From: Escherichia phage vB_EcoM_G2248
Sequence record: MK327932.1
Direction: 5' to 3' (one strand)
Length of the DNA: 64,000 nt
In this document: piece after piece, positions 1 through 64,000 of the stretch
Position numbering within the stretch: position 1 is the stretch's first letter
How the letters are laid out: each line of letters opens with the position of its first letter
Notes under the pieces: model-generated
Told to the model about the DNA's origin: nothing
What the model saw: the letters and a program-made list of their open reading frames with translations, nothing else
Databases searched by the model: none
Position numbers and translations under genes: made by a program

Positions 1-278
1 TCATGACCAGGCAATAAAACTTCTTTGAAGCACGCTCGGTCGCCATCGGAAAACCATATATTATCACCAACATCGATAGAACTAATATAATCCCCTTCGT
101 GATTATAGATTGAACGTACATTACCCCAACGGTCTACCGTAGCGACAGTAAATGGTTTATCTAGATATGTAAACACACCATCAATATTAGGTTTTTGTTC
201 GTAACGCCAACAATCACGCAAAATACGCTTTTCGTCCTCACCAACCAACTTATATGTCTTCCCTTCTTCCCATTTCAT
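1..278 (-). CDS. hypothetical protein, 3' end outside window; paralog of 283..810
   Basis: ATG at 278..276; open frame to window edge; N-terminus MKWEEGKTYK matches MEWEVGKTYK of the next gene. Confidence 0.45.
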   Translation of the reverse strand, partial: MKWEEGKTYKLVGEDEKRILRDCWRYEQKPNIDGVFTYLDKPFTVATVDRWGNVRSIYNHEGDYISSIDVGDNIWFSDGDRACFKEVLLPGH

Positions 279-282
279 AATA

Positions 283-810
283 TCATCTCTCATTTTTGAT
301 ACGTGATTCTAATTGGATCATACGGTCTCGCGTTTGCTTGTATTCGCGGATAGCACCAATCCGGCTAGGCATACCATTTAGAACGCTCTTAATACCTTCT
401 AGGGTAGTGATTTTGGCAATACTATGTTGTAGCCCCGTCTTATCGATCAACTGAATGTCGTAGGCTTCCATAAGCAGACCCAGACGTTCTAAAGTTAGGT
501 CTTCTTCTTTTTCTTCCGATTCTGGAATCTTAGGTTCAATAGTAACTTCGGTAAAGAAACGACGCTCACCCGACCAAAACCACACACCGGAACAGCCAAT
601 AGGGGATTCTTTTAACGTCATAGAGTCGAAATCACTACCAATAATAGTAATTTCTCTAACATCACCATCATCGTCAATGTCTTCTACCCTAAACGGGCGA
701 CCAGCCAACAAGTCAACAATACATCTGTTAATAGACGACGAAAATTTAGTCAGTTCGGCTTTCGACGCTTCGCATTCAATCTTGTAAGTTTTACCAACTT
801 CCCATTCCAT
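283..810 (-). CDS. hypothetical protein
   Basis: Track ORF 283..819 starts with GTG; ATG at 810 has RBS GAGGTGA upstream. Confidence 0.5.
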   Translation of the reverse strand: MEWEVGKTYKIECEASKAELTKFSSSINRCIVDLLAGRPFRVEDIDDDGDVREITIIGSDFDSMTLKESPIGCSGVWFWSGERRFFTEVTIEPKIPESEEKEEDLTLERLGLLMEAYDIQLIDKTGLQHSIAKITTLEGIKSVLNGMPSRIGAIREYKQTRDRMIQLESRIKNER

Positions 811-820
811 AATAATCACC

Positions 821-1324
821 TCAAATAATTTTCACTGGAATACTATTAACAATCTTGTATTGTACTTGATTGTCGGACCCACGCCACGGTTTTTTCGTTG
901 GCATGTCTTTAATATACCGACCATCGATGAACATGTCAACTGATTCTACAATTTTTCTTTGCTCATCATTCAATTGGTCAAGGGTATAACCGGACCATAG
1001 CCAAATATCTTTATTTGGCATCCATGATTTTACTTCATCGATGATCCGCTGTACACCCTTTAAATTGCGTTTATACAGTGGATCGCCACCTAAGAATGTT
1101 AGCCCCTGAATAAAATCAGGTCTAAGCAGATCCAGAATCAATCCCATTGTATCATCGGTGAATGGTTCCCCGTTCTTAGGATTGAGTATGCTAGCATTAA
1201 AGCAACCATCACATGCGTGTGAACATCCGGTAACGTAAAGGGAGACTCTCACTCCCTCACCGTTAACCATATCACAATCTTTAATATCGGCATAGCGTAG
1301 TTTGCCGTATGTATCAGAACTCAT
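821..1324 (-). CDS. nrdG: anaerobic ribonucleotide reductase activating protein (radical SAM)
   Basis: Cys-rich motifs CSHACDGC and overall resemblance to T4 NrdG; sits downstream of nrdD; track start TTG moved to ATG at 1324. Confidence 0.85.
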   Translation of the reverse strand: MSSDTYGKLRYADIKDCDMVNGEGVRVSLYVTGCSHACDGCFNASILNPKNGEPFTDDTMGLILDLLRPDFIQGLTFLGGDPLYKRNLKGVQRIIDEVKSWMPNKDIWLWSGYTLDQLNDEQRKIVESVDMFIDGRYIKDMPTKKPWRGSDNQVQYKIVNSIPVKII

Positions 1325-1466
1325 ATTCAATTACCCCGAACTCGTTTACAATCTGCGCTTTATAGTAACCACCGCGAGATGCCAATAGATAAGCTGGGCT
1401 TAGGTATTCGTATTCACGGATTTCTACTTGTGCGTTTTCAGTTTCCCAAATCAGTAAAGTCCACAT
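1314..1466 (-). CDS. small hypothetical protein (50 aa)
   Basis: Track ORF 1314..1541 trimmed: a promoter/stem-loop cassette lies inside its 5' part; ATG at 1466 follows the conserved RBS GGAGAATCAAAT. Confidence 0.4.
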   Translation of the reverse strand: MWTLLIWETENAQVEIREYEYLSPAYLLASRGGYYKAQIVNEFGVIEYEF

Positions 1467-1508
1467 ATTTGATTCTCCTGTAAGGTTGTATCTCGTCTTG
1501 ATGAATAT

Positions 1509-1540
1509 AGTATAGGGGATCTCGCGATCCCCGTCAAGCA
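1509..1540 (-). promoter_or_regulatory. PeSL-like early promoter (-35 TTGACG, palindromic spacer GGGGATCGCGAGATCCCC, -10 TATACT)
   Basis: Reverse complement shows sigma70-like hexamers with an 18-nt palindromic spacer. Confidence 0.45.
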
Positions 1541-1541
1541 T

Positions 1542-2069
1542 TTATTTTAAATTTTTTCGAATGTATTCAGACCATTCCTTCCCTGTCATTTCGGACCCGT
1601 TCTGGAAACTGAAATATTCATACGGCATCGAGTCAAGATAAAACAGGATCATACATCGCGCCATATAATACCAATCACGATTAAAGTAAACTACGTTATC
1701 ACCAGTACCATCAGCACCTTTATCATAACCATCGCGGGTACGGGCGACCCATTGAATAGTATCATTTTTCTCACGGATAGTAACAGGTTCCCAATATCCA
1801 GCACATCCAGCATGACCACACGAACAAGTAAGGAAATATTGACCTTTTGCTTTGTTGTCATCCCATTCACGATGGATTGGTTCGATCTCGTGAAACAATG
1901 CCAAGCAATCATGATTATGCAACACTGGCTTACCATCAATCAATGCATGGAATGTATACAAACGACCAGTAGACAGATAGCTATCCTCACGCTCAACCAG
2001 TTCAATAGCAATCTTTTTAGCTCGTTCTTTGTGTCGTTGTGCTTTACGCTTACGGTTTAATGATTTCAT
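1542..2069 (-). CDS. hypothetical Cys/His-rich protein
   Basis: ORF with ATG at 2069 and RBS GGGGTGA; motif CSCGHAGCAG. Confidence 0.5.
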   Translation of the reverse strand: MKSLNRKRKAQRHKERAKKIAIELVEREDSYLSTGRLYTFHALIDGKPVLHNHDCLALFHEIEPIHREWDDNKAKGQYFLTCSCGHAGCAGYWEPVTIREKNDTIQWVARTRDGYDKGADGTGDNVVYFNRDWYYMARCMILFYLDSMPYEYFSFQNGSEMTGKEWSEYIRKNLK

Positions 2070-2086
2070 ATTCACCCCACACATTA

Positions 2087-2626
2087 TCAAAGGTCGCGAT
2101 ATAGTACATTATGAAAATGAGAACTTGCATTACCAATATTGTAGATAATAAATTCTTCATCCGGCGCTTGCGCTACAAATTGAGTATGAGCAACCGCCAC
2201 AACCTTAAAAATACGATCCGTGATCTTGTGTTTAATTTCTGCCCCTACTTCCATAGGAACATATTCATTTGTTTCTGTTTCAGTCGCAAAACAGCCATCT
2301 TCTTCATAAGCACGAATAAATCGGTCGCAATCAGTACGCTTAACAAATTCAAGAGTATATAATTCTCGTGAATTGTCGGTATAGACCAATACAGAATTAT
2401 TATGATAGCGAATCACATACAGGTTATTATCATCGTCAATTACGCAAAAGCTACGGATTCCTTCGCCTTGACTCCAGCAGATATTAACCACCGTTCCTCT
2501 AATAAAAAAACTTTCCTTTAAATTAAAACTAGCCAATGTGCTAGCGTGCATTTTAACAACAACACCATCACCAATTTCCAGTTTACGAAGTTTAACTTCT
2601 TTGCTCAGTACACAAAACATCATCAT
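2087..2626 (-). CDS. hypothetical protein
   Basis: ORF with RBS GAGAGGA before ATG at 2626. Confidence 0.5.
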   Translation of the reverse strand: MMMFCVLSKEVKLRKLEIGDGVVVKMHASTLASFNLKESFFIRGTVVNICWSQGEGIRSFCVIDDDNNLYVIRYHNNSVLVYTDNSRELYTLEFVKRTDCDRFIRAYEEDGCFATETETNEYVPMEVGAEIKHKITDRIFKVVAVAHTQFVAQAPDEEFIIYNIGNASSHFHNVLYRDL

Positions 2627-2655
2627 GTTGTCCTCTCGTTGTTTTCGATGTGAGC

Positions 2656-2683
2656 ATTATACATTAGCTAATCATGTTGTCAA
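2656..2683 (-). promoter_or_regulatory. sigma70-like early promoter (TTGACA, 16-nt spacer, TATAAT)
   Basis: Reverse complement reads gTTGACAacatgattagctaatgTATAATg. Confidence 0.55.
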
Positions 2684-2690
2684 CACCCCA

Positions 2691-2720
2691 AAACGAAAAA
2701 GCCGACCCTTTCGGATCGGC
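2691..2720 (-). terminator. rho-independent terminator downstream of nrdD
   Basis: Hairpin GCCGACCCTTTCGGATCGGC followed by a T-run on the minus strand. Confidence 0.6.
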
Positions 2721-2726
2721 TAAAAA

Positions 2727-4589
2727 TTACATGTGCTTAACGCGGTTTACCATCTCGGAGTGTTTCCCGTGGTTGAATGGACGCAGATCAACAGATCCAA
2801 GATATCCACTAACGCGACGGATAACATTCATCTTTTCCAGATTGTCATTGCCGCAATCAGGACAAACAAAACCAGACTCGGTCGCTCTCATTTCCTTAGT
2901 AGATCCGCATACATGACATACATCAGAAGGAGTATTAACACCGAAGTAGTGCAATTTATCCATTGCATAGTCTACTACAGTTTCAAGACCTTTCAGGTTG
3001 TTTTTCATGTCTGGGAACTCAACATAAGAGATCATGCCACCGGACGCCAGCCAGTGATAATCTTTCTCAAAGTCGATTTTCTCAAATGGAGTGACTTTCC
3101 GGTCTACGTCAAGGTGGAATGAGTTGGTGTACCAGTCTTTATCGGTAGCACCCTTAACAATACCAAATTGCTCTCGGTCCAGTCGATTAAATCGATAGCA
3201 AAGGCTCTCGGCTGGCGTACCGTAAAGACTAAACCCAAGTCCGGTTTCATCCTTCCATTTTTCAGTATAATGACGCAAGATCTTAAGAATATGTTTACCG
3301 TATCGCTGCGCATCTTCCGAATCAAACGGATGAACACCAAACAGGACGCTCAATACCTCATGTAAACCAATATATCCAAGAGAGATACTAGCGCGACCAT
3401 CTTTCAGAACTTCCAAAATTTCATCGTTTTGATGAATACGGAAAAATGCACCTTCTGTATACAGTACAGGAGCAACATTGGCTTTAGCCCCTTTTAAAGC
3501 GTCTACGCGACTCATGAGCGCATCAAAGCAAATAGGCATACGATTAGCTAGCTCTTGTTCGAATAGCTCAATTCTGCGCATTACAGACGCTTTACCAGCA
3601 CGACGCGCGGCAATAAGGGCAATACGCGGAAGATTTAGAGTCACAACACCTAAGTTATTACGTCCGTCTAATACTTCTTCGCCTTTCTCATTATGCCACA
3701 CACCCAGGAAGCTACGACAACCCATCGGGCTAACCGGAACACTAGATCCAGTGATACTACGGTTATTCTTCGCAGAGATATAATCAGGGTAAAGACGCTT
3801 ACTAGAACATTCCAATGCAAGTTGCTTAATGTCGTAGTTCGGATCTTCCGGTTTAAGGTTTAATCCTTCTTCTAAGAACATCACCAGCTTAGGAAACACC
3901 GGAGTTATACCGTCTTTACCTAAACCTTTAGTTCGAACTTTCAGGATCGCTTTCTGAATCAGTTTTTCTTCCCAGCTAGTACCCATACCAAAGGTTAAAG
4001 TCACAAAAGGCGTTTGACCGTTGGTGGAGAACAAAGTGTTGATTTCATATTCCAACGCTTGATACCCGTCTAGCGTTTCTTTTTCTGTCTTCTCTTGTGC
4101 ATAGAGAGTATCAGCTTTGATTCCGTAGGTTTCGGCATCAGCAAGGTGTTTATGATATGTTTTCTCAACGTATGGCGCTAAAACCTGATCGATGTTTGCA
4201 ATTGTGGTCCCGCCATATTGATGACTTGCCACCTGTGCGATAATTTGAGCGGTTACAGCACAAGCAACGCCGATCGATTTCGGACTTTCGATTTGTGCGC
4301 TACCCAATTTAAAACCATTCTCTAACATGTCTTTGAGATTAACAAGACAGCAGTTAGTAAACGGCATAGCGGGTGCATAATCCATATCATGATAATGAAT
4401 ATCACCATCTACATGCGCTTTATAGATGTGCTCAGGTAACACGGTTTTAGCAATCTGTTTAGACACAGCACCAGCAATCAGATCTCGACGTGTCGGGAAT
4501 GTTCGCGCGTCTTTGTTCGCGTTCTCTTTGCTTACTTCGTTTTCTTTACCCGTTGCGATCTCTGTAATGTCTTTGATTAGTTTTTCCAT
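2727..4589 (-). CDS. nrdD: anaerobic ribonucleoside-triphosphate reductase (glycyl radical enzyme)
   Basis: 620 aa; C-terminal zinc site CPDCG and glycyl radical motif RVSGYLG; single uninterrupted ORF. Confidence 0.9.
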   Translation of the reverse strand: MEKLIKDITEIATGKENEVSKENANKDARTFPTRRDLIAGAVSKQIAKTVLPEHIYKAHVDGDIHYHDMDYAPAMPFTNCCLVNLKDMLENGFKLGSAQIESPKSIGVACAVTAQIIAQVASHQYGGTTIANIDQVLAPYVEKTYHKHLADAETYGIKADTLYAQEKTEKETLDGYQALEYEINTLFSTNGQTPFVTLTFGMGTSWEEKLIQKAILKVRTKGLGKDGITPVFPKLVMFLEEGLNLKPEDPNYDIKQLALECSSKRLYPDYISAKNNRSITGSSVPVSPMGCRSFLGVWHNEKGEEVLDGRNNLGVVTLNLPRIALIAARRAGKASVMRRIELFEQELANRMPICFDALMSRVDALKGAKANVAPVLYTEGAFFRIHQNDEILEVLKDGRASISLGYIGLHEVLSVLFGVHPFDSEDAQRYGKHILKILRHYTEKWKDETGLGFSLYGTPAESLCYRFNRLDREQFGIVKGATDKDWYTNSFHLDVDRKVTPFEKIDFEKDYHWLASGGMISYVEFPDMKNNLKGLETVVDYAMDKLHYFGVNTPSDVCHVCGSTKEMRATESGFVCPDCGNDNLEKMNVIRRVSGYLGSVDLRPFNHGKHSEMVNRVKHM

Positions 4590-4602
4590 TGTATCACCTA
4601 TG

Positions 4603-4625
4603 AAAAAGCGGGATTTTCTCCCGCT
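4603..4625 (-). terminator. hairpin/terminator between the upstream gene and nrdD
   Basis: AGCGGGAGAAAATCCCGCT on the transcribed strand followed by a T-run. Confidence 0.5.
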
Positions 4626-4634
4626 CGTTGATAG

Positions 4635-5129
4635 TTATTTTACCAGTTCTGCTAATTCTTTTTCTTTAGCTTCTAGTTCAGCTTTAAGCTGTTTAATCTC
4701 TTGTCGCTTCTTATTAGCGGCTTCTTGCTTACTATTTCGGATAACCTGATCTAGATACAACTCCCAATCCTGAATATTTTTGATAATGTAACCGTCAACA
4801 TTAATTGGTCGGAGATTCAGTACAGCTTCCAGTTTAGTTGCAAAAACTTTAATTGCTGGTGTGAAGTATTCATATTCGTTATCTTCAAACCAATAACCTA
4901 GACTTGCATTCTCAATACGAAGATGAAGTTTAAGATCAAGGTCTTTATCATCGGTATATAGGTCTTTTACACACCCAATAGAATTAACAACAACTTTAAA
5001 ACGAATTTTATCTACACCACCAAACACATCTTCAAGAATATCAGCAATTGAGCTATTAGCGCAAGATTGGTCGCTGAATGCGTCAAGGTTTTCTTTAGTT
5101 ACAGTATACCAAACATCTTGTACCCACAT
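4635..5129 (-). CDS. hypothetical protein with C-terminal coiled coil
   Basis: ATG at 5129 preceded by the conserved RBS module GAGGATTATATTATG. Confidence 0.55.
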   Translation of the reverse strand: MWVQDVWYTVTKENLDAFSDQSCANSSIADILEDVFGGVDKIRFKVVVNSIGCVKDLYTDDKDLDLKLHLRIENASLGYWFEDNEYEYFTPAIKVFATKLEAVLNLRPINVDGYIIKNIQDWELYLDQVIRNSKQEAANKKRQEIKQLKAELEAKEKELAELVK

Positions 5130-5152
5130 AATATAATCCTCTCGTTGTTAAG

Positions 5153-5187
5153 TGGGAGTATTATAGCATACTCCCTTCGCATGTCAA
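5153..5187 (-). promoter_or_regulatory. PeSL-like early promoter with palindrome GGGAGTATGCTATAATACTCCC
   Basis: TTGACA at 5187..5182, TATAAT at 5165..5160; the palindrome spans the -10. Confidence 0.55.
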
Positions 5188-6362
5188 GCACTAACTTTTT
5201 TCTTTACTGCTTTCACCTTCTGGCGAATTGCTCGAATCTCTTCGATCTCTTTTTCAGTCTCTTTAACAATTTCTTTGCGATTCTGAATATCTGTATCTAG
5301 ATTATCATCAAGTTTAGGCAGCATGTCAATCAAGAACTTTTTAAAGTCTTTCAGGTTTCGGATAACAGCACCTTCACCCATTACCGCCACGCCTACACCA
5401 TCCGGCAGGTCGCCAAACAGTTTAACCAGTTCAGACAGATGATCATGATCTTCTAGTGCTTCTTCCGGTTCAGATGGCAGTTCCACAAAGTAATAACGTT
5501 CATCATTGCTGATCAGGTGATACCAGCAAAGCCCAAAAGATTTAGGAGTATATTCTACACCACCAACTTCAACTGCGTCAACACTTCCGAAAGAATCTAC
5601 TTTAGTTACCTTAAATCCATGTTCCAGCGTTTTAATAATTTCAATAACATGACTGGATACGGTTTCAGTATTAAACCAATGAGGCAAATTATGTGGATTT
5701 GGCTTGTATCGTTCGCCTACTTTAAATCTCTGACCACGCTCTTGCATACGGACATATTCAACTCGCGTGATTTCCGCGAAGTATTCAAATTCGCCACCGT
5801 CAAACACAGAAGCCCATTGATCACAAAAACGATCTGCCTTAACAGTTTCACCTTTCGCGGTGATCATGGTAGCTGATCCGTGCAATTCTTCTTCAACTAA
5901 AAAGCCATATTCGACAAAATCAACAAGTTTCATAGCTTCTTTGTGATCTGGATCATGCTCTCCCCAGAATCGCTTAAATTCTTGCAAACCTTCTGGGGTA
6001 AACGAATAACATTTACCTTTTTCAAAGTAAGTCGGCATTGCATCCTCTTTCTTGTTCATCGCTTCGTATGCCTCTTTTGAGATGCGTTTAAAGTATTTAC
6101 GCTCATTGTGCATAATCATAGTAGCCCAATAATCAACAATATCATTAGCGGAATAAACTACATCTCCAGCTTCAATAGTAATAACATGACCGTGGTCATC
6201 TTTTTCTAATACTTTAAAGCCCTTTTCTACGATTTCAGCAACACGAATATGACCACGGCGCGAAGCATCGGTCAGAATAATTGAATAGCGAGAAAAGTCT
6301 AGAAACTCATCTTTACCGCCTTCACGGAATGCATAGCAATGACCTTCAAAGAATTTAGCCAT
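5184..6362 (-). CDS. hypothetical protein with repeated ~65-aa domain (member of tandem paralog family)
   Basis: 392 aa; internal repeats share GF(K/L)V and NERKYFKRI motifs with the two following genes. Confidence 0.6.
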   Translation of the reverse strand: MAKFFEGHCYAFREGGKDEFLDFSRYSIILTDASRRGHIRVAEIVEKGFKVLEKDDHGHVITIEAGDVVYSANDIVDYWATMIMHNERKYFKRISKEAYEAMNKKEDAMPTYFEKGKCYSFTPEGLQEFKRFWGEHDPDHKEAMKLVDFVEYGFLVEEELHGSATMITAKGETVKADRFCDQWASVFDGGEFEYFAEITRVEYVRMQERGQRFKVGERYKPNPHNLPHWFNTETVSSHVIEIIKTLEHGFKVTKVDSFGSVDAVEVGGVEYTPKSFGLCWYHLISNDERYYFVELPSEPEEALEDHDHLSELVKLFGDLPDGVGVAVMGEGAVIRNLKDFKKFLIDMLPKLDDNLDTDIQNRKEIVKETEKEIEEIRAIRQKVKAVKKKVSA

Positions 6363-6384
6363 AATATAATCCTCTCGTTGTTTA

Positions 6385-6422
6385 GATGGGAGTATCTTAC
6401 TACTCCCGTTTCATCATGTCAA
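6385..6422 (-). promoter_or_regulatory. PeSL-like early promoter with palindrome GGGAGTAGTAAGATACTCCC
   Basis: TTGACA at 6422..6417 overlaps the stop codon of the upstream gene. Confidence 0.5.
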
Positions 6423-6985
6423 GCGTTAAATGACTTTTGGATCTCTTTCAGTTCAGCTACTTTATCGGCGCTATATTTTGCTTGATGTTCCATGCGCTTA
6501 AGCTCACCTTTGATATAGGTTTCTAGCTTAGGTTTATTCTCAATCAGAAAATCTTTCAGGTCATCGGCATTTTTAAAGTATAGCTGATTATCAAAGCTAA
6601 AATCTTCCAGCGTCAATGATACCAAAGAAGACTTCGCAAACAAGTTAATCAGATCTTCCAGAGATTCTTCTTTCTTAATTGGTTTCATTTCTTCAAACTG
6701 CTTTTTAGTGATGCGTTTAAAGTATTTTCGCTCGTTTGCAGCAATCAGAACAGATGCACCTTCATACTCATGAGTTTCTACCAGATACACACGCCCCATC
6801 GCATCAACAGTGAGAACTTTAAAGCCGTTACAAAGCACGTCATACAAGAACTTATTATGTTGCGGACATCGTTTGATAAATTCTGCGACTGTTTCTGCAC
6901 TACGGAAAGTATAGTAACGACCTCGTTCAAAAACAGCGTCATTGGGTGACTTAACCGAATATACTTTGTATGTTTTCTGTACCAT
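6419..6985 (-). CDS. hypothetical protein, paralog of 5184..6362
   Basis: Shares NERKYFKRITKKQFEEM and GFKVLTVD motifs; start placed at ATG 6985 behind RBS GAGGATTATATT. Confidence 0.55.
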   Translation of the reverse strand: MVQKTYKVYSVKSPNDAVFERGRYYTFRSAETVAEFIKRCPQHNKFLYDVLCNGFKVLTVDAMGRVYLVETHEYEGASVLIAANERKYFKRITKKQFEEMKPIKKEESLEDLINLFAKSSLVSLTLEDFSFDNQLYFKNADDLKDFLIENKPKLETYIKGELKRMEHQAKYSADKVAELKEIQKSFNA

Positions 6986-6999
6986 AATATAATCCTCTA

Positions 7000-7272
7000 T
7001 CATTTCACTAATTGAACAGCACGGAACAGAATGCGGTCACACGGAAGCAGCATAAATTCCCAACGCGGATCAAAGTCTTTAGCGGTATATGTTTTCCCAT
7101 CAACCGAGATTTCACTTACATAACCAATAGGTGACACTTTAAGAACAGTAAATCCATTCTTGATGACTTCGTAGGTATCTTTCAATCCTTCGTAGTCATC
7201 CTCTAGGAAGTCTTTACGTGCTTGCTCAGATTTAAAAACATAGGCCACACCGGATTTAAACATCTTACGCAT
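7000..7272 (-). CDS. hypothetical protein, single copy of the paralog domain
   Basis: 90 aa with GFTVLKVSPIGYV motif; RBS AAGGAGAATCAACA before ATG 7272. Confidence 0.5.
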   Translation of the reverse strand: MRKMFKSGVAYVFKSEQARKDFLEDDYEGLKDTYEVIKNGFTVLKVSPIGYVSEISVDGKTYTAKDFDPRWEFMLLPCDRILFRAVQLVK

Positions 7273-7296
7273 TGTTGATTCTCCTTCTTGATTAGA

Positions 7297-7332
7297 TGGG
7301 AGTATTTTACTACTCCCATTTCATGTTGTCAA
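7297..7332 (-). promoter_or_regulatory. PeSL-like early promoter with palindrome GGGAGTAGTAAAATACTCCC
   Basis: TTGACA at 7332..7327, -10 TAAAAT, palindrome spans the -10. Confidence 0.5.
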
Positions 7333-7335
7333 CCA

Positions 7336-7809
7336 CTATCTTAATCTTTGTATGAATTGTTTCTTATACTTCTTCGTGATCTCTTCTCTTGTATCCGCGT
7401 CACAGTAATCGAAACCTTCTGCGTCCATAATAGCAACCATCTCCGCTCGTGTCAAGCGTGAAAATCGTTTTACTTTATCAACAGCATATTGAGGATGTAA
7501 ATGATTGTTGGTGTAGTCTCCTTTGATGTAATTAACATAGTTTGTAGCCCAAACAACGAAATCAGCACCTAAAGCACCAACACCAAACCGTTTAAAGTCT
7601 CCGGTCAACGATCCTTCTAGGCGGTTGCAACACGAATGAAGCAATCCCCTTACGCGGCCTTGCCCTTTCCCATCTAGATCGTGGTCGTGGTCAAGATGGT
7701 TTTTGCTCATATCCTCAAAAAGTGGCAATTGACAAAGGGGGCAAATGCCCCCCTGTTTTTCGAATAGTTCTTGTTTGTACTCTTTAGCACTCTTAGCAGT
7801 CAGTAACAT
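7336..7809 (-). CDS. 49: endonuclease VII (Holliday junction resolvase)
   Basis: Motifs HLDHDHD, GxVRGLL and CxxC match T4 gp49; track TTG start moved to ATG 7809 (MLLTAK...). Confidence 0.9.
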   Translation of the reverse strand: MLLTAKSAKEYKQELFEKQGGICPLCQLPLFEDMSKNHLDHDHDLDGKGQGRVRGLLHSCCNRLEGSLTGDFKRFGVGALGADFVVWATNYVNYIKGDYTNNHLHPQYAVDKVKRFSRLTRAEMVAIMDAEGFDYCDADTREEITKKYKKQFIQRLR

Positions 7810-7833
7810 AAATTCACCCTCCAAAGAAGGTAT

Positions 7834-8115
7834 TTAACCATTAATCTTGTTTTTGACTACAAAGGATCGGAACTCATCAAAACCACCGATATAATCACCA
7901 TCATAGAAAATCTGCGGCATGGTGGCAATAACTTCTACCCCTGCGCGATCCTGAATATCGGCAATGATAGAATCAATCTTTACCGGACGACCGTTTTCGT
8001 CCACACCATCATTAACCGGAATGTAGATGTAAGGGATCTTACGCGCTTCACAAAGGCGCTTTGCATTCTGGCAATACTTACAGTTGTAACCTTCAAAACC
8101 AAAAATTTCTACCAT
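7834..8115 (-). CDS. nrdC: glutaredoxin/thioredoxin-like protein
   Basis: CKYCQNAKRL active site and MPQIFYDGDYIGGFDE resemble T4 NrdC; ATG at 8115. Confidence 0.8.
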   Translation of the reverse strand: MVEIFGFEGYNCKYCQNAKRLCEARKIPYIYIPVNDGVDENGRPVKIDSIIADIQDRAGVEVIATMPQIFYDGDYIGGFDEFRSFVVKNKING

Positions 8116-8123
8116 GTTATACC

Positions 8124-8936
8124 TCAATCTACGTTAGTTACATAAACTTCTTGCGTATCAGAAGACTTACCACCTGAACGATCTAGGCAATAGGTCTTAT
8201 TCAACAGGACGCAGTTTAAATCATTCCGCTTGATAAAGTCAAGGAGATGATCATTTACCTTTCCCTTATGATGCGTGACATTACTGATACCAAACTGAAA
8301 ACCACGCGCCATAATCGATTCTACCCACTGATAGAATTTAATCTCTTCCTCGTCACTCCAGAACTTATTATATTCCGCAGAAGTGATAAGGTACGGCGGG
8401 TCCAAATAAACGAAATCACCTGGCAAGATCTCGATCTCGTCATAGCGACCAGACGTAAAACTGATTCGACCGTCTTTGTTTTCTTCCTTAAAATTCAGGA
8501 CACGCTCTACCGCGTTTTCGTTAAAAGTCCGGCGACCAAAATTAGCATTAAATTCTCCCTTCCTGTTATGGCGGTTAATGTTGCTAAAACTGTGCTGAAT
8601 CAGAACAAACAGAGATAGCGGATCTGGATTCTCATTATACTTCTTGCGGAATGCCATATAAGAATCTTTATCATCACGAGACAAACCATTCTCGGCAATA
8701 ATCAGCTTGATCGTAGAAACCGGATCAGGACACTCGTCAATCGCTTTGTACGCGTCAATTAAGCGGTGATCATAGTCATTAGCCAGAACACCCCCTTCGA
8801 CGTACAGAGACACGCTCAAGCCACCACAAAAGGCATCAACAAAGCGGTTATAGTGCTTAGGGAAATACTTACTAACACTTGGCAATAACTTTTCCTTATT
8901 GCCAGTATAGGGAATTAAACCTAATGCTTTCTTCAT
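8124..8936 (-). CDS. dam: DNA adenine methyltransferase (Dam family)
   Basis: NRFVDAFCGGLSVSL (motif I), DFVYLDPPY (motif IV), YNKFWSDEEE; close match to T4 Dam. Confidence 0.85.
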   Translation of the reverse strand: MKKALGLIPYTGNKEKLLPSVSKYFPKHYNRFVDAFCGGLSVSLYVEGGVLANDYDHRLIDAYKAIDECPDPVSTIKLIIAENGLSRDDKDSYMAFRKKYNENPDPLSLFVLIQHSFSNINRHNRKGEFNANFGRRTFNENAVERVLNFKEENKDGRISFTSGRYDEIEILPGDFVYLDPPYLITSAEYNKFWSDEEEIKFYQWVESIMARGFQFGISNVTHHKGKVNDHLLDFIKRNDLNCVLLNKTYCLDRSGGKSSDTQEVYVTNVD

Positions 8937-9367
8937 TATCCCTTCCTCAAATAAGTTCGCTCAATCTCTACCAGTTCGAAAAATTCATCCCAATCACACG
9001 GAAAATTGCAGTTTCCAAAATGGTCTTCATTGTAAAGCTCTTTACCGGATGGCAACTTAATATCTGTTACAGTATACCAACCGCAACAATCACAATCACC
9101 CTCAACAACAGAAACTTTCGTCGGAATTTGCATCATTGCCAGATAGGTCGGCACGTCAGACTGTTCAAAGATCATGTAACCTTCATTGTCAAACGAAACA
9201 AAATTATCATCGCCCAAAAAAGGGATATAGTGGTCATAATCGGTTACAGGTTGACCGTGCAATTCCCATTCTACAATTTTAACATTACCACTAAACTTGA
9301 TACCCATCATATCAACCATAAAATGAGTATCGTCAATGTAAATCTTACTAGGAGTTGGATAAACCAT
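8936..9367 (-). CDS. hypothetical protein
   Basis: ATG 9367 behind conserved RBS GAGGATTATATAATG. Confidence 0.5.
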   Translation of the reverse strand: MVYPTPSKIYIDDTHFMVDMMGIKFSGNVKIVEWELHGQPVTDYDHYIPFLGDDNFVSFDNEGYMIFEQSDVPTYLAMMQIPTKVSVVEGDCDCCGWYTVTDIKLPSGKELYNEDHFGNCNFPCDWDEFFELVEIERTYLRKG

Positions 9368-9377
9368 TATATAATCC

Positions 9378-9671
9378 TCATATCTCAGAGAATAGAATCT
9401 CTGTTAGCTTCACTGACTGCTCTCTGAATGTTAGCGTATACTCGAAAGGAAAGTCAACACCTAATTTCAGAAGAGAATAGCCTACCGCCTCTTTATGCTT
9501 ATCTGTTAGGGCAATCCTAACCAATTCCAGTTGAATCTCTTTAGGCGGTGAATGGATAGTAACACGGGTATCATGCAATGTCCAGTCACCATTACGAATC
9601 AAGATTAACGGTTTATCGTCATTGAAGATCACCGACCCCTTTCCGGTCGGTGAGTGTTTTATACTAATCAT
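9378..9671 (-). CDS. hypothetical protein
   Basis: Track ORF; start moved from TTG to ATG 9671. Confidence 0.45.
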   Translation of the reverse strand: MISIKHSPTGKGSVIFNDDKPLILIRNGDWTLHDTRVTIHSPPKEIQLELVRIALTDKHKEAVGYSLLKLGVDFPFEYTLTFREQSVKLTEILFSEI

Positions 9672-9885
9672 CAAATTCTAAGAAATATTCTGGAACGATA
9701 TAACCGTTAAAGTCATTGCACTTATAAAAATGTGGTGCATTTAATGCTGGATGAGCGTTTGTAAAGAGTTTACCCTCTAGAAACAGAATGTAATTAATAG
9801 GTCTAATACCTACAGAATCAGGGTCTAAACCTTTTTCTTTCAGTTCAGCCAGCGTTAAAACTCGTCCAGATCGTAACTTAGCCAT
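9664..9885 (-). CDS. hypothetical protein
   Basis: ATG 9885 with RBS AGGGGT. Confidence 0.45.
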   Translation of the reverse strand: MAKLRSGRVLTLAELKEKGLDPDSVGIRPINYILFLEGKLFTNAHPALNAPHFYKCNDFNGYIVPEYFLEFDD

Positions 9886-10171
9886 GATTTACCCCTAATT
9901 CATCAAGATTATGTCGCAGCATTTCAGAGTATTTTTCTACTTCCTTGATCTTAGTGTGGATCTCCACGATCTCATCTTCACTATCAGATAGTTTAATGGC
10001 AATTGCGAGCGTGCTTTTACCAGCTTTCATAGTCTCTTTCCGTTCAACCAATAGATCCGCGTGTTTCAATAGCAATTCTTCACGTCGAACATAAGCGACG
10101 GTCAAAGCCTCATCAGCAATTTCTAAAGCGTTTTCAGCGACACCAACAACCATTTTACGAGTAGACAGCAT
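9878..10171 (-). CDS. hypothetical protein
   Basis: ATG 10171 with RBS GAGGTGA. Confidence 0.45.
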   Translation of the reverse strand: MLSTRKMVVGVAENALEIADEALTVAYVRREELLLKHADLLVERKETMKAGKSTLAIAIKLSDSEDEIVEIHTKIKEVEKYSEMLRHNLDELGVNHG

Positions 10172-10185
10172 AAATTCACCTCACA

Positions 10186-10494
10186 TTATTTCACGTTAAC
10201 GCCGTCATCAATCCAGCCGACGCTATTTGGTTTAACAGTTTTACCATAGGATGCATACTTAATCAAGCATGGTTTAACATCATTATCAAATCTTCCTAAA
10301 CGTACTCCCAAATCAGGAATATCCATGTATGCGGCTTTATATCCCCATGTGCCATATTCAGAATCAATCTCAACCGGACGGCCTTTAAAAGCATACACTA
10401 CACCGTGACGGTCAACGATAACATAGCAATAGCCAGCCGGAAGATACACAGTTTCGCCGTAAACTTTAACTGGAGTAGCAGAAGAGATAAACAT
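10186..10494 (-). CDS. hypothetical protein
   Basis: ATG 10494 behind conserved RBS module and a PeSL-like promoter. Confidence 0.5.
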   Translation of the reverse strand: MFISSATPVKVYGETVYLPAGYCYVIVDRHGVVYAFKGRPVEIDSEYGTWGYKAAYMDIPDLGVRLGRFDNDVKPCLIKYASYGKTVKPNSVGWIDDGVNVK

Positions 10495-10520
10495 AATATA
10501 ATCCTCACATCGTTCATTTG

Positions 10521-10557
10521 ATGCGGTTATTATAGGATAACCGCATTTTCATGTCAA
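10521..10557 (-). promoter_or_regulatory. PeSL-like early promoter with palindrome GCGGTTATCCTATAATAACCGC
   Basis: TTGACA at 10557..10552; the palindrome contains the -10 TATAAT. Confidence 0.5.
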
Positions 10558-10563
10558 CAGTTT

Positions 10564-10872
10564 TTAAAAATCTTCTTCCGGTTTATATCGACCGTCATCA
10601 ACTGGTTTTGGACTGAATCCGGTATGTTTGCGCGGCTTCGCTTCCGGTTTCCCCGCAATCATCAAACCAAAACATTTCATCCCCTTATAACACATAACAA
10701 TATCAACCACGGTCCACGTTATAGGCCATACGATTGCAGCAATACAAAATGCTCCTGTATCGACCTCTTTGGTGTCCTTATCGAATCTGGCATACAAGCA
10801 GAATACTAGATACGAGATCATTGCACCAGTAAGCCAGATATAAAGCACATTAACAATATCTTGTGTTGTCAC
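10564..10872 (-). CDS. small membrane protein (2 predicted TM helices)
   Basis: Hydrophobic segments; probable GTG start at 10872 five nt after GGAGGA, right after the upstream stop. Confidence 0.4.
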   Translation of the reverse strand: MTTQDIVNVLYIWLTGAMISYLVFCLYARFDKDTKEVDTGAFCIAAIVWPITWTVVDIVMCYKGMKCFGLMIAGKPEAKPRKHTGFSPKPVDDGRYKPEEDF

Positions 10873-10882
10873 GTTATCCTCC

Positions 10883-11161
10883 TTACATGTCTTGCAGTGC
10901 ATAAAAGCATTTTTCTTCATAGTCATAGAAAATGTCAAAGTATGCTTTTTCTACATACTCACCATTGATCCAAGCGGCAGTAACAATCAGAGTGGTCCAG
11001 TTCGATCCACTCTCAACGGTAAAGGTTTTAATACCCAGCTTCGCTGCCAAGTCGAACGCAAACCGGACGCAACCACGGCAGGAAGTGATATTTGAAGTTT
11101 TGATTTTAAAGCCACCGCGAGTTTTGGTAATTTCTACTTTAGCGAAAGACAGGTTGCTCAT
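10883..11161 (-). CDS. hypothetical protein
   Basis: ATG 11161 behind RBS AAGGAGAATCAAA and a PeSL-like promoter. Confidence 0.5.
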   Translation of the reverse strand: MSNLSFAKVEITKTRGGFKIKTSNITSCRGCVRFAFDLAAKLGIKTFTVESGSNWTTLIVTAAWINGEYVEKAYFDIFYDYEEKCFYALQDM

Positions 11162-11180
11162 TTTGATTCTCCTTAAGAAA

Positions 11181-11232
11181 GTGTGTTTCGTTTTGATGTG
11201 TGTAGTATAGGGGATACGTGATCCCCTGTCAA
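11181..11232 (-). promoter_or_regulatory. PeSL-like early promoter (TTGACA, palindromic spacer GGGGATCACGTATCCCC, TATACT) plus conserved leader
   Basis: Reverse complement shows hexamers 17 nt apart with the palindrome in the spacer. Confidence 0.5.
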
Positions 11233-11240
11233 CAACTTTT

Positions 11241-11570
11241 TTATGATTTTAGTGAATTAACCACTACATCAAAATGATGTACAGAGTACACCTTATTAAA
11301 CACATATTCATCGTGTTTAGGAATAGCCCCTAATCGCTCTATTTCGCTCGCTGACACGATAAACCGTTTATCCGGTGCATTTACCTTATATGCTTCAACA
11401 ACGCACGGAAAACGCGTTTTAGCGAGTTCGGGATAGTTTTCTGACTCCATCAGGACAATGAATACCCTGTTACATTGATTGTAGAATCCTGTTTTTGATT
11501 TCATCAAGTTTTCTTCTATGTTCAAGTCGTGCAATCTTCTTTTCATGATTTCGTTGGTTCTTGTCTTCAC
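11241..11570 (-). CDS. hypothetical protein (start uncertain)
   Basis: Track ORF with GTG start; internal ATGs at 11546 and 11504 are alternatives. Confidence 0.35.
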   Translation of the reverse strand: MKTRTNEIMKRRLHDLNIEENLMKSKTGFYNQCNRVFIVLMESENYPELAKTRFPCVVEAYKVNAPDKRFIVSASEIERLGAIPKHDEYVFNKVYSVHHFDVVVNSLKS

Positions 11571-11808
11571 AGTTTACCCACTCAACAAGATCTTTACCTA
11601 ACTCGAAAGCCCATTCTCGGTCTTGCTTTACGTTTTGTAGGTATGGACTTTCTGACACTCTACGAAGTGATGTTGTCGTAACAAGAATGATCCCAGGAAT
11701 GGTCGGATGTTCCTTTCCATATACAATCGGACGGGAATCACTTTCGACACCTTGTAAGAAGGTGTATCCTGAATCATTCAGCAACAAATACATTTTCGGT
11801 TCGTTCAT
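11470..11808 (-). CDS. hypothetical protein
   Basis: ATG 11808 with RBS GAGGAA; TGATG overlap with upstream stop. Confidence 0.45.
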   Translation of the reverse strand: MNEPKMYLLLNDSGYTFLQGVESDSRPIVYGKEHPTIPGIILVTTTSLRRVSESPYLQNVKQDREWAFELGKDLVEWVNCEDKNQRNHEKKIARLEHRRKLDEIKNRILQSM

Positions 11809-12065
11809 CACAGATTCCTCAACCAGTTATTAAAGCGAGCAAAGCATGATTCTTTTCGTGCTTTTTCTGCTTTACGGGCAAATCTATCCAAGAAACACCA
11901 TTCATAATCATCATTGTAAATTCCCTCAAAGGAAGCTCCAGCTTTGCGTAATTCTTTGGTTGTTACCAAGAAACTATCATAGAAGGGAGTTCCTCTAACA
12001 ATGACCGGAAGTTTAACACCTTTCAAGAAAGAATAATCGGCATCATTAATAATTTCAATTTTCAT
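11808..12065 (-). CDS. hypothetical protein
   Basis: Track ORF, ATG start. Confidence 0.45.
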   Translation of the reverse strand: MKIEIINDADYSFLKGVKLPVIVRGTPFYDSFLVTTKELRKAGASFEGIYNDDYEWCFLDRFARKAEKARKESCFARFNNWLRNL

Positions 12066-12310
12066 TTTACATTATCTCCATAGATCTTTCCAGCAATATC
12101 AATTTCACCAGCACGAACATCTAGGATAAGATGCGGTAGGTGTATGCAGTTTTCCCACCCTACGCGCTTCATTTCTTCTACGGTAACGTAAGCCCACCCG
12201 TTAGCTGTAATAAAGTCTACTTCAACCTTGAGAGGAAAGCAAGACTTTTCTATGTCTCCGAATCCGACAATATGTTTTGTTGTTGAATATGGAATATATC
12301 CTGTGATCAT
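12062..12310 (-). CDS. hypothetical protein
   Basis: Track ORF, ATG start overlapping upstream stop. Confidence 0.45.
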   Translation of the reverse strand: MITGYIPYSTTKHIVGFGDIEKSCFPLKVEVDFITANGWAYVTVEEMKRVGWENCIHLPHLILDVRAGEIDIAGKIYGDNVK

Positions 12311-12741
12311 TTTGTGATCTCCTTATACTCAACACACCATAAGCGTGTAGCCCATGATAAACGCTCATAACGCTGGCAGAAATCGGACCATAGATATTGT
12401 GTACCGTCTTGCATAGTTGAAATATGCGTTTTCTCGCCTACTTTCACGAAAGATGTATTTGACTTCGTGATCTCGACCGGAGTATATCCGAAAGCGGGTT
12501 CCAAGTCAACATCTGAACTAAATGCCAATTTAACAGAATTTGTTTTTCTGACCGCTGTCCGGTTTCCTTCTGGGTACAGCACAGCAGGTTTAGAGCCTAA
12601 GCGGATAAACTCAGTATTTTTAATGAACAGAATATCATGATAACCGTCATATTCCGACACTTCCATAGTAACAGGAAAATCGATATGTGCTAAACCTGGT
12701 AGATCTCGCATATCATGAAATGTAGCCATCAACTTTTTCAT
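12307..12741 (-). CDS. hypothetical protein
   Basis: Start placed at ATG 12741 behind RBS GAGGAATAT. Confidence 0.45.
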   Translation of the reverse strand: MKKLMATFHDMRDLPGLAHIDFPVTMEVSEYDGYHDILFIKNTEFIRLGSKPAVLYPEGNRTAVRKTNSVKLAFSSDVDLEPAFGYTPVEITKSNTSFVKVGEKTHISTMQDGTQYLWSDFCQRYERLSWATRLWCVEYKEITK

Positions 12742-12751
12742 TCTATATTCC

Positions 12752-12949
12752 TCACTCTTCTGTTTCATTTCTTTTATATGGTACTATAACAGGATTAATA
12801 CAGCAAGCACCAATTACGTTATGAGCACCACAATTTAAGCATTTATAATCATGGAACTTATTAAGGAATCGCCCGAACTCATAACCGACTAACGCCGCGT
12901 GTACTTGAGTATCGATCTCATCCATATCAGCCAATGTTTTAACCTTCAT
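12752..12949 (-). CDS. small zinc-ribbon-like protein
   Basis: CLNCG...CC motif; ATG 12949 behind conserved RBS GAGGATTATATTATG. Confidence 0.45.
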   Translation of the reverse strand: MKVKTLADMDEIDTQVHAALVGYEFGRFLNKFHDYKCLNCGAHNVIGACCINPVIVPYKRNETEE

Positions 12950-12959
12950 AATATAATCC

Positions 12960-13250
12960 TCAAATACTGGTTTTGCGAAGATGGTCATTACATGCTTTTA
13001 ATGCATCAGTCGAGGTGTCATAGCGAGTATTATCATAGCACCAATAACCATCTGTCAACTGATAAATTAATCCATCCTTTTTAGCGTCGATGAAAGACAA
13101 TTCTTTGAAAGTTTCTACTTTCTTTGCTGATACTCCACGGTCACGGCGTTTATAGAGTTTAGCTAAAACGCGTTCAGCTTGTTCCTCTTTATCGCCAGAC
13201 AGATCCCAGATGACGTTTCTGATATGCTTGATTAATTGTTCAGTGGTCAT
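12960..13250 (-). CDS. hypothetical protein
   Basis: ATG 13250 behind RBS AAGGAGAATCAAAT and a PeSL-like promoter. Confidence 0.5.
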   Translation of the reverse strand: MTTEQLIKHIRNVIWDLSGDKEEQAERVLAKLYKRRDRGVSAKKVETFKELSFIDAKKDGLIYQLTDGYWCYDNTRYDTSTDALKACNDHLRKTSI

Positions 13251-13280
13251 ATTTGATTCTCCTTAGTTGGTATGGTTATC

Positions 13281-13308
13281 ATTATACGGGGATTTCTCCC
13301 CGTGTCAA
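13281..13308 (-). promoter_or_regulatory. PeSL-like early promoter (TTGACA, spacer hairpin CGGGGAGAAATCCCCG, TATAAT)
   Basis: Perfect hexamers 16 nt apart; spacer is the recurrent GGGGAGAAATCCCC hairpin. Confidence 0.6.
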
Positions 13309-13311
13309 CAA

Positions 13312-13533
13312 TTAAATGATCTCTGCTTCACCGTTAAGGAAGAAAGACCATGTTTTGTTAGGATAACGAAGCGCCCATGATTCAGCAGTTTTAACACCAG
13401 CTTCGAACAATTGACGGCTGGTTACTTTAGCCATACCATCTTCGATGGCAACGTTTTCAATAATCATCGGGTACTTAGCGCCACGCATGAAACCGAAGCC
13501 AGTGGAAGATTTGATAATTTTAACAGTTGCCAT
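13312..13533 (-). CDS. small hypothetical protein
   Basis: Start placed at ATG 13533 behind RBS AGGAGAATCAAAA. Confidence 0.45.
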   Translation of the reverse strand: MATVKIIKSSTGFGFMRGAKYPMIIENVAIEDGMAKVTSRQLFEAGVKTAESWALRYPNKTWSFFLNGEAEII

Positions 13534-13550
13534 TTTTGATTCTCCTAGAA

Positions 13551-13602
13551 AGTGTCGTGTTTCGATGGGTGTATTATGCAATAACACCGGATCGCTGTCA
13601 AC
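13551..13602 (-). promoter_or_regulatory. PeSL-like early promoter with conserved leader ATCGAAACACGACACTTTCTAGGAGA
   Basis: TTGACA at 13602..13597, -10 CATAAT; near-identical copies elsewhere. Confidence 0.55.
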
Positions 13603-13619
13603 ACTTTCTAAGAAAAATT

Positions 13620-13904
13620 TTAAATTAATCGAATATAACCAAGAATTTCAGCGCCTTTAGCCAGTCCTAAAACTTCCCATTCAAGGTCGCCGTAGTCATA
13701 ATTTGCAACCATCAACTGACCATTTTTCATGCAGCAATCATGAGAGAAAATTTTCCCCGTATAAACTACGATAGTAATAAACTTTCCTGATTCTGGCGGT
13801 GTGGAAGACAAAGCGACCATATGACCATTCAGCTTAGTCACCAGTGATGGAACAATAAAATTCGGGCTTACCTGAATACCGTTAAATTCGTTTGTGTCTT
13901 TCAT
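13620..13904 (-). CDS. hypothetical protein
   Basis: Track ORF, ATG start. Confidence 0.45.
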   Translation of the reverse strand: MKDTNEFNGIQVSPNFIVPSLVTKLNGHMVALSSTPPESGKFITIVVYTGKIFSHDCCMKNGQLMVANYDYGDLEWEVLGLAKGAEILGYIRLI

Positions 13905-14251
13905 GCCAGACCTCGCAAAACACTAATAGCATAATCATGCTGGTTATTCATAATATCAATTGCATTGTGATAACGAGCTAAACCATCAAGGATAAATTCT
14001 TGTTTATCCTGTTTCAGTTTTGTATCACGCGCAGCCATAAGAGCATCAAGAACAGGTCCAAAGTGATTATCTAATTCATCTTCGGTTGCAATGTTTCCTA
14101 TTGCCTCGTCGATCCGTGATTCTAATGCTTGCTTTTCGTTGATCACTTGCTGGGTATATTCCAACACATCAAGAATATCGCGGGTAACGTCGCCATGATA
14201 AGGTATTCCCGCATGAAAATGATCAATTAATCGCTGAATATCAATGTTCAT
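13901..14251 (-). CDS. hypothetical protein
   Basis: ATG 14251 with RBS GAGGAGGG. Confidence 0.5.
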   Translation of the reverse strand: MNIDIQRLIDHFHAGIPYHGDVTRDILDVLEYTQQVINEKQALESRIDEAIGNIATEDELDNHFGPVLDALMAARDTKLKQDKQEFILDGLARYHNAIDIMNNQHDYAISVLRGLA

Positions 14252-14586
14252 TTGTAACCCTCCTCTGAAAGCACATCCCAGATCGTTGCGTCAAGATGCA
14301 TTAAATTCCACATAATAGAGTCATAACTACCGAAGCCAGAAGTAAAAATTACATCACACTGGCGATATGTCTTATGAAAATCGGTGGCTGTCTCTGCATC
14401 AATCGGCATATCGTCACCGGAAAGCACCAGACATTTAAGAATCATAACTCTGTTAGCCGTTGGCGCTTGCTTAGTCTTTTCAGCATATTTTTCGATGATC
14501 CGTTTTGCCTTTTCTTCTTTGATACGTCCAGACCAAATCCGGTTTCGGTATTGATTCATAATAATTTCAATCACATCATTTTGCAT
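14248..14586 (-). CDS. hypothetical protein
   Basis: Track ORF, ATG start. Confidence 0.45.
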   Translation of the reverse strand: MQNDVIEIIMNQYRNRIWSGRIKEEKAKRIIEKYAEKTKQAPTANRVMILKCLVLSGDDMPIDAETATDFHKTYRQCDVIFTSGFGSYDSIMWNLMHLDATIWDVLSEEGYK

Positions 14587-14785
14587 TCTTCACGGTCTCC
14601 ATAATTGTTTTGTAAGCCAGCTTAAAATGATCACCGAAAAACTTTGCGGTGTTACCATTCGGATCGCGGAGCATGGTTTCTACGATCTCATCGGCAGTAA
14701 CAATTTCTCCTTTCTTTGCTGCATGTTCTACCATATACTTCAAAGTTTCTTCGGAGGCAAGTGCTGCGGCTACTGGATTAATCAT
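14576..14785 (-). CDS. hypothetical protein
   Basis: ATG 14785 downstream of a PeSL-like promoter. Confidence 0.45.
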   Translation of the reverse strand: MINPVAAALASEETLKYMVEHAAKKGEIVTADEIVETMLRDPNGNTAKFFGDHFKLAYKTIMETVKNAK

Positions 14786-14800
14786 TTTGGTTCTCCTTTG

Positions 14801-14843
14801 TTGTCGATGTGTGCATTATGCTATACCCTATTCCGGTTGTCAA
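14801..14843 (-). promoter_or_regulatory. PeSL-like early promoter
   Basis: TTGACA at 14843..14838 with -10 CATAAT. Confidence 0.5.
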
Positions 14844-14850
14844 CACCTAA

Positions 14851-14883
14851 AAACGAAAAAGCCACCCTTTCGGATGGCTTTTT
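14851..14883. terminator. bidirectional rho-independent terminator
   Basis: Hairpin GCCACCCTTTCGGATGGC flanked by an A-run and a T-run; follows the stop of the 714-aa gene. Confidence 0.6.
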
Positions 14884-14892
14884 GATTATATT

Positions 14893-17037
14893 TTATTCAC
14901 GTCCATTTGTATAGTAGTGTTTGAATCGACCGTAACCAGTTTCAATGGTCATTGTTCTTTGGTGAACAATAGCCCAATAACCGTTACAGGAATCTTGCAG
15001 ATACAAATCTTTACCTTTCATAAACTCATTAAAGATTGTTTTCTGCCAGTCATAATAGACAGAATCTTCAATCTTATCCATCCAACCGTGTGGGTCTTCA
15101 AGCAGTTCAACAAGTTCATCGATAACCCAATACGGACACGGACTAAATCGACCTTTACTAAATTCGTTGAACACAGTAACGGTTTTAGCTTCCGGTCTAG
15201 GTTCATCAGGTTCTTCCGGTCGACGATTAACCACAACCTGAACATATTTTGTATAACCGATAATTTCCCCAGAGTCCAACTCATCGTTATTGTTCTGGTC
15301 AGCAAAAGCAACGAATCTATAGACTCCAGAGTCACCTATAGTAGCATTAACTTTTGTGTATATCGGTGTTTTGGGATCGATAATCGGCAACCGAACACCA
15401 TTTTTACTAAACTCATACGTTGGAACGTATGTAGAAGGAGGATTTAATGTCGTTGCTTCTAATGTCAAAGTATCCCCTTCCATAATCTGTACAGGATGAG
15501 GTCCGTCAAATTCCATATTAGGAACAACTTCAACATTATAGGTTGCACGCCCTGCAATATCATAATCATGATGCGCACTATATGGGTCTACACTAGGACT
15601 ATCTCTATATTCATGCGCCCAAATGCCATTATGTTCACGATCCGCAGAGTCAGTAATTTTATACTCTTTAGCCTCAATTGGTAGTTCGGTCACAAAAACA
15701 TCATTTTTTGTTATAACCAAAGAACGAGTTTGAGTAAAATCGCTACTTGCGGGTGGCTCTGGATCGACGATCTTAATAACAATAGGTTCACCAACCTCAA
15801 TATTTCGATAATCGTATTCTTTGTCATAAATGTCAAGCATACGACGGTCGTAAAATAATGGCCTTCCTTTATTGAGGTCATATGCACCATCTTGATTAGA
15901 AGGGGCAACTAGTAATTGTAAAGCAACGCTATTATCATACTGCAAGTCCGATAAAGTAATTCGGTCATAACCTTCATCGCCATATTTTTTGCTTTGTAGA
16001 GTTTTACCACCCAACATCCACGTAAAATAAACATTATTATTAATCAAACTATAATGTCGATTCCACGTATTATCGGATGTTACTAATGGCATATCTAGAT
16101 TGACGGTGGACCCAGAAGGATAACGAAATTCAACGGAATTAAAATCACGATCAAAAAATTCATTGTCTTTGATTGTTACCGTGAATCTATGACGATCACC
16201 ATCAATATATGCTGTCCCTTCTCTGGTTTCACTTGCGGCCTTATATGCACGAACCAAAGCAACATAAACACCCGCATCGGTTTCTTGAGCATGTTTCGTT
16301 ACAAACAGAGTCCTGTCTGTAGATTCATAAATTAAGCTACCATCTTCTCTTTCCAGACGATAACGGACAACGGTATATTCATCATTGGCGGGAGAATCGT
16401 CTGTCACCGTAAAATAGACAGGAGCATATTTCTGTGCGTTAAAAATTTCCGCGCTTTCCTGAATGGTGGCCTCAAACGGATAAACAAATTTCACGTCACC
16501 CGCTTCATCGCTAAGTTCCATTCTATATGTGCCAGAAAATTCAGGCCATGCAAATTTTGCAATTTTAAATTCACGATGGTCTAAACCAAGATCCCCGTCA
16601 ATAGTATCAACAAGACCGTCATTATAATAAAGGTCGATAGAAATGTTTTCTGGGATATGAATACGAAAAACAATTTTAGCCTTTATTTCGTCACCAACCA
16701 CAAAGGAAGTTGGAGGATATACATATTCAACATACTGATTATCAAATAATTCAAATGTGAAATTTTCCGTGCCGATATCAACGGATTCACCAGCAAAATC
16801 ATTATCATCTTGGGCATAGCCACGAACATTAACAGACCATCCTGTTTTATCGCTTTCTTTCACAGATTTTAATTCAAAAGACGGTGTATCGGTTGTAGCA
16901 ACAACCACCCCACCTTTTTTCCAAACATAACCTTTTTTCGGTTTAGTTGGATCATCTGATTCGGCAGCAATTGAGCACGCGAACGTATGAGGAAGCCAAA
17001 TGGTTGTGTTAATGCTAGTATCTTTTACTTCTGGCAT
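14893..17037 (-). CDS. large hypothetical protein (714 aa)
   Basis: Long ORF, ATG 17037 with RBS AGGGGGA; no counterpart recognised among T4 genes. Confidence 0.6.
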   Translation of the reverse strand: MPEVKDTSINTTIWLPHTFACSIAAESDDPTKPKKGYVWKKGGVVVATTDTPSFELKSVKESDKTGWSVNVRGYAQDDNDFAGESVDIGTENFTFELFDNQYVEYVYPPTSFVVGDEIKAKIVFRIHIPENISIDLYYNDGLVDTIDGDLGLDHREFKIAKFAWPEFSGTYRMELSDEAGDVKFVYPFEATIQESAEIFNAQKYAPVYFTVTDDSPANDEYTVVRYRLEREDGSLIYESTDRTLFVTKHAQETDAGVYVALVRAYKAASETREGTAYIDGDRHRFTVTIKDNEFFDRDFNSVEFRYPSGSTVNLDMPLVTSDNTWNRHYSLINNNVYFTWMLGGKTLQSKKYGDEGYDRITLSDLQYDNSVALQLLVAPSNQDGAYDLNKGRPLFYDRRMLDIYDKEYDYRNIEVGEPIVIKIVDPEPPASSDFTQTRSLVITKNDVFVTELPIEAKEYKITDSADREHNGIWAHEYRDSPSVDPYSAHHDYDIAGRATYNVEVVPNMEFDGPHPVQIMEGDTLTLEATTLNPPSTYVPTYEFSKNGVRLPIIDPKTPIYTKVNATIGDSGVYRFVAFADQNNNDELDSGEIIGYTKYVQVVVNRRPEEPDEPRPEAKTVTVFNEFSKGRFSPCPYWVIDELVELLEDPHGWMDKIEDSVYYDWQKTIFNEFMKGKDLYLQDSCNGYWAIVHQRTMTIETGYGRFKHYYTNGRE

Positions 17038-17059
17038 GTATTCCCCCTTGTGACTGGCA

Positions 17060-17458
17060 TTAAGCCAGTCGAGTGAGTTTATAAATGGTTTTAAAGCATA
17101 GAGCTTTGATATCGTCTAAAACGCTCTGTAACGAGCTATCAACATCATTATAAATCTCACTAGCCATTTGCGTTAACTCTTGCAAATAGGCAATTTCGCT
17201 AATCTCCTTGCGGACGACCAACGTTGGTTGATAACGACCAGTGATCCCAATATTGGTTTCAGTGAAATTATCAACCAATTCTTGCATTTCAAGATAGAAC
17301 TCTTCTAGCGCCTTATGTTTTGCATAAGAACCAGGACCAGTCACCCCAAAATGCGCAGAATGCATATAAGTAACACTCATCAGACATTCACCGATAAAGC
17401 GGTCAACTTTATTAGCTTTCCCGTCTTCGGACGTCTTTCGAAAATCACTGAATTTCAT
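17060..17458 (-). CDS. hypothetical protein
   Basis: Start placed at ATG 17458 behind RBS GGAGAATC. Confidence 0.45.
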   Translation of the reverse strand: MKFSDFRKTSEDGKANKVDRFIGECLMSVTYMHSAHFGVTGPGSYAKHKALEEFYLEMQELVDNFTETNIGITGRYQPTLVVRKEISEIAYLQELTQMASEIYNDVDSSLQSVLDDIKALCFKTIYKLTRLA

Positions 17459-17747
17459 GTTCTCGATTCTCCATATTATGCAACATAACAAATTGGTTTG
17501 CGGCATATTCCCCCATAATAAAACACTGCTTAGAGTCCATACATTTACTACGAGCGTACATCTTCATAATGTGGGCATGAAATTTCTGGCTGGTTTCAAT
17601 GGAAGGAGATATTTTGTTTACATATACTATCATCGCACCGTCGAAATAATCAGTAAAGTCACCAGTTAGATCATATTGATCAGCACTGACACTTCCGACC
17701 GCTGTCAAGCATATTGCCGTTGTTAGAGTTTTACGAATAAATGACAT
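17445..17747 (-). CDS. rI-like lysis-inhibition regulator candidate (signal-anchor plus periplasmic domain)
   Basis: N-terminal hydrophobic segment; Y-x3-C-x5-C-x3-G-x2-A-x-Q pattern resembles T4 RI (from memory); lies just downstream of tk. Confidence 0.4.
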   Translation of the reverse strand: MSFIRKTLTTAICLTAVGSVSADQYDLTGDFTDYFDGAMIVYVNKISPSIETSQKFHAHIMKMYARSKCMDSKQCFIMGEYAANQFVMLHNMENREHEIQ

Positions 17748-17780
17748 GAGTCATTCCCCCAGATTGAAAATATTCAGTTA

Positions 17781-17788
17781 TATTTATA
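17781..17788 (-). promoter_or_regulatory. late promoter TATAAATA
   Basis: Exact TATAAATA on the minus strand about 33 nt upstream of ATG 17747. Confidence 0.5.
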
Positions 17789-17815
17789 ATCTGGGGCTTT
17801 ATTTATGATTAACTC

Positions 17816-18412
17816 TTAGTTGGTAGTGCCGTCAATAAAATGTTTACGGCACACAGAAACATATTTATCCTCTGCACCAACTTCTATTTGAGCACCATCG
17901 CGAACAACATTACCCTCTTTATCTACACGAAGGACCATAGTTGCTTTCTTACCGCAATGACAAATACCCTTCATTTCGACCAGTTTATCAGCAAATGCCA
18001 TCAATGCCGCAGATCCTTCAAATAGATTGCCCTGAAAGTCGGTGCGAAGCCCATAACACAAAACAGGGATATTGGCATCATCAACCAGTGCACACAAGCC
18101 TAAAACATGCTCTTTAGTCATAAATTGGGCTTCATCTACAAACACAGCAGCAGGACGCCAGCGATCTGGTCTACGCTTACCTAGTGATTCACGATAAACC
18201 AAATCGAAAAGATCATCTGATTTAGTGAATGTGATCGCTGGAGCACTTAGACCAATTCGGGAAACAACTTCACTCTCTGAATCTCGATTATCAATCGCTG
18301 GCTTAAGAATCAATACTCGCATATCACGTTCGGTATAGTTATAAGCACTTTGTAACAGAGAAGTTGATTTGCCAGCGTTCATAGATGCATAGTAGAAATA
18401 TAATTGCGCCAT
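17816..18412 (-). CDS. tk: thymidine kinase
   Basis: P-loop SMNAGKST, VDEAQF and a C-terminal Cys cluster typical of thymidine kinase. Confidence 0.85.
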   Translation of the reverse strand: MAQLYFYYASMNAGKSTSLLQSAYNYTERDMRVLILKPAIDNRDSESEVVSRIGLSAPAITFTKSDDLFDLVYRESLGKRRPDRWRPAAVFVDEAQFMTKEHVLGLCALVDDANIPVLCYGLRTDFQGNLFEGSAALMAFADKLVEMKGICHCGKKATMVLRVDKEGNVVRDGAQIEVGAEDKYVSVCRKHFIDGTTN

Positions 18413-18705
18413 TAATTAATCTCCAAAAATCCAACAAGACCTAAACCGATATAAGTCCAGATACCAATGAAAAAGATGTTAATGCTCATGGCAAGGATAA
18501 ACCCTTTCAGAGTTTTGGGATACCCGACCCAATATTCCAGACCATCTTCTAACCGGATCAACTTATTGCCTTGCGAGTCCATATCAACTACAACATGTTT
18601 ATTTCGAGATTGCAATAGATATTGTTTTACAATCTCTACACCCGCCATAATAACAATAACGAAAATAAAAGTCCACACAACAAGATTAATGATAGTCTCA
18701 AGCAT
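18412..18705 (-). CDS. small membrane protein
   Basis: Two hydrophobic helices; RBS GGAGGTGA before ATG 18705. Confidence 0.5.
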   Translation of the reverse strand: MLETIINLVVWTFIFVIVIMAGVEIVKQYLLQSRNKHVVVDMDSQGNKLIRLEDGLEYWVGYPKTLKGFILAMSINIFFIGIWTYIGLGLVGFLEIN

Positions 18706-18915
18706 TTTCTATCACCTCCACCCAATCAGGTGTTTCCTGAAAGACTCCTTCACCTTCATGATGGTCGCAACCTTTATTGCTGCAATACATCCACCAATCC
18801 CACATTCCCCACGGTAAACGCTGCATATCGTCGTTACAGCAAGTGAATACAATAGGCCAACCACATCTACCACAACGGCAGTTTTCCTTCATGTGAGCGG
18901 TATTAGGCTTCTTCA
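18698..18915 (-). CDS. small Cys-rich protein
   Basis: CRCGRCG...CC...C...C motifs; ATG 18915. Confidence 0.4.
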
Positions 18916-19107
18916 TAGATGACTCCAATATAATCGACATTTACATTTAGGGCAATGCGGTTCTTTAATATAATACCCGTCTGTCTTTGGAACACTAACA
19001 GGAGCGGTTTTTATATTGTATTCAGTGAAACAACGAAAACAAGTTACGTTTTCTACAGACTGACGTTTCACCCAATCACCGGAATAGAGATCATTTTTAT
19101 TTGTCAT
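18913..19107 (-). CDS. small zinc-ribbon protein
   Basis: CFRC...CPKCKC; ATG 19107 with RBS GGTGG. Confidence 0.4.
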   Translation of the reverse strand: MTNKNDLYSGDWVKRQSVENVTCFRCFTEYNIKTAPVSVPKTDGYYIKEPHCPKCKCRLYWSHL

Positions 19108-19552
19108 ATTCCACCACCACAATGTTAATGTCTGGAGTGGCAATATTAATGATTTCTTCTACACATTCCCACTCAAGGCCACCGATACCGCAACCGATTT
19201 TAGGAATATAGAAAGGCTGTATAGCACCTTCAAAAACATCATTGAGAGCCTCAAATCCTTTCAGGATAGCACCATATTCAGCATTTGGACCCGGTCGGAA
19301 TTGGGTATAGAGATTAACCCCGCACCAATTATAACCATTAACTTGATGCGTCCAGACACTAAACCCACCCAGCTTTTCGACCTTACCGCGAGAAGTTTGC
19401 TTGTCAATCTCTAACGCTTGCGGGAACTCTTTCGCGATCTTCGCAGCAATACCAGCGCCCATAGTATGAAAACAATTACAACCATGAATTAAATGACCTT
19501 TTCCTTGTTTAAACAGGGCGATGAGATCGCCCTTTACAGTATCAATAATCAT
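19097..19552 (-). CDS. macro domain (ADP-ribose binding/processing) protein
   Basis: HGCNCFHTMGAGIAAKIAKEFP resembles the macro-domain N-terminal motif; RBS GAGAGG. Confidence 0.55.
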   Translation of the reverse strand: MIIDTVKGDLIALFKQGKGHLIHGCNCFHTMGAGIAAKIAKEFPQALEIDKQTSRGKVEKLGGFSVWTHQVNGYNWCGVNLYTQFRPGPNAEYGAILKGFEALNDVFEGAIQPFYIPKIGCGIGGLEWECVEEIINIATPDINIVVVEYDK

Positions 19553-19567
19553 AATATAAACCTCTCA

Positions 19568-19927
19568 TTAGTCACGGGAAGACAACCCAGCCATAAAACG
19601 GCTTAACAGTGTGTCGCGATAAGCAAAGCATAATTGCTTATCAGGGGCAGTATCACACAGGTTGCGTTTTGTTTTAGCAAAGCTGGCAATACTCAGATCC
19701 CATGCTCGATTTTTTCGTTTTTCGTCTCGACCTTGTTTGTATGCTTCATCAAGTTCGAGCGCGATAAAATCACTACACATGTTATCATCATCACAGAAAG
19801 TTTTAATGATCTTTTTGTTGATCTCAAATCCTTTGTATTCGAACTTTGGATAATGGCGCTCATTACTAGCAAGCGCACCAGCCGATAACATCATAGCAAT
19901 CATAGCAATTATTGTCAACTTTTTCAT
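19568..19927 (-). CDS. secreted/periplasmic hypothetical protein
   Basis: N-terminal signal peptide MKKLTIIAMIAMMLSAGALA; four Cys; RBS GAGGAA. Confidence 0.5.
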   Translation of the reverse strand: MKKLTIIAMIAMMLSAGALASNERHYPKFEYKGFEINKKIIKTFCDDDNMCSDFIALELDEAYKQGRDEKRKNRAWDLSIASFAKTKRNLCDTAPDKQLCFAYRDTLLSRFMAGLSSRD

Positions 19928-19934
19928 ATATTCC

Positions 19935-20525
19935 TCAATAGCGTTTAGTCTTAAGAATGCCTTTACTCTTTAGATGGTTGGCCTTTTTTAGTACGTCATC
20001 AGCATAACCTAATCCGGCTTTATAGTTCCATCCAGCATTGTAAGAAGCTAGCGCGAGTCGGATATTACCGTTTCGAACATCCAGCCAGTATGCTAACTCA
20101 TCCATCGCGTAGAATGCAGAAACCTCGCGATTCATGATAAAGTTGATAGTCTGGCGATCACTCATTTTAACACCGCGCTTTGCATTTTTCGCTTTCACCG
20201 TTTTAAGGTAATTTTGAAATAATCCATAAGCATGATGATTTTTCTTTGGTGCTAAGTTTGCACCCGCGCTTGATTCTTGCCATGCGATACCCGCCAGGAT
20301 GTGGCCTAAACCCTTTCCGTCATAGCGAATATTCGGATGGTCATTTTTCAACTTACCGCTTTTCTCGAATTGTTCGCCATATTGATAGGCGAAATGTAAA
20401 TTATCTAGTTGGTGTGCTGTAAAGTTGTCTATCGGCGCTTTTTTGATCGGTGCGCTAGTCGATGCGTGTGTAGCACCAACGGCTAGTGACAGACTCAATA
20501 CTATCGCTTTTAGAACTTTTAACAT
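19935..20525 (-). CDS. secreted lytic transglycosylase (SLT domain)
   Basis: Signal peptide; SLT motifs GIAWQESS and AYGLFQ. Confidence 0.65.
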   Translation of the reverse strand: MLKVLKAIVLSLSLAVGATHASTSAPIKKAPIDNFTAHQLDNLHFAYQYGEQFEKSGKLKNDHPNIRYDGKGLGHILAGIAWQESSAGANLAPKKNHHAYGLFQNYLKTVKAKNAKRGVKMSDRQTINFIMNREVSAFYAMDELAYWLDVRNGNIRLALASYNAGWNYKAGLGYADDVLKKANHLKSKGILKTKRY

Positions 20526-20559
20526 TAATTTCTCCTGTTTGGCTTAACTTTCTGATTCC

Positions 20560-20589
20560 ATAATATAGCCCTATCACCAGAAAGTCAAG
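20560..20589 (-). promoter_or_regulatory. possible sigma70-like promoter (TTGACT, 18-nt spacer, TATTAT)
   Basis: Hexamers on the minus strand in the regB to SLT gap. Confidence 0.3.
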
Positions 20590-20612
20590 CATTATTTTTA
20601 ACCAATTTTCCA

Positions 20613-21035
20613 TTATTGGTCTACCTTCAAAACAACCGCCGACATTTTACCCGCCAGTCGTTTTGGATTCTCTATAATCATTCGACAGCATAGACCGTGA
20701 TATGGCTTACCCTCTTCGATTAGATCTACTGTCATCCCGATCCACATGTTGCCGTCAGTAATTTCTAATCGATTAGGTCGGTCTTCCATTTTCAGGAAGT
20801 CGAAGATCTCCGGCAAACGAGTTTCTATCTTATTGAATAATTCCATTGTCTTATGTTCATCGATATGACGATCGGTTAGACGGTCGATCATATGCGGACT
20901 AAAGCGAATGAAAATATACTCACCGTAACCATCATTCAAGCACTTTTCTTTGATCTGCGCATTGGTTTTGCGCATTTCGGTTTCGAAGAATCTACGCAGC
21001 TTACTACGGCGAACATGTACGTTAATTGTTTCCAT
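20613..21035 (-). CDS. regB: RegB-like site-specific endoribonuclease
   Basis: RRSKLRRFFETEMRK, RLEITDGNMWIGMTV and CRMIIENPKRLAGKMSAVVLK match T4 RegB (from memory); ATG 21035. Confidence 0.75.
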   Translation of the reverse strand: METINVHVRRSKLRRFFETEMRKTNAQIKEKCLNDGYGEYIFIRFSPHMIDRLTDRHIDEHKTMELFNKIETRLPEIFDFLKMEDRPNRLEITDGNMWIGMTVDLIEEGKPYHGLCCRMIIENPKRLAGKMSAVVLKVDQ

Positions 21036-21039
21036 TTTA

Positions 21040-21375
21040 TTATCCTTTCTTAAACAAATTGCGAATCCAGTATACAAACGGGATTTCTTTAAACTTGAAT
21101 TTCTCTATAGTTAATTCTTTAGTAGCAAGATGAATACCATAAGCATCATGTGTCACGATATGCCATTTTCTATAGTCCAAATGTGAACAACCGTCTGGAT
21201 CTAGGTTAATAAGAGTTTCTCGCTCACTAGGATTATTTTTCCACAATTTTGTAATAGGATCGCACATAATTCGACCTAGCGTACCATGAATAATCTCACA
21301 ACGGTAAAGTTTTCCAGCAGTGAGATAGGCGCACCCGTCATAGTCGGTATAAACAAACACTTCTTTAATACTCAT
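21040..21375 (-). CDS. hypothetical protein (GCSHL paralog family)
   Basis: Start at ATG 21375 with RBS AAGGAG; motif DGCSHLDYRKWHIV. Confidence 0.45.
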   Translation of the reverse strand: MSIKEVFVYTDYDGCAYLTAGKLYRCEIIHGTLGRIMCDPITKLWKNNPSERETLINLDPDGCSHLDYRKWHIVTHDAYGIHLATKELTIEKFKFKEIPFVYWIRNLFKKG

Positions 21376-21390
21376 TTTAATACTCCTTTG

Positions 21391-21432
21391 TTTCGATGGG
21401 GGTATATTACTACCCCCGTTTTGTTGTGTCAA
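21391..21432 (-). promoter_or_regulatory. PeSL-like early promoter with palindrome GGGGGTAGTAATATACCCCC
   Basis: TTGACA at 21432..21427; the palindrome spans the -10. Confidence 0.5.
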
Positions 21433-21678
21433 CTACTTTTTCAAGATTTTTTTAATTGCGTTCCAAAGACCTTTATTCTCAGGTTGTTTTGGTTCTTCGA
21501 TCAGTGTCCATGTTCGACCGTCTAAGTGTGCACAATTTTTAAGACAAATAAAAATCTGGTGTCCCTTATCATCACGGATATAACCACTATTCGCAAATCT
21601 TTCATGTGGTGTATATTCATACAGTGTATTTGGTGTAATATACTTGCGGTTACTATAAGGTGTCATCACATACATCAT
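21433..21678 (-). CDS. hypothetical protein (GCSHL paralog family)
   Basis: Motif NCAHLDGRTWTLI; start placed at ATG 21678. Confidence 0.4.
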   Translation of the reverse strand: MMYVMTPYSNRKYITPNTLYEYTPHERFANSGYIRDDKGHQIFICLKNCAHLDGRTWTLIEEPKQPENKGLWNAIKKILKK

Positions 21679-21869
21679 GGTACTAACTCCCAACGATCAC
21701 CGCGAAGATGAGAACATCCACCATCAAGAAGTATCGTAATACGATAACCTATATCATCTTTGATGTAACCGATTGTCGGTGGATTTTCGTCGTCTCGTGC
21801 CGGGGTAAAATCATACATCTTTCCGGGCGTAATATCTTGTCCTTTATTACTATTGGTATAAACTTGCAT
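21675..21869 (-). CDS. hypothetical protein (GCSHL paralog family)
   Basis: Motif GGCSHLRGDRWELV; RBS AGGAGA before ATG 21869. Confidence 0.45.
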   Translation of the reverse strand: MQVYTNSNKGQDITPGKMYDFTPARDDENPPTIGYIKDDIGYRITILLDGGCSHLRGDRWELVP

Positions 21870-21890
21870 TTTCTTAATCTCCTATATTAA

Positions 21891-22589
21891 CTAACCACGG
21901 GTATAGTGTTCCAGAACAACGGTCAGATGAATATATTCTAATAGATCTTTCCAAAAGTCAACATCTGGTTCTTCCGGCATACCGTTTTTCTTTGCCTCTT
22001 CACGCGCGAGTTTAACACGCTCGTAGAGATCTTTCAATTCTTCCCGCACATTATCAAAGGTTCTTTCTCCTAACTTACACGCTAAGATAGAAGAACGTCG
22101 CGCGAGCGGGAATTGTAGATCACCAGTTTGATAGATTTCAAGTAGCTGATAACCAACACGCAGAGCATGAGAAAGATCTTTCCAGTTACTGAAATACTTT
22201 TCAGATTTGGCTACCTGTTTCTTGAGATAACCAGACAAACCCCACATACCAACATGATAGAATTTATCGCGATGTGTTCGGATGTATTCCCATTCTCTGG
22301 AGGATTCGATCAACATGTTACTAGGCGCGTGCACCATATCAATAGCGCCGATATCACCTTTACATGCCAGATTGATAAACCGTTTTAGACTGAACATATT
22401 AACGTCAATATCGTCTTTGGTGTTCTTGATACCTTGACCGCTAGTGCTTTGGTCATAGTGTTCTTTCATCGATCCTAAGATAATTTCTTTCGCAGTCGGA
22501 ACAAAGATACCACGATAATCTTTATCGGAATTTTCAGTATCAAGGCCGTATAAGTGAGATCCGAAGACCATTTTAACCATTGTATGCAT
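21891..22589 (-). CDS. Pol-beta-superfamily nucleotidyltransferase
   Basis: N-terminal signature FGSHLYGLDTENSDKDYRG (GS-x9-13-D-x-D); RBS GAGGG. Confidence 0.55.
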   Translation of the reverse strand: MHTMVKMVFGSHLYGLDTENSDKDYRGIFVPTAKEIILGSMKEHYDQSTSGQGIKNTKDDIDVNMFSLKRFINLACKGDIGAIDMVHAPSNMLIESSREWEYIRTHRDKFYHVGMWGLSGYLKKQVAKSEKYFSNWKDLSHALRVGYQLLEIYQTGDLQFPLARRSSILACKLGERTFDNVREELKDLYERVKLAREEAKKNGMPEEPDVDFWKDLLEYIHLTVVLEHYTRG

Positions 22590-22632
22590 AATTAAACCCT
22601 CAGTTGATTAAGAGATTGCATCATATCATCAT

Positions 22633-22665
22633 AAAACGAAAAAGCCAACCCTTTTCGGATTGGCT
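22633..22665 (-). terminator. rho-independent terminator downstream of the GrcA-like gene
   Basis: Hairpin AGCCAATCCGAAAAGGGTTGGCT followed by a T-run on the minus strand. Confidence 0.6.
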
Positions 22666-22675
22666 TGATGAAAAA

Positions 22676-23092
22676 TTAGAGAGATTCGGTAAAGGTACGA
22701 GCGATAACATCACGTTGCTGGTCTGGAGTCAGACTATTGAAGCGCACTGCGTAACCAGAAACGCGAATTGTAAGCTGCGGGTACTTCTCAGGATTAGCAA
22801 CAGCATCCAGAAGAAGGTCGCGACTCATCACATTGATATTCGCGTGCTGACCACCTTCGACAACCGGAGCACCATTATCTACAATCACCGGACGGAAGCT
22901 AGTTGTGTGCAGTGCCAGCGAATCGACGTCTTCTTCGGTGATCACATGGTCTTCTGCGAAAGTTTTACTAACAATTACTTTAGCGCCGATCAGTGCTTTC
23001 GGTTCGGATACCAAAATCATAGGCGCGAAGTGTCCACCGATAATAGTACCTTTATGCTCACCTTTCATGATTTGAATTGCTTTAAATTCCAT
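22676..23092 (-). CDS. autonomous glycyl radical cofactor (GrcA/YfiD-like)
   Basis: C-terminal glycyl radical motif RVSGYAVRF in a 138-aa protein; T4 is known to encode a YfiD-like protein; RBS GAGGTGA. Confidence 0.7.
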
Positions 23093-23226
23093 AATTCACC
23101 TCTTATAGATCAGGACGTTCGTCATTAATTTTACCAACCAAAACACCATAGAGTTTATCAGGTTGGATTTTACGATTCTTTTTAATTGTAGCACGAAATC
23201 GACGAGCTACGCTATCTTTATTTTCA

Positions 23227-23718
23227 TTAGTTGATACCTAAGCCAATGAAAATAGGTTGGTCTTCTACATTACCCATCCCAACACTAAGTCGATTCAATT
23301 CTAAAAACTGCAATACGCTGTCAGTAAATCCGCGCATGGTAGTATCTAGGATAAAAATTGTTTTGTCAAGACTACGACCTCGCCATGTGATCGGATTCAG
23401 GAAAGTTCGGATCGACGTACAATCTACATCTGAAATATTTACATTTTCACCACGACCGCGATCTCGGATCGTTTTGGCATGTTCCCGCGTTGTTGAAACG
23501 ATAAAGACACTATAGCCTTTTCGCGTATAATGGTCATATAACTTGATTGTAGCGTCTGTATGCCCTGTCTGACGGCCTAAATTGATTGAGACAATGGAAT
23601 CTAGGTCATCAGCAAAATTGCGTCGCTTACGGCGTTCCATGATGCCATTTACAGCAGATACACACGCAGCATAAATCAAATCTTTACTTTCTAATTCTAA
23701 ATCAATGTCAATATTCAT
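23227..23718 (-). CDS. hypothetical protein
   Basis: Start placed at ATG 23718 behind RBS GGAGAC; the track ORF extends to 23766. Confidence 0.45.
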   Translation of the reverse strand: MNIDIDLELESKDLIYAACVSAVNGIMERRKRRNFADDLDSIVSINLGRQTGHTDATIKLYDHYTRKGYSVFIVSTTREHAKTIRDRGRGENVNISDVDCTSIRTFLNPITWRGRSLDKTIFILDTTMRGFTDSVLQFLELNRLSVGMGNVEDQPIFIGLGIN

Positions 23719-23780
23719 GGTAAAGTCTCCAGTGAACGGGGAGAGATCCTTAGATTGTCTCCCCATTGATGGTTAATATT

Positions 23781-24356
23781 TTATTTTGGATCTGGGAAAT
23801 TCAATAGAGCATATTCTCCATAAAATTTCCTAGCTGCATTATCATAAGCGATTGCAGCTTCGATTTCTGTGTCATATTGTCCAAGAACATGTCTTTGTAG
23901 GTTGACCATTATACTAGCTCTCCATTTCTTACGCAAATCCTTCCTGTTACACTTACTAACACCCTTATACACACTAGAAAACTTTTTAGACTTCTTCTTT
24001 CTATTATGTTGATTTTGCGCGTCGGTTGCCTCCCTAAGATTTGGAGGATTGTTATTAGCAGGATTACCGTCAATATGATCAATTAATCTAACTTGCGTCC
24101 CATGTTCTAGAAACCAAACAACCCTATGCACGAATAGATGAACTCTAGGAAGACCGTCATCTCTACTATGCCAAAATCTAAGATGACCATCTTTATTTGT
24201 TCTGACTTTAACTAAATCGCCGTGTTTATATCTACTCCCTAATGGTCGTCCTTTGATAGCTTTACTATCGACTCTATAATATAAGATACCCTCTATATGA
24301 GCATATCTAAGTTTTATCTCGTTTTGTAGGGATTCATCCCAATATTTAAAAGCCAT
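23781..24356 (-). CDS. HNH homing endonuclease with C-terminal AP2 DNA-binding domain
   Basis: HNH motif LIDHIDGNPANNNPPNLREATDAQNQHN; AP2-like SSVYKGVS...WRASI...YDTEIEAAIAYDNAARKFYG. Confidence 0.75.
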   Translation of the reverse strand: MAFKYWDESLQNEIKLRYAHIEGILYYRVDSKAIKGRPLGSRYKHGDLVKVRTNKDGHLRFWHSRDDGLPRVHLFVHRVVWFLEHGTQVRLIDHIDGNPANNNPPNLREATDAQNQHNRKKKSKKFSSVYKGVSKCNRKDLRKKWRASIMVNLQRHVLGQYDTEIEAAIAYDNAARKFYGEYALLNFPDPK

Positions 24357-24401
24357 TTTATAATCCTCACAAAGCCAGCGATTAAGCTGGCTTGATTTTA
24401 G

Positions 24402-24791
24402 TTATACCGGGTCTGGATATACCTTTTTATCGAGTTCCATATGCGGTCCGTCTTTAAAAGTAACCCAATCAACACCGCAGATAACAGGAACACCCAATTC
24501 TCGACCAGCTTGTTTAAATGCATCCGCGATCATGCGGTAGTATTTCATGTTCCATGTATCCTTATCTTTCGGATACGCTACAACGTCAACCGCGAAACCG
24601 TGAAGATGACGAGATTTCATAGTCTTAGATTTACCTTCCGCAACATATTTCTTTTGCGTTTCTAGACTACGTACACCTTCCGTAATACCAAAATCGACCG
24701 GAGTCAGTTCTAACGCACGATGAACGACTTTTACCAGGTCAGGATGCACACCAACAAGCCGATCTTTGCTTCTTTGAGATAATTTAAACAT
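24402..24791 (-). CDS. peptidase M15 family peptidoglycan endopeptidase (candidate endolysin)
   Basis: Zn-binding motifs SRHLHGFAVDV and DGPHMELD typical of L-alanyl-D-glutamate peptidases; no signal peptide. Confidence 0.65.
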   Translation of the reverse strand: MFKLSQRSKDRLVGVHPDLVKVVHRALELTPVDFGITEGVRSLETQKKYVAEGKSKTMKSRHLHGFAVDVVAYPKDKDTWNMKYYRMIADAFKQAGRELGVPVICGVDWVTFKDGPHMELDKKVYPDPV

Positions 24792-24819
24792 TATTCACCC
24801 CCTTTGTGAGTGATAATAT

Positions 24820-25011
24820 TTAGATTCCGGCGATCCTGCATAGAGTTCTTGTATTAGCACCAATCAGGATCGCATTAACGACAACCATTCCCCAATCAAC
24901 CCACTGATTATTATAAATGCTAAACCCGTTTGCAAGACCAAATACAAGCATTCCGGTACACATACTCAGAGCAATAATCAACATCACGGTAAAACCAAAT
25001 GCAAATTTCAT
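24820..25011 (-). CDS. small membrane protein
   Basis: 63 aa, hydrophobic, ATG start. Confidence 0.4.
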   Translation of the reverse strand: MKFAFGFTVMLIIALSMCTGMLVFGLANGFSIYNNQWVDWGMVVVNAILIGANTRTLCRIAGI

Positions 25012-25012
25012 A

Positions 25013-25228
25013 TTATTTTCCTTTTCTCTGTTTACGTTTATAAAAGTAATACATTACCTCATCACGTCCGGTGATCCAACATGCTAGGGCGGTAAACAGG
25101 TTTACAATTCCCAACACACCTACTGACGCGGCGCTGTCAACAGACATAGGAACAGTAAAGGCCATAGCTAACATAGCAACGCCACAAATGACATTAAGCA
25201 CCATTATAATAAGACCGAAGAAAACCAT
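25013..25228 (-). CDS. small membrane protein
   Basis: Start placed at ATG 25228 with RBS GGAGGA; two hydrophobic helices. Confidence 0.4.
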   Translation of the reverse strand: MVFFGLIIMVLNVICGVAMLAMAFTVPMSVDSAASVGVLGIVNLFTALACWITGRDEVMYYFYKRKQRKGK

Positions 25229-25230
25229 TG

Positions 25231-25422
25231 TCAATCCTCCGACACAAGAAAACCAACAATCACGCCAGTGATAAGACATGATGCGCCGCTAATCAGACAA
25301 CCCGCACCAAGTGATTCCCACCAGATCAGAGAAGCGACAATAACACAGAATCCCCATACTACCGCAATCACAACATAGGCAAGGGTCGCCCAAAACATAT
25401 ATTTGTTCATAATAAATCCCAT
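25231..25422 (-). CDS. small membrane protein
   Basis: Hydrophobic 63-aa ORF. Confidence 0.4.
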   Translation of the reverse strand: MGFIMNKYMFWATLAYVVIAVVWGFCVIVASLIWWESLGAGCLISGASCLITGVIVGFLVSED

Positions 25423-25595
25423 TCACCAAACAAATAAGAAAAAAGCCATATCAACAGAAACGAGGCAATTGATCCGGCAAGCAAAATGATATTAGAGAAT
25501 CCGCCGTCTATCCAGGCGACAAAACAGAATACGCCAGTATAGAAGCATAAACCCATTACAAAGCATACTATAAGCAACCATAGACAAAACGCCAT
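25407..25595 (-). CDS. small membrane protein
   Basis: RBS GGAGGG before ATG 25595; hydrophobic. Confidence 0.45.
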   Translation of the reverse strand: MAFCLWLLIVCFVMGLCFYTGVFCFVAWIDGGFSNIILLAGSIASFLLIWLFSYLFGEWDLL

Positions 25596-25656
25596 AGAAA
25601 GCCCTCCATCGAGATAAATTAGTGCGGGTAGGGGACTGCACTACCCGCTTTGTTAA

Positions 25657-25815
25657 TCATCGCAGAGCGTGTTCTAGAACGATTCCACACCAACCGCTAA
25701 CCACACCAAAACACACAGCAACAAGCAGATTCATTCGGTCTTTTGGAATCATCGCAAACAGAACAACACCCACACAGAAAGCCATCACCATTGAAGTTAA
25801 CATTTGTTCAACCAT
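25657..25815 (-). CDS. small membrane protein (52 aa, below track cutoff)
   Basis: Own translation MVEQMLTSMVMAFCVGVVLF...; RBS AGGTG before ATG 25815. Confidence 0.35.
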   Translation of the reverse strand: MVEQMLTSMVMAFCVGVVLFAMIPKDRMNLLVAVCFGVVSGWCGIVLEHALR

Positions 25816-25817
25816 TA

Positions 25818-26156
25818 TCACACCTTTAAAGTCATAGACGCATAAACATTAATGCCAGGCCAGTTAGGATCGCAATTATACTCAACATCCCACAAATAAA
25901 GCGGTTTAGATGTATCAGCCAAGTTTTTAAAATCTTCTACCCACATTTCAAGGCTATATGATGGATAAACTAGGCTATCATATCCGCCGTAACGTTGGCC
26001 TACTGGTCGGTCAGTAAAAACTACATCAAGATCCGGTAATTCTTTTTCAAGGATAACCGCCAGCGCATAAATCAGACTGTCTTCCTTGTTACGCTGCCGA
26101 AGGACCGTTGTCAGTTGGTTTTTCTGGTTCACTAGCAAGCACCTCCACATTTTCAC
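25818..26156 (-). CDS. hypothetical protein (start uncertain)
   Basis: Track ORF overlaps the upstream ORF by about 68 nt, so the true start may be internal. Confidence 0.35.
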   Translation of the reverse strand: MKMWRCLLVNQKNQLTTVLRQRNKEDSLIYALAVILEKELPDLDVVFTDRPVGQRYGGYDSLVYPSYSLEMWVEDFKNLADTSKPLYLWDVEYNCDPNWPGINVYASMTLKV

Positions 26157-26409
26157 AGAATGAAATTTTCACAGACACAATTTTACCATAAGTGAAGAAT
26201 GAATATACATTATCGAGATATTCAACGTCACCTACAATCACATCAAACTGAGGATCAGCCACCGCCGCAACATATTCTACCAGTTCATCAAGAGAATGCA
26301 ACTTAATTTCATCAATTCGGCTGTATTTGGTTGCATCTTTGATTTTAAAACCACGTTCTTTCAGCTTATCAATTAGAATTTCACGCGGAGTTTCAAACAG
26401 TTTGCTCAT
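26089..26409 (-). CDS. hypothetical protein
   Basis: ATG 26409 behind conserved RBS GAGGATTATATTATG. Confidence 0.5.
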   Translation of the reverse strand: MSKLFETPREILIDKLKERGFKIKDATKYSRIDEIKLHSLDELVEYVAAVADPQFDVIVGDVEYLDNVYSFFTYGKIVSVKISFCENVEVLASEPEKPTDNGPSAA

Positions 26410-26430
26410 AATATAATCCTCACATTAAAT

Positions 26431-26628
26431 CTAAAATTTGTTAACGACGAATTGCATAATTAGACTAATCACAAACATTGCAAACCAAGTATAAATGCAA
26501 CAGATAAAAGCTACATACAATTCAATCTGGTCAGAGAATACACCGGGTAAAAGCATTAGCAAAATAACAACAGTAAAAACGCTAGCGATACCCGCAACAA
26601 AACCAATATCATTTTTACTAATCGTCAT
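26431..26628 (-). CDS. small membrane protein
   Basis: Hydrophobic; ATG 26628 overlaps the upstream stop. Confidence 0.4.
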   Translation of the reverse strand: MTISKNDIGFVAGIASVFTVVILLMLLPGVFSDQIELYVAFICCIYTWFAMFVISLIMQFVVNKF

Positions 26629-26825
26629 CAAGTCACCGTTTTGTAAAGAAACACAATAAAATCCCAGACAAAAAAGACAGTGAAAATAATCATCGTCAAG
26701 ACAATAAACACTGTCAGATTTTCATCGTTAGTTAATTCATGACCGTCCATCCATATAATCACCAGATAAAACATCGAAATCAAGGAGGCGAATACCAAAT
26801 TATAAAACTCTTCCTTTAATGACAT
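26628..26825 (-). CDS. small membrane protein
   Basis: Hydrophobic 65-aa ORF. Confidence 0.4.
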   Translation of the reverse strand: MSLKEEFYNLVFASLISMFYLVIIWMDGHELTNDENLTVFIVLTMIIFTVFFVWDFIVFLYKTVT

Positions 26826-26826
26826 A

Positions 26827-27009
26827 CTACACCTCGTCGCGGCTTAAGTCAACAGCAATTGCATACAGCATAATGAATATGCTAGCCGATCCGAGAATCA
26901 ATACACCCTCACATTTTGAAACTCGCTCATCAAAATGTAACATTATCCATCCGAGGATGTTAAAGGCGCAGACCGCGCCTATGTTCGCTAACCAATTAAT
27001 CTTTTTCAT
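26827..27009 (-). CDS. small membrane protein
   Basis: Hydrophobic 60-aa ORF. Confidence 0.4.
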   Translation of the reverse strand: MKKINWLANIGAVCAFNILGWIMLHFDERVSKCEGVLILGSASIFIMLYAIAVDLSRDEV

Positions 27010-27017
27010 AATATACC

Positions 27018-27344
27018 TTAGAAAGAAACAGTTTTCAAGAAATCCAGATTTTTAGTACCGAAAACAGAAAAGTAGTGTTTTCCTTTTTCGGTTTTAGAGA
27101 AAGCGATTGTCTTCTCTACATGGTGACGGAAGCCAGACAGACGATCACCCAGGTCAAGGCGGCAAGCGTAAGTAGTGCCGTTTTCGAAAGTAACCTCGAT
27201 TTGAGTTTTGTCATATTCGCTTTCATAGGCTTTTGCTGCCGCGTCCTGTGCTTTACGCTCGAAGTCTTCGAAGTGGAATACTTCGTTTGCGTTAGCGAAT
27301 ACAGAAGATTCAGAGAAGATAACTTTAACAGATACTGGTTTCAT
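27018..27344 (-). CDS. hypothetical protein
   Basis: ATG 27344 behind RBS AAGGAGTATCAAA and a PeSL-like promoter. Confidence 0.5.
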   Translation of the reverse strand: MKPVSVKVIFSESSVFANANEVFHFEDFERKAQDAAAKAYESEYDKTQIEVTFENGTTYACRLDLGDRLSGFRHHVEKTIAFSKTEKGKHYFSVFGTKNLDFLKTVSF

Positions 27345-27360
27345 TTTGATACTCCTTAGT

Positions 27361-27415
27361 AGTTCGTGTTTCGTTTCGATGGGTGTATTATGCTATACAC
27401 CCTCTCTCGTGTCAA
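27361..27415 (-). promoter_or_regulatory. PeSL-like early promoter plus conserved leader
   Basis: TTGACA at 27415..27410, -10 CATAAT, leader ACACCCATCGAAACGAAACACGAACT. Confidence 0.55.
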
Positions 27416-27423
27416 CAACTTTT

Positions 27424-27612
27424 TTAGTCTTTTTTCATAATTTCTAGAGCAGTTTCTACAGCACCTTTCCAACCTTCCCACATAATGGACATAGTAAGGA
27501 AGTTAAAGCACCCGCAGGAATCAACCTTTTTAGAGATAAACCATTCTACAAACGCTTCGCTCATACCATGCTCTTTAGCGGATTCGCGTAATTGTTCAAT
27601 TTGGTCTTCCAT
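27424..27612 (-). CDS. hypothetical protein
   Basis: Track ORF, ATG start. Confidence 0.4.
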   Translation of the reverse strand: MEDQIEQLRESAKEHGMSEAFVEWFISKKVDSCGCFNFLTMSIMWEGWKGAVETALEIMKKD

Positions 27613-27634
27613 AGTATCACCTCAACACTTAACG

Positions 27635-27829
27635 TTATTCAAACTCAAACGGTCTATTCATCCTATTGTAAAAGTACATATAACAAGCATAGTTATGTTT
27701 TGGTTGTACCGTATCAGATAGACACGCTTTTACAGCCTCGCGGTCCGATGGGTCTACACCCTCAGCTTTAAGTAATGCTAAAATCTGGTTATAGCGTACT
27801 CTTAGTTGTACTAATGGTTTATCCCCCAT
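27635..27829 (-). CDS. hypothetical protein
   Basis: RBS AGGGGG before ATG 27829. Confidence 0.45.
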   Translation of the reverse strand: MGDKPLVQLRVRYNQILALLKAEGVDPSDREAVKACLSDTVQPKHNYACYMYFYNRMNRPFEFE

Positions 27830-27838
27830 ATTACCCCC

Positions 27839-28060
27839 TTATAGTTGATCAGCGATGTAAGCGTGACAAGCGCGGAGTTTCATTAATGCACTACCTTTCA
27901 CTTCGCCTACGATGTTCATAACTTCTAAGCGGTCGGATGGATTCATCTTAGAGCACCAGATCTGGTTAGCCAATTCCAGTTTACTCATATTTGGTTCCAT
28001 CTCAAACAGTTCACGCTCAAAGTCGATAATTTCTTTTGCTGCGTCTTTAAAGTTAATCAT
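27839..28060 (-). CDS. hypothetical protein
   Basis: ATG 28060 behind GGAGAATCAAA-type RBS and a PeSL-like promoter. Confidence 0.5.
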   Translation of the reverse strand: MINFKDAAKEIIDFERELFEMEPNMSKLELANQIWCSKMNPSDRLEVMNIVGEVKGSALMKLRACHAYIADQL

Positions 28061-28074
28061 TTTGATTCTCCCGT

Positions 28075-28118
28075 TTCGTTGATGGTTGTATTGTAGGGGA
28101 GTTATCCTCCCCTGTCAA
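28075..28118 (-). promoter_or_regulatory. PeSL-like early promoter with palindrome AGGGGAGGATAACTCCCCT
   Basis: TTGACA at 28118..28113; G-rich palindrome in the spacer. Confidence 0.5.
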
Positions 28119-28126
28119 CACTTTTA

Positions 28127-28312
28127 TCAGAAATATGCAATATAGTTTGCCAGTCCTACAGAGTCATCATTCGGCATTGCTTTTACTGCCAGTTCAAACC
28201 CTACTTCAACTTTCTGTTTAGCGGATTCTTCGTTATAACCCCAGATTACCAGAATAGCTACTACGTTTTCTTTGCTTACTGCTTTCAGTGCTTTAGTGAT
28301 GCGACGTGCCAT
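28127..28312 (-). CDS. hypothetical protein
   Basis: ATG 28312 behind RBS ACGGAGAATCAAATT. Confidence 0.45.
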   Translation of the reverse strand: MARRITKALKAVSKENVVAILVIWGYNEESAKQKVEVGFELAVKAMPNDDSVGLANYIAYF

Positions 28313-28330
28313 AATTTGATTCTCCGTTTA

Positions 28331-28385
28331 AGAAAGTGTGTTTCGTTTCGATGGGTGTATTATGCTATAGGCCGGATCTGGTGTC
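28331..28385 (-). promoter_or_regulatory. PeSL-like early promoter plus conserved leader
   Basis: Near-identical to the copy at 27361..27415. Confidence 0.55.
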
Positions 28386-28412
28386 AACAACTTTTTTAAA
28401 AAAATTTTAGGC

Positions 28413-28437
28413 AATAAAAAAGCCACTCCGAAGAGTG
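28413..28437 (-). terminator. rho-independent terminator
   Basis: Hairpin GCCACTCTTCGGAGTGGC with a UUCG-type loop followed by TTTTTTATT on the minus strand. Confidence 0.65.
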
Positions 28438-28440
28438 GCT

Positions 28441-28588
28441 TATAGGGAAGGTAGCGAATCTTCCTTGTCTCCAACCTGCTAGCGGCCTAGCAAGTGAATG
28501 CTTTAGCGTACCGGATCGCCCATACGCTGCAATAAATGCGGCTAGGTGACGTCCAAATCATTCTAACCGCGCTGTCTTTAGTTCACTA
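28441..28588 (-). ncRNA. candidate structured non-coding region or small RNA just upstream of a terminator
   Basis: About 145 nt without a credible ORF, more GC-rich than its surroundings, several local hairpins (GGAAG...CTTCC, GCGTA...TACGC). Confidence 0.25.
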
Positions 28589-28807
28589 TTATTTATATCG
28601 CTTTCTCTCGCGACGTTTTTGATCTTCTTCCTTGATAGAGTTAAATGCATCAAAAAGACACATGACACTAATAATAAACATAACCGTATTTTCTACGGTA
28701 TCCCACGGCTTCGCATCAGTACAGATCCCCCAAACGGTAAGAAATGCAAATAAGGCAGAAGAGATCACAAGAATGATACTTGCTAAAATATAAAAAGTCA
28801 TTTTCAT
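28589..28807 (-). CDS. small membrane protein
   Basis: Hydrophobic 72-aa ORF. Confidence 0.4.
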   Translation of the reverse strand: MKMTFYILASIILVISSALFAFLTVWGICTDAKPWDTVENTVMFIISVMCLFDAFNSIKEEDQKRRERKRYK

Positions 28808-28998
28808 GGTTTTACCTCAATTCTTCGATATTCATCACACATCCACGCAGTAAGCAAGAATCCCAACACATAAGCAACAAAATACGTTAATGCTTCTTCT
28901 GGTTCGGTGCTATGCGCCATCATCAGACCAGCGAGAAAGGTCTTAACAATTACATTTAAAATAATTAGCCACGCAAATAATTTCATCGTTTGCCCCAT
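28804..28998 (-). CDS. small membrane protein
   Basis: Hydrophobic 64-aa ORF. Confidence 0.4.
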   Translation of the reverse strand: MGQTMKLFAWLIILNVIVKTFLAGLMMAHSTEPEEALTYFVAYVLGFLLTAWMCDEYRRIEVKP

Positions 28999-29207
28999 TT
29001 CGGTCGAGTCTTTTCAAACTTATACATTCCGTAACAATCTCGAATCATCCACGTAACAAGAGCACCAGTCAACACAGACAATACACAGAAGAAGTAAAAC
29101 GGTCCGGTTGCATTATCAACATGAGCAAGCCAGGTAAAGAAAACACATGCAAGGAATGTAAAGAACATCATAAAGCACAAGAAAGCGAAATATTTTATAC
29201 TACTCAT
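28983..29207 (-). CDS. small membrane protein
   Basis: Start placed at ATG 29207 with RBS GGTGG. Confidence 0.4.
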   Translation of the reverse strand: MSSIKYFAFLCFMMFFTFLACVFFTWLAHVDNATGPFYFFCVLSVLTGALVTWMIRDCYGMYKFEKTRPKWGKR

Positions 29208-29310
29208 AGCGCCACCATACAACAGATCATAAGAAACCCCAACGCAATAAGAATTGCATCAAATTTAGTGAACTCAGGTCCACCTATCAACATCATTCGT
29301 TCCTGTTCAT

Positions 29311-29550
29311 TCATAGATCACAGAGCCATCTTACAGCACCACATAAAGCGATCAAAAGACTAGGTATAAACGAGACTAAAACAAGACTACAAAAATCATC
29401 TAAGGTAACGCCGGAATAGCTACCTACTGTAACAACACCGATCATCAGACACAGAAAGAAAACAAATGCAATCAGAAACAAAGTATTGCTAAACAGTTTA
29501 GTGATCATTAGACACCCCACGACGATCAATTTCAAAAACTTTTTTATCAT
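29311..29550 (-). CDS. small membrane protein
   Basis: Hydrophobic; start moved to ATG 29550. Confidence 0.4.
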   Translation of the reverse strand: MIKKFLKLIVVGCLMITKLFSNTLFLIAFVFFLCLMIGVVTVGSYSGVTLDDFCSLVLVSFIPSLLIALCGAVRWLCDL

Positions 29551-29701
29551 CAACGAAGCATGTCACAACTGCATCGTTGACTTCCGCAAATTGTTGTGTT
29601 ACCCACTTAAGGTCAGAGCGAAACAATGTTCTATTAATAACAAATGTTTTACCGCTCTTATCCTTACCCATAAATTTTGCTTTAACCATATCAAATTCCA
29701 T
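29498..29701 (-). CDS. hypothetical protein
   Basis: Track ORF, ATG 29701. Confidence 0.4.
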   Translation of the reverse strand: MEFDMVKAKFMGKDKSGKTFVINRTLFRSDLKWVTQQFAEVNDAVVTCFVDDKKVFEIDRRGVSNDH

Positions 29702-29710
29702 ATTATCACC

Positions 29711-29869
29711 TTATTTGCTAATCGCTAAACCCAATCCGAAGAGAGCACCCGATGCTACAGTATACCCGAAAGTTTCAAATGCAGTAAAGATATCTAAGCC
29801 ACCAGCTAACAGAGTTGCAGTAAACAGAGTACCAGCTACGAACATAAAAGTTTTACCGATAAATTTCAT
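29711..29869 (-). CDS. small membrane protein (52 aa, below track cutoff)
   Basis: Own translation MKFIGKTFMFVAGTLFTATLLAGG...; RBS AGGAGAATCAAA; PeSL-like promoter directly upstream. Confidence 0.45.
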   Translation of the reverse strand: MKFIGKTFMFVAGTLFTATLLAGGLDIFTAFETFGYTVASGALFGLGLAISK

Positions 29870-29880
29870 TTTGATTCTCC

Positions 29881-29929
29881 TTTCGTTTGTTTGTGGGGGT
29901 ATCTTACTACCCCCGTTTCATGTTGTCAA
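29881..29929 (-). promoter_or_regulatory. PeSL-like early promoter with palindrome GGGGGTAGTAAGATACCCCC
   Basis: TTGACA at 29929..29924; the palindrome spans the -10. Confidence 0.5.
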
Positions 29930-29935
29930 CTATTT

Positions 29936-30310
29936 TTAAGAATATTTTACTTCGTCTACAATGTCTTTCATGACATTGATTTCCATTCCGGTCAGAACAC
30001 GTTGGAACATGTGCTGCACATACGCTTTCAGGTATTCATTTGATGGCTTACTATCGAAAGTCTTTTTAGTGTAGTAGTCATCACCGAAAGCTACTGTAAT
30101 TACATTTTCGTCGTCGTTCCAAGCGATATAAGCAAATTTGCCGTTATCCCAGAAGCGAGCACTAATTGCTACTTTTGTTGAATCGAATCCTACTTCGCTG
30201 TGAGATTCAAGAACTACTTGCGTACCAGTTTCTTTATGAATGTAGTAGCGGGATACTAAGTCAAAGTTACGGGTGTAGTGACATTCGAATTTATCTTTAA
30301 ACATCATCAT
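29936..30310 (-). CDS. hypothetical protein
   Basis: Start placed at ATG 30310 behind RBS AGGAGAATCAAA; the track ORF extends further. Confidence 0.45.
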   Translation of the reverse strand: MMMFKDKFECHYTRNFDLVSRYYIHKETGTQVVLESHSEVGFDSTKVAISARFWDNGKFAYIAWNDDENVITVAFGDDYYTKKTFDSKPSNEYLKAYVQHMFQRVLTGMEINVMKDIVDEVKYS

Positions 30311-30322
30311 TTTGATTCTCCT

Positions 30323-30376
30323 AAGTGTGTTTCGTTTCGATATGTGCATTATGCTATAGTCGTTTATGGTTGTCAA
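30323..30376 (-). promoter_or_regulatory. PeSL-like early promoter plus conserved leader
   Basis: TTGACA at 30376..30371, -10 CATAAT, leader ATCGAAACGAAACACACTTAGGAGA. Confidence 0.55.
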
Positions 30377-30381
30377 CACCT

Positions 30382-30412
30382 AAAAACAAAAAACCCCGAA
30401 AAATTTTCGGGG
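30382..30412 (-). terminator. rho-independent terminator downstream of 57B
   Basis: Hairpin CCCCGAAAATTTTTCGGGG followed by a T-run on the minus strand. Confidence 0.6.
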
Positions 30413-30419
30413 TATAAAA

Positions 30420-30884
30420 TTACAGTTTGGTCGTCCACTCCAGGTCTAGATCTTCGACATACTCATGAGATCGGACAATCTCTAAATCGAACTCTAGGTC
30501 AGTGCCAAATTTACGCGCACCAACATCATAAGAAAGCGTGATATGCGGTACATATTCAGGATAATCCCACGTCGCACCTAAAGCAGTGCCGATATCGTGT
30601 CTGAATTGCATGTAGTCGCTTTCAAATGCCAGCACAAGCGCATTAGTACCGGATTGAGTTTCAAACACTTTCAGATGGCATAGAGAGCCTAAGAACTTCT
30701 CCCCTTCTTCTGGGATAAACGGAACATAGACACGAGAATATAAGATAGTGCTATGCAGTTTATCACGAGGAACGGCATTAGGCAGATCGTAGAACTCCTG
30801 CAATTTTTCAATGCGGTCTAGTGTATCCTCAGTGAATTTAACCGCCGCATATGTACCTTTAACGGATTCTCTAAACGGGGTCAT
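30420..30884 (-). CDS. 57B: 2H phosphoesterase (Acb1-like anti-CBASS nuclease, gene 57B position)
   Basis: Two H-x-T/S-x motifs (HSTILY, HITLSY); located immediately downstream of 57A as in T4; track TTG start moved to ATG 30884. Confidence 0.65.
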   Translation of the reverse strand: MTPFRESVKGTYAAVKFTEDTLDRIEKLQEFYDLPNAVPRDKLHSTILYSRVYVPFIPEEGEKFLGSLCHLKVFETQSGTNALVLAFESDYMQFRHDIGTALGATWDYPEYVPHITLSYDVGARKFGTDLEFDLEIVRSHEYVEDLDLEWTTKL

Positions 30885-30886
30885 AA

Positions 30887-31147
30887 TCAAGCCTCCGTGA
30901 TCAGTTCTACTTCCTCTTCTGCGTCTTCCGCTGCTTCGTCTTTAGGGAGAAGTGCTTTCACTTCTTCGACAATAGCATCAAGGGAAACAGTCCCGTTTTC
31001 GTCTGGCTGAATACCCAGAATGCGTACCAGTTCCATCAATACACGCTCACGATCTTTCAGTTGGCCTTCTAAGAATGCGGCCTTTTCTTGAGTGTCAAAC
31101 AGACGTACTTTCAGGACATTAATCATTTGTTCATGCTGATTGGACAT
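30887..31147 (-). CDS. 57A: tail fiber assembly chaperone gp57A
   Basis: Small acidic coiled-coil protein resembling T4 gp57A; start at ATG 31147 with RBS AGGAG. Confidence 0.75.
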   Translation of the reverse strand: MSNQHEQMINVLKVRLFDTQEKAAFLEGQLKDRERVLMELVRILGIQPDENGTVSLDAIVEEVKALLPKDEAAEDAEEEVELITEA

Positions 31148-31179
31148 ATTCACATCTCCTACTTGTTGATAACTTTTTA

Positions 31180-31836
31180 TTAAATGTTCGCGAGAATCGC
31201 GCTTTCAAATTCTTCTAATGTACCATTATTTATGATAATGGTTTCACCGTCAATAGGCAAAATTCCTTTTTCGGTGGAGTGAGTCGATACAATACCAGTA
31301 TCACGCTGAATATGCAACACCTTAGCACCCATAGCACGCATGAGAGCAATTTCAATAGGCTGACGCACATCAACCACTACAAAATACCCTTCTTCATTTT
31401 TGCGCTTCATAAACTCATTCACGAAGAGATTACACCAATAAAGCGGATTGATCAAGTTAACCATTATATCAGTACCGAGAGTGGTTAACATGAGACGAAT
31501 AGACCAGACGTTATTATGTTTTTCGCCGATCTCATTAACGACCTTGTAAATCTCAGCCAGACGATCACAAGTAAAGGAACTACCGCCATACTTCGAATCT
31601 AGCATAAGCAGACACTGAATAAACCACTTATGCGCGGTATAGGTATCAATACCTAGATCGGCTTCTCTGTCACGCCCTAACCCGTCAAAGTCAAGATAAG
31701 TCAGACCTAAGTCTGGTTGACATTCGCATAAGATTTCTTTGATCGGTGCTGCCAGTTGATAACTGTGTCCATCAATGATTAACGCGGCAGTATCTTTTCC
31801 TACTCGCTTTTTACCACAAAGTGCAATCAATTTCAT
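31180..31836 (-). CDS. 1: deoxynucleoside monophosphate kinase
   Basis: P-loop LCGKKRVGKDT and overall resemblance to T4 gp1. Confidence 0.85.
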   Translation of the reverse strand: MKLIALCGKKRVGKDTAALIIDGHSYQLAAPIKEILCECQPDLGLTYLDFDGLGRDREADLGIDTYTAHKWFIQCLLMLDSKYGGSSFTCDRLAEIYKVVNEIGEKHNNVWSIRLMLTTLGTDIMVNLINPLYWCNLFVNEFMKRKNEEGYFVVVDVRQPIEIALMRAMGAKVLHIQRDTGIVSTHSTEKGILPIDGETIIINNGTLEEFESAILANI

Positions 31837-31851
31837 TATATAAGCCTCTTA

Positions 31852-32442
31852 TTACTTTCTAAAAGCAGGGTGCATAGCTTTAATACCTTCCACCCTCTGA
31901 CGATCCGCCGCCTGAATTGCTGGGCGAGGAACGATCAGTTGACCATCACGTTCAATGCTCATTGTTTTAAAGGGAAGAATTGCAGTACACACCAGAGATT
32001 CATGCATATCATCGGTGTATGTTAACTCAAGTTCCCCCAATTGTGAACACCAACAACCATAAAAGTTAAAAGTGCACACAATGTTACGTCGTTCGTTGTC
32101 CATCATGTGAACTTGAACGGCTTCCGGCATTGAATCCTTCCACGCGGTGGAGTTACCGTTATTGTAGTCTACTATAGAAAGCATCCATGTGTAAAGGTTT
32201 AGATAGCTTTCCAAATGCTCATCGACAATAAACCGGACTACCAACGGGTCAAACTCCACATGACTAGACGGATAATCAGCGACCGCCAAACCATATTGAC
32301 CAGCAACTTGCTTAGTCGGTGGAATGGTTATAGCCGGAAGTGTAACACCTTGAGCATTTAAAGTAAAGCCTTTTGTTAGTTGTCCATCTGGAATATTGAT
32401 CTGCCAGTTGCTGGGGTTAGCATAGTTAAAGAGATTAGACAT
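31852..32442 (-). CDS. 3: tail completion/sheath stabilizer protein gp3 (assigned by position)
   Basis: 196-aa ORF upstream of gene 1, the T4 position of gene 3; RBS GAGGAA. Confidence 0.5.
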   Translation of the reverse strand: MSNLFNYANPSNWQINIPDGQLTKGFTLNAQGVTLPAITIPPTKQVAGQYGLAVADYPSSHVEFDPLVVRFIVDEHLESYLNLYTWMLSIVDYNNGNSTAWKDSMPEAVQVHMMDNERRNIVCTFNFYGCWCSQLGELELTYTDDMHESLVCTAILPFKTMSIERDGQLIVPRPAIQAADRQRVEGIKAMHPAFRK

Positions 32443-32463
32443 TACTGATTCCTCAAATGAAAA

Positions 32464-32471
32464 TATTTATT
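32464..32471 (-). promoter_or_regulatory. possible late promoter variant AATAAATA upstream of gene 3
   Basis: One mismatch from TATAAATA, about 25 nt upstream of ATG 32442. Confidence 0.3.
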
Positions 32472-32631
32472 AACAATTGTCGCTTTGCGACGTGCCGGAG
32501 GCACTGACTACTTTTTAACCGAAACAAATTTTTATTATTCTAAAGATCTTTCTTCGTTTTGGTTATGTTTTAACCAATAACTATATTTTTATACAGTAAT
32601 AAATAAAACGGGTACTATACGAGGACTTCTT

Positions 32632-32886
32632 ATGACAGAAGACATTTTGTTAAAACTCTATGATCGTCTGGATAACGAATTAGCAACATTGCGGGGTGAA
32701 GTTCTCTATTTGTCTAAATGCAATACAGATCTGCTTAAGCAGATTGCAGAAAGGGATGACCAAATAAAATCCCTTTCAGGTGCATTACGTGATCGCGACA
32801 AAGCATTAGAGATTTTACAGCGTGTTACCAATAAGGAAGAATTAAAAGACTTCTTACATGGTTATGCTCATGCCATCGATCTATAA
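32632..32886 (+). CDS. small coiled-coil protein, antisense to the flanking genes
   Basis: 84-aa ORF with RBS GAGGA before ATG 32632; ends at a terminator. Confidence 0.45.
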   Translation: MTEDILLKLYDRLDNELATLRGEVLYLSKCNTDLLKQIAERDDQIKSLSGALRDRDKALEILQRVTNKEELKDFLHGYAHAIDL

Positions 32887-32919
32887 TAAAAAAGCCCGTC
32901 AATGACGGGCTTAATTTTT
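32886..32919. terminator. bidirectional rho-independent terminator
   Basis: Hairpin GCCCGTCAATGACGGGC flanked by an A-run and a T-run. Confidence 0.65.
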
Positions 32920-33946
32920 AATATGTATCAGCTAATTTAATTATGTTATCAAGTTCCGTTATTGGTAAAGTTTCTGTGTATCCATCTTTCAACATAGATT
33001 TATCAACAACGCCACATTGATAAGTTCTCTTTATTTCCTTTTCAAGTTCCCACGGAATCCAGCCATCAACACTTTGTTTGACGTAAACAAGTTTATGAAC
33101 AAACTTAGATTTCTGCATATGTTGTTTCATTCTGGTTTCCGGTAATTCATTGGTTACACCAAACTTTATAAATTTATCATCTAACGTCTGGATATAAAAA
33201 TATCCTATCTCAGATGGACGATAGCCAGAAGAACTACATTTCGGACACCCTTTAGCATTTCTGCTGAACGTACAATATCTTACGGAAAATTCGGCGTCAT
33301 GTTTTGTACATTTAAGTTTTATCCATGAATTTGCAGTACCTATCCATTCACCATCGACACCTATATATTCATACCCTAACTTTTTACATTTATCTTCTAT
33401 TCTAGATAGTGCATCTTCTACGGGAACGACATATTCCGTCTTAAATTGTTCAGCCGCACATTTCTTACAACCACATGTACCATGATTTTTAAAATCAAAG
33501 AACTTTGTATTCTTCCAAATATGGTCATGTTTCTTGCATCTAAGAATAATCTTAGTAATTTGTGATTTCCAGCCACCAACAAATCCCAAAAATTCATAAT
33601 CAAGATCTTTACATTTTTCTTCAATGAATTTGGTTGCTTCCTCTTCTGTCATAACTCCCCTACATTGAGGACAACCAACAATAACCTTTTTAGCATAGAA
33701 ACTATTACTGGAAACATCATAGACAGATCCATGCTTATTGCATTGGATAACAGATCTAGTCAATTTTCCTTTCCATTCTCCAGAAAATCCTAAGAATGTA
33801 TGGTCGACAAGTTTACACCTTTCAATAACTTTATCCGCAAATTCTCTAGGAGATTTTGTTACTTTGTTTACTCTGTATTCTATTTCTTCCGGTTGACGAA
33901 GATAATAAACGTGGGGATTGCTCCCCACGGAATTAATATTAAGCAT
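32918..33946 (-). CDS. putative GIY-YIG-like nuclease with three N-terminal zinc-ribbon repeats (candidate homing endonuclease)
   Basis: Three ~45-aa repeats each ending in a CxxC-type motif (CPQCRG, CGCKKC, CPKCSS); C-terminal GYFYIQTL...FIKFGVT...R...H; ATG 33946 with RBS AAGGAAGG. Confidence 0.4.
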   Translation of the reverse strand: MLNINSVGSNPHVYYLRQPEEIEYRVNKVTKSPREFADKVIERCKLVDHTFLGFSGEWKGKLTRSVIQCNKHGSVYDVSSNSFYAKKVIVGCPQCRGVMTEEEATKFIEEKCKDLDYEFLGFVGGWKSQITKIILRCKKHDHIWKNTKFFDFKNHGTCGCKKCAAEQFKTEYVVPVEDALSRIEDKCKKLGYEYIGVDGEWIGTANSWIKLKCTKHDAEFSVRYCTFSRNAKGCPKCSSSGYRPSEIGYFYIQTLDDKFIKFGVTNELPETRMKQHMQKSKFVHKLVYVKQSVDGWIPWELEKEIKRTYQCGVVDKSMLKDGYTETLPITELDNIIKLADTY

Positions 33947-34760
33947 CCTTCCACACCTTCCTTGCATCATAGTTTTTACCTTTAGAAACAAATTTATATG
34001 TGTTAAGGTAGATAATATTGCTCCAGTCTTTCGGGCTAATCTCAACAAGTTTTGTTTTAATGTGTCCCGGTAGATATGCTTTGATCATGTGATCACTTCC
34101 ACGCATACCTTTTACATCGCTCCATTTGATTTTTAAGCGTGTTTTATTGCTCAAGGTAGGAGTAGATGCATATTGCTTTAAAAGTGCCTCTAAAAACTGC
34201 TGACGGGCTTTAGGAGTTACATAGTGTAAGTTAAGACCCAGCATCACAGTATTACCCGCCTTTGTCTTAGAATCACCCAGACAAATGATCAGCGGGAAAA
34301 CATCCCAATATGGCAAAGTGTCTTTATACTTAGCATCATACATAAAGGTATAGATTCGCCCTACTTGCGGTTTTACAATCTGGTGTCCCTTTATTCCAGC
34401 TTTTATTGTTTTAGTAAACCACTCCTGTGATTTTTCTTTAGGACGACTCTTTGATACAGCACGCATAGACGCACGAAAATCATTAATCATCATCATTGCG
34501 CGTTGCTGCTTATTGAGACCCTTTGCGCCTTTCCCTTTTAGTTTTTCAACTTCTATTGCTGTTTTAATTTCGCTGGCATAACGAGACATACTTTTAGTGA
34601 AAGTCGCATAGGCTATTCCCTTAGAATCTGCAAATGCTTTAGCTGTCATGCCTTTGGCTTTTGCTTTCGCAAATTCTACACCCAATTCGACCCACTGTTT
34701 AGACTTTCTTTTTTGGGGAGACGGCTTTTCGTCTTCTGTGATTATTTCAAATACGCTCAT
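33939..34760 (-). CDS. 2: DNA end protector protein gp2
   Basis: 273-aa basic protein at the T4 gene 2 position upstream of gene 4. Confidence 0.65.
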   Translation of the reverse strand: MSVFEIITEDEKPSPQKRKSKQWVELGVEFAKAKAKGMTAKAFADSKGIAYATFTKSMSRYASEIKTAIEVEKLKGKGAKGLNKQQRAMMMINDFRASMRAVSKSRPKEKSQEWFTKTIKAGIKGHQIVKPQVGRIYTFMYDAKYKDTLPYWDVFPLIICLGDSKTKAGNTVMLGLNLHYVTPKARQQFLEALLKQYASTPTLSNKTRLKIKWSDVKGMRGSDHMIKAYLPGHIKTKLVEISPKDWSNIIYLNTYKFVSKGKNYDARKVWKDA

Positions 34761-34771
34761 AATATTATCCT

Positions 34772-35245
34772 CTATTTGTTAAGCCCTTTAAAGCCAAACA
34801 CTTTCTTTAATGCATGTTCGGTGATGATCTTAAACTCCATGTTATGCTTTTGGCATAATTTCACGGCAGCTAACCATTTTTCAGTATTTTTTGTGTATGT
34901 CCATACTTCATGCATATATCGTTGCTTTGTCTTCGCGGTCATTCTTTTTGGCTTTTCCGGTGGCCTTGTCTCTTTAGCTGGTTTAACTTCCCATAAATGC
35001 TCCTTGCCATCATCAAACTTAACGTAAAAATCCATAAAGTATCTGTGTCTTTTTCCGTCTGTTGATGACTCATAAGGAATTACTACGGTCTCAGATCCCC
35101 ATTTTGCAACTCTAGGATTGCGGTCTAGCCACTGCATGATCCATCTTTCCCAGCTTGAACGGTATGTGATCTTACGTATATCCCCTTTATACTTTTCCTT
35201 ATTCTCAGGAACATACTTGCCCTTATAAGTGTTAGATCCTCCCAT
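34772..35245 (-). CDS. 4: head completion protein gp4
   Basis: 157 aa, divergently arranged next to gene 53 as in T4. Confidence 0.7.
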   Translation of the reverse strand: MGGSNTYKGKYVPENKEKYKGDIRKITYRSSWERWIMQWLDRNPRVAKWGSETVVIPYESSTDGKRHRYFMDFYVKFDDGKEHLWEVKPAKETRPPEKPKRMTAKTKQRYMHEVWTYTKNTEKWLAAVKLCQKHNMEFKIITEHALKKVFGFKGLNK

Positions 35246-35260
35246 TTTAGCACCCTTTAT

Positions 35261-35268
35261 TATAAATA
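35261..35268 (+). promoter_or_regulatory. late promoter TATAAATA for gene 53
   Basis: Exact TATAAATA about 33 nt upstream of ATG 35301. Confidence 0.6.
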
Positions 35269-35276
35269 CATAATAC

Positions 35277-35284
35277 TATTTATC
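35277..35284 (-). promoter_or_regulatory. probable late promoter GATAAATA for genes 4 and 2
   Basis: One mismatch from TATAAATA, about 32 nt upstream of ATG 35245. Confidence 0.35.
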
Positions 35285-35300
35285 AATTGAGGGTGCTAAA

Positions 35301-35855
35301 ATGCTCTTTTCTTTCTTCCCTGCCATTGAATACAACGGCAAGATGATTACTGACATTGTGCGCAATTACCGCGCATATTTCAACGCAATAATTTCTGATT
35401 ATAACATACAAACATATTACATTCAAGGTAGTCCACGACCGGAACAAGTTGCATATGAAGTATACGGAAACCAACAACTTTATTGGATCTTGCTGATGCT
35501 TAATGACGTATACGATCCGTTCCATGACTGGATCACCGATCAAGAGACAGCATATGAATCAGCCGAACAACGATATGCAAACGTAGGAGGAAATCAAGTA
35601 TTATACCACGTTGATATTGACGGAAACAAGTATTGGAATCTTACCGAATATCCGAAAGGATCAAGCAATTGGTATGATAAAGGGGATATTCATCACCGTT
35701 ATTTGCAGTTTCAGGGTGCATTATCGGCAGTAGACACACTGGAAGATGCGATCCTCCGTAATGAGGAACGACGCAAGATCAAGATCATAGATCCTACACA
35801 AATTAAACAATTTATTAACGCATTCATTCGAGAAATGGAAAAGGCTGATGTGTAA
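35301..35855 (+). CDS. 53: baseplate wedge protein gp53
   Basis: 184 aa, immediately upstream of gene 5 as in T4. Confidence 0.7.
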   Translation: MLFSFFPAIEYNGKMITDIVRNYRAYFNAIISDYNIQTYYIQGSPRPEQVAYEVYGNQQLYWILLMLNDVYDPFHDWITDQETAYESAEQRYANVGGNQVLYHVDIDGNKYWNLTEYPKGSSNWYDKGDIHHRYLQFQGALSAVDTLEDAILRNEERRKIKIIDPTQIKQFINAFIREMEKADV

Positions 35856-35866
35856 GGTGATTAATT

Positions 35867-37666
35867 ATGCTAATGTTTAATAACTCCGTTAAATGGTTTA
35901 CCGGAATTGTAGAAAACAGGGAAGACCCATTAATGCTGGGGCGTGTTCAGGTTAGGATTCATGGTATACATCCCTCGCTATCCGCGCACGGTGACATTCA
36001 AGGTCTTCCAACCGAAGATCTATTATGGATTACGCCAGTACAAGATATTACAAGCGCGGCGATCTCCGGTATAGGTCAAAGCCCTACTGGTATTGTTGAA
36101 GGTTCAATGGTATTTGGTTTGGCTTTAGATGAACGTTATTTAAACTGCGTTATTCTGGGTACTATTGCCGGACAATATACAGAGAAACCACTCACTACAG
36201 AAGGTTTTTGCGACCCTTCTGGTGCATATCCTCGTTATATTGGTAATGATGTTAATATTCTTGCTCGTGGCGGTATTAACCCAGAAACCGGACAAACAAC
36301 AAAACCTGATAGTGTCTATATTCGAGATGAAAACACTGGAGTTGCAGTAAATCCAGACGACGAGCCATTAGACCAAATTCCGGTTGATGATAATCCTGAT
36401 TTTACAATAGAAAAAATGCTGCGGGGCGATGAGGGGTATCGCGAGAAATGGTATCTTGATTCAGAAGGATATCCGACAATAGGCATCGGGCATTTGATCA
36501 TTTATAAGAAAACCAGTGATCTTGGTATTATCAATAATGAACTTTCTAAGCTGGTAGGGCGTGAAGTTACAAACGGAAGACTTACCGCCGAAGAAGTTAG
36601 TAAAGTATTTGCTGACGATATAGAAAAGACTCGTCGTGATATGCGCAAACATCCACGAATTGCACCTGTCTATAATAAATGTAATGCCTCACGTCGTATG
36701 GCATTAGAAAATATGGCGTTTCAAATGGGTGTTGGTGGATTGGGTAAATTTAAGAATAGTCTTGCTGCGATGTTAGCGGAAGAATGGAAACAAGCCTATG
36801 ATGGATTACGTCAATCGGTATGGGCTAACCAAACTCCAGGACGCTCCAGCCGTGTTTCTAAAATTATTTTAACTGGTAACTTAGAATCATATGGCGTAAT
36901 TGCTCCAAAGAAAGAGGAATCAATTTCTGATGATCCGCGAGCACGTTTGAGAAATGCCCGTATTGCTGCCTATAAGACGCAGAGAGCAGAAGAAGACCCA
37001 GAAGCACCGTTTACCCCACAAGACACACGAATCATGTTTAAAGAGCCTAAGAGTTCGTATTCTGCTAGGTATCCTTATAACCATGTGTACGAGTCAGAGA
37101 GCGGTCATATTATCGAGATTGATGATACTCCTTCTCATGAGCGATATCATCGTAAACATCCTTCGGGTACATTTGAAGAAACCAGACCGGACGGAACGAG
37201 GGTAGAAAAGATTGAAGGCGATGATTATCTGATCGTTAAACAAGGCCGGAAAGTAAACGTTAAGGGTAATTTGCAAGTTGTTGTTGAAGGTGACGCGCAA
37301 GTTTATTATATGGGTAATGTGATGCAAACCGTTGATGGCAACGTCACTGAATTTATTCGTGGCAATGTTAATCAGACCGTTGAAGGTACTGCTAACATGC
37401 ATGTTGTTGGTGATGTTATCGCACAGCTTGACGCTAATTTGACGGCTAACGTCAAGGGTAATGCTGAATTAATGATCGAGGGTAACACTACCGAAACAAT
37501 TAAAGGTAACTATGATTTAACCGTTGAGGGTAATTTTAATATGACCGTCAATGGCACTAAATCAGATCAGGTTAATGGTGACTGGTCCCGTAATTGTGGT
37601 GCAAGCGTTAAAGATATTGCATCTGGTACAGTTCAAATTGATGGTAGCCGTATTGATTTTGGGTGA
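35867..37666 (+). CDS. 5: baseplate hub and tail lysozyme gp5
   Basis: T4-lysozyme-like domain (LRGDEGYREKWYLDSEGYPTIGIGHLI) and C-terminal repeats of the type VxGNxxxxVxG. Confidence 0.9.
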   Translation: MLMFNNSVKWFTGIVENREDPLMLGRVQVRIHGIHPSLSAHGDIQGLPTEDLLWITPVQDITSAAISGIGQSPTGIVEGSMVFGLALDERYLNCVILGTIAGQYTEKPLTTEGFCDPSGAYPRYIGNDVNILARGGINPETGQTTKPDSVYIRDENTGVAVNPDDEPLDQIPVDDNPDFTIEKMLRGDEGYREKWYLDSEGYPTIGIGHLIIYKKTSDLGIINNELSKLVGREVTNGRLTAEEVSKVFADDIEKTRRDMRKHPRIAPVYNKCNASRRMALENMAFQMGVGGLGKFKNSLAAMLAEEWKQAYDGLRQSVWANQTPGRSSRVSKIILTGNLESYGVIAPKKEESISDDPRARLRNARIAAYKTQRAEEDPEAPFTPQDTRIMFKEPKSSYSARYPYNHVYESESGHIIEIDDTPSHERYHRKHPSGTFEETRPDGTRVEKIEGDDYLIVKQGRKVNVKGNLQVVVEGDAQVYYMGNVMQTVDGNVTEFIRGNVNQTVEGTANMHVVGDVIAQLDANLTANVKGNAELMIEGNTTETIKGNYDLTVEGNFNMTVNGTKSDQVNGDWSRNCGASVKDIASGTVQIDGSRIDFG

Positions 37667-37674
37667 GGTAACTA

Positions 37675-38241
37675 ATGGTTGAAATTCTTCCGATGAGTTC
37701 AAAATTGGAGGATATCAGCGAGCGAGAAATCTTTGAGGTGGTGTTCTCTTATAAAGCAACGCCACCGGATGCAAATACCACATACACGATTAAAGAGTTT
37801 AAGATCAGCGAGTATCGCCCTAATAAGGGCGTTACCGTTGAAGAAACTAAAATATCTGGTGAGTATAGGGATAGTTTTTCGCTTGGCGCGGATTCTCTTA
37901 AATATATAACGAAAGATCGAATTAAAAAATCTGCCGGAAGTTTTGATGATTTACCAGATCCAACTACCGCAGATCTATATTATTTTAACGCTCCTACACG
38001 TCTACAGGAGGTTTATACTTATAAAGTAACCCTAACCTATATCCAATCTGTTTCAGAGTCTCCTGGTGGTTCTGGTGAAGGAAATAGTGGTGGTTCCAAT
38101 AGCCGAGAGGGTGCTGGTGAAACTAATCCGCCTCCGGTAGTAACCGAGCACACAATAGAGAAAGTTTATACTCAAACCGTTTTTGGAAATTGGGATGTGT
38201 GGGCGCAGCAACTAAGAGATTATGTACATAGGGGTGTTTAA
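37675..38241 (+). CDS. hypothetical baseplate-region protein (gp5.1 position)
   Basis: 188-aa ORF between genes 5 and 5.4. Confidence 0.5.
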
Positions 38242-38534
38242 TGGCTGGATTATCCTACGATAAAGCTAAAACTACAGGGCACGGAAACTACCCACCTACT
38301 GTAATTAATGCAACTCAATCGAAGGTATTTGTTGAGGGTATCCCTGTATTAGTAGAAGGAGACCCAATTACACCACACACAAAAACAACAAAGCCTTATG
38401 ATACACACGGGGGAACTACGGTCGCCAGTACCCCGAAAGTCTTTGTTACCGGAAAGAAAGCAATTCAAATGGCAGATCGTATTAGCTGTGGCGATACCGT
38501 CGCTATGGCATCACCGAAGGTTTATATCAAATGA
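38241..38534 (+). CDS. 5.4: PAAR-repeat baseplate spike tip protein gp5.4
   Basis: 97 aa, size and position as T4 gp5.4. Confidence 0.7.
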
Positions 38535-40435
38535 CAAAGCAAAAGATTACACAAATTCCTGATATTTTTAATGCTGCTACATTCGATGAAATTAAAAGCG
38601 CATTAACAGACTGGATGAGAAACCAGGAAGAATTTAAAGATTTTGATTTTAATGGTGCTGGTATTAACGTATTGATGGACTTGCTCGCATATAATACCCT
38701 TTATATTCAGCAATTTGCCAACGCCGCGCTATATGAATCTTTTATCAGAACGGCAATTAAGCGTAGTTCAGTTGTTCAAGCCGCGCAAGATTTAGGATAT
38801 TTGCCAGCAAGTAAAACTAGTGCATCAACTACAATTATGTTGCATGTATCACATCCACGAAATCCGGCAAGTATTCGAATCCCACGAGGAACTAAATTTA
38901 TTGCAAGTGTGGATCGCCAGACTTCTTACCCATTTGTGACTACAGAAGACGTTGTGAGCGTTTTAGGTTCAAATGGTTTATATACGCCTATGCTTAAAGT
39001 CGCACAAGGTCGTATTGTTCGTACAGAAATGTTATTTGATCCGAAGAAACAAATTCTGATCCGCGACCCTGATATTGACCGCGCTCAGGTTAAGTTGTGG
39101 GTAGATGGTGCTGAATGGAAAGACTGGACACGAGAAAGCATTGTTAACGCAACTGGCGCTAGTAATATTTTCTATATGCGTGAAACCGTAGACGGTCATA
39201 CAGAAATCTTCTTTGGTGAAGGTGAATCAACTTTATCTGCTGCTGGCGGGGCGCTGGAAGCAAATTATATTGGTGGACTTAAGCCGTCAACTGGTGCTAA
39301 TATTGTTATCGAATATATTAGCACTAAAGGCGCGGAAGCAAACGGTTCAGTTAATTTTACATATGCGGATACCCTTGCATCTATCTCTATTGTTAAAATT
39401 ATTGAGAATCCGACAAATGATCGTGATTATGTCGGTGCAGATGGTGGTGGTGATCCTGAATCAATCGAACGTATCCGTGAACTTGCTCCGGTAATGCGTG
39501 AATCTCAGCGTCGTTGTGTTACTGCTTCTGACTATGAGGCTTTTGTATCTAGCCGTTTTGGTAGTATTGTTCAGGCGGTACAATGTTTCACCGACCGAGA
39601 AAAACCGGGTTATGCTTTTGTTGCGGTTAAGCCTAAATCTGGCTTGCGCTTGACAACTGTTCAAAAAGAAGATATGCGGGATTATCTGGCAAAATATAAT
39701 CTTGCCCCTATCACGCCGAGCATCATTGACCCTAACTATCTGTATATTAAACAGAATATTAAAGTTTCCTATTCAATCAATGACTTGTCAGAATCAGAGC
39801 AGTGGTTGCGAGGTGCGGTTATTGATCAGATAGATGCATATTATACCGACGAAGTGGAAATTTTTAACCAGACCTTTAGTAAGTCTAAAATGCTTGCTCG
39901 TATTGACAAGGCTGACGTGTCTGTGATAGGTTCTAGTGCAGAAATAGAGATGGTACGAGAGATCGACAACTTCTATAAAGCACCTATGGCTGGAATCAAG
40001 TTCTTAAACCAATATAAGAGCGGAATCAAGTCTAGTTCGTTCAACTTCGAAAAGGACGGTAAACAATACCCGATCCATTATGTAAGTACAGAAATGAACA
40101 AAGAATCAGGTTTAGCTAAATTGCTGGTTGGACCTTTCCCTGTTGGTTCTACAATCGCTTTACCGCACTATTCCGGCACTGATTTTGATAAAGAGGTTAT
40201 CGACGGTGCGGACCTATACTTTGAGGTTGGAGAGGTTCAGCATTATGAAGACCTTATTTCATGGGATCTGGGTAAACTGAATATCAATAGCGATCGCTTT
40301 ACTGGTTCATATATTGAGTTGACAGCTAAACCGATTGCTGATAACATTTTTACTAAAGACGGTTCTTTGATCGTGTTTGAAAACGATCTCCGTCCTCAGT
40401 ACACAACTATTAGTCTGGAGGCAATTGCTCAATGA
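38531..40435 (+). CDS. 6: baseplate wedge protein gp6
   Basis: 634 aa, synteny and size. Confidence 0.8.
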
Positions 40436-43400
40436 TTAAAGCGCCTAGTGTAACTAGCTTGACAATAGAAAAATTGTCTGCTAATCAGGCGTATATCACA
40501 TGGGATGACGTAGGCGAAAACTTCTTTTATTTTGTGGAGTTAGCCGAAACCAGAACACGAGACGGGGAGATCATCCCCGTCGATGAGTTAAGCTGGGTAA
40601 ACCTGGGATATACTGCCGACCAAAACTGGTTTGAGGACAAAAACCTTTTTCCAGAATATTATTACAAGTTTCGTGTAGCAGTAGCCGCAGAAGGATTTGA
40701 ACAAAGTAAATGGATTGAAACCGAAGAATTTCAGACATTTAAAACAAACGCATATAATTTTTCTATGATGCGAGAGTTCAACCTTGCAAACGAGTTTGTT
40801 AAGCAAAAGTTTACATATGATAATCGTGATTATATTAAATTCAATACTGATTTAATTCAAGCATCATTGATGCAGGAAGATTTTGTTTTCAGTCCTGAAT
40901 ATGCAAACATCACAAATATTTCTAACAAAATTATTGTTGATGAAAACTTTCATGAAATACAGGATCACATAGAAAAAGTTTGTATTGATATAAACCGCAC
41001 TATGTTAGCGGAAATGAACGGTGTTTTGTACCTTTTCGAACGGTTCCAGCCGATCGTGAAAGTGTCAAATGATAAAGGTCAATCATGGAAAGCATATAAA
41101 GCGTTTAACGACCGTGTAGGCAATCCGGTTTCCCGTACATGCGTTTATCAGTCTAAAACCACTACTTACGTTTTAGGATATGACCGAATCTTTTACGGAC
41201 GACAAGCTAGAGATACTCGATGGAGCGCGGACGATGTTCGATTTAGTGATGATACGATCACTTTTGCAAAGGTTGGTGACGAGAACGATTTAGGCTTTGA
41301 CGTTGAGGTCTTTGGTGTATTTTCCAGATTAACAGGGGACACCACAAAATACGCCGAAGCTATGGCATGTAGTGATGACTATTTGTGGGTTGGTGCTAAG
41401 GATGTTATTCGCCGGATTCGTCTTAAGAATACTCCTGTTGATACCGTACAGGGTTCGCCTACGTTTGGAGAAAAAATATTCGATCCTGATGTTATCCGAG
41501 TAACAGGAAATGATAAAGCTGTCATTCAGAAAATGGATGTGATCGACGGTAAATTGCTTGTATTTGTTACTGGTGAAGTTAAACAGCGTTATCAAGATCC
41601 GACTAAACCTGAAAACGTTGTCCCGTCAGACGATGCGGGTGTATACTTAATTGGGAGTGATGGTCTGTCTTTTCAGAGAGTATTTGGCAACACTCCGCAG
41701 GAAAGGGAATATATTCATCATGGGTTCAGTAATATGTCAACCAATGGTGATGAGGTGTTCATAAGCCATTATAATCATCATTTCGAAAGCATTTTACCTG
41801 ATCCAGAAACTGCCGCGAAATATGAATTAAGCGAAGCTGTAAAATATTCTCAGGAGCCAACTTATCTAACTGATAAGAAAATACATCAAACTACTTTCAG
41901 AGCAAGTTATGATGATTTGCGTATTTGGGAATTAGGACCGCAAGCGTATTATAATGAGGCTGATTATACATGGATGCGTCGAAACGGTGTTCGTGTATGG
42001 ATCACAAATGATAATCGCCCGTTGGTTGTTTATCCAGAAGTTGTCTATACGCAGGAAGTTGATACTTCCGGCATTCTTGATAAAAACAGAATTAACCGTG
42101 AAGTTTATGATAAAGGGACCGTGACCTGTTATCTTAACAATGTTAAATTTGAAGGATTCAAACAATATGCATCCGGTGTAATGTTCCATAAAAACACGGG
42201 GGAGATCATTGGGTTCTATCAATTTAACTATCGCGTTCGTGATCAGGTTGGTGTATATTGGAAACCTACAAATGTAGCATTTGTTGCTGAATTGCAAAAT
42301 CAGGTTCGGGAGGTTCCCTGGGTTCCGGTTCACTACGATCGAGAGCAAGATCCAGATTTGCGACCTTTACTGAATAAGATGACACCGGATAGCTTTTTAC
42401 TTGAGAACGAAAATTTCAGAAAATTCTCTGAATATTATCTGCAATTCTTAAGTGATGGTTCAGGAACATATTATAATAAACTAAAAAATCTGATTAAAAA
42501 CAAATATCCACGCGAGCAAGATGCATATGAGTATCTTTGGTCAGAGATGAACAAACGAAACATCTATGCAGATAAAAACAAGCGAGATGCGGTCGTAAGA
42601 TTCTTTGAATCCCGCAAATCAGATTTTTATTCCACTAAGGGCGTGGAGGCTTCTTACAAGTTCTTGTTTAAGTTACTTTATAATGAAGATGTGGAAATTG
42701 AGGTTGAATCACAAGCCGGACTAGAGTATGATATTGTTGTTAGTTCAACGAACATTGACGAGGATATCGTAGGTCGCACGATTTATACTCCAACCGGACG
42801 GGCTAACGTGACGTATCTTGAAAGGGAATATGAAGGTGGACGTCTACGCTGGCGAGTAACCATTCATAACCTGATCGGGCGGTTTGAAGAAGGTCAAGTG
42901 ATCAAATCAGAGAAAACAGCGTTTGAGGGGATGATCCTTGTTGGTGTACGTGGTAAAGAGTTGTTGAGTAGTTCAATCGACTATATCAACCGCTCACGAA
43001 GCCAATACACCATGAAGATTAAAAGTGCATTGCCAGTTTCGCGCTATGCAAATGATGTAATGCGATTCGTTCATCCTGTCGGCTTTGGGTTTATCGGTGT
43101 TACCCTGCTTACGATGTTCATTAACAGCGGGTTAAGTATGAGACACGTAGAAACTATAATTCAATCTCTGAAAAATTATAAGTTTGACAGCGGATTGCCT
43201 AGCGTGTATCCTGATCGTGTTGCTGATCTTGATGTTGATGGAAATATTAAGATTGACCCACTAACAGGGAAACCATTATACTTAACGTCACCGACAATTG
43301 GCGAAGAGTTCCCTGTTCCTCCTGAATATGATCAGGAGAACAGCGAATTGTTCCACGGACTTAAAGCAAGCGAACGAAGATTTGCAATGAGTCCACTGTT

Positions 43401-43518
43401 TGACCAGTCGGCGGTAACATTCTCTATGTTCCGTGAACTTGTAGATAAACGGTTGAAGGATAATATAGGAAATCCACGAGACCCGAAGAATCCGACACAG
43501 AGGAAAATTAATGGCTAA
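40432..43518 (+). CDS. 7: baseplate wedge initiator gp7
   Basis: 1028 aa, synteny and size (T4 gp7 about 1030 aa). Confidence 0.85.
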   Translation: MIKAPSVTSLTIEKLSANQAYITWDDVGENFFYFVELAETRTRDGEIIPVDELSWVNLGYTADQNWFEDKNLFPEYYYKFRVAVAAEGFEQSKWIETEEFQTFKTNAYNFSMMREFNLANEFVKQKFTYDNRDYIKFNTDLIQASLMQEDFVFSPEYANITNISNKIIVDENFHEIQDHIEKVCIDINRTMLAEMNGVLYLFERFQPIVKVSNDKGQSWKAYKAFNDRVGNPVSRTCVYQSKTTTYVLGYDRIFYGRQARDTRWSADDVRFSDDTITFAKVGDENDLGFDVEVFGVFSRLTGDTTKYAEAMACSDDYLWVGAKDVIRRIRLKNTPVDTVQGSPTFGEKIFDPDVIRVTGNDKAVIQKMDVIDGKLLVFVTGEVKQRYQDPTKPENVVPSDDAGVYLIGSDGLSFQRVFGNTPQEREYIHHGFSNMSTNGDEVFISHYNHHFESILPDPETAAKYELSEAVKYSQEPTYLTDKKIHQTTFRASYDDLRIWELGPQAYYNEADYTWMRRNGVRVWITNDNRPLVVYPEVVYTQEVDTSGILDKNRINREVYDKGTVTCYLNNVKFEGFKQYASGVMFHKNTGEIIGFYQFNYRVRDQVGVYWKPTNVAFVAELQNQVREVPWVPVHYDREQDPDLRPLLNKMTPDSFLLENENFRKFSEYYLQFLSDGSGTYYNKLKNLIKNKYPREQDAYEYLWSEMNKRNIYADKNKRDAVVRFFESRKSDFYSTKGVEASYKFLFKLLYNEDVEIEVESQAGLEYDIVVSSTNIDEDIVGRTIYTPTGRANVTYLEREYEGGRLRWRVTIHNLIGRFEEGQVIKSEKTAFEGMILVGVRGKELLSSSIDYINRSRSQYTMKIKSALPVSRYANDVMRFVHPVGFGFIGVTLLTMFINSGLSMRHVETIIQSLKNYKFDSGLPSVYPDRVADLDVDGNIKIDPLTGKPLYLTSPTIGEEFPVPPEYDQENSELFHGLKASERRFAMSPLFDQSAVTFSMFRELVDKRLKDNIGNPRDPKNPTQRKING

Positions 43519-44506
43519 TGAAAATAGTGTGATCTATCGCTCAATCATTACTAGCAAATTCAGAACAGAAAAACTTCTGAACTTCTATAATTCTGTAGGC
43601 GATGGAGCAAATCAAATTACAATTTATGGAACGTTTGGACGTTCGGAGCCGTGGTCAGAAAACGAAAAAGAGGTGGGCTTTGCCCCACCTTATCCGACCG
43701 ATTCAACGGCTGGTGTTGTTGACGTGTGGACCCATATGATGGGGGCGGTTAAGATTAACAAATCACTTCTTGATGCGGTTATCCCTCGTAAAGATTGGGG
43801 TGATACCGGACAGGATAACCCGCGCACGTTCTTTATCAATGACATTGTTGTCGTAAACTCAGCACCATATAACCGAACTGATGTTGGTAGCGGCTGGATG
43901 GTGTATCGCGTAACCGATGTTCCTGATCGCGGTTACTGCTCGATTTCAAGCATTGACGCTAAAGTAGAGTGTTTGAAGTTGGGCGGAAAGTGGACCCCCA
44001 CTCATGAATCAATTGCGCCACCTGTAGGAAAGGGCGATTCTATTGATATGGGTGATGGGTATCGTTGGGAATATCTGTACACAATTCCACCTGATGCGGC
44101 GATCAACCGTTGCACCAATGAACATATTGTTGTACCGTTCCCCGATGAACTGCGACAAGATCCGGCGCGTTGGGGCTATGACAATGTGATCACCTGGTAT
44201 AATGACTATAATCTGCTTTATCGGCTGAAAGTAGTAACTTTGCGTTTTCAGGCTTATATGGACTCTGCGCAATTCCCAACTACCGCGTTAGTGGGTAATA
44301 CTGGTTTCCGTCAGTTAAGCATTATCCTTAACCCATTGGAAAAGAAAGCACGCCCTAGCGATCCAGACGTTAAAGCGGTCAAAGATAAGTACCGACCGCA
44401 AGACTTAGAGCCACACTCAGGCGAAATGATCTACATGGAAAACCGACAACCTATCGTTCGGTCATTAGATCAAACAGAACTTGTTTCTGTATTGTTTGAG
44501 TTCTAA
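43511..44506 (+). CDS. 8: baseplate wedge protein gp8
   Basis: 331 aa, synteny and size. Confidence 0.8.
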   Translation: MANENSVIYRSIITSKFRTEKLLNFYNSVGDGANQITIYGTFGRSEPWSENEKEVGFAPPYPTDSTAGVVDVWTHMMGAVKINKSLLDAVIPRKDWGDTGQDNPRTFFINDIVVVNSAPYNRTDVGSGWMVYRVTDVPDRGYCSISSIDAKVECLKLGGKWTPTHESIAPPVGKGDSIDMGDGYRWEYLYTIPPDAAINRCTNEHIVVPFPDELRQDPARWGYDNVITWYNDYNLLYRLKVVTLRFQAYMDSAQFPTTALVGNTGFRQLSIILNPLEKKARPSDPDVKAVKDKYRPQDLEPHSGEMIYMENRQPIVRSLDQTELVSVLFEF

Positions 44507-44521
44507 GTGTATGATTTTAAA

Positions 44522-44548
44522 AGCCAATTCGAGAGAGTTGGCTTTTTC
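44522..44548 (+). terminator. rho-independent terminator after gene 8
   Basis: Hairpin AGCCAATTCGAGAGAGTTGGCT followed by TTTTT. Confidence 0.65.
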
Positions 44549-44559
44549 CATTTTTGGTG

Positions 44560-44587
44560 TTGACAATCTTATTTGGTAAGGTATAAT
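44560..44587 (+). promoter_or_regulatory. near-consensus sigma70 early promoter (TTGACA, 16-nt spacer, TATAAT)
   Basis: TTGACA at 44560..44565 and TATAAT at 44582..44587; RBS GGAGGA before ATG 44617. Confidence 0.7.
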
Positions 44588-44616
44588 ACACACATCTAAA
44601 CAACGGAGGATAAATT

Positions 44617-44874
44617 ATGGCACGTCGTAAATTTACAGATAATTGTGAAGCAATTCAGGTATCCCCTTGCGGTTGGGATGTGATCGCGAACGGTGAAAAG
44701 ATTGGAGAGATCATCGATCATACTCATTCATCACTAGCCGATTACACCGATGAACTATGGGAGGGTATCAACTTCATGAATGACACTAAACGATTCAAGA
44801 CTATCGACGAAGCTATCTATTTTGTGTATAATCCAACTTTCGGTATGTGGGGAACTAGAAAATGGCACGCGTAA
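44617..44874 (+). CDS. small hypothetical protein (cassette ORF 1)
   Basis: 85 aa, RBS GGAGGA. Confidence 0.5.
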   Translation: MARRKFTDNCEAIQVSPCGWDVIANGEKIGEIIDHTHSSLADYTDELWEGINFMNDTKRFKTIDEAIYFVYNPTFGMWGTRKWHA

Positions 44875-45188
44875 ATATTAAACTGCATTATACAATGGGT
44901 AAACCAAAACATCCAATGCATAAAGTGTTTTGGGGCTTGCATCTTCAAGAAAAATGGCATGATAACTATTGGTTTTGTGACCATGATAAGAAGTGGCATT
45001 CTCAAGATGAAGTTAATGCGATGATGGAACAGGGTATCAAATTTAATTACTCTAATTATGACCATAGCATTACTTGTATTCGAAAATTGAAACGGTTTAT
45101 TCGAAAGAATCCGCAATTTAAAAACTTTGTGTTCTTTATGTCTCATGTTTATTTGGGGCATAGCGTTACCGTAACAGCAAAAGGTTAA
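44862..45188 (+). CDS. small His/Trp-rich hypothetical protein (cassette ORF 2)
   Basis: 108 aa, start overlaps the upstream ORF. Confidence 0.45.
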   Translation: MARVNIKLHYTMGKPKHPMHKVFWGLHLQEKWHDNYWFCDHDKKWHSQDEVNAMMEQGIKFNYSNYDHSITCIRKLKRFIRKNPQFKNFVFFMSHVYLGHSVTVTAKG

Positions 45189-45191
45189 ATA

Positions 45192-46031
45192 ATGGCACGA
45201 CTTTCTAAACAAGAGCAAAAATTACACGATCGGGCGATGGAGTTGATTAATTCAGATCGTCCATTGACATTTGAAGAAAAAGAATTTTGCTATAACAACT
45301 ATCATGGCGATGGACTAGGTGGTTCCGGTGCATTCTTTACCCCAGAATGGCTTGCCTGGGATTTTACCATTGATGCATATTGCACCGGAAAAGTATTAGA
45401 TCTTTGTGCGGGGATCGGTCGCTTATCTTTTTGTATGTTACATCGTTGTAAGCCAGAAAAGATCGTATGCGTCGAACTCAATCCAGAATTTGCGCGGATC
45501 GGCAAGCGACTATTACCGGAGGCAGAATGGATCACCAGCGATGTATTCGAATTTGAGTCAAACGAGAAATTCGATGTTGTAATTAGCAATCCACCTTTCG
45601 GGAAAATCAATACTACCAACACAAAGGATGTATTTGAATATACTGGCGGTGAGTTTGAATTTAAAGTTATGACGTTAGGCCAGAAGTTTGCCGATGTAGG
45701 TTACTTTATTGTTCCTTCTAGTTCCGCTGGTTTTGCATATTCCGGCAGACCTTATTATGATGAATCAGTGAAGTCTAATAAATATCTAAAATGGAGCAAA
45801 CAAACTGGTTTGGTGACTTATGCCGGATGTGGGATCGATACATCAGTCTATCGCGATGAATGGCATAATACCAACGTTTTAACAGAAGTGGTTGAGGTTC
45901 GGTATTACGAGAAAGAAGCCGTAGAAGCGCCTAAATCGCGTCCTAACGAACAGATAGAAGAAAGTAAGGAGATTACCTTACCGGAACAAGAAACAGCGTC
46001 TGGGACGCTCTCAGACTTGTTTGACATTTAA
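45192..46031 (+). CDS. gamma-class N6-adenine methyltransferase (M.TaqI/HsdM-like motifs)
   Basis: FFTPEWLAWDF (motif X-like), VLDLCAGIGRLS (motif I), VVISNPPFG (motif IV), in that order. Confidence 0.65.
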   Translation: MARLSKQEQKLHDRAMELINSDRPLTFEEKEFCYNNYHGDGLGGSGAFFTPEWLAWDFTIDAYCTGKVLDLCAGIGRLSFCMLHRCKPEKIVCVELNPEFARIGKRLLPEAEWITSDVFEFESNEKFDVVISNPPFGKINTTNTKDVFEYTGGEFEFKVMTLGQKFADVGYFIVPSSSAGFAYSGRPYYDESVKSNKYLKWSKQTGLVTYAGCGIDTSVYRDEWHNTNVLTEVVEVRYYEKEAVEAPKSRPNEQIEESKEITLPEQETASGTLSDLFDI

Positions 46032-46038
46032 TTATAAT

Positions 46039-46061
46039 CCGTCCTCGTGGGCGGCTTTTTT
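46039..46061 (+). terminator. rho-independent terminator after the methyltransferase gene
   Basis: Hairpin CCGTCCTCGTGGGCGG followed by TTTTTT. Confidence 0.6.
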
Positions 46062-46071
46062 GTATGTATTT

Positions 46072-46079
46072 TATAAATA
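46072..46079 (+). promoter_or_regulatory. late promoter TATAAATA for gene 9
   Basis: Exact TATAAATA 28 nt upstream of ATG 46107. Confidence 0.6.
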
Positions 46080-46106
46080 ATACATCATAACACGAGGAAT
46101 TAAACA

Positions 46107-46961
46107 ATGGCACAAGTTCCAAAGAAAAGAATAGACACAGGTACGGTCGGCAATCCATCGACTGGCGATATATTATATGATGGCGGTAATAAAATTAACG
46201 ATAACTTTGATTCAATATATGACGCATTTGCTGATCAACGTCTAAAAGAGATTGATCATGGTGCTGGTCGAATGGTTATTCATGCCACTGGATACTATCA
46301 GAAACACCCACGACAAAGCTATGCAGGATCGGCGGTAGAGATTGGTAGTCTGCATGATATTGACACAACTCAAGGCGCATTAATAGCAATTCTTCCTAAA
46401 GCTAAAGTTGGTGAGGGTGTTGTGTTCATAAATAGTAACGGTAGCTTTTCGGCAACAACACCACTAAACATTAGAACTCAAGCAGGAGATTCTATTAGCG
46501 GGTATTCAGGTGACGCGGTAATAACTCAACCTTTCTCAAAAGTCACCGTCTGGTGTACTGCCGTCGAAGGTAGTAGAGTTACCTGGCGGCTGGGCATCGA
46601 AAGTATGTTTGCCGACACAACCACACCACTAGATAGGACCGTTAATGTAACTGGAGTTGCAACCAACGTTGCTATTGCAGCAAAAACAGAATATGTATCA
46701 ATTAAACTATTAACAACCGCTAGCAATACGACGGGTTCAAAAATGCGCTCAAGCGAAACTCTATTGATGATTGATGCCAGAGCCGGAAAAGTTTACGCGA
46801 CAGAATATGCGGTTTTACAGAAAACAGAAGACGAATTATACACGGTTCGTTATTTCATTGGTTCCGGCGATAAAGTATATGCAGAGTATAAGGCTACTGG
46901 CGAAAATATTCGTTTAGCAGTTAAAGCCACAGACACTATTAAAATCGGGGTTGCTACATGA
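46107..46961 (+). CDS. 9: baseplate wedge / long tail fiber socket protein gp9
   Basis: N-terminus PKKRIDTGTVGNPSTGDILYDGGNKINDNFDSIYDAF closely resembles T4 gp9. Confidence 0.9.
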   Translation: MAQVPKKRIDTGTVGNPSTGDILYDGGNKINDNFDSIYDAFADQRLKEIDHGAGRMVIHATGYYQKHPRQSYAGSAVEIGSLHDIDTTQGALIAILPKAKVGEGVVFINSNGSFSATTPLNIRTQAGDSISGYSGDAVITQPFSKVTVWCTAVEGSRVTWRLGIESMFADTTTPLDRTVNVTGVATNVAIAAKTEYVSIKLLTTASNTTGSKMRSSETLLMIDARAGKVYATEYAVLQKTEDELYTVRYFIGSGDKVYAEYKATGENIRLAVKATDTIKIGVAT

Positions 46962-48760
46962 AACAATTAATTAATATCGGTAACGTTGTAGATGACGGTA
47001 CTGGTGATTATCTAAGAAAAGGCGGTCAAAAGATCAACGACAACTTTTCTGAACTTTATACTAAGCTGGGGGACGGCGATACCCCCCACGCATCCGGCGC
47101 ATGGAAAACGCATACAGCGCCATTATTAAAGCCTAATTTTGGTGATGCGTGGGCCATCAATACAACAAACAACGCGGTGTCGGTAGAGCTTCCTAAAGGT
47201 GGAGTTGGTGATTATAACAAGACAATTAAACTTCGTGATGTTTGGCGCTCGTGGGCGTCTCATAACGTAACACTTAAGCCAGCACAAGGCGATACAATTA
47301 AAGGATCACCAATTGACCGAGAATTGTATAAAGATTTTATGGATGTTGAACTGGTTTATTGTGCGCCTGGACGCTGGGAATATATCGAAAACAAGCGAGT
47401 TGACACGATCACCACGTCTGACCTAAGCACAGTAGCTAAGGAAGTTTATATTGCCACAGAAGGGCAAACAGATTTCCCTAATGTATTTGGTTCTAACACA
47501 TATAACACTCGAAATGTTGAAGTATATTATCGAGGAAACCTTTTATATTATGGCAAGTCTTTTAGTAATGACTCTAACTACGGTTCAATTGGTGAGGATG
47601 GATCACTTGTTGAACTTGATGGCAAAAGCATAAAACTTCGTTTTCCTTGTTCTGCTGGGGACACCGTTCAAATTATTACATATATGGACGGAATTGCGTC
47701 TTTCCGTTCTAGTTATATCACGCACACAATTAGAGTGTATGATACCGGAATGACAGCACTAGAAACTATTCCGGGTGAAGTATGGGTTGGTGATTTGTCT
47801 AAGAAAAAAGAATTTACTAATGCTGATTTGGGCGTTAGTAAACGTGATATAATTAACCCAAATTCATTTGAGTTATTAATAAATGGTACTCAAATGATTA
47901 AAGCTGGTGATGCTGATCTTCCTTCGTTTGTCTGTGAAGGTGCTGACGGAGAAACCGAAGAGAGTTGCGCACTTGCTGGCGGTCAGTGGGTACAGTCTGG
48001 AGAAGATTATTCACTGGTATTTGATGAGAATAGCATTGTAACAGGGATTAAATTAGCTAAAGCGTTGGACAATAGAGATACTATAACAATTCGTTGGTTT
48101 AATAACGATATCGGAACTCTATTAGAATGGGATGGTGTCGGCGGAATTAAAGAAAAAGCAGACAAGATTTATCTCAATAACGAAGACGAAGTTAATTTAA
48201 CAAAACAAATTGAATATACAGACTTCCAGAATCCTAGCCAGAAAAACACTCGTCCGGCGGAAGAGTATTCAGGTCGAATTATGGATATATATTCACTGTT
48301 TGATATTTTCCATCCGGTCGGCACGATATACGAAAACGCACATAACCCAGCTAACCCAGCGACCTATATGGGGTTTGGTATCTGGGTTCGGTATGCGGAA
48401 GGAGAATTTCTTGCTGGTTGGTCTTCCGATGCCAGCGACCAGAATTTTGCATTAAACAATAACGATCTTGATATTCATGGACAACCTACACACACCGCTG
48501 GTGGTACTGGTGGTGAAGTTGCCTATCAAATCAAGAAAGATATGATTCCTGAATTACAATCCAGCGATCGTGTTTTGGTGAAAGACGATACAGGGTCAAT
48601 TATCATTGGTGGCTGTCAAGTTGATCCTGATGCGGCAGGTCCAGCGTTTACGAAATATAGAGAGGATATCGTAAAAGTTAATTCTGGAAATGCTGATCCA
48701 TCAATGATGGGTATTCTTCCTCCATATCGCACCGTTCATCGCTGGTTAAGGGTAGGTTAA
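46958..48760 (+). CDS. 10: baseplate wedge / tail pin protein gp10
   Basis: 600 aa, synteny and size. Confidence 0.85.
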   Translation: MKQLINIGNVVDDGTGDYLRKGGQKINDNFSELYTKLGDGDTPHASGAWKTHTAPLLKPNFGDAWAINTTNNAVSVELPKGGVGDYNKTIKLRDVWRSWASHNVTLKPAQGDTIKGSPIDRELYKDFMDVELVYCAPGRWEYIENKRVDTITTSDLSTVAKEVYIATEGQTDFPNVFGSNTYNTRNVEVYYRGNLLYYGKSFSNDSNYGSIGEDGSLVELDGKSIKLRFPCSAGDTVQIITYMDGIASFRSSYITHTIRVYDTGMTALETIPGEVWVGDLSKKKEFTNADLGVSKRDIINPNSFELLINGTQMIKAGDADLPSFVCEGADGETEESCALAGGQWVQSGEDYSLVFDENSIVTGIKLAKALDNRDTITIRWFNNDIGTLLEWDGVGGIKEKADKIYLNNEDEVNLTKQIEYTDFQNPSQKNTRPAEEYSGRIMDIYSLFDIFHPVGTIYENAHNPANPATYMGFGIWVRYAEGEFLAGWSSDASDQNFALNNNDLDIHGQPTHTAGGTGGEVAYQIKKDMIPELQSSDRVLVKDDTGSIIIGGCQVDPDAAGPAFTKYREDIVKVNSGNADPSMMGILPPYRTVHRWLRVG

Positions 48761-48761
48761 T

Positions 48762-49406
48762 ATGATTTCTAAAACACGTTCTAAAGCAAGCGTATTTTCT
48801 AGTGACGCAGCATTCATTTCATACGATCCGGGGTTGAAAGACCCCGTTATTGGCAACATTCGCCCAATTGGTGGATTAAACGTAGACCAATCTCGCAAAG
48901 GTTCTTTTATTAACAACGTGCAGTCGGCAATTGATGACCTGTATAGCATTTCTATGCTTAATGTTGGTGATGTATTGGTAACTACAAATTCAACTCCACC
49001 GGAAGCGGCAGGACAAATAGAAACTCTTTCTTTCACTGGAACGGTAACAAATAAACACGATCCAGCCGCGCAAAAAGTTGTAATTGAAGTTTTGGGCTAT
49101 CCATTTGTTGTTAATGTTGGAACATCGAATGTTGCATTGTGCGAGACAGTTGCAGAAAAATTTACTGAATTGAAAGACAAAAGCATCCTGTTCTCTAAAG
49201 TTCAGAGGAAAGGCACTGGCAACGATCAAATAGAGATTCAGTATATTGATTCAAACGCACACGAAGCAACGGTCGTAGAAAAATATGGTATTAGCGTTCG
49301 TGGGGAAATAAATTCCCCTGCTCGTTATGGTTATGGTGCATGGTCCAAATTGGGAACGGAAGAAAAATTTGATACAACACTATTTTATTTTAAGCGTATT
49401 GCGTAA
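48762..49406 (+). CDS. 11: baseplate wedge / tail pin protein gp11
   Basis: 214 aa; resembles T4 gp11. Confidence 0.85.
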   Translation: MISKTRSKASVFSSDAAFISYDPGLKDPVIGNIRPIGGLNVDQSRKGSFINNVQSAIDDLYSISMLNVGDVLVTTNSTPPEAAGQIETLSFTGTVTNKHDPAAQKVVIEVLGYPFVVNVGTSNVALCETVAEKFTELKDKSILFSKVQRKGTGNDQIEIQYIDSNAHEATVVEKYGISVRGEINSPARYGYGAWSKLGTEEKFDTTLFYFKRIA

Positions 49407-49416
49407 GGTGTAAATT

Positions 49417-50820
49417 ATGAATAACACTATTAATCACGTAAAAGACGATGCACAGTATGTTAAGTTTGACCCTACCGGAAATTGGCCTAGCAATATAAAA
49501 AACGTACAAGCGGCATTAGCCGCTATTCAGGGGTTTGCTATTGCAGGTCTTCCAACGGCAACCGAAGAAACAGCGGGTATTGCTGAAATTGCTACTCAAA
49601 AAGAAGTAGATGATGGGTTGGATGGAACTAAAATTGTTACCCCAAAAACATTGGCTGTTAAGCTGTCAAGACCGGACGCAACAAAATTTGTTAAAGGGAT
49701 CACTCGCTATGCTAATAACGACGAAGCTATGGGCGATACTCCAAATATTGCAATTGGTCCTGATACATTAACCCATGTATTCGAGAAGAAGAAAGCAACG
49801 GAAACCGTACAGGGTACAATTAAAATTTGTTCTATGGATGCAGCAAAAATAGGTAGCGATGACACTATGGCGGTTACGCCTAAAAAGATGCACGCTGCTA
49901 TTGCTCAGATTGTTCCTGGGTTGATTCCAGAACAAAACACGGCGACCGAGTCCCGTGAGGGTTTAGTTAGACTGGCGACAAGCCAACAAACGCTTGCTGG
50001 TACTATCAGAGAAGGATTTGCCGTTAGTCCATATGCATTTTCCAACGCAAGAGCAAATGAAAATCAGGCGGGTACGGTTAAAATTGCCTCATCCCAACAA
50101 ATGATTGACGGTAATGACAACACAGTAGTAGTATCAGCACAAAAATTTGCGAACACTAAAGCAACCACTGGACAATTCGGTGTTGTTAAGCTAACAGATA
50201 ATCCCGGTTCCGGTGAAGCAAATGCTGCGTTATCTGCAAATGCTCGTGTATTGCCTCTAAGCGGTGGTGTCGTTACTGGTGATGTGTATCGTCATAGCGG
50301 AGGCGACGGAAACCAGTTTACCACTAAAAACGAAATGGATGCATGGTGTATGCCAATTGGTGCAATTATTCTAACTGCATTCAATAGCAATGATCATGGC
50401 GCATTTAAAATTTGTAACGGGCAATGGTTGAATAAACACCAATATCCTACGCTATTTGCTCGCATCGGATTTACATATGGTGGTGACGGTGGAGACCATT
50501 TCGCTGTTCCAGATATGCGCGGTCTTGTTGCTCGTGGGTGCGATTGGGGAAGAGGTTTAGACCCAGGTCGTGGATTTGGTACTTATCAAGACGACACCAT
50601 GCAACATATGACAGGTAACTTCCCTGTAGCTAACCGCTATCGCGGTTGGACTGGTGGTGCATTTACCATCACAGGTGGTCAATGGAGCACGAACTATAAA
50701 AACGGTGGCGGCGATGATTGGGGTAGTATTGTTAACTTTGACAGCGCAAGACAGGTTAGAACGTCTGGCGAAACTCGCGTTAAAAGCCTTGCATTAAACT
50801 ACGTTATAAGGGTACAATAA
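49417..50820 (+). CDS. 12: short tail fiber protein gp12
   Basis: YVKFDPT, ATESREGLVRLAT, PDMRGLVARG and C-terminal LALNYVIRVQ match T4 gp12. Confidence 0.9.
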   Translation: MNNTINHVKDDAQYVKFDPTGNWPSNIKNVQAALAAIQGFAIAGLPTATEETAGIAEIATQKEVDDGLDGTKIVTPKTLAVKLSRPDATKFVKGITRYANNDEAMGDTPNIAIGPDTLTHVFEKKKATETVQGTIKICSMDAAKIGSDDTMAVTPKKMHAAIAQIVPGLIPEQNTATESREGLVRLATSQQTLAGTIREGFAVSPYAFSNARANENQAGTVKIASSQQMIDGNDNTVVVSAQKFANTKATTGQFGVVKLTDNPGSGEANAALSANARVLPLSGGVVTGDVYRHSGGDGNQFTTKNEMDAWCMPIGAIILTAFNSNDHGAFKICNGQWLNKHQYPTLFARIGFTYGGDGGDHFAVPDMRGLVARGCDWGRGLDPGRGFGTYQDDTMQHMTGNFPVANRYRGWTGGAFTITGGQWSTNYKNGGGDDWGSIVNFDSARQVRTSGETRVKSLALNYVIRVQ

Positions 50821-52589
50821 TGATCGAACAATTAAACATTCGAAAGATCCCTAACGTCGATGGTGTCCCCGGAGAGGGACAACATTCTATTAGCTGGATT
50901 AAAAATGGTGAATGTCTAAGCGCAGCAACCACAGAAACAGGACACGAGGGGACGCTTAACCGCGCCCCTTATGCGATTCAAGAAAATATTGTTCGTCTGG
51001 ATGAAAATTCTAAGACAACGGTAACAAAAGTTAACGAAGTTGTTACAGCAGTTAATGATATTAAAACTACTTTAGGCGCGGTTGCTGATGGTAGTATTAT
51101 TGATATTGTCAATCAAACTATTGCAAAGGTTGAGTCTGTAGAAGAAAATTTAGGAGAAACTTCAAGGACATTACAAACCACAGTAGATGAACTGGCGGAG
51201 ACAGGAAAGAAAATTGGTGTTCGTCCGGCAGCAGATCCGAGTACACGAACAATATATGATGATATTTCTTTCATCAAACAAGAATTGGGTGCTTTCCCTA
51301 ACTTCAACATCAACGGTTATCCAGATCCAGGTAGTTCCGGTTCCGGTATCAAATATCGAGTTATCCAGAATACGGAAGCATTAAACAACCACGGTCAGCG
51401 AATCCGCCAACTAGAAAACGACTGGCAAGATTCTGACGTTGGAGAGCTAACAAAACAAGTTAACAAAATGCGAAGCGAGCTAGGCGACCCATCACTAGCA
51501 ACACAGGACAATGTTTATCTTCGTCTTCGTACCAACACTCGCAATATCGCTAGTATATCAAACGAAGTTCAGGAAGTAAAGAAAGCGATTCTATTTGAAT
51601 CAATTCCTGATATCGGTACTAAAGTAACCAAGCTACAATCTGATTATACACAGCTTAATGATGAAGTCAACGGCGTTGACGCTGGTATCCGTCCTCGTTT
51701 AACTCGTCTGGAAAATAAGATTGGCAATCCTCAATCCGCTGGAAGTATTGATTATCGATTGACTAATCAAGAACGGGAATTTGTAGATCTTAAATCTATT
51801 GTCGGTGTCAGTGGTGCTGATGGCCTACGTGGTGAGGTTGCACGAATCACTAACACCGTCGGCACGGATAACGAGCGTCACACAATCGCTGGTCGACTGA
51901 AAATCGTCGAAAACACGCAAGGGCGTTTAGAAGCAAACGTGCAGGATATCGAGCAAATGATCGGCAATCGAGATTCCGGTCTAATCGCTGGGGTTATTAA
52001 GCTGTCAAGCGACATGTACGGCAATCCAGAAGGAAGCACGCAGTTTGAACAAGATGGGATCGTGAAAACTGTTAAGGCATTGAGCACGTCAAATGAAAGC
52101 AAGATAACAGACGTTCCTGATGATGGGTTCCACTATCTCCGCAAACACGGAGAATGGGTCCAAGTTGCGTGGGCTGCTGGTGCATTTAAAAACACCACTC
52201 AGATTGATCTTACGCTAGACGAACAAGACCAATACAAAGGAATCCCGCTTACTGACATGACCGCAGAAGTTCCAGTGCGTGGATTGGTTAAGAGCGAATC
52301 TCTTGTTACGGTTAACGACAAAGGCTTATTCCGTTGTGTTTTCCGTTGTTCTGTACACGCGGCACATAACGCTACTTTCGTAGTCGGTATTGCTAAAAAT
52401 GGTCAGATTGTACATGAGGTACGAAATGGTCATTATGGAACTGATGAATTAATTAGCTATTCTACCAGTGCTTTCCTAAATATTGAAAAGGGCGACCGGA
52501 TCGATATTCGTATTAAGGGTGTATCCGTAGAAGCATTAGCGCAACCGCTACAAATTAAAGAGTTCCTCTTTGGAATTTCTCCGGTATAA
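50820..52589 (+). CDS. wac: fibritin (whisker protein) with an extra C-terminal domain
   Basis: Coiled-coil heptads; foldon-like GFHYLRKHGEWVQV followed by about 140 additional residues. Confidence 0.8.
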   Translation: MIEQLNIRKIPNVDGVPGEGQHSISWIKNGECLSAATTETGHEGTLNRAPYAIQENIVRLDENSKTTVTKVNEVVTAVNDIKTTLGAVADGSIIDIVNQTIAKVESVEENLGETSRTLQTTVDELAETGKKIGVRPAADPSTRTIYDDISFIKQELGAFPNFNINGYPDPGSSGSGIKYRVIQNTEALNNHGQRIRQLENDWQDSDVGELTKQVNKMRSELGDPSLATQDNVYLRLRTNTRNIASISNEVQEVKKAILFESIPDIGTKVTKLQSDYTQLNDEVNGVDAGIRPRLTRLENKIGNPQSAGSIDYRLTNQEREFVDLKSIVGVSGADGLRGEVARITNTVGTDNERHTIAGRLKIVENTQGRLEANVQDIEQMIGNRDSGLIAGVIKLSSDMYGNPEGSTQFEQDGIVKTVKALSTSNESKITDVPDDGFHYLRKHGEWVQVAWAAGAFKNTTQIDLTLDEQDQYKGIPLTDMTAEVPVRGLVKSESLVTVNDKGLFRCVFRCSVHAAHNATFVVGIAKNGQIVHEVRNGHYGTDELISYSTSAFLNIEKGDRIDIRIKGVSVEALAQPLQIKEFLFGISPV

Positions 52590-52597
52590 GAAATTAA

Positions 52598-52621
52598 AGG
52601 GGCGTTAAGCCCCTTTTTCGT
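52598..52621 (+). terminator. rho-independent terminator after wac
   Basis: Hairpin AGGGGCGTTAAGCCCCT followed by TTTTCGTTT. Confidence 0.65.
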
Positions 52622-52635
52622 TTATAGGTGATATT

Positions 52636-53568
52636 ATGTCAGGATATGTAACCAATAACCCAAGAGAATTAAAAGACGCTATTCTGCGTCGTTTAGGCGC
52701 ACCAGTAATTAACGTAGAAGTCACAGAAGACCAGATTTACGATTGTATTCAGAGAGCACTAGAACTCTATGGGGAATATCATTTCGATGGTGTGAATAAA
52801 GGATATAAAGTATTTCGTGTTAGTGCAGAGCAAGCGCAACACGGGGTATTTGATTTAAGCGATTCTGGAGTATTCGCAGTAACTAAAATAATTCGAACAA
52901 ACGTAGGTAGCGCGGCTACGATGGATGGTACTGCCGTTTATCCGTGGTTTACTGACTTTCTGTTGGGTTTAGCGGGTGTAAATGGCGGTTTAGGATCTGG
53001 CTGTAGTAAATTTTATGGTCCAAATGCAATGGGCGGTGATCTGGGATATTTCGAACAGCTTATGAGCTATCGCGCAACTATGCAAAACATGCTTAATCCT
53101 CTTCCCGATTACTGGTATAACAGCGCAAACGGACAACTTAAGATTACAGGAAATTTTCGAGAAGGTGATCTCATTGTTGTTGAATTATATGTTAAAAGCT
53201 ATGTAGATGTTCCTGATATGATCGGCGCGGTTGCTGGCTATGCCCATGCAGGAGGATGTTCTACCGCTGGCGGGATTAGTGCCGTTTATGATAACCCAAC
53301 CGCAGGATTGAGCGGTATTTCGGCAGGAATGGGACCAATTAGAGAAAACAAACAGGGCGCATATAATAACCGTTGGGTGAAAGATATGGCTACCGCTTTC
53401 ACTAAGGAGGTGTGGGGGTCCATCATGGCTAAACATCAAGGTCTGCAATTACCTGGCGGTGTCACTGTTGATGGTATCCGAATCATTGAAGAAGCACGCG
53501 CCGATATTGAGAAATTGCGACAAGAACTAGAATTATTAGATCCTCCGTTCGGCATCCTCATGATTTGA
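52636..53568 (+). CDS. 13: neck protein gp13
   Basis: Strong resemblance to T4 gp13 throughout ([23 protein letters not shown]..., C-terminal LDPPFGIL). Confidence 0.9.
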
Positions 53569-53574
53569 TTTATT

Positions 53575-53590
53575 GGGGGAGTATTCCCCC
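53575..53590 (+). promoter_or_regulatory. intergenic RNA hairpin GGGGGAGTATTCCCCC between genes 13 and 14
   Basis: Perfect palindrome with no T-run; probable mRNA structural element. Confidence 0.4.
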
Positions 53591-53604
53591 ATTTGGAGTA
53601 ACAT

Positions 53605-54345
53605 ATGTTTAACAACACTCTTTTTGCTCGCCTTGAATCGCAAAAGGATTATGAGAATACACGACAAACAGAGATTCTTAATCCTTATGTGAACTTTCAC
53701 AAATATACAAATACTCAGACGTTAGCCGACGTTATGGTCGCCGAAGCTATTCAGATGCGAGGTGTAGAATTATATTACATCCCTCGTGAATTTGTCAAAC
53801 CAGATATGATATTTGGTGAGGATGTTCAAAGCAAATTTACTAAAGCATGGAAATTTGCGGCTTATATTAACTCATTTGATGGGTATGAAGGAGCGGGTAA
53901 CTTCTTCTCTAGTTTCGGTTATCAAGCCAATGATGAACTAACTTTTACGGTTAACCCCAACCTATTCAAGCATCAAGTAGATGATCAAGAGCCAAAATCA
54001 GGTGACTTGATTTATATTCCAATGAGTAATGATTTATTTGAAATCTCATATGTAGAGCCATATCAGCCGTTTTTTCAGGCTGGCAAAAATGCCATGCGTA
54101 AAATTATTGCAGAGAAATTCGTGTATAGCGGCGAGGAATTGCGACCAGAATTACAACGCAATGAGGGAATTAATGTTGATGAGTTTGCGGATCTGGACCT
54201 TGCACCGATCACTAATCTGGACGGATTAACAGATATCAACTTAGAACAGTACAAAGAAGATAAGCAATTCAGAAGCGAAGGACAAGATTTTATTGACCCG
54301 TTTGATCCTATTAATGGCAAGGGTTCACCTTTTGCTAATTTTTGA
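53605..54345 (+). CDS. 14: neck protein gp14
   Basis: 246 aa, synteny and size. Confidence 0.8.
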
Positions 54346-54371
54346 TAAATACTCATAAACAAGGGGGTCAA

Positions 54372-55205
54372 ATGTTCGGTTGGCACTATAATTCGTCAAT
54401 TAGACGGTATATTGTATTGCTGGGTAATTTATTCTCCGGCGTACAAATTAAAAGGGTGCGTAGTGACGGTGAGCGGTTTATTAAAGTTCCTATCACCTAC
54501 GCAAAGAAAGAAAAATTCATGATGACTCTGGACAAATATAACAATATCTCAAGTGAGGAAGACGTAGCAAAGGTAGAAACTATTTTACCGCGCATGTGTC
54601 TTTCTTTGATTGATATGACATACGCCCAGAACTTTAAAACCAATATTGCAAATAAGACAGTACCAAAATATACAGCGGATGGAATCAGGAGCGTAACACA
54701 ATATAATCCTGTACCATATAAGTTTACTTTCGAGTTAGGGATTTATACGCGTAACGAAGATGATATGTTTCAGATAATTGAACAGATTCTTCCTTACTTC
54801 CAGCCTCATTTTAACTGTAAGATTAAAGAACTACACGGTAATGATGTATGGATTGATCGAGATATTCAGGTCACAATTAGTTCTATTACTCCAGATGAAC
54901 AGGTAGGCGAAGATAAGTTTTCTCGTCGTCGTCTTGAGTGGACCATTATGTTTGAGTTCATCGGGTTTATCTATCCTCCAGCTACTGACGTTAAGGGGGA
55001 AATCAGAACGATTTATCTTGATTTTCATGCTAATTCTCGTGAATTAAATCCTAGCGGTAATTTTGAATCTGTGGATCACGAGGTCGTTAAACGTGATGTT
55101 GAGCAAGAAGAATGGGATGGAACAATCAAAGAATCATATTCTAGTGATATTCCAATACCAGTTGCACCGACTCCACCGGGTCCACGTATTGTAAGAGAAT
55201 TTTAA
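54372..55205 (+). CDS. 15: tail sheath stabilizer / tail completion protein gp15
   Basis: Start placed at ATG 54372 behind RBS AGGGGGT (track ORF starts with TTG at 54342). Confidence 0.8.
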   Translation: MFGWHYNSSIRRYIVLLGNLFSGVQIKRVRSDGERFIKVPITYAKKEKFMMTLDKYNNISSEEDVAKVETILPRMCLSLIDMTYAQNFKTNIANKTVPKYTADGIRSVTQYNPVPYKFTFELGIYTRNEDDMFQIIEQILPYFQPHFNCKIKELHGNDVWIDRDIQVTISSITPDEQVGEDKFSRRRLEWTIMFEFIGFIYPPATDVKGEIRTIYLDFHANSRELNPSGNFESVDHEVVKRDVEQEEWDGTIKESYSSDIPIPVAPTPPGPRIVREF

Positions 55206-55218
55206 GAGGTATTTTATT

Positions 55219-57539
<2,321 letters not shown>

Positions 57540-57570
57540 CGATAATGCATAAAAAGATGAGGAAATTCTA

Positions 57571-59568
57571 ATGACTCTATTATCACCGGGTTTCGAAACG
57601 AAAGAAACTACTCTCTCCACTACCATTGTGCAATCTGCGACTGGTCGCGCGGCGCTGGTAGGTAAATTCCAATGGGGTCCAGCTTTCCAGATTGTTCAAG
57701 TAACTAATGAAGTTGAATTAGTTAATAAATTTGGTCAGCCGGATAATAACACCGCAGACTATTTCATGAGCGGGGCTAACTTCCTCCAGTACGGTAATGA
57801 CCTGCGTGTTGTTCGTGTCCTGAATAAAGCAAAAGCGAAAAACGCAACTGCACTGGCGGGTAACGTAGAATTTAATATTACCAACGAAGGTTCTAACTAC
57901 AAAGTAGGCGATACTATTAAAGTAAAATATAAAAACACCGATGTTGAGACTGGCGGTAAAGTTACTAAAATCAGCACAGAAGGTAAAATTAAGGGTATTT
58001 TTATCCCAACCAGGAAAATCATTTCTCTGGCTAAGTCTATTGGTGTTTACCCTAATCTGGATGGATTTACCGTAGAAATCACTTCCAGCACTGGTAACTC
58101 AACTGCGGCGATCACCATTTCCAAAATTGTTACCGATTCCGGTCTTCTCTTAACGGATCTGGAAACTTCCCGCGCCAATATCACCAATCAAGAATTTTTG
58201 ACTAAGCTCAAAAAGTATGATATGCCAGCGGTAAGTGCAATCTATGCGGGTGAGATCGGGGACTCTCTGGAAGTTGAAATTCTGGCACGTAGTGCGTTTA
58301 AGAACACCGCACCGGAACTGACAATGTATCCTTACGGCGGTACTCGCACCGCAGCACGCAACCTGATTCCATATGCACCGCAGAATGATAACCAGTATGC
58401 GTTTATTGTTCGTCGAGATGGTGTTGTGGTAGAATCCTATGTACTGTCTACTCTGAAAGGTGATAAAGACGTTTACGGAAATTCTATCTATATGGACGAC
58501 TTCTTCGCTCGTGGTGCTAGTCAGTACATCTATGCAACCGCTCAGGGTTGGGTAGATGGTTTCAGTGGCATTATCTCTCTTGCTGGTGGTGTTTCTGCGA
58601 ACGAAGCCAGCACGAGCGATCGCGAAAATGACCCGTTCATTGGTGCGATGATGCAAGGTTGGGATCTGTTCGCTGAACGCGAATCTATTCACGTAAACCT
58701 GCTGATTGCTGGTGCATGTGCTGGTGAGAGTGACGCATTCTCTACTGTACAGAAACATGCTGTTTCCATCGGTGATGAGCGTCAGGATTGCTTAGTGATG
58801 GTTTCTCCGCCGCGTAGCACCGTTGTTAATATTCCGGTGACTACCGCAATTGATAACCTGATTGCATGGCGCGAAGGAAAGAGCAATTACTCAGACAACA
58901 ACATGAACATTAATACCACTTACGCGGTTATTGATGGTAACTACAAATATCAGTATGACAAATACAACGACGTAAACCGTTGGGTTCCGTTGGCTGCTGA
59001 TATTGCTGGCTTGTGTGCTCGTACTGATGTTGTATCCCAGCCGTGGATGAGTCCGGCAGGTTATAACCGTGGTCAGATCATGAACGTGGTTAAGTTGGCT
59101 ATTGAGCCTCGCAAGGCGCACCGTGATCGTCTGTATCAGGCCGCAATTAACCCGGTAATCGGTGCTGGTGGTGAAGGGTTTATCCTGATGGGTGATAAAA
59201 CCGCTACGACTGTCCCTAGCCCGTTTGACCGCATTAACGTTCGTCGTCTGTTTAACATGCTGAAAAAGAATATCGGCGATTCAAGCAAATACAAACTGTT
59301 TGAAAACAACGATAACTTTACTCGCGCTTCCTTCCGTATGGAGGTTTCGCAATATCTCAGCACGATTCGCTCTCTGGGTGGCATTTATGACTTCCGAGTA
59401 CAGTGCGACACCACAAACAACACGCCGGATGTAATTGATCGTAACGAATTTGTTGCTAGTATGTTCATCAAACCAGCAAAATCGATCAACTATATCATGC
59501 TCAATTTCACTGCTGTTGCAACTGGTGCTGATTTTGACGAAATTATCGGTCCAGCTAACCAGGCATAA
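57571..59568 (+). CDS. 18: tail sheath protein gp18
   Basis: 665 aa, synteny and size. Confidence 0.9.
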   Translation: MTLLSPGFETKETTLSTTIVQSATGRAALVGKFQWGPAFQIVQVTNEVELVNKFGQPDNNTADYFMSGANFLQYGNDLRVVRVLNKAKAKNATALAGNVEFNITNEGSNYKVGDTIKVKYKNTDVETGGKVTKISTEGKIKGIFIPTRKIISLAKSIGVYPNLDGFTVEITSSTGNSTAAITISKIVTDSGLLLTDLETSRANITNQEFLTKLKKYDMPAVSAIYAGEIGDSLEVEILARSAFKNTAPELTMYPYGGTRTAARNLIPYAPQNDNQYAFIVRRDGVVVESYVLSTLKGDKDVYGNSIYMDDFFARGASQYIYATAQGWVDGFSGIISLAGGVSANEASTSDRENDPFIGAMMQGWDLFAERESIHVNLLIAGACAGESDAFSTVQKHAVSIGDERQDCLVMVSPPRSTVVNIPVTTAIDNLIAWREGKSNYSDNNMNINTTYAVIDGNYKYQYDKYNDVNRWVPLAADIAGLCARTDVVSQPWMSPAGYNRGQIMNVVKLAIEPRKAHRDRLYQAAINPVIGAGGEGFILMGDKTATTVPSPFDRINVRRLFNMLKKNIGDSSKYKLFENNDNFTRASFRMEVSQYLSTIRSLGGIYDFRVQCDTTNNTPDVIDRNEFVASMFIKPAKSINYIMLNFTAVATGADFDEIIGPANQA

Positions 59569-59602
59569 TCAGTAAATTAGCATAGATTAAAGGTTAAAAT
59601 CA

Positions 59603-59622
59603 AGCGGGGAGAAATCCCCGCT
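59603..59622 (+). promoter_or_regulatory. conserved RNA hairpin AGCGGGGAGAAATCCCCGCT upstream of gene 19
   Basis: Perfect 8-bp G-rich stem; same motif recurs at 60149, 13286 and 4607 in transcript-sense orientation. Confidence 0.5.
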
Positions 59623-59641
59623 CTATTAAGGAATATCAATT

Positions 59642-60136
59642 ATGGCACTCGATTTGAATGATATTACACGCGGTTTCGAGTCTGGCGATTTTGCTCGTCC
59701 TAACCTGTTTGAAGTTGAGATCCCGTATCTGGGGCAAAACTTTAAGCTGATGTGTAAAGCGGCAACTGTCCCGGCCGCAACCGTAGAAAAAATCGCTATC
59801 GGTTATCAAAACCGTAAAATTAACATCGCTGGCGACCGTGTATATGACGACTGGACCATCACTGTATTCAACGATGACGCACACAAGATCCGTGACGCTA
59901 TCGTTGCATGGAGCGATCAGACACATGGCACTGGATCGGCGATCACTGGTGCAACTCCTGCACAGTATAAGAAACAAGCTATTGTTCGTCAACTTAACCG
60001 TAACACCGAATCAACTAGCGAAAAAACATTGTACGGTATTTTCCCGACTAATGTCGGTGAAGTAACCCTCGATTGGGAACAAAACAACGAAGTTGAAACG
60101 TTTGAAGTTACTTTTGCTATCGATTGGGTAGAATAA
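59642..60136 (+). CDS. 19: tail tube protein gp19
   Basis: 164 aa, synteny and size. Confidence 0.85.
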   Translation: MALDLNDITRGFESGDFARPNLFEVEIPYLGQNFKLMCKAATVPAATVEKIAIGYQNRKINIAGDRVYDDWTITVFNDDAHKIRDAIVAWSDQTHGTGSAITGATPAQYKKQAIVRQLNRNTESTSEKTLYGIFPTNVGEVTLDWEQNNEVETFEVTFAIDWVE

Positions 60137-60148
60137 ATATATTATCAT

Positions 60149-60167
60149 GCGGGGAGAAGTTCCCCGC
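60149..60167 (+). promoter_or_regulatory. conserved RNA hairpin GCGGGGAGAAGTTCCCCGC downstream of gene 19
   Basis: Second copy of the G-rich hairpin, flanking the tail tube gene. Confidence 0.5.
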
Positions 60168-60194
60168 TTAATTTCTCCCAATTCGAGGTGAATA

Positions 60195-61760
60195 ATGTTT
60201 AGTAGATTAAAAATGCTTGCGCGTTGGGCTGATTTTGACAACGACAAATACGAAGAACAAATTAAAGATAAAGCAGAGTCTATAGCCGCACCTAAAAACA
60301 ATGATGGTGCTACGGAAGTAGAAATTAATGATAATTCACCTGCTAGCGCGTGGAACTCTCTTACCCAGCAATTTTACAGCACCGACCAGAAAATCAGTAC
60401 AACTAAGCAATTAGTTAACACATATCGCGGTTTGATGAATAACCATGAAGTCGAAAACGCTGTACAGAATATCGTTAACGATGCGATTGTATTTGAAGAC
60501 GGTCATGACGTTGTTTCATTAAATCTTGAGGCGACTGGCTTTAGTGAATCTGTAAAAGAGCGCATTCATGAAGAATTTAAAGATCTTTTAAACACTATCC
60601 AGTTTGATAGGCGCGGTCAGGATATGTTCCGTCGCTGGTATGTCGATTCGCGTATTTTCTTCCATAAGATCATCGGTAAAAACCCAAAAGATGGTATCGT
60701 AGAATTACGCCAGCTTGATCCACGTAATCTTGAATATGTTCGCGAGATCATTACAGAAGACACACCGGAAGGTAAAATTTATAAAGCAACGAAAGAATAT
60801 TTCATTTACACTGTAGTCAATAGCTCTTATTGCGCAGGTGGTCAAGTATTCTCTCCTAATAGTCGCGTTAAAATCCCGCGTAGTGCCATTACATACGCTC
60901 ATAGCGGCTTGATGGATTGCGATGATAAATATATCATTGGTTATTTGCATCGGGCTGTTAAGCCAGCAAACCAACTTAAACTGTTGGAAGACGCAATGGT
61001 CGTTTATCGTATCACGCGTGCACCTGAACGCCGAGTGTTCTTTATTGATACCGGAAACATGAACAACCGCAAGGCTGCACAGCACATGAACTCAGTGGCA
61101 CAGTCTTTTAAAAACCGCGTTGTTTATGATGCATCGACTGGTAAACTTAAAAACCAGCAAGCAAACCTATCAATGACAGAGGACTACTGGTTACAGCGTC
61201 GAGATGGTAAAGCAATCACCGATGTTACTACTTTACCCGGTGCATCTGGTATGAGTGATATCGATGATATTCGCTACTTTAACCGTAAATTGTATGAAGC
61301 GTTGCGTGTACCATTGTCCCGTAGTAATCTCTCTGATGCTAATATGGTTATTGGTGGTGATGGTTCAGAAATTACGCGCGATGAGTTGGAATTTTCGAAA
61401 TTCATTAGAACTCTGCAAACACAGTTTTCGGAAGTATTGCGCGATCCACTTAAATATAATCTGATCCTTAAAAATGTAATTACGGAAGACGATTGGGATC
61501 GTGAAATAAATAATATCAAGGTGGTTTTCCATCGGGACTCTTATTATACAGAAGTTAAAGACGCGGAAATTTTAGAACGTCGAATCGGTCTAATCGAACG
61601 TATCGCCCCTTACATTGGTAAGTATTTCTCTAACCAGACAGTGATGCGTGACATTCTGAAATATACCGATGACCAGATGGACACCGAGAAGAAACAGATC
61701 GAAGAAGAAGCGAACGATCCGCGCTTTAAACAAACTCCCGATGAAATAGAGGATTTTTAA
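60195..61760 (+). CDS. 20: portal vertex protein gp20
   Basis: 521 aa, synteny and size. Confidence 0.9.
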   Translation: MFSRLKMLARWADFDNDKYEEQIKDKAESIAAPKNNDGATEVEINDNSPASAWNSLTQQFYSTDQKISTTKQLVNTYRGLMNNHEVENAVQNIVNDAIVFEDGHDVVSLNLEATGFSESVKERIHEEFKDLLNTIQFDRRGQDMFRRWYVDSRIFFHKIIGKNPKDGIVELRQLDPRNLEYVREIITEDTPEGKIYKATKEYFIYTVVNSSYCAGGQVFSPNSRVKIPRSAITYAHSGLMDCDDKYIIGYLHRAVKPANQLKLLEDAMVVYRITRAPERRVFFIDTGNMNNRKAAQHMNSVAQSFKNRVVYDASTGKLKNQQANLSMTEDYWLQRRDGKAITDVTTLPGASGMSDIDDIRYFNRKLYEALRVPLSRSNLSDANMVIGGDGSEITRDELEFSKFIRTLQTQFSEVLRDPLKYNLILKNVITEDDWDREINNIKVVFHRDSYYTEVKDAEILERRIGLIERIAPYIGKYFSNQTVMRDILKYTDDQMDTEKKQIEEEANDPRFKQTPDEIEDF

Positions 61761-61982
61761 ATGAAACAATTTATCGAAGCAATTAAAACTCGCGATCTAA
61801 CGCTGATCGAAAAAGAATTTGATAAGATCATGGAGGCTAAAAAAGCCCAGATCATCGAATCCCAGCGTGTCGAAATCGCATCCAGCGTCATGATCGAAGG
61901 TGAAGAAGAAAAAGACCTCGATGATGAGGACGACGAAGACGAAGATCGCAAAGACGATAAAAAAGACAAAGACGACGAATAA
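61761..61982 (+). CDS. 67: prohead core protein gp67
   Basis: 73 aa with a highly acidic C-terminus, between genes 20 and 68 as in T4. Confidence 0.7.
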   Translation: MKQFIEAIKTRDLTLIEKEFDKIMEAKKAQIIESQRVEIASSVMIEGEEEKDLDDEDDEDEDRKDDKKDKDDE

Positions 61983-61994
61983 TAGGAAGCCAAC

Positions 61995-62402
61995 ATGATT
62001 AAAGATTTTACTCCTAAAGCTGACTTGGAAACTTTTCTGCCGGAAGCACAGGAAAAATTGGACATGTTGGCTATGTTTGAGTCAGAAGAACTATTGAAAA
62101 TCGTTGAAGGTATCGCCGAAGATGAGCCGGAATTGGCTGTAGCAATGCTGTCTATCATCGACGGAATCACTGTAAACGAGGCAATGGTTAAACATGTAAA
62201 CGCACGCGGGGAAGTTGCACGCAAGAAAGATCGCAAAACCCGTGAGCGCAATGCTTACATGACTACTGGCCTAAGCAAAGCTAAACGCCGTCAAATTGCC
62301 CGTCGTGCTGCAAAAACCAAACGTGCAAATCCATCTATCGAACGTCATGCGGAACGTAAGCGCAAAAAAGCAATGCGTAAACGTAAGGCGTTAGGATTAT
62401 AA
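61995..62402 (+). CDS. 68: prohead core protein gp68
   Basis: 135 aa with basic C-terminus; synteny. Confidence 0.7.
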   Translation: MIKDFTPKADLETFLPEAQEKLDMLAMFESEELLKIVEGIAEDEPELAVAMLSIIDGITVNEAMVKHVNARGEVARKKDRKTRERNAYMTTGLSKAKRRQIARRAAKTKRANPSIERHAERKRKKAMRKRKALGL

Positions 62403-62413
62403 CAGGAAACAAC

Positions 62414-63109
62414 ATGGAAAAGAACGAATTACTGATCGAACAATGGGGCGTTCCTTGTGCTCGCGGTAGTTCGTCATTGCTTGAATCATTTGATGATAAG
62501 GCTACAGGAAATCTCTATATTCAAGGGATTTTCCTGCAAGCCGAAACAGTAAACCGTAATAAACGCTGGTATCCTCGCAGTGTTCTAGAAAATGCGGTTA
62601 CTAAATACATACATGAACAAGTTGAGACACATCAAGCTCTAGGCGAACTTAATCACCCAGCAAGAGCAATGCCAGATCCATCTAATGCTTGCATCATAAT
62701 TGAAAAATTGTGGTGGGAAGGTAATAACGTGATGGGTAAAGCCCGTGTCATTGAAGGGGATAAAGGCGCAGGTGATAAACTTGCTGCGCTGATTCGCGCT
62801 GGCTGGATTCCTGGCGTTTCCTCCCGTGGATTGGGTCGGTTGAAAGACTCTGGTCGCGGATACAATATTGTACAGGAAGGTTTTGTGTTGACGGTTGGTG
62901 TTGATGTTGTGTGGGGTCCGAGCGCACCAGATGCGTGGGTAACTCCGGTGGTTGAGTCAACGGATAGCGATTCTAGCGCGTCAGACGCACCAGAAAGCGA
63001 TAAAACCGAAAAAGTGACTAACCCTACAGCCTCACAACAAAACATCGTAGAATCGAATAATAGCGCGTTTATGGCGCTCGCGGAAGCGTTATCTAAACGC
63101 TATAAATAA
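62414..63109 (+). CDS. 21: prohead core scaffold protease gp21
   Basis: 231 aa at the gene 21 position, between genes 68 and 22. Confidence 0.85.
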   Translation: MEKNELLIEQWGVPCARGSSSLLESFDDKATGNLYIQGIFLQAETVNRNKRWYPRSVLENAVTKYIHEQVETHQALGELNHPARAMPDPSNACIIIEKLWWEGNNVMGKARVIEGDKGAGDKLAALIRAGWIPGVSSRGLGRLKDSGRGYNIVQEGFVLTVGVDVVWGPSAPDAWVTPVVESTDSDSSASDAPESDKTEKVTNPTASQQNIVESNNSAFMALAEALSKRYK

Positions 63110-63140
63110 TAACGTCGTTATCAACAAGAAGGTTATAACC

Positions 63141-63935
63141 ATGCTTAAAGAAATGCTGCTCGAAGAAGCAAAACAGATCACCGTAGACGTTGCTCTCGAT
63201 GACCTGTTTGAATCCGTCGAACTGTCGCCGGAAGTAAAAGAAAATTTTGGTACTATCTACGCTCAAGCGGTAAAAGCTAATGCCGTTGCACTGGCAGAAA
63301 GCCACATTGAAAAAATCGCCGCTAAAGCCGATGAACTGGTAGAATCAAAGGTCGAAGAAGCACGCACCGAGATTGAAACCAAACTGTACGAAGATGCAGA
63401 TAAATTCCTGAATCACTTAGGCGCTAAATGGCTGGCAGAAAATAAAGAAGCCGTTACCCGTAATATTAAAGCGGATCTGTGCGAATCCCTGATTGGTTCT
63501 CTGAAAGATGTTTTCGTTACTCACAATGTTGTAGTACCGGAAGAATCTGTGGACGTTGTTGCTGAACTGGACGAAGCACTCAAAGAAGAAAAAGAAAAAA
63601 CCTCTGAACTCTTTGATGCCAAACTGCAACTCGAAAGCGAAATTCGCGGCATGAAGCGTGAACAAGCGATCAATGAAAGCACTCGTGATCTTTCCGATAC
63701 CCAGAAAGAAAAAGTAACCGCGCTGATTGAAGGTCTGGAATATAGCGAAACTTTCGATAAGAAATTAACTGCAATTGTCGAAATGGTTGCTAAGAAAGAA
63801 GACAAACCAGCGAAGATTGAAGAATCACTAAATACTGATGCCGACAAGCTGAATGTTATTGCAGAAAATGTCGAAAAATCAGATAAAAAGGCAACTGTAG
63901 ATTCCGGCGTATCCCGCTACCTGAATTTCATCTAA
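63141..63935 (+). CDS. 22: prohead core scaffold protein gp22
   Basis: 264 aa, Glu/Lys-rich coiled coil; synteny. Confidence 0.85.
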   Translation: MLKEMLLEEAKQITVDVALDDLFESVELSPEVKENFGTIYAQAVKANAVALAESHIEKIAAKADELVESKVEEARTEIETKLYEDADKFLNHLGAKWLAENKEAVTRNIKADLCESLIGSLKDVFVTHNVVVPEESVDVVAELDEALKEEKEKTSELFDAKLQLESEIRGMKREQAINESTRDLSDTQKEKVTALIEGLEYSETFDKKLTAIVEMVAKKEDKPAKIEESLNTDADKLNVIAENVEKSDKKATVDSGVSRYLNFI

Positions 63936-63953
63936 TGTAATTCAAATCTACTT

Positions 63954-63961
63954 TATAAATA
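63954..63961 (+). promoter_or_regulatory. late promoter TATAAATA (probably for gene 23, which starts at 63995)
   Basis: Exact TATAAATA 34 nt upstream of an ATG at 63995 at the window edge. Confidence 0.55.
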
Positions 63962-64000
63962 CTTTAGGTTAACAACAAACAAGGTTTAAAGAACATGAAA

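Follow-up and report, generated by a model that had tools for sequence, protein, structure and literature searches.

Identity of a long open reading frame in the rI operon

What does a 714-aa protein do whose gene lies beside lysis-timing genes in a T4-type coliphage, and does it belong to a known family? The question is raised by the window analysed here, a 64-kb stretch from an RB49-like phage of the genus Krischvirus (Escherichia phage vB_EcoM_G2248), where the first-pass annotation had seen a large late-expressed product, possibly virion-associated or decoration-type, without any T4 counterpart. Our analysis indicates that the protein probably belongs to the Hoc (highly immunogenic outer capsid protein) family as a second, double-length representative in this phage and acts as a non-essential head-decoration fibre, presumably located in the virion and made late in infection. 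A function can thereby be proposed for a gene whose labels in public records are 'hypothetical protein' or 'immunoglobulin domain-containing protein'.

The minus strand carries, in order, tk, a T4-type late promoter (TATAAATA), rI, rI.-1, the 714-aa ORF, a terminator and a new early promoter. The rI-like gene that had been proposed after the promoter encodes an antiholin of lysis inhibition (100 aa, 17445..17747, minus strand; Pfam PF24205, E=1.8e-22; phrog_1246, E=2.2e-25). The 132-aa ORF that follows is rI.-1 (DUF5856; 17060..17458, minus strand; Pfam PF19174, E=7.8e-21; phrog_858, E=1.7e-43), as the counterpart gene is named in RB49 and Phi1, and the two genes overlap where rI ends and rI.-1 starts. 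The 714-aa ORF itself is present with an ATG start at 14893..17037 (minus strand). The whole order from late promoter to early promoter recurs in a relative despite an ORF identity of just 58%.

This arrangement resembles the T4 rI operon (rI.1 - rI - rI.-1), in which a late promoter lies between the tk and rI genes (Golec et al. 2010, PMC2962797) and an early promoter lies 3.3 kb upstream (PMC2962797). The elements tk, late promoter, rI and rI.-1 occur in identical order and strand in both phages; however, the G2248 window has no rI.1 between promoter and rI, and here the 714-aa Hoc-like gene is added to the unit ahead of the terminator. The locus, first taken for a probable late operon, is better described as the known rI operon, probably also transcribed by early read-through.

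The late promoter lies exactly where it had been placed, at 17781..17788 (minus strand), past the tk stop (17816) and 33 nt 5' of the rI ATG. The window contains about as many TATAAATA motifs as chance would give (7 found for 6.25 expected), so that the rI promoter is made credible by its placement and not by motif count: five of the seven motifs are followed after 27-33 nt by a same-strand ORF with an ATG start, and the spacing at rI matches that of the other late-gene motifs in the window. The relative with 58% ORF identity shares the rI motif, as do RB49, Phi1 and Brandy. The late promoter stands about 750 nt upstream of the 714-aa ORF, with two genes intervening. No second late promoter was found closer to the ORF, down to its end and allowing up to one mismatch, and a terminator scan called no terminator-like site on the minus strand between the late promoter and position 14883. 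A sigma-70-like site inside rI.-1 (17176..17147, 10/12 matches) was discarded as background, since 30 such sites were found for 20.8 ± 4.2 expected. We infer that late transcription starting at the TATAAATA promoter between tk and rI runs through the rI operon to the 714-aa gene, its last cistron, and early read-through RNA probably carries the gene as well.

A C-terminal domain homologous to the Hoc anchor

The homology that places the protein in a known family resides in roughly its final 95 residues, which hold the C-terminal domain (CTD; aa 620-705, 14923..15180, minus strand), a predicted Hoc-type capsid-binding domain. Searched alone, the CTD matched phrog_1149 ('Hoc-like head decoration') with E=1.7e-8 at positions 1076-1145 of the 1150 of the profile, and the CTD of the genuine RB49 Hoc falls on this same segment at the extreme C-terminus. 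Among PDB sequences, T4 Hoc (5vf3_Z) was the best phmmer match (E=7e-4), over a region spanning the last Ig domain and the CTD, and hhalign against the Hoc proteins of T4, RB69 and RB49 gave a probability of 83% (E=9e-6). When the C-terminus was used in tblastn, 732 records of T4-like phages were matched, and in nearly all of 60 rows sampled from these the match fell on a gene annotated as hoc, outer capsid or head decoration. Similarly, all functionally named proteins recovered with the CTD profile were head-decoration or outer-capsid proteins. The earlier statement that the protein has no T4 counterpart is therefore to be revised, the Hoc family being that counterpart.

With the whole protein, Pfam yielded only an insignificant match to DUF7151, which is uninformative because Pfam has no model of the Hoc anchor and the Hoc proteins of T4 and RB49 match only Ig/PKD models there. 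When the full 714 residues were run as a profile in an exhaustive search of 1.8 billion representatives, no canonical Hoc was picked up via the anchor, a result that weighs against the Hoc assignment.

The full-length AF2 model drew on the shallow alignment of the family itself and gave a poor prediction of the CTD, with a pLDDT of 35-68; the domain was also modelled with a Hoc-rich alignment. The best and only credible PDB match of the latter model (pLDDT 74) was 8t1x_X, the T4 Hoc CTD bound to gp23* (probability 1.00, E=0.012, TM 0.48/0.53; other PDB matches had probabilities of at most 0.3). The TM and E values are modest, and the resemblance is partly built in because canonical Hocs dominate the alignment.

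A predicted string of six Ig-like domains

N-terminal to the anchor, the AF2 model and Foldseek point to a fibre part of six predicted Ig-like beta-sandwich domains (15223..17037, minus strand): D1 (aa 1-97, 17037-16747), D2 (aa 98-192, 16746-16462), D3 (aa 193-292, 16461-16162), D4 (aa 293-404, 16161-15826), D5 (aa 405-505, 15825-15523) and D6 (aa 506-605, 15522-15223). The full-length model has a pLDDT of 77, with 85-94 in the N-terminal half. Its best Foldseek matches are contactin Ig1-6 and similar Ig-repeat proteins (E about 1e-18), generic matches whose TM scores are low because the shape is elongated. In the exhaustive profile search D1 and D6 matched Ig_3/I-set repeat proteins. The Ig-like or beta-sandwich repeats that structure prediction had been suggested to reveal are thus predicted, and the first guess of a decoration-type protein is strengthened by their combination with the homology of the CTD, as far as sequence and model can tell.

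The string is joined to the anchor by a proline- and acid-rich linker (aa 606-619, RPEEPDEPRPEAKT; 15181..15222, minus strand) with pLDDT below 50 and no secondary structure, and the anchor is followed by a variable C-terminal tail (aa 706-714, with the stop codon at 14893..14922, minus strand). The protein is acidic, with a pI of 4.62 and values of 4.3-5.1 for each domain; published pI values for Hoc proteins range from 4.23 to 5.16. A Pfam scan of the 714 residues gave no enzymatic domain, so that the enzymatic family assignment named beforehand as a refutation of the first guess did not arise.

Relationship to known Hoc proteins and other decoration proteins

T4 Hoc (5vf3_Z, 8t1x_X) and the 714-aa protein share a CTD of about 90 residues with the signature W-x2-D ... 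W ... Y ... S-x-N-G-Y, an Ig-like string N-terminal to it, an acidic pI, an apparently non-essential role and a late-promoter context, and in both the anchor is conserved and the fibre domains are variable. They differ in length and number of Ig-like domains (714 aa and six here, 376 aa and three in T4), their CTDs are only about 30% identical across some 68 residues, and the conserved YVHP strand and R300 of T4 Hoc are lacking, R357 being replaced by an invariant Cys. The loci differ as well: T4 hoc lies between gene 24 and inh, whereas the 714-aa gene ends the rI operon.

The canonical 404-aa Hoc of RB49 and other Krischvirus, whose three Ig domains have a reported crystal structure (PMC10385173), has its family and genomes in common with the long protein, yet their CTDs share only about 30% identity across 64 residues. 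T5 pb10 and other Ig-bearing decoration proteins of hexamer centres likewise combine a capsid anchor with an exposed Ig-like domain, but the similarity is non-significant and confined to the Ig part, with no demonstrated homology of the anchors; phmmer comparisons of D6 with 5lxk_A and 8zvi_a, each deposited under the name 'Decoration protein', gave E values of 0.14-0.4.

Genomes with two Hoc genes have precedents. Serratia phage Muldoon encodes a 1174-aa Hoc with 10 Ig domains and a 314-aa Hoc (Fokine et al. 2023, PMC10385173), and Enterobacter phage PG7 likewise has two Hoc genes (PMC10385173). As in G2248, the Hoc capsid-binding domain is common to a long and a short protein, and the number of Ig domains varies. 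However, those phages belong to other genera, and here the long copy sits at a separate locus within the rI operon, its anchor is far more divergent than the canonical one, and its gene has repeatedly decayed within the genus. Since long Hocs and two-Hoc phages have already been described, the 714-aa protein would be an unannotated member of a known family and not a new system.

A conserved and repeatedly lost paralogue

A word-seeded search of 5.8 billion proteins recovered only 15 clusters, all full-length matches with 58-100% identity, to which the exhaustive profile search added one 708-aa representative (P0016) and the Phi1-type remnant; it also gave many unrelated multi-Ig proteins that matched D1 or D6. 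Within this small family, mean pairwise identity is highest in the CTD (86%), lowest in the distal D1 (61%) and in between for the middle domains, a gradient that recalls the Hoc family pattern of a conserved anchor and a variable Ig string (PMC10385173). The dN/dS ratio is 0.106 for the whole gene and 0.05 for the CTD. A pseudogene or chance ORF can be excluded by this ratio of about 0.1 together with the conservation of start codon and Shine-Dalgarno sequence only in gene-bearing phages.

The 404-aa hoc gene is present in 58 of 58 Krischvirus genomes and the long gene is intact in five; each of the five complete genomes with the long gene also carries the 404-aa hoc. Phages with the long gene include vB_EcoM_G2248, Brandy, JK32, SSG23 and UPWr_E1. 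Most isolates of the genus have remnants of the long gene only, and those of RB49 and Phi1 have decayed through differing large deletions with loss of the start codon. As these viable phages keep only remnants, the long gene appears to be dispensable for phage growth. The hoc locus, next to inh, holds the 404-aa gene in all Krischvirus genomes, and the long gene lies after rI.-1 near tk. The long gene is therefore a paralogue and not the hoc orthologue, the hoc locus being occupied and both genes co-resident. We found in the literature neither virion proteomics of Krischvirus nor a second Hoc in that genus.

Anchor residues and the site of docking

The 714-aa protein keeps W637, D640, W652, Y661, Q681, S683, N685, G686 and Y687 of the Hoc signature. 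In an alignment of 58 CTDs, from canonical Hocs and from this family, W637, D640, W652, Y661, S683, N685 and G686 are invariant or nearly so, and W637, D640, S683, N685, G686 and Y687 are invariant in the 15 homologues. The T4 Hoc counterpart of this set (W310, D313 and the S356-x-N358-G359-Y360 loop) forms the conserved core on the capsomer axis (PMC10385173). Other residues that in T4 Hoc contact gp23* or shape the ESRNG loop (Y293, H295, R300, W309 and R357; PMC10385173) have changed: Y293 and H295 of the YVHP strand give way to T/V residues and an insertion, no Arg aligns with R300, W309 corresponds to Y636, and R357 of the ESRNG loop corresponds to C684. The YVHP strand, R300 and R357 are replaced in all 15 family members. 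Docking at the site used by T4 Hoc is therefore not assured.

A Hoc-derived decoration protein might dock away from the hexamer centre, at another capsomer position, at the gp24 vertices or on a non-capsid part of the virion, so that the two fibres would coexist without competing. We regard this as unlikely, if the most serious of the alternatives. It would fit the loss of the canonical contact residues from a protein whose co-resident 404-aa Hoc keeps them (YVHP, WR, WW and ESRNG), as well as the presence of two invariant cysteines, C634 and C684, specific to the CTD of the long protein; and the retention of the short hoc in every complete long-gene genome would be easier to understand if the two were non-redundant. 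However, the core on the capsomer axis is kept, and the two Hocs of Muldoon-type phages are read in the literature as using one site (PMC10385173). Moreover, where gp23 is homologous to the T4 Hoc-docking loop, Brandy, which has the gene, and RB49, which does not, are identical in sequence; this comparison shows no co-variation of the loop with gene presence and thus no sign there of a co-adapted new site.

A more speculative and rather improbable proposal is that the altered anchor of the long paralogue targets another capsid position, or locks covalently or in a redox-dependent manner after lysis, giving a two-tier coat. C684 may pair with the second invariant cysteine, C634. Short and long fibres would then stand on one head instead of competing for the same 155 sites, and we know of no such two-tier coat of short and long fibres described for T4-like phages.

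It is quite improbable that the protein stays outside the virion as an Ig-repeat protein, either a surface binder released at lysis or an intracellular protein, whose Hoc-like domain would have been recruited to another partner. The location in an early and accessory gene region beside lysis-timing genes, the probable early read-through transcription and the divergent anchor motifs could all be read in this way, but neither a signal peptide nor a membrane segment is visible in the 714-aa sequence, purifying selection is strongest on the Hoc-type anchor, and architecture, acidity and conservation gradient are all Hoc-like, in keeping with the names of the proteins recovered by the CTD profile. 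A tail-fibre, whisker or adhesin-type receptor-binding accessory is very improbable indeed: a gp38-type adhesin gene does follow on the same strand in RB49-type genomes, about 2 kb further downstream, and several Foldseek and tblastn matches carry 'tail' labels ('tail fibers' or 'tail protein' in some records), but these labels sit at hoc-locus genes and look like misannotations, the CTD matches the Hoc anchor and not a fibre tip, and the AF2 model predicts a monomeric Ig string with no trimerisation, collagen-like or beta-helix fibre features.

We favour a Hoc-family head fibre, although the changed contact residues, the poorly predicted CTD, the locus away from hoc and the distance of the late promoter from the ORF count against it. 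The following mode of action may be proposed. The late-made protein, a monomer of 82 kDa, would dock by its CTD on expanded capsids, as its homology suggests, most likely at the gp23* hexamer centre used by T4 Hoc and in competition with the 404-aa Hoc. The predicted tandem Ig-like domains and the proline-rich linker would project from this anchor and, if extended, form a fibre of about 25-30 nm, longer than the 18 nm of T4 Hoc with its three Ig domains. Its acidic, fast-diverging distal domains could provide weak, environment-specific adhesion (to mucus, to glycans or to the surfaces of cells) and keep virions dispersed electrostatically, functions inessential for growth.

A subset of RB49-like coliphages would thus carry two Hoc-family fibres of unequal length, offering a tractable E. 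coli system in which to study how capsid sites are divided or shared between two decoration proteins, how fibre length and distal variation relate to adherence to mucus and surfaces, and why the gene is repeatedly lost in lineages. The naturally longer anchor-plus-spacer scaffold could also serve phage display and vaccine engineering. Current concepts are unchanged, long and duplicated Hocs being already documented.

RNA signals of the unit

The late promoter lies in the loop of a stable hairpin with arms CCCCAGAUU and AAUCUGGGG (17757..17796, minus strand; -25.5 kcal/mol, z=-6.2), equalled by none of 200 shuffled sequences. Its 3' arm reaches up to or into the rI Shine-Dalgarno sequence. The L005 version shows one compensatory change from G-C to A-U and one mismatch. 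Only early read-through RNA would form the hairpin; transcripts begun at the late promoter would not. A function may be proposed for it by analogy with T4 e, soc and I-TevI.

A second, 7-bp hairpin (GACUGGC-UUAAU-GCCAGUC; 17052..17070, minus strand; z=-3.0) holds the TAA of rI.-1 in its loop, and RB49, Phi1, Brandy and L005 retain it with G.U wobbles or changes. The first-pass annotation had described this structure correctly, except that its distance from the ATG at 17037 is 14 nt, not 15. The GGGGG Shine-Dalgarno sequence of the 714-aa ORF (17043..17047, minus strand) is intact, with the ATG, in gene-bearing phages; in RB49 and Phi1 it has decayed and the ATG has become ATA.

The rI / rI.-1 / Hoc-like unit is closed by an intrinsic terminator (14856..14883, minus strand) with a 12-bp stem and a U-run (z=-5.0); L005 has an analogous but unrelated terminator at the equivalent place. 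The terminator had been called bidirectional, and A- and T-runs do flank the stem on both sides, but on the plus strand a C.A mismatch replaces the G.U pair of the minus strand; the scan called it only in the minus-strand orientation, and the plus strand has no gene converging on the site. Finally, the downstream boundary of the unit is marked by a sigma-70-type early promoter for the next gene (TTGACA-17-CATAAT; 14815..14843, minus strand), and L005 has its equivalent, TTGACA-17-TATAAT, at the same position.

Sequence and profile evidence for a probable second Hoc protein

Five lines of evidence point to the Hoc family for the protein encoded by the 714-aa ORF (14893-17037, minus strand). Residues 478-698 matched the PHROG profile phrog_1149 ('Hoc-like head decoration'; E=4.3e-11), and the last 109 residues alone matched the extreme C-terminal end of this profile (E=1.7e-8), where the genuine RB49 Hoc also falls. 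In a phmmer search of all PDB sequences, the best match was T4 Hoc (E=7e-4), with an alignment that takes in both the last Ig domain and the capsid-binding domain and pairs CPYWVIDEL and QDSCNGY with CGWWVMDEI and QESRNGY of T4 Hoc, respectively. The C-terminal 211 residues gave tblastn matches in 732 phage records, and in nearly all of 60 rows sampled across the ranking (Tequatrovirus, Mosigvirus, Slopekvirus and other genera) the match falls on a hoc, outer capsid or head decoration gene. Profile-profile comparison with the T4, RB69 and RB49 Hoc proteins gave a probability of 83% (E=9e-6). Finally, a model of the C-terminal domain (CTD, or anchor) matched the T4 Hoc CTD (8t1x_X) with a probability of 1.00 and TM scores of 0.48/0.53, all other matches having probabilities of at most 0.3; this last comparison is partly circular owing to the alignment used, and we count it as consistent, not decisive. 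A Pfam scan of the protein returned no assignment, a result of little weight given that no Pfam model covers the Hoc anchor: T4 and RB49 Hoc themselves match only Ig/PKD models.

In public records, the long gene is named 'hypothetical protein' or 'immunoglobulin domain-containing protein' and is not recognised as Hoc. At 90% identity, the exact protein clusters with QBO62239.1 ('hypothetical protein G2248_00084' of Escherichia phage vB_EcoM_G2248), and BFVD lists a 714-aa entry (A0A482GFY1) as 100% identical. About 650 Hoc homologues have been described, with up to 10 Ig domains, including those of the two-Hoc phages Muldoon and PG7 (Fokine et al., 2023, PMC10385173). Like the Muldoon and PG7 case, the 714-aa gene is another instance of a long or duplicated Hoc; its particular features are a separate locus in the rI operon, an anchor that is unusually divergent, and repeated decay within the genus. 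We found no literature on a second Hoc in Krischvirus, or on Krischvirus virion proteomics.

Many T4-like phages also encode short Hoc-like proteins (proteins P0112-P0141; Klebsiella phage Matisse, L009 1462-2281), some of which have an N-terminal anchor followed by Ig or Big_2-type domains, and two such genes are adjacent in some genomes, for example Matisse. The Hoc anchor is a modular capsid-display handle in T4-like phages, a use noted earlier for PG7 (Fokine et al., 2023).

Domain architecture and conservation

Structure prediction gave Ig-like beta-sandwich repeats, which the first-pass annotation had proposed to look for in this protein. The full-length AF2 model (mean pLDDT 77; 85-94 over the first 260 residues) has six beta-sandwich domains, D1 (residues 1-97), D2 (98-192), D3 (193-292), D4 (293-404), D5 (405-505) and D6 (506-605), followed by a disordered Pro/Glu-rich linker (606-619) and the anchor (620-705). 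Among solved structures, the best Foldseek matches of the full model are ectodomains with six Ig domains, for example contactin (E about 1e-18), and D1 and D6 match Ig_3/I-set repeat proteins in an exhaustive profile search. The protein (81.8 kDa) has a pI of 4.62, each domain lying between 4.3 and 5.1, as compared with a published range of 4.23 to 5.16 for Hoc. It contains three cysteines only (C21, C634 and C684), all invariant in 15 homologues.

The family is narrow, with 15 clusters at 90% identity, all of 706-718 aa, and only two representatives at the 50% level among 1.8 billion proteins in the exhaustive profile search. Mean pairwise identity is 86% in the anchor, 76-78% in D2, D5 and D6, 67-69% in D3 and D4, and 61% in the distal D1. 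This gradient follows the known Hoc pattern of a conserved anchor and variable Ig domains (Fokine et al., 2023).

A divergent anchor and its predicted docking

The CTD of the 714-aa protein is an outlier within the Hoc family. Four residues of T4 Hoc are described as highly conserved capsid contacts or loop stabilisers (PMC10385173): Y293 and H295 in the YVHP strand, R300, and R357, the partner of D313. None of these four residues has a counterpart in the long protein: the position of the YVHP strand is occupied by TVTVF, after a 10-residue insertion, no Arg is aligned with R300, and R357 is replaced by an invariant Cys. The co-resident canonical Hoc retains the equivalents of all four. Two of the three cysteines are in the anchor: C634 (window ~15136-15138, minus strand) is aligned with T4 Hoc C307, and C684 (~14986-14988, minus strand) takes the place of R357, a conserved residue of the ESRNG loop. 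They might conceivably form a disulfide or serve the structure in another way.

The loss of these contacts could mean that the anchor docks at a different position or by a different binding mode, which we consider unlikely. Two elements that in T4 Hoc sit on the capsomer axis (PMC10385173), the S-x-N-G loop and the start of the W/D helix, are conserved in the 714-aa protein, and for this reason docking at the hexamer centre is proposed. Brandy, which carries the long gene, and RB49 have the same sequence in the gp23 segment homologous to the T4 docking loop, so that there is no sign of a co-adapted docking site. The 22 amino-acid differences between the gp23 of Brandy (L011:2-1123) and that of RB49 (L010:779-2365) are concentrated in residues 156-250, and the remainder, including the docking-loop segment, is almost identical.

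The steps of transcription, assembly and function proposed here for the long protein are probable ones. By homology, the anchor would bind the expanded capsid, with a single molecule at the centre of each gp23* hexamer, and would compete with short Hoc, giving a mixed coat. T4 Hoc, with three Ig domains, measures 18 nm (PMC10385173), and from this value an extended fibre of six Ig domains and a linker would reach out roughly 25-30 nm. The distal domains, which are acidic and evolve fast, fit the roles of weak adhesion and electrostatic dispersal proposed for Hoc (PMC10385173).

Paralogy, distribution and decay

The canonical 404-aa hoc adjoins inh in all 58 Krischvirus genomes of the phage collection, and five of these (Brandy, JK32, SSG23, SFHK24 and UPWr_E1) carry an intact long gene as well. 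The 714-aa gene is thus a paralogue of hoc, not an orthologue. The window stops short of the hoc locus, just after the ORF taken as gene 22, where gene 23 presumably begins; judging from its relatives, vB_EcoM_G2248 would have both the long and the short gene. Between the major capsid gene (23) and gene 24, where RB49 has only a 50-aa ORF, three or four additional genes are found in Brandy (L011 1285-4279) and JK32 (L012 1-4266), one of those in JK32 encoding a 614-aa 'tropomyosin-like protein'; the genomes with these extra genes are the larger Krischvirus genomes carrying the long Hoc-like gene.

In the 6.5 kb around the ORF, both flanks are 96-97% identical to RB49, Phi1, JSE and other Krischvirus genomes, in which most of the ORF is missing. 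RB49 and Phi1 retain remnants only, both with ATA in place of the start ATG and with a Shine-Dalgarno sequence that has decayed: codons 1-40, 620-631 and 703-714 in RB49 (L002 3468-3700), and codons 1-27 and 652-714 in Phi1 (L004 2899-3201). These different remnants indicate that the gene is ancestral to the genus and decayed by separate paths in fully viable lineages. In RB49, a repeated 'ggtcgatt' motif (SKGRF / GYGRF codons) marks the second deletion junction, and the annotated 42-aa 'ORF084.1' of Phi1 is the C-terminal remnant of the Hoc-like anchor.

Against Brandy (78% protein identity), dN/dS is 0.106 for the whole ORF, 0.18 in D1 and 0.05 in the anchor, with dS (about 1.35) close to saturation; the gene is therefore functional and old. 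The ORF has diverged far more than its flanks, which points to mosaic exchange at the locus or to allelic lineages of long standing.

The 714-aa ORF as the predicted last cistron of the rI operon

All elements named in the first-pass annotation were found in the window. On the minus strand, tk (17816-18412) is followed by rI (17445-17747), rI.-1 (17060-17458), the 714-aa ORF, a terminator (14856-14883) and a sigma-70-type promoter (14815-14843). The same order is found in a divergent metagenomic relative (L005, 58% ORF identity), where the genes downstream differ. The predicted late promoter, the T4-type octamer TATAAATA, lies between tk and rI at 17781-17788 (minus strand), 33 nt 5' of the rI ATG. 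The octamer is not above chance in the window (7 found, 6.25 expected), and its placement is non-random, five of the seven copies lying 27-33 nt upstream of a same-strand ATG-started ORF; two of these ORFs are taken, from size and order, as the sheath and scaffold genes. TATAAATA is kept in L005 although the intergenic sequence around it has changed.

No other late-type motif precedes the 714-aa ORF, no terminator-like site lies between TATAAATA and the ORF, and the unit is closed by the terminator, with a new early promoter after it; the ORF is thus the last cistron of the rI operon. Transcription of the T4 rI operon starts from a late promoter after tk and also from an early one situated 3.3 kb upstream (Golec et al., 2010, PMC2962797). 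TATAAATA is the homologous late promoter in the window. Late expression of the 714-aa ORF would be the natural expectation from the late promoter of the rI operon, and early read-through RNA would likely carry it as well. As a minus-strand element the terminator is strong (z=-5.0); described earlier as bidirectional, it is so more in form than in function, since on the plus strand its G.U pair becomes a C.A mismatch and no plus-strand gene converges on it.

The hairpin reported before the ORF start (17052-17070) is present with the rI.-1 stop in its loop, and ends 14 nt, not 15, before the ATG. It is kept in all five sequences compared, including RB49 and Phi1 with their dead downstream gene (counterparts at L002 ~3456-3474 and L005 ~5969-5985); changes among relatives produce G.U wobbles, and the L005 loop has TGA instead of TAA. 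A strong hairpin upstream of rI (17757-17796, minus strand; -25.5 kcal/mol, z=-6.2) carries TATAAATA in the loop, while the 3' arm borders on the rI Shine-Dalgarno sequence. RB49, Phi1 and Brandy conserve this hairpin, and in L005 one G-C pair is replaced by A-U, a compensatory change, and one position is mismatched. In RNA reading through from tk, both arms would be present and the ribosome-binding site of rI could be masked; the 5' arm would be missing from RNA begun at the late promoter. The arrangement resembles that of T4 e, soc and I-TevI, where a hairpin restricts translation to late transcripts.

Further downstream, a perfect sigma-70 consensus promoter (TTGACA-16-TATAAT, 12/12 matches) lies at 13281-13308 (minus strand), by analogy with RB49 upstream of a putative gp38-type adhesin gene. 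If the analogy is right, a tail-fibre adhesin gene would lie among the early genes, on the early strand, in Krischvirus.

Follow-up and report, generated by a model that had tools for sequence, protein, structure and literature searches.

The locus described here lies on the minus strand of the window (the whole 64-kb stretch of DNA that was analysed), where a small gene sits between a homologue of T4 rI.-1 and the thymidine kinase gene, tk. With a probability of about 0.88, the small gene is rI of an RB49-like (Krischvirus) T4-type coliphage, encoding an antiholin of the RI family. The original prediction had placed an rI-like antiholin in a 100-aa ORF at 17445–17747. The ORF is exact, with an ATG start, 100 codons and a stop on the minus strand, and the proposed identity is supported by Pfam PF24205, PHROG 1246, the predicted fold, the gene order and orthologues annotated as rI. 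The features of the locus are the following.

17060–17458, minus strand: rI.-1, a DUF5856 protein of 132 aa beginning MKFSDF... (PHROGs label "starvation-inducible regulator")
17445–17747, minus strand: rI coding sequence, ATG-initiated, 100 codons plus stop; RI-family antiholin precursor
17448–17681, minus strand: periplasmic three-helix RI domain, codons 23–100, with helices at about 30–45, 50–66 and 72–99 in the predicted model
17511–17543, minus strand: C-x5-C-x3-G, codons 69–79, a cysteine pair (probable disulfide) and a glycine
17682–17747, minus strand: predicted Sec signal peptide or transient membrane anchor, codons 1–22, MSFIRKTLTTAICLTAVGSVSA, from sequence and hydropathy, with the predicted site V-S-A↓D-Q
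17757–17796, minus strand: predicted RNA hairpin in the spacer, stem CCCCAGAUU / AAUCUGGGG, 9 bp
17781–17788, minus strand: TATAAATA, an exact match to the T4-type late-promoter box, within the hairpin, 34 nt 5' of the rI start codon
17816–18412, minus strand: tk, thymidine kinase (Pfam PF00265, E 2e-51; PHROG 592, E 8.9e-80), a synteny landmark

The rI product (MSFIRKTLTTAICLTAVGSVSADQYDLTGDFTDYFDGAMIVYVNKISPSIETSQKFHAHIMKMYARSKCMDSKQCFIMGEYAANQFVMLHNMENREHEIQ) is encoded 68 nt downstream of tk, with a candidate Shine–Dalgarno sequence, GGGGG, 8 nt ahead of its ATG. At its 3' end, rI overlaps rI.-1 by 14 nt (17445–17458; the overlap is 4 nt in T4), suggesting translational coupling, and the two genes are probably co-translated. 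The rI.-1 product matches Pfam PF19174 (E 1.1e-20) and PHROG 858 (E 2.6e-43) and aligns end to end with T4 RI.-1 at 33% identity (E 8e-26); its start is most likely the ATG at 17458, as in T4 and JSE, rather than the ATG at 17506 that gives the longest ORF. A genetic role of rI.-1 in T4 lysis inhibition has been reported (PMC2962797). Beyond tk come two small ORFs, a gene for a tk.4-like macro-domain protein, vs and vs.1, all on the minus strand, and the order rI.-1, rI, tk, and then tk.4, vs, vs.1 and regB, is common to the window, T4 and JSE. The position relative to tk that had been put forward in favour of an rI assignment therefore corresponds to that in T4, except that T4 has rI.1 between tk and rI, where neither the window nor JSE has it.

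The 2-kb region around rI is 95–96% identical to that of RB49, JSE, GEC-3S, KFS-EC, ECD7 and about 50 other Krischvirus genomes, the DNA being about 95% identical across rI.-1, rI and tk, with the same spacer hairpin and TATAAATA box. In these phages (RB49, JSE, GEC-3S, ECD7, Phi1, KFS-EC and others) rI occupies the same place, and its product is 92–97% identical to that of the window; the JSE protein, at 92%, differs by a few substitutions, at T10, L27, E80, N84 and R95, for example. The gene is already annotated ("rI lysis inhibition regulator") in the RB49 records of GenBank and RefSeq and in those of JSE, GEC-3S, ECD7 and many other phages, and is thus already known.

Directly beyond rI.-1 lies a 714-aa ORF (14893–17037, minus strand). 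The C-terminal part of its product weakly matches PHROG 1149, "Hoc-like head decoration" (E 4e-11), and its relatives match no Pfam family. The ORF is covered to at least 80% by only five phage records, and among the records listed it is present at full length, at about 78% identity, in three (Brandy, SFHK24 and UPWr_E1); JK32 and metagenome relatives have versions of 706–713 aa. Elsewhere there are remnants, amounting to 28 codons in RB49, JSE, GEC-3S and others, and to the last 68 codons in Phi1. The window phage carries a full-length Hoc-like ORF that RB49 and JSE have lost, and the site looks like an indel hot spot. On the far side of tk, vs (19568–19927, minus strand; "valyl-tRNA synthetase modifier", 119 aa) encodes a protein with a signal-peptide-like start, MKKLTIIAMIAMMLSAGALA..., as does vs.1 (19935–20525, minus strand; 196 aa, with an SLT lytic-transglycosylase domain, Pfam E 5e-6), which begins MLKVLKAIVLSLSLAVGATHA...; T4 Vs, too, is signal-peptide-like at its start (MTKILVLCIGLISFSASASA...). 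Such a signal for export is unexpected in a protein whose name makes it the modifier of an enzyme of the cytoplasm, and from their N-termini it is likely that Vs, Vs.1 and RI form a cluster of periplasmic proteins.

That the protein belongs to the RI family is shown by its profile matches, its predicted fold, the family residues it retains and the order of the genes around it. The rI product matches Pfam PF24205, "T4-like virus antiholin", at 79.4 bits (E 1.8e-22; curated cutoff 27 bits), with residues 4–97 aligned on positions 3–94 of the 96 in the profile. Residues 1–97 match PHROG 1246, "lysis inhibition" (E 2.2e-25), and a second PHROG with the same label, 9446, is matched at E 3.5e-11. 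Direct comparison with T4 RI, which had been suggested as a check, gave a borderline result: BLASTP found 23% identity over 53 aa (24 bits, E 1e-4 in a single comparison), in a collinear, gapless alignment of residues 41–93 on 41–93, and tblastn with T4 RI against the window returned no match at E ≤ 10. A phmmer search of the PDB with the rI product placed the T4 antiholin chains first, at E 0.056. Since the pairwise similarity to T4 RI is borderline, the assignment rests on profile, fold and synteny taken together. The AlphaFold2 model has three helices, with residues 30–99 at pLDDT 80–89 (mean pLDDT for the run 72; one of the five models confident), from an input alignment that was shallow, at about 11 sequences, because the protein search gave 11 close relatives only. 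When this model was compared with the PDB by Foldseek, the top matches were chains of T4 RI from its complexes with the holin T, 6psk_R and 6pxe_E, with target-normalised TM scores of 0.79–0.82, a probability of 1.00 and an rmsd of 1.8–1.9 Å over 67 columns; the runner-up after the T4 RI chains had a TM score of 0.38. The Foldseek E-value for the T4 RI match, 0.037, is modest, as the protein is small.

The N-terminus of the rI product is organised like a Sec signal peptide or a signal anchor: MSFIRK, with two positive charges (R5 and K6), is followed from residue 7 by a moderately hydrophobic core of 14–15 residues, TLTTAICLTAVGSV, and then by V-S-A↓D-Q. The core is rich in Thr, Ala, Gly and Ser and has a mean Kyte–Doolittle value of 1.45 over residues 7–21; the 11-residue maximum is 1.84, at residue 15, compared with 2.5 in T4 RI. 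Judged by eye and from hydropathy, and by analogy with T4, signal peptidase I probably cleaves after V-S-A22. Val at −3 and Ala at −1 of the predicted site are found in all 11 close relatives. The predicted mature product has 78 aa and is acidic, with a pI of 5.4 (73 aa and pI 4.9 for T4 RI). In T4 RI, cleavage after I-E-A24 has been shown experimentally and the signal-anchor-release (SAR) interpretation has been withdrawn (PMC8385771); the N-terminal segment is now taken for a Sec signal peptide that is removed slowly (PMC8385771, PMC11413866). The "signal-anchor-like" segment of the original prediction is right as regards the hydrophobic N-terminus, whereas wording that follows the SAR model has been overtaken by the T4 result. 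RI cleavage sites have been described as atypical and deliberately poor (PMC11413866); the V-S-A↓D site of the window protein, by its sequence, looks more canonical than these.

Could the segment nevertheless be a true, uncleaved SAR domain, so that RI would act only while tethered and be released intact upon depolarisation, as in the older model for T4? The weakly hydrophobic core, with its many Thr, Ala, Gly and Ser residues, is typical of SAR domains, and T4 RI supports lysis inhibition while anchored in the membrane (PMC11413866). On the other hand, a V-x-A peptidase motif follows the core immediately and is kept in every close relative, and the T4 protein, for which the SAR view was first held, is cleaved. 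An uncleaved anchor is therefore improbable, although it is the strongest of the alternatives considered here, and a cleavable signal peptide is the preferred reading of the N-terminus.

The periplasmic domain carries the residues by which the family is recognised. In an alignment of RI proteins from Krischvirus, T4, CC31, an Aeromonas phage, Acj61, PMBT1 and PS2 (genera Krischvirus, Tequatrovirus, Karamvirus, Tulanevirus, Lasallevirus, Slopekvirus and Muldoonvirus), V41, Y42, S49, S53, F56, C69, C75 and G79 are invariant, and all are present in the rI product. C69, C75 and G79 are also invariant among the close relatives, and conserved disulfide cysteines and a strictly conserved G79 have been described for the RI family (PMC11413866). 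The C-terminal pattern first proposed, Y-x3-C-x5-C-x3-G-x2-A-x-Q, was correct in its core, C-x5-C-x3-G, but miscounted by one residue as a literal pattern: the actual motif is Y64-x4-C69-x5-C75-x3-G79-x2-A-A-x-Q85. In T4 RI it is Y64-x4-C69-x5-C75-x3-G79-x3-A-Q, with C-x5-C-x3-G at identical residue numbers. Within this motif, only C69, C75 and G79 are common to all seven genera, where residue 64 is Y or W, the spacing between the cysteines ranges from 2 to 5, and the Ala and Gln vary.

How far does the holin-binding surface agree with that of T4 RI? Mutants of the T4 protein indicate that "interface 1" is the one interface of importance in the crystal complex: lysis inhibition is abolished by Y42A, Y42L and F56A, strongly reduced by F30A, and reduced by M34A and Y57A, while the S53A/E54A double mutant has lost it and E54A alone has no defect (PMC11413866). 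F31, F35, Y42, S53 and F56 of the rI product align with F30, M34, Y42, S53 and F56 of T4 RI, so that five of the seven interface-1 residues are kept, within the classes allowed in PMC11413866. The other two positions deviate, with Gln in place of E54 and His in place of Y57. Among the 11 close relatives, position 54 is Q or K and position 57 is H (Q in one), making Q54 and H57 typical of the Krischvirus clade on this comparison. E54 and an aromatic residue (Y, F or W) at 57 are "almost always" present in the RI family (PMC11413866), a wording that by itself makes them no strict family requirement. Q54 can still hydrogen-bond to Arg104 of the holin T.

The holin partner itself is documented, at the level of sequence, in the relative JSE only. 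No homologue of T was found by tblastn in the 64-kb window, as expected from the place of t, beyond the tail-fibre genes. The JSE T holin has 218 aa and is 49% identical to T4 T, and its segment SFRPKNLNYFVD, which includes R104, Y110 and F111, is identical to that of T4. In the current model for T4, RI is exported via Sec and slowly cleaved, and blocks the surface by which T self-associates, while free RI is degraded; periplasmic DNA of the superinfecting phage is thought to stabilise the RI–T complex (PMC8385771, PMC11413866). By analogy, the same mechanism very probably operates for the RI of the window. The precursor would be inserted via Sec by its N-terminal signal segment and would remain tethered to the membrane during slow cleavage, here probably after V-S-A22. 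Whether tethered or cleaved, the three-helix periplasmic domain would bind the periplasmic C-terminal domain of T one-to-one, through the hydrophobic interface 1 formed by F31, F35, Y42, S53 and F56. By occupying the oligomerisation surface of T, RI would postpone hole formation, endolysin release and lysis. Released RI that is not bound would be unstable, and the block would last only as long as a superinfection signal stabilises the RI–T complex, which is the state of lysis inhibition. For the window protein, everything said here of export, of processing after A22, of an interaction with T and of a lysis-inhibition phenotype is inferred from its T4 counterpart.

A different possibility is that a protein with the RI fold has drifted to another role, or has become a weakened antiholin, and that phages of the RB49 type have no classical lysis inhibition triggered by superinfection. 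Q54 and H57 stand where the family almost always has Glu and an aromatic residue, and the more canonical V-S-A↓D site could mean faster release and turnover. A literature search found no lysis-inhibition experiment on RB49 or any other Krischvirus. Homologues of the accessory genes were also not detected: tblastn with T4 RI.1 and RIII returned nothing in the window or in the two stretches of JSE that were covered, 43.6–57.6 kb and 100–166.4 kb (80 kb), although homologues may have been missed, as these proteins are small and fast-evolving. (At the place of T4 rIII in JSE, just before gene 31, there is only an unrelated 54-aa ORF; locus L015, 29818–29982, minus strand.) Against a change of role, Y42, F56 and S53 (of the S53/E54 pair), the loss of which abolishes T4 lysis inhibition, are all kept; Gln retains the hydrogen bond to Arg104 as an option and His is aromatic; and R104, Y110 and F111 on the surface of the T partner are unchanged in JSE. 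The role of rIII is minor even in T4, according to a passage in PMC8385771. In addition, strong purifying selection and synteny across genera argue for a retained, shared function. Taken together, these points make a drifted or weakened protein unlikely, slightly more so than an uncleaved anchor, and a working antiholin remains the preferred interpretation.

The selection is evident in the coding frame. Compared with distant relatives, for which synonymous sites are saturated (dS 1.2–2.1), the dN/dS of the rI frame is 0.06–0.11; the value of 0.35 obtained with the near-identical JSE gene derives from 15 substitutions. These low ratios, together with profile E-values of 1.8e-22 and 2.2e-25, make rI more than a chance ORF; it is a real gene under purifying selection. 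AT-rich phage DNA does yield many spurious ORFs, and long stop-free stretches run antisense to rI (45–98 aa in relatives), but the idea that the frame arose by chance, or that the true gene is the antisense ORF at 17457–17669 (plus strand, 70 aa), is rejected on the dN/dS of the minus-strand frame and is further contradicted by the full-length profile matches, the Shine–Dalgarno run before the ATG, an antisense stretch that is down to 45 aa in one relative (L012), and neighbouring genes that are all on the minus strand, leaving it a negligible probability.

When would the antiholin be made? The spacer between tk and rI contains a predicted RNA hairpin with a minimum free energy of −25.5 kcal/mol (z −5.1 to −5.75), and no shuffled sequence was equally stable. 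As part of its 3' arm, all but one of the five G residues of the rI Shine–Dalgarno sequence (plus-strand positions 17756–17760) are base-paired. The spacer is 96–99% identical across 56 Krischvirus records. In six relatives with RI proteins 75–96% identical to that of the window, the hairpin arms and the TATAAATA box are invariant, while the loop and the 5' flank vary; with arms that do not change, these relatives show no covariation, and a function for the hairpin is therefore inferred. A role as a terminator was rejected, as there is no U-tract, and no intrinsic terminator was found around rI. A second small hairpin is predicted at 17739–17756 (minus strand; GAAUGAC / GUCAUUU, 7 bp), whose loop and stem take in the start codon of rI.

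The TATAAATA box lies inside the larger hairpin. The sequence is not enriched in the window (7 copies found, 6.25 expected), so that its assignment as a late promoter rests on position and conservation; another minus-strand copy, at 28590, falls where a small ORF ends. In T4, too, the box occurs in the spacer that follows tk, before rI.1 and rI. A scan for sigma-70 promoters around rI gave scores no better than those of shuffled sequences. From its sequence context, rI is probably served by a late promoter in the tk–rI spacer. A transcript begun just downstream of the box would be without the 5' arm and folds at −8.9 kcal/mol only (the second small hairpin persists in this modelled transcript), which points to late transcripts as the main templates for the translation of rI. 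It is possible, though for the present tentative, that translation of RB49-type rI is switched by the origin of the transcript: messages reading through from tk would sequester the Shine–Dalgarno sequence, and those begun at TATAAATA, having no 5' arm, would be translatable. Similar translational control by a hairpin and a late promoter operates in T4 gene e (lysozyme) and soc. For rI of T4 itself, no hairpin over the ribosome-binding site was seen by eye, in contrast to the window. If the switch is real, the supply of antiholin would be confined to late infection, and the lysis-inhibition circuit would be simpler than that of T4 and differently wired, with no detectable rI.1 or rIII and with Q54 and H57 on the holin-binding side of its antiholin.

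The comparison with T4 can be drawn together as follows. T4 RI (NP_049717; PDB 6PSH, 6PSK, 6PX4 and 6PXE) has 97 aa and the RI of the window 100 aa. Both have an N-terminal Sec signal segment and a three-helix periplasmic domain (TM about 0.8, from the predicted model), and they share V41, Y42, S53, F56, C69, C75, G79 and an aromatic residue at position 86, as well as the gene order rI.-1, rI, tk and a late-promoter box after tk. They differ in overall sequence (23% identity over 53 aa, below tblastn detection), at residues 54 and 57 (Q and H in the window; E and Y in T4), in the cleavage site (V-S-A↓D, as predicted, compared with I-E-A↓N), and in the presence of rI.1 between tk and rI in T4 only. 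The same logic, in which a phage protein holds the holin inactive and thereby tunes the time of lysis, is found in lambda S107, P2 LysA and the system of phage ICP1 (passages on antiholins in PMC11413866 and PMC7182436), which are unrelated to RI in sequence and architecture. The antiholins of lambda and P2 are integral to the membrane, which they cross with two to four helices, whereas RI, whether secreted or tethered, is a small periplasmic domain and has the periplasmic part of the holin as its target.

Beyond correct annotation, the identification of rI carries little weight, since the gene annotation, the Pfam family and crystal structures of the T4 RI–holin complex already exist. As a natural and highly diverged variant, about 23% identical to T4 RI, it does have a modest value. 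Between 2021 and 2024, the T4 model of lysis inhibition was revised to include slow cleavage of the signal peptide and a one-to-one complex formed via interface 1. Because the RI of the window keeps Y42, S53, F56 and the cysteine pair, and differs at E54, Y57, rI.1 and the peptidase site, it could serve as a comparative test of these revisions.

Follow-up and report, generated by a model that had tools for sequence, protein, structure and literature searches.

The three small open reading frames between nrdC.11 and regB, here called genes A, B and C, are, judging by their sequences, genuine paralogs that diverged anciently and belong to a large, uncharacterised phage family. They are most likely dispensable early binding modules; taken as a whole, the explanation that we favour, diverged SH3-like paralogs occupying a hyperplastic slot, expressed early and acting as binding modules, has in our view an even chance of being correct.

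The source phage is a Krischvirus (RB49/Phi1/JSE-like), a T4-type coliphage, and in the window, the whole 64-kb stretch of DNA that was analysed, the slot has the order nrdC.11–C–B–A–regB, with all genes on the minus strand:

21891..22589, minus strand: nrdC.11, RlaP-type nucleotidyltransferase (annotation); conserved upstream border, co-oriented with C and B
21675..21869, minus strand: gene C (Phi1 ORF097), 64 aa, the bare domain (ORF call, annotation)
21433..21678, minus strand: gene B (Phi1 ORF096), 81 aa (phrog_15978, phrog_6261, family HMM)
21398..21432, minus strand: PeSL (promoter-early stem-loop) between B and A (promoter scan, recurrence, folding)
21040..21375, minus strand: gene A (Phi1 ORF095), 111 aa (phrog_6261, family HMM, AF2)
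20613..21035, minus strand: regB, site-specific endoribonuclease (annotation); conserved downstream border, reached from the PeSL promoter via A

ORF calling placed the three genes on the minus strand at precisely the coordinates given in the initial annotation, and the core motifs that it had named, DGCSHLDYRKWHIV, NCAHLDGRTWTLI and GGCSHLRGDRWELV, occur verbatim in the translated proteins. A, B and C correspond to ORF095, ORF096 and ORF097 of phages Phi1 and RB49, annotated as hypothetical and found in 58 Krischvirus records at 90–99% DNA identity; the 64-kb window holds no fourth copy of the domain. Gene C starts 21 nt downstream of nrdC.11, encodes an acidic protein (pI 4.75) and ends in a TGA that overlaps the start ATG of B (ATGA). 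The domain of B spans residues 1–62 (21493–21678) and is followed by the C-terminal tail EEPKQPENKGLWNAIKKILKK (21436–21492), with a basic amphipathic helix at its end. In A, the domain comprises residues 1–77 (21145–21375) with a 10-aa insertion in the DDxG hairpin, and the extension (residues 78–111) carries an amphipathic segment, FVYWIRNLFKK, near its end. The stop codon of A lies 4 nt ahead of the regB ATG, and the regB Shine–Dalgarno (SD) sequence falls within the last codons of A. The genes around the slot are nrdC.11, regB, vs.1, vs and tk; PF10127 was found on the nrdC.11 orthologs of the loci L007, L012 and L013, and PF10715 on the regB orthologs of L007, L008, L012 and L013.

We assessed the relationship of the three proteins by Smith–Waterman alignment (BLOSUM62) against 2000 residue shuffles. 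The pair B–C scored 104 compared with 22.8 ± 4.1 for the shuffled sequences (z = 19.6) and the pair A–C scored 51 (z = 6.3), with 0 of 2000 shuffles as good in either case, and the A–B similarity (score 43, z = 3.6) is weak on its own, since 11 of 2000 shuffles were as good. The initial annotation had let its paralogy stand or fall with a control for composition, and the homology outlives it, with shuffle z values of up to 19.6 and PHROG profiles that join A, B and C: phrog_6261 matched A (1.1e-37, residues 3–76), C (1.3e-28) and B (6.3e-6), and phrog_15978 matched B (6.9e-61) and C (1e-7). The family HMM likewise recovered B (3e-33) and A (5e-20), so that alignment and HMM search, both proposed at the outset, yield one domain of ~60 aa common to the three proteins. 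A and C match phrog_6261 end to end and B matches phrog_15978, and more distant homologs and fusion proteins also match both. PHROGs, however, divides this one domain family into two clusters, both labelled 'unknown function', with no function, fold or context, and its record covers neither the tandem array nor the variability of the slot nor the tails.

Three motifs align in A, B and C, namely (L/I)TxGKxY, GxIxDDxG and CxHLx4W, with the deviations that the DDxG hairpin of A reads CD...SE and that B carries TPNT instead of TxGK. The conserved upstream Tyr/Asp-rich segment described previously proved to be genuine: a conserved strand and loop at the N-terminus, together with the (L/I)TxGKxY motif, in which T is kept in 95%, G in 81%, K in 93% and Y in 99% of 171 family domains. 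An internal duplication within A (DYDGCAYL compared with DPDGCSHL) was considered and rejected: the N-terminal GCxYL occurs family-wide (Cys at column 15 in 32%), and the family HMM did not find a second domain match in A.

The family, defined by a profile that was extended to 171 domains, comprises at least 477 representative clusters (50% identity, E ≤ 1e-3) spread over many phage types. The 'unknown small protein' of the initial annotation is thus indeed uncharacterised, but it is no local oddity. Members are mostly phage ORFans of 57–70 aa, and 107 of 165 proteins with a domain match are at most 75 aa long; standalone members are acidic (median pI 4.67, 85% below pI 6). Elsewhere the domain occurs as 2–4 repeats per polypeptide or with N-terminal fusions to unrelated domains, for example DUF3850/ASCH and a weak Tad2-like match, and in other phages it sits among small ORFans that are densely arrayed. 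No meaningful match to A, B or C emerged from Pfam, NCBIfam or PADLOC; in Pfam, A had none, and B and C had only sub-threshold, unrelated matches (E ≤ 1). FosA-like matches of A were discarded as noise (E ~1e-3 over 20 residues, 19 bits against cut-offs of at least 180). Among 148 family members scanned against Pfam, matches were only weak and scattered: six to DUF6501 (best 7e-5), one to DUF7244 (E = 0.0047) and one to Tudor_5 (E = 0.00095). A sequence-profile search of the PDB returned no relative. The helical genes vs.3, vs.4 and vs.5, which fill the equivalent slot in T4, show no relationship to the family, nor do other small T4 genes at that place, and a scan of T4 positions 1–50 kb likewise found no member. 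By tblastn against the phage collection, a family-consensus peptide retrieved nothing and C retrieved only Krischvirus and a marginal Klebsiella phage match, and a related-locus search with a narrow alignment returned only one Krischvirus locus.

The AF2 model of C (pLDDT 88.5) contains strands at residues 2–4, 18–22, 33–37, 43–47 and 61–63 and a short helix at 53–55. In the model of A (pLDDT 74.6) the strands follow in the same order, and a tail helix at residues 101–107 is given with low confidence. This predicted five-stranded barrel follows an SH3-like strand order, and its best structural matches in the PDB, which do not reach significance, are SH3 domains (Abl2, Crk, Csk and Pif1-SH3); in BFVD, many uncharacterised phage proteins match with TM scores of 0.7–0.8. 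On these predicted models, the ~60-residue all-β domain is most likely an SH3-like barrel.

The initial annotation had described a local triplication. Homologous copies do lie side by side, but the array is not a recent triplication, because the copies share only 29–42% identity and each has more similar homologs in other phages (best identity 44–50% for A, 47% for B and 62–64% for C) than among its neighbours. In related T4-like contigs the same nrdC.11–regB slot holds two, three or five genes (2–6 domains): two genes in L012, where regB lies directly behind the PeSL and an A-type gene is missing, three in Krischvirus and L013, and five genes with six domains, including a two-domain fusion, in L007. 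One variant, P0009, is a C/B recombinant, in which 38 of 39 residues equal the N-terminal half of C and 49 of 50 the C-terminal half of a B allele, with the junction in the GYIKDD common to C and B. In the A-type allele of L013 the domain is replaced and the tail is identical, and Krischvirus carries two types of B allele, CAHL and CAYL. The viable isolate FL04 carries a truncated gene C, and the variants P0010 and P0020 contain frameshifts. The dN/dS ratio is 0.17–0.21 for A, B and C, compared with 0.03–0.06 for nrdC.11 and regB. The array is therefore old and dynamic, and it is possibly rebuilt by cassette exchange. In such a hyperplastic slot, recombination would add, delete, fuse and swap copies, acting between the paralogs themselves as well as at the PeSL promoter–hairpin cassette, with A, B and C under purifying selection yet fast-evolving.

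That one copy has its own cassette promoter, as originally noted, was borne out for A, which sits behind the PeSL. A promoter scan identified a −35 element TTGACA (21432–21427), a 17-nt spacer and a −10 element TAATAT (21409–21404), with 10 of 12 matches. The −10 element is enclosed by the hairpin GGGGGTA-GTAATA-TACCCCC (21417–21398; MFE −15.3 kcal/mol, z = −3.35). The pattern has four copies in the window, three of them elsewhere, compared with none expected; the annotation of phage GEC-3S lists it as a promoter, and L012 and L013 have it at the equivalent place. Elements of this class act as both promoter and terminator (Arbiol et al. 2010, PMC2839356), and the PeSL shares with them the composite σ70 promoter with a G/C-run hairpin and the intergenic location in a hyperplastic region; the same paper does not mention ORF095–097 or regB. 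The PeSL–ORFan cassettes of RB49 and Phi1 (PMC2839356; Comeau et al. 2014, PMC4122927) come from the same phage group and also carry small ORFans. As in such cassettes, relatives differ in whether they carry the gene behind the PeSL: A is absent from L012 and present in L013 and the window. Mini-circle-forming cassettes have two flanking PeSLs, whereas only one lies inside the array from nrdC.11 to regB; A is therefore not flanked by two, and regB follows it directly after the 4-nt gap. The slot ORFans differ from the PeSL model also in being paralogs that recombine directly with each other, a mode that the model leaves undescribed and that adds to the published mechanism.

How such modules would work can be sketched as follows. 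Expression would proceed from σ70-type early promoters, C and B being read together with nrdC.11 and A together with regB from the PeSL, and the three proteins would be cytoplasmic and dispensable. Each copy may form a small binding module in which a conserved scaffold carries variable loops. Early in infection it would bind a macromolecule of the host or the phage, a protein being more probable than a nucleic acid, to serve host takeover or counter-defence. In A and B, the basic amphipathic helix at the C-terminus may additionally serve for targeting, with the inner membrane as a possible destination, whereas C would remain soluble. We infer these roles with support from the dense ORFan arrays, the repeats and fusions, the acidic standalone members and the FtsA-like tails. 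The binding-module idea itself is drawn from fold class and context. For many conserved residues (the DDxG turn, G, I, L and W) the role could be structural alone, in which case none of them would mark a functional site.

A more specific version, which we consider rather improbable though worth stating, regards the nrdC.11–regB slot as a diversifying 'binder array' made up of a previously undescribed family of SH3-like domains, which vary in copy number and are reshuffled by recombination between paralogs and at PeSLs; each copy would neutralise its own host factor or defence protein, in some cases at the membrane via the tail. If so, the slot would be a counter-defence locus that follows a logic like that of anti-CRISPR loci or the internal-protein loci of T4, and the domain with CxHLx4W would represent a new anti-host module of wide distribution. 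In T4-type and other large phages, much of the gene content that is still unexplained consists of small early ORFans, and three of these are now placed in one family that spans many phage types and has no Pfam entry or structure. The locus also offers a clean natural series (two, three and five genes together with a fusion, a paralog recombinant and a domain-swapped allele) that illustrates how such genes expand and are reshuffled. Should the members be inhibitors of host factors or defences, many new modules of this kind would become available from the family; otherwise the family definition and the correction of the metal-site reading discussed below are still useful.

The position of the array raises the further prospect that A, B and C are RNA-binding accessory factors of RegB, modulating for instance the choice of GGAG sites that are cut, which we judge unlikely. 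In all the T4-like loci found, regB directly follows the array; A is 4 nt from regB and carries its SD, and in one homolog the fusion partner is an ASCH-like DUF3850 domain labelled RNA-binding by PHROGs. SH3-like barrels also include RNA binders such as KOW and Sm. GGAG is present in the SD sequences of A, B and C (at −13 for C) and absent from those of regB and nrdC.11, but any strong SD contains it. The family moreover occurs in phages without a nearby regB (in a T7-like contig after endonuclease I, in a 560-kb contig and in ORFan arrays), T4 has regB yet the unrelated helical vs.3, vs.4 and vs.5 in the slot, and in L012 regB follows the PeSL without an A-type gene. The acidity of the standalone members (median pI 4.67) is atypical for nucleic-acid binders.

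Small zinc- or iron-binding proteins using the conserved Cys and His, a possibility for which structure prediction had been suggested in the initial annotation, are similarly doubtful. At the fixed CxHL spacing, 89% of the 171 domains have the Cys and 84% have the His, and further ligands might come from the N-terminal Cys of DYDGC or from a second subunit; this second Cys (column 15) occurs in 32% of domains, including A, most standalone members contain 1–3 Cys, and tandem copies or fusions could form an inter-domain Cys2His2 site. A metal site is nevertheless unlikely, because each domain has one conserved Cys and one conserved His, two candidate ligands where at least three or four would be needed. 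In 13% of the 171 domains a non-ligand residue (Phe, Tyr or Trp) stands in place of the His, and 9% have Ser instead of the Cys. B and C lack the N-terminal Cys, and natural alleles without the His have intact genes (B with SCAYLDD in P0016, P0017 and P0009; A with GCVYL in L013). The aromatic and Ser substitutions fit packing beside the invariant Trp.

The predicted fold would also be compatible with cell-wall-binding or lysis-auxiliary standalone SH3 proteins, as proposed for DUF7244 (Pfam, SH3 clan) of T1-like phages from its lysis cassette context (PMC13164509), yet we regard this as very improbable. Those phage proteins from Drexlerviridae likewise consist of ~60 aa, are predicted to form an SH3-like barrel and are structural neighbours of the family in BFVD (DUF7244 protein of phage MM01, TM 0.67), and one family member matches DUF7244 (E = 0.005). 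The sequence relationship is not significant, however: A, B and C have no DUF7244 match at E ≤ 1, and T1 ST14 (DUF7244), which lacks the CxHLx4W and TxGKxY motifs, gave no family HMM match at E ≤ 10 and was rejected as a member. The N-termini, judged by eye, are unlike signal peptides, and in place of a lysis cassette the genes have early σ70 promoters and adjoin the regB/tk region, with no holin, endolysin or spanin as neighbours. Finally, the idea that composition or chance produced the similarity, or that the ORFs are not real genes, is already refuted by these results, as the weak A–B pair (z = 3.6, 11/2000) on which it could draw is opposed by the B–C and A–C alignments (z = 19.6 and 6.3), cross-matching PHROG profiles, 477 homologous clusters, dN/dS values of 0.17–0.21 and confident AF2 folds.

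For A and B as binding modules, the C-terminal tails provide an additional feature. The last 11 residues of B (LWNAIKKILKK) have a hydrophobic moment of 0.78 and a charge of +4, and the corresponding values for the near-terminal 11-residue segment FVYWIRNLFKK of A, after which only a final Gly remains, are 0.67 and +3; the membrane-targeting helix of E. coli FtsA gives 0.78 and +4 by the same measure. Both tails are thus amphipathic and net positive like the C-terminal membrane-targeting helices of MinD and FtsA, although the resemblance is purely physicochemical and not one of homology, and they could bind something besides membrane. Conservation of the A tail may partly reflect the embedded regB ribosome-binding site.

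The observation on genes A, B and C holds and proves a little richer than the initial annotation had it: the three sample an undescribed yet widespread phage domain family within a recombining slot of variable copy number. The 2-kb region is 98–99% identical to ~58 genomes of Krischvirus, a genus of T4-type coliphages (RB49, Phi1, JSE, GEC-3S, ELT3 and others). Its genes lie on the minus strand throughout, in the transcription order (Phi1 names) vs.8, ORF100, vs.6, nrdC.11, ORF097, ORF096, ORF095, regB, vs.1, vs, tk.4 ... tk. The paralogs are located as follows:

21675–21869, minus strand, gene C (ORF097)
21433–21678, minus strand, gene B (ORF096)
21040–21375, minus strand, gene A (ORF095)

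Nearly all Krischvirus records label them as hypothetical proteins. In Shigella phage JK32 (MK962753.1; L019 2099–2437) the A ortholog is annotated as 'endoribonuclease / Endoribonuclease RegB', apparently an annotation error transferred from the adjoining true regB. An HNH endonuclease gene lies between vs.6 (GrcA-like) and nrdC.11 in three compared loci (L018 269–862, L019 269–862 and L013 3532–4059), an insertion absent from the window, RB49 and Phi1.

The three open reading frames and their quoted motifs were found exactly as initially stated. We scored each pair by Smith–Waterman alignment against 2000 residue shuffles, yielding 104 for B–C (z 19.6) and 51 for A–C (z 6.3), each with 0/2000 shuffles as good, and 43 for A–B (z 3.6; 11/2000 as good). 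The similarity is thus kept under composition control, and together with independent PHROG profile matches (phrog_6261: A 1e-37, C 1e-28, B 6e-6; phrog_15978: B 7e-61, C 1e-7) this indicates homology rather than shared composition. No fourth family copy was found in the 64-kb window.

A profile built from A, B, C and a few word-index relatives, searched against 1.84 billion representative proteins, matched 477 clusters at E ≤ 1e-3, of which 21 reached E ≤ 1e-10. The retrieved proteins with a domain hit are small, with 107 of 165 not exceeding 75 aa (median 68 aa). Across 171 domains we observed the motifs (L/I)TxGKxY (T 95%, G 81%, K 93%, Y 99%), GxIxDDxG (G 61%, I 90%, D 65%, D 95%, G 88%) and CxHLx4W (C 89%, H 84%, L 87%, W 98%), where the segment between the first two varies in both length and sequence, and 32% of the domains contain an extra Cys, placed in a DYDGC motif near the N-terminus. 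Acidity marks the standalone members, whose median pI is 4.67 and of which 85% have a pI < 6. The sources checked offered no name beyond 'hypothetical', Pfam, NCBIfam and PADLOC hold no such family, and the PDB no sequence relative. The early gene ST68 of phage T1 (L011 3619–3993) carries the N-terminal half-motif only (TxGKxY ... DDxG). Its match to the family HMM, with E = 3.5e-4 when that one genome was searched, may reflect either distant relationship or chance.

The AlphaFold2 model of C (pLDDT 88.5, pTM 0.74) contains strands at residues 2–4, 18–22, 33–37, 43–47 and 61–63, and its CxHL motif forms a short helical turn. The predicted order is that of an SH3 domain: strand, long loop, strand, variable loop, strand, tight DDxG hairpin, strand, 3-10 turn, strand. 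The top PDB matches were SH3 domains (Abl2, Crk, Csk, Pif1 SH3 insert), at non-significant values (E 0.44–0.6, TM 0.44). Among predicted viral structures, dozens of uncharacterised proteins matched at TM 0.6–0.8; they belong to T4-, T5- and T1-like phages as well as to others that infect enterobacteria, Vibrio, Pseudomonas, Acinetobacter, Listeria and further hosts. One such neighbour is a member of DUF7244, which a 2026 paper assigns to the SH3 clan and, in T1-like phages, connects with the lysis cassette (PMC13164509). The T1 DUF7244 protein ST14, however, gave no match to the family HMM. We therefore name the predicted fold SH3-like but assign the family to no SH3 Pfam family. The model of A (pLDDT 74.6) shares the core of C, adding a poorly predicted hairpin insertion, an additional strand and a low-confidence terminal helix.

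The domain occurs singly, in tandem genes, as 2–4 repeats per protein (P0023, P0027, P0030, P0146) and fused N-terminally to unrelated domains, and homologs lie among densely packed small ORFans in phage genomes. This modular occurrence, the SH3-like scaffold with variable loops and the acidity suggest a small binding module that would engage another macromolecule, a protein being a more probable partner than a nucleic acid. A role as RegB cofactor or in RNA binding is suggested by two hints only, regB adjacency and one ASCH fusion, and is weakened by the wide occurrence of the family away from regB and by its acidic members. The number of candidate ligands and the way they are substituted speak against the metal site of Cys and His that was raised initially, and the genomic context of A, B and C is at odds with a lysis or cell-wall role of the kind put forward for DUF7244. 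Basic amphipathic C-terminal helices are found in A, B, P0028, P0031 and an 87-aa gene of contig L012, with a hydrophobic moment of 0.67–0.79 and a charge of +3 to +4, close to the FtsA membrane-targeting helix by the same measure (0.78, +4). On this likeness we tentatively propose that tailed copies might be tethered to the membrane or another surface, C being soluble.

C starts 21 nt past nrdC.11, and B overlaps C via ATGA. Between vs.6 and nrdC.11 a terminator-like hairpin of 10 pairs followed by a T-run (22620–22666, minus strand) overlaps a promoter-like site (TTGGCT, 17 nt, TATGAT), at which the nrdC.11-C-B transcript probably starts. This composite is distinct in kind from the promoter-early stem-loop (PeSL) between B and A, in which 17 nt separate TTGACA from TAATAT and the −10 sits within a 7-bp G/C hairpin (folding energy −15.3 kcal/mol, z = −3.35). 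The claimed own promoter for one copy is thereby borne out for A, and GEC-3S annotates a promoter there. Further PeSL-type elements that closely resemble it, with the pattern TTGACA ... GGGAG/GGGGG-TAGTAA-N-ATAC-TCCC/CCCC, were identified by pattern match:

6388–6422, minus strand, PeSL-type element
7298–7332, minus strand, PeSL-type element
29895–29929, minus strand, PeSL-type element

Overall, the PeSL pattern yielded 4 matches in the window at ≤3 mismatches vs 0 expected by chance. Arbiol et al. (PMC2839356) showed that elements of this type serve as early promoters and terminators and mediate ORFan shuffling; ORF095–097 are not discussed there. In kind, the array is unsurprising, since ORFans of hyperplastic regions accompanied by PeSLs have already been described for this very group of phages. 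The end of A and regB are 4 nt apart, and the Shine–Dalgarno (SD) sequence of regB lies inside A. Each of the three paralogs has GGAG in its SD, a motif that RegB is known to target in T4, and the SDs of regB and nrdC.11 lack it; this is suggestive only, because GGAG belongs to any strong SD.

A local triplication had been proposed initially; the three neighbours are indeed homologous, but their mutual identity of 29–42% and closer relatives in other phages argue against a recent local origin. A is 44–50% identical to P0196 (from a T7-like contig, where it follows endonuclease I), P0177 and others, B 47% to P0138 and P0028, and C 62–64% to P0018 and P0025. The slot between nrdC.11 (RlaP-type nucleotidyltransferase) and regB was found in four other T4-like contigs, indicating a copy number of 2 to 6 domains.

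Contents of the nrdC.11–regB slot in four T4-like contigs
L012: 66 and 87 aa, then PeSL immediately before regB; A-type gene absent
L013: 64 and 81 aa, PeSL, 100 aa
L008: 83 and 112 aa
L007: 83, 85, 121, 155 (two domains, one polypeptide) and 86 aa

In L007 the family HMM matches all five slot genes (7e-7 to 4e-40). The equivalent position in T4 holds vs.3, vs.4 and vs.5, unrelated helical proteins. The PeSL is kept upstream of A or regB in L012, L013 and L007, with A behind it present or absent. Upstream of the RlaP/nrdC.11 gene, L012 (ena:ERZ27235521 k119_34593) encodes a 73-aa gene (3777–3998) with a weak family HMM match (E = 1.4e-6, small search), which may be a further diverged copy outside the slot.

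The 83-aa gene P0009 (L008 45–296; ena:ERZ16268176 scaffold_28569) is a clean C/B recombinant: residues 1–39 are identical to C at 38/39 positions (136/140 nt), the final 50 to a B allele at 49/50, and the junction lies within the GYIKDD motif common to both. Homologous recombination of paralogs has turned two genes into one, leaving the array one gene shorter. The A-type gene of L013 (5298–5600; logan:DRR827189_8135) retains the tail KFKFKEIPFVYWLRNLFK unchanged, whereas its N-terminal domain is replaced by GHGCVYLHDHQW, without the hairpin insertion and with GCVYL vs GCSHL in the window. The kept tail, the swapped domain and an overall identity to A of 42%, against 91–92% for the flanking nrdC.11 and regB, indicate an internally mosaic gene.

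Among eight Krischvirus genomes, dN/dS was 0.19 for C, 0.21 for B and 0.17 for A, with 0.027 for nrdC.11 and 0.064 for regB. We judge the genes to be real, constrained and fast-evolving. The dS of B and C was elevated too, suggesting exchange of divergent alleles. In Escherichia phage FL04 (PP358550.1; L018 1656–1781), an isolate that is viable and was propagated on E. coli MG1655, C is shortened to a 41-aa CDS, and metagenomic frameshift variants exist of C (P0010, 40 aa) and B (P0020, 51 aa), so that the genes look individually dispensable.

Follow-up and report, generated by a model that had tools for sequence, protein, structure and literature searches.

Escherichia phage vB_EcoM_G2248 encodes, within an early accessory region, a protein that begins with the signature of a nucleotidyltransferase (NTase). 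This raises the questions of which NTase family the protein belongs to, whether it has a counterpart in phage T4, and what such an enzyme would do for a phage during infection. The stretch of DNA analysed here, in the following referred to as the window, comprises 64,000 nt. An original prediction made for this locus had described the gene product as a Pol-beta-superfamily nucleotidyltransferase with a minimal NTase signature, had recognized no T4 counterpart and had considered it a candidate for host takeover or anti-defense.

Identification of the gene as a Krischvirus nrdC.11

The predicted reading frame is indeed present. The ORF list contains a frame of 232 aa with an ATG start that covers exactly the interval proposed, and it lies on the minus strand (Table 1). 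The peptide on which the prediction had been based, FGSHLYGLDTENSDKDYRG, corresponds to residues 9–27 of the product, with GS at positions 10–11, D-x-D at positions 22–24 and 10 residues in between. A consensus scan of the gap between vs.6 and the gene pointed to a terminator-like hairpin (22666–22642) and an overlapping sigma-70-like promoter (22648–22620, TTGGCT-17-TATGAT with TG), both of which are to be read as pattern matches only.

Table 1. Positions of the nrdC.11 coding sequence, its expression signals and the domains and motifs of its product in the window.
Feature	Position	Strand	Evidence and remarks
nrdC.11 coding sequence, 232 aa + stop, RlaP-family (PF10127) nucleotidyltransferase	21891..22589	-	ORF list, Pfam, phrog_388, RefSeq name in Phi1
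N-terminal Pol-beta-type NTase domain, ~residues 1–97	22299..22589	-	strands 2–9, 24–30, 44–48, 62–67, 93–96
C-terminal helical domain, ~residues 98–232; presumed RNA-binding side of the cleft	21894..22298	-	G120, Y121, K137, R144 and G174 invariant, H141 nearly invariant (alignment A3)
G10-S11 of the hG[GS] nucleotide-binding motif	22557..22562	-	invariant in alignments A1, A2 and A3
D22-K-D24, DxD metal-binding carboxylates	22518..22526	-	invariant in every alignment, also for relatives at 21–30% identity
N56-T-K-D-D-I-D62 motif; D62 is the probable third catalytic carboxylate	22404..22424	-	conservation, model
Junction S129 to N135, site of the ~100-aa folded insertion of T4-type NrdC.11, absent here	22185..22205	-	alignments A1 and A3, Pfam, long-form model
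Shine-Dalgarno sequence GAGGG, 7 nt 5' of the nrdC.11 ATG	22597..22601	-	read from the sequence
Intergenic signals in the vs.6/nrdC.11 gap	22620..22666	-	consensus scan; pattern matches only

In a Pfam search, the window protein reached 53.6 bits with PF10127 (E = 3.4e-14; the gathering cut-off of this family is 23 bits), and its residues 7–191 aligned colinearly with profile positions 24–198 of 249. The full title of PF10127 is 'RlaP, RNA repair pathway DNA polymerase beta family'. The same family is precomputed for all 120 of the 120 listed homologs, and phrog_388, 'nucleotidyltransferase', was matched at E = 2e-79. PF10127 was the only Pfam family reported at E ≤ 1, and the model for minimal NTases (NTP_transf_2) was not matched. 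A search of NCBIfam with the window protein yielded no match, and PADLOC returned just one insignificant and unrelated match and no defence NTase. We regard membership in the RlaP family as almost certain. Because of the PF10127 and phrog_388 scores and the invariance of G10, S11, D22 and D24 in homologs, the occurrence of the GS/DxD motif in this protein is, judged by sequence comparison, far beyond chance.

The superfamily had thus been named correctly: the motif is invariant, the predicted fold is NTase-like and the PF10127 threshold is passed. The reference to a 'minimal' signature was imprecise. The GS...DxD signature is common to the entire superfamily and not special to minimal NTases. 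Members of the minimal class (MNT, Pfam NTP_transf_2) consist of a stand-alone NTase domain of about 100–130 aa, whereas the window protein is a two-domain PF10127 enzyme in which a helical domain of ~135 aa is fused to the NTase domain.

Compared with Krischvirus genomes (RB49, Phi1, GEC-3S, kvi and others), the region containing the gene shows 97–98% identity, with 97–99% for Phi1 over this region. The protein shares 100% identity with its RB49 counterpart, and the window is that of an RB49/Phi1-like Krischvirus. RefSeq names the gene nrdC.11 in Phi1, with the product 'nucleotidyltransferase', and uses the name nrdC.11 likewise for the RB49 copy. T4-type phages (RB6, RB27, wV7 and others) carry a NrdC.11 of 336 aa (e.g., RB6_097) that is ~45% identical in two blocks. 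It is because of this RefSeq name and the presence of NrdC.11 in T4-type phages that the view of a gene without a T4 counterpart had to be abandoned. Similarity to T4-type NrdC.11 is significant over the full length, as evident from tblastn against RB6, RB27 and others (45% identity, E about 1e-31) and from alignment A1 (43–48% identity to T4-like forms, 39–58% over the whole set). The gene is the Krischvirus ortholog of T4 nrdC.11, and it encodes a two-domain Pol-beta-superfamily NTase of the RlaP family.

In addition to PF10127 and the RefSeq name, the window protein shares with T4 NrdC.11 the catalytic motifs GS, DxD, NTKDDxD and A-x-D-M-x-H, the WK.LSHA.R motif of the helical domain and an origin from the general early, non-essential part of the genome. 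The immediate neighbours differ: in the window these are vs.6 and small ORFs near regB, in T4-type phages mobD and nrdC.10. Assignment of T4-type NrdC.11 to the NTases (COG3541) was published in 2006 (PMC1524935). Genes of the nrdC.11 type are widely conserved, with at least 1,600 records of phage genomes containing one. In many records, the gene is mislabelled as 'thioredoxin' or 'glutaredoxin nrdC', labels that have apparently spread from the gene name nrdC.

Predicted structure and active site

The original prediction had proposed fold prediction and conservation of the GS/DxD residues as checks, and on both counts the proposed NTase was borne out. An AlphaFold2 model of the window protein (mean pLDDT 91, pTM 0.87) consists of a beta/alpha NTase domain (residues 1–97) and, from there to residue 230, of helices. 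When the model was compared with the PDB using Foldseek, all top matches were two-domain NTases of the Pol-beta superfamily (TM 0.25–0.48), namely ANT(4'), Hailong HalB, LinB, the uncharacterised entry 3c18, AadA/AAD(9) and Tam41. Some aminoglycoside and lincosamide nucleotidyltransferases form their active sites across a dimer. The closest solved structure among the PDB entries compared was the DNA-synthesising NTase HalB; PfRlaP, the RlaP of known structure, was absent from this set, and HalB may head the ranking for that reason. In BFVD, the identical protein was retrieved at TM 0.97, together with numerous 'nucleotidyltransferases' of phages and giant viruses (TM 0.6–0.83). Among PDB sequences, neither the single protein nor a profile of the clade retrieved more than chance matches, in the case of the profile up to E ≤ 10.

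Conservation was evaluated in 44 clade members (alignment A2) and in 12 divergent sequences with identities down to 21–30% (alignment A3), the latter including Bacillaceae chromosomes, a Sulfurovum MAG, a Bacillus phage and two mycobacteriophages. G10, S11, D22, D24, D60, D62 and D84 are invariant in the 44 clade members, and the motif from N56 to D62 is invariant or nearly so inside the T4-like clade. Among the divergent sequences, G10, S11, S21, D22 and D24 are still invariant, so that the GS/DxD residues are conserved in the homologs examined, down to 21% identity. Position 62 is occupied by D or E in 12 of the 12, D60 is kept in at least 90%, and D84 is swapped for E or T. In the model, D62 is located at the start of the strand formed by residues 62–67. 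On account of this conservation and of a spacing typical of the superfamily, we assign D22, D24 and D62 as the putative catalytic triad, with D62 as the probable third metal ligand.

A short form without the T4-type insertion

Nearly all close relatives of the window protein have lengths of 300–344 aa. The only short ones are the Krischvirus protein itself (232 aa) and P0002 (234 aa), which is 57% identical to it. As is apparent from alignments A1 and A3, the difference in length is due to one block of ~100 residues between the NTase and the helical domains, and the window protein accordingly has neither the length (about 300–340 aa) nor the central insertion of the T4 type. The Pfam profile runs colinearly along the short forms and is broken on the long ones, and distant members from Bacillaceae and actinophages are also short (about 250 aa). 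For these reasons, sequence comparison identifies the block as a clade-specific insertion outside the canonical fold. In a model of a T4-type protein, it forms an alpha/beta subdomain (residues ~131–240, mostly pLDDT 80–90). When searched alone, it matched no Pfam family and no PDB sequence. A neighbour-joining tree was calculated from the shared columns, and a long-form protein from Sulfurovum was placed outside the short pair and all long phage forms. The topology of this tree, which carries no support values, suggests that the insertion was secondarily lost in the Krischvirus lineage.

The short form is clearly under strong purifying selection. Among Krischvirus copies, dN/dS amounts to 0.03–0.06, and 17–19 synonymous differences stand against 2–5 non-synonymous ones in the more divergent pairs. 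P0002 keeps every catalytic residue, and its neighbourhood is syntenic (M15 endolysin, Vs.8-like protein, GrcA-like Vs.6, HNH endonuclease, RlaP). Given the low dN/dS and the synteny and intact catalytic residues of P0002, these sequence data clearly argue for a functional protein. Since it is a folded subdomain that the Krischvirus protein lacks, its substrate preference may differ from that of the T4-type enzymes.

Genetic environment

Upstream, nrdC.11 is neighboured by vs.6 for a GrcA-like glycyl-radical protein, and downstream it is followed by three tandem paralogous small ORFs and then by regB for an mRNA endonuclease, which is ~0.8 kb away. In the Phi1 record, vs.6 and three small ORFs ahead of regB likewise flank the gene. 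According to the Phi1 annotation, dmd and goF-like genes are also nearby. The original prediction had pointed to a region shared with a macro domain protein and Acb1. The three genes do lie in the same early accessory region, yet only loosely so: the gene for the macro domain protein Tk.4 (19097–19552) is ~2.3 kb and that for Acb1 (gene 57B, 30420–30890; Pfam Acb1 E = 1.5e-51) is ~7.8 kb from nrdC.11, with many genes lying between the latter two. Because of these distances and the unrelated genes in between, we dismissed the idea that the macro domain protein and Acb1 form a functional module with NrdC.11; the proximity reflects the general early accessory region.

No RNA ligase gene is present among the neighbours of nrdC.11 in the window (vs.6, the three small ORFs and regB), and the 64,000 nt contain no tRNA genes. 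Likewise, a ligase was not found adjacent to the homologs in eight further loci (two mycobacteriophages, one Bacillus phage and five bacterial loci, the last five judged by ORF lists and N-terminal sequences only). In the Phi1 genome, pseT for polynucleotide kinase-phosphatase (Pnkp) and rnlA for RNA ligase 1 (Rnl1) are located ~75 kb from nrdC.11, and a second kinase-like ORF exists besides pseT. As almost every T4-like phage has rnlA and pseT, their co-occurrence with nrdC.11 discriminates poorly. Besides its distant homolog, an unrelated temperate mycobacteriophage carries genes for a polynucleotide kinase, an RNA ligase and a Ro-like protein as well as a tRNA array, all of them dispersed. 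An RNA-ligase neighbourhood gave RlaP its name and applies to 'some' members; membership in the Pfam family does not depend on it. In T4, the nrdC.11–mobD.3 segment is dispensable in the laboratory and was lost from a viable genome-reduced phage (PMC9825161), which fits a conditional, accessory function and provides no phenotype.

A putative role in RNA 3'-end repair

The biochemistry reported for RlaP proteins comes from bacterial enzymes only. As cited in PMC12776372 and PMC7824862, Burroughs and Aravind (2016) named PF10127 'RlaP' on the basis of some members occurring in RNA-ligase operons and predicted that these proteins replace nucleotides that RNA ends have lost, ahead of ligation. In jumbo phages, the distribution of RlaP mirrors that of RNA ligase (PMC7824862). 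A preprint of December 2025 describes two enzymes from Pseudomonas, PfRlaP and PaRlaP, whose genes are situated between rtcB and rtcA (PMC12776372). These enzymes label RNA, neither DNA nor protein, need a 3'-OH on the RNA, cannot use 3'-phosphate ends, add one to two NMPs (or dNMPs) with little preference for particular bases and prefer Mn2+ or Co2+ over Mg2+ (PMC12776372). On a tRNA mimic, they favour the broken end in the anticodon loop over the acceptor end, and they partly restore aminoacylation of a tRNA that is missing one loop nucleotide; many E. coli RNAs are labelled as well, including rRNA-sized and full-length tRNA species (PMC12776372). In the crystal structure of PfRlaP, a cleft lies between an N-terminal NTase and a C-terminal helical domain, and the final helix returns to pack against the NTase domain; the authors propose that RlaP counteracts 'smart' ribotoxins such as RloC by repair of trimmed tRNAs (PMC12776372).

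The window protein resembles PfRlaP and PaRlaP with respect to Pfam family, predicted NTase plus helical architecture, three conserved acidic residues, a similar length and the absence of the T4-type insertion. In contrast to the genes between rtcB and rtcA, the phage gene is located beside no ligase gene, and while the activity of the Pseudomonas enzymes has been assayed, the window protein is likened to them from their published description and the sequence family. In a similarity network of PF10127 calculated at E 1e-30, T4 NrdC.11, labelled 'of unknown function', appears in cluster 5 and the assayed enzymes in cluster 1a (PMC12776372).

What the data support directly is that the protein belongs to the family, has its catalytic residues intact, adopts the predicted fold and is under purifying selection, and that pseT and rnlA occur in the Phi1 genome. 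The chemistry of T4 Pnkp and Rnl1 is established: Pnkp leaves a 3'-OH, and Rnl1 is a 5'-phosphate ligase. RlaP would fit between the two because it needs and leaves a 3'-OH. From analogy with the assayed enzymes, we infer that RNA is the substrate and that one to two nucleotides are added, as well as a partnership with Pnkp and Rnl1 and a role in counter-defence. In such a pathway, a host anticodon nuclease would first cut a tRNA, and one of the 'smart' type, such as RloC, would also remove a nucleotide. Pnkp would convert the ends into 3'-OH and 5'-P. The broken RNA would then be accommodated in the cleft between the NTase and the helical domains of NrdC.11, where D22, D24 and D62 would coordinate a pair of divalent metal ions, preferably Mn2+, and one to two NMPs from any NTP would be added to the 3'-OH without a template, such that the missing nucleotide would be back in a fraction of the molecules. 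Finally, Rnl1 would seal the break, and some functional tRNA would be regained.

We lean slightly towards this complete scenario, i.e., a phage RlaP that cooperates with Pnkp and Rnl1 in tRNA repair against host nucleases. Counting against it are the distance of the clade from the assayed enzymes (separate network cluster, Pfam E only 3e-14), the lack of an adjacent ligase gene, with rnlA and pseT ~75 kb away in Phi1, the poor discrimination offered by the co-occurrence of these two genes, the missing subdomain with its possible effect on substrate preference, and the DNA-synthesising HalB as the closest solved structure in the PDB set compared. The anti-defense role considered in the original prediction is akin in spirit to the published RlaP hypothesis, the proposed route being RNA 3'-end repair and not signalling-nucleotide chemistry.

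Alternative functions

The same chemistry could serve host takeover independently of Pnkp and Rnl1. NrdC.11 would then make untemplated additions to the 3'-ends of host or phage RNAs (mRNA fragments, acceptor ends of tRNAs, small RNAs) and thereby mark them for decay, block or stabilise them. The labelling of many E. coli RNAs by bacterial RlaPs with little NTP specificity (PMC12776372) agrees with such tailing, as do the lack of linkage between nrdC.11 and ligase or kinase genes and its early location ~0.8 kb from regB and near dmd and goF-like genes (Phi1 annotation). However, the region's genes are shuffled between T4 and RB49, and the proximity of regB therefore carries little weight. RegB-type cleavage is, moreover, expected to leave 3'-phosphate ends. 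Such ends are not accepted by RlaP, which furthermore adds just 1–2 nt and prefers the broken anticodon-loop end to the acceptor end (PMC12776372). We consider tailing for host takeover unlikely.

A second possibility derives from the structural resemblance to HalB (PDB 9dbh), the closest solved structure in a PDB set without PfRlaP. HalB makes protein-primed poly-dA and acts in host defence together with the HalA channel. NrdC.11 of the T4 clade could correspondingly be a template-independent polymerase of (deoxy)adenylate oligomers, possibly primed by a tyrosine of its own, and make a decoy or replacement signal against defences gated by nucleotides or oligo-DNA instead of taking part in repair; as an example, the Hailong HalA channel could be kept closed after phage exonucleases have destroyed the host oligo-dA. 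If so, the Krischvirus form without the subdomain would differ from the long forms in its regulation or its target. The resemblance is, however, confined to structure (13% identity in the structural alignment, TM 0.37–0.48). Sequence homology was not detectable, with no HalB chain among the PDB sequences matched by the clade profile at E ≤ 10 and no defence NTase matched in PADLOC, and it is the curated RlaP threshold that the window protein passes. A partner comparable to HalA is not evident beside nrdC.11, and the assayed RlaPs neither extend DNA nor label protein (PMC12776372). Both as a polymerase and as a maker of signals or decoys, a HalB-like NrdC.11 is very improbable.

Adenylylation of a metabolite, of an antibiotic-like compound or of a host or toxin protein by an NTase of the ANT/LinB/AadA or MNT type is, in our estimation, marginally less probable still. 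The best Foldseek E-values were indeed obtained with kanamycin, lincosamide and streptomycin nucleotidyltransferases, and ANT(4'), AadA and LinB also combine an NTase domain with a helical, HEPN-like substrate-binding domain; the C-terminal domain of the window protein resembles HEPN-like bundles, including those of AMPylated HEPN toxins. Such a two-domain layout is common across the superfamily, however, and TM values (0.25–0.42) and identities (10–14%) are low, the characterised enzymes act on small molecules, and none of the ANT, LinB or AadA families was matched in Pfam. The assayed RlaPs left proteins unmodified (PMC12776372).

A decaying, non-functional derivative of a longer T4-type nrdC.11, as might be suspected from the lack of ~100 residues that fold as a subdomain in nearly all close relatives, is hardly credible and was rejected on the strength of the dN/dS values with their excess of synonymous differences and of conservation in the divergent P0002 lineage, where the short form persists at just 57% identity; all catalytic and cleft residues are retained, and the short protein is colinear with the canonical Pfam model and yields a compact structural model (pLDDT 91).

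Implications for phage RlaP proteins

The RlaP family, the T4 ortholog and the repair hypothesis are already known from the literature, and the window therefore adds no new kind of system. What is modestly new is the natural occurrence, in Krischvirus, of a minimal NrdC.11 ortholog without the T4-type subdomain. If the RNA 3'-end repair mechanism proves true, NrdC.11 would be the third component of a T4-like tRNA-repair counter-defence, in which Pnkp heals, NrdC.11 refills and Rnl1 seals. This would explain why a gene found across so many phage genomes is widely conserved and yet dispensable. The Krischvirus protein, compact and confidently modelled, would be a convenient construct for the biochemistry of phage RlaPs and for elucidating the role of the T4-type insertion.

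Genetic environment of nrdC.11

Names attached to NrdC.11 orthologs in GenBank and UniRef are widely wrong: proteins listed as 'thioredoxin', 'glutaredoxin nrdC', 'pyruvate formate-lyase' or 'HNH homing endonuclease' are PF10127 nucleotidyltransferases, and the labels look as if they had been carried over from the gene name or from neighboring genes. The gene immediately upstream of nrdC.11 in the window is vs.6, whose product is already known in T4-like phages as a GrcA/YfiD-like glycyl-radical cofactor. Directly downstream lie three small ORFs in tandem that are paralogous to one another, share the core V..T...Y..T...I.L..C.HL...W and cross-match phrog_6261 and phrog_15978, both families of unknown function; the trio is an uncharacterized small domain that has been triplicated locally. 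Genes resembling homing endonucleases occur close to nrdC.11 in the window, in a divergent relative and in the T4-type phage RB6, and the neighborhood would seem to be a repeated landing site for such elements; the window ORF has no counterpart at the same position in Phi1.

Features in the vicinity of nrdC.11 and in related loci
Feature	Locus	Position	Strand	Remarks
Small ORF 1	window	21040-21432	minus	130 aa
Small ORF 2	window	21433-21693	minus	86 aa
Small ORF 3	window	21675-21869	minus	64 aa
Vs.6, autonomous glycyl-radical cofactor	window	22676-23092	minus	Pfam Gly_radical, E=1.5e-15
Homing-endonuclease-like ORF, HNH_3+AP2	window	23781-24356	minus	two genes upstream of nrdC.11
NUMOD4+HNH ORF	L071 (divergent relative)	3951-4547		immediately upstream of RlaP gene
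mobD	L002 (RB6)	4238-5017		adjoins nrdC.11
ORF229, second, short 'polynucleotide kinase' ORF	L005 (Phi1), outside window	17341-17817		adjoins nrdB

Distant RlaP homologs and RNA toolkit genes

The position of the T4 gene in the nrdC region is echoed by distant RlaP homologs of actinophages and a Bacillus phage, since genes for NrdH-like glutaredoxin or ribonucleotide reductase are found near those of AvadaKedavra, Azrael100 and BMBsp2, a likeness that may be coincidence. In the temperate mycobacteriophage AvadaKedavra (L074, 34000-73721), the RlaP homolog belongs to a dispersed set of RNA toolkit genes that also comprises an array of nine tRNA genes, together with genes for RNA ligase, polynucleotide kinase and an RNA-binding protein resembling Ro. 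Phi1 carries, besides pseT, the short ORF229 as a second 'polynucleotide kinase' ORF.

The insertion of T4-type NrdC.11

For residues ~131-240 of the modelled T4-type protein, which make up its insertion, a folded alpha/beta subdomain is predicted, mostly with pLDDT values of 80-90 and with the element order two helices, five strands, two helices. Its counterpart is absent from the window protein (junction S129-N135, 22185-22205). Comparison with Pfam and PDB sequences retrieved no recognizable relative of the insertion, which could be an extra RNA-binding module of the T4-type enzymes.
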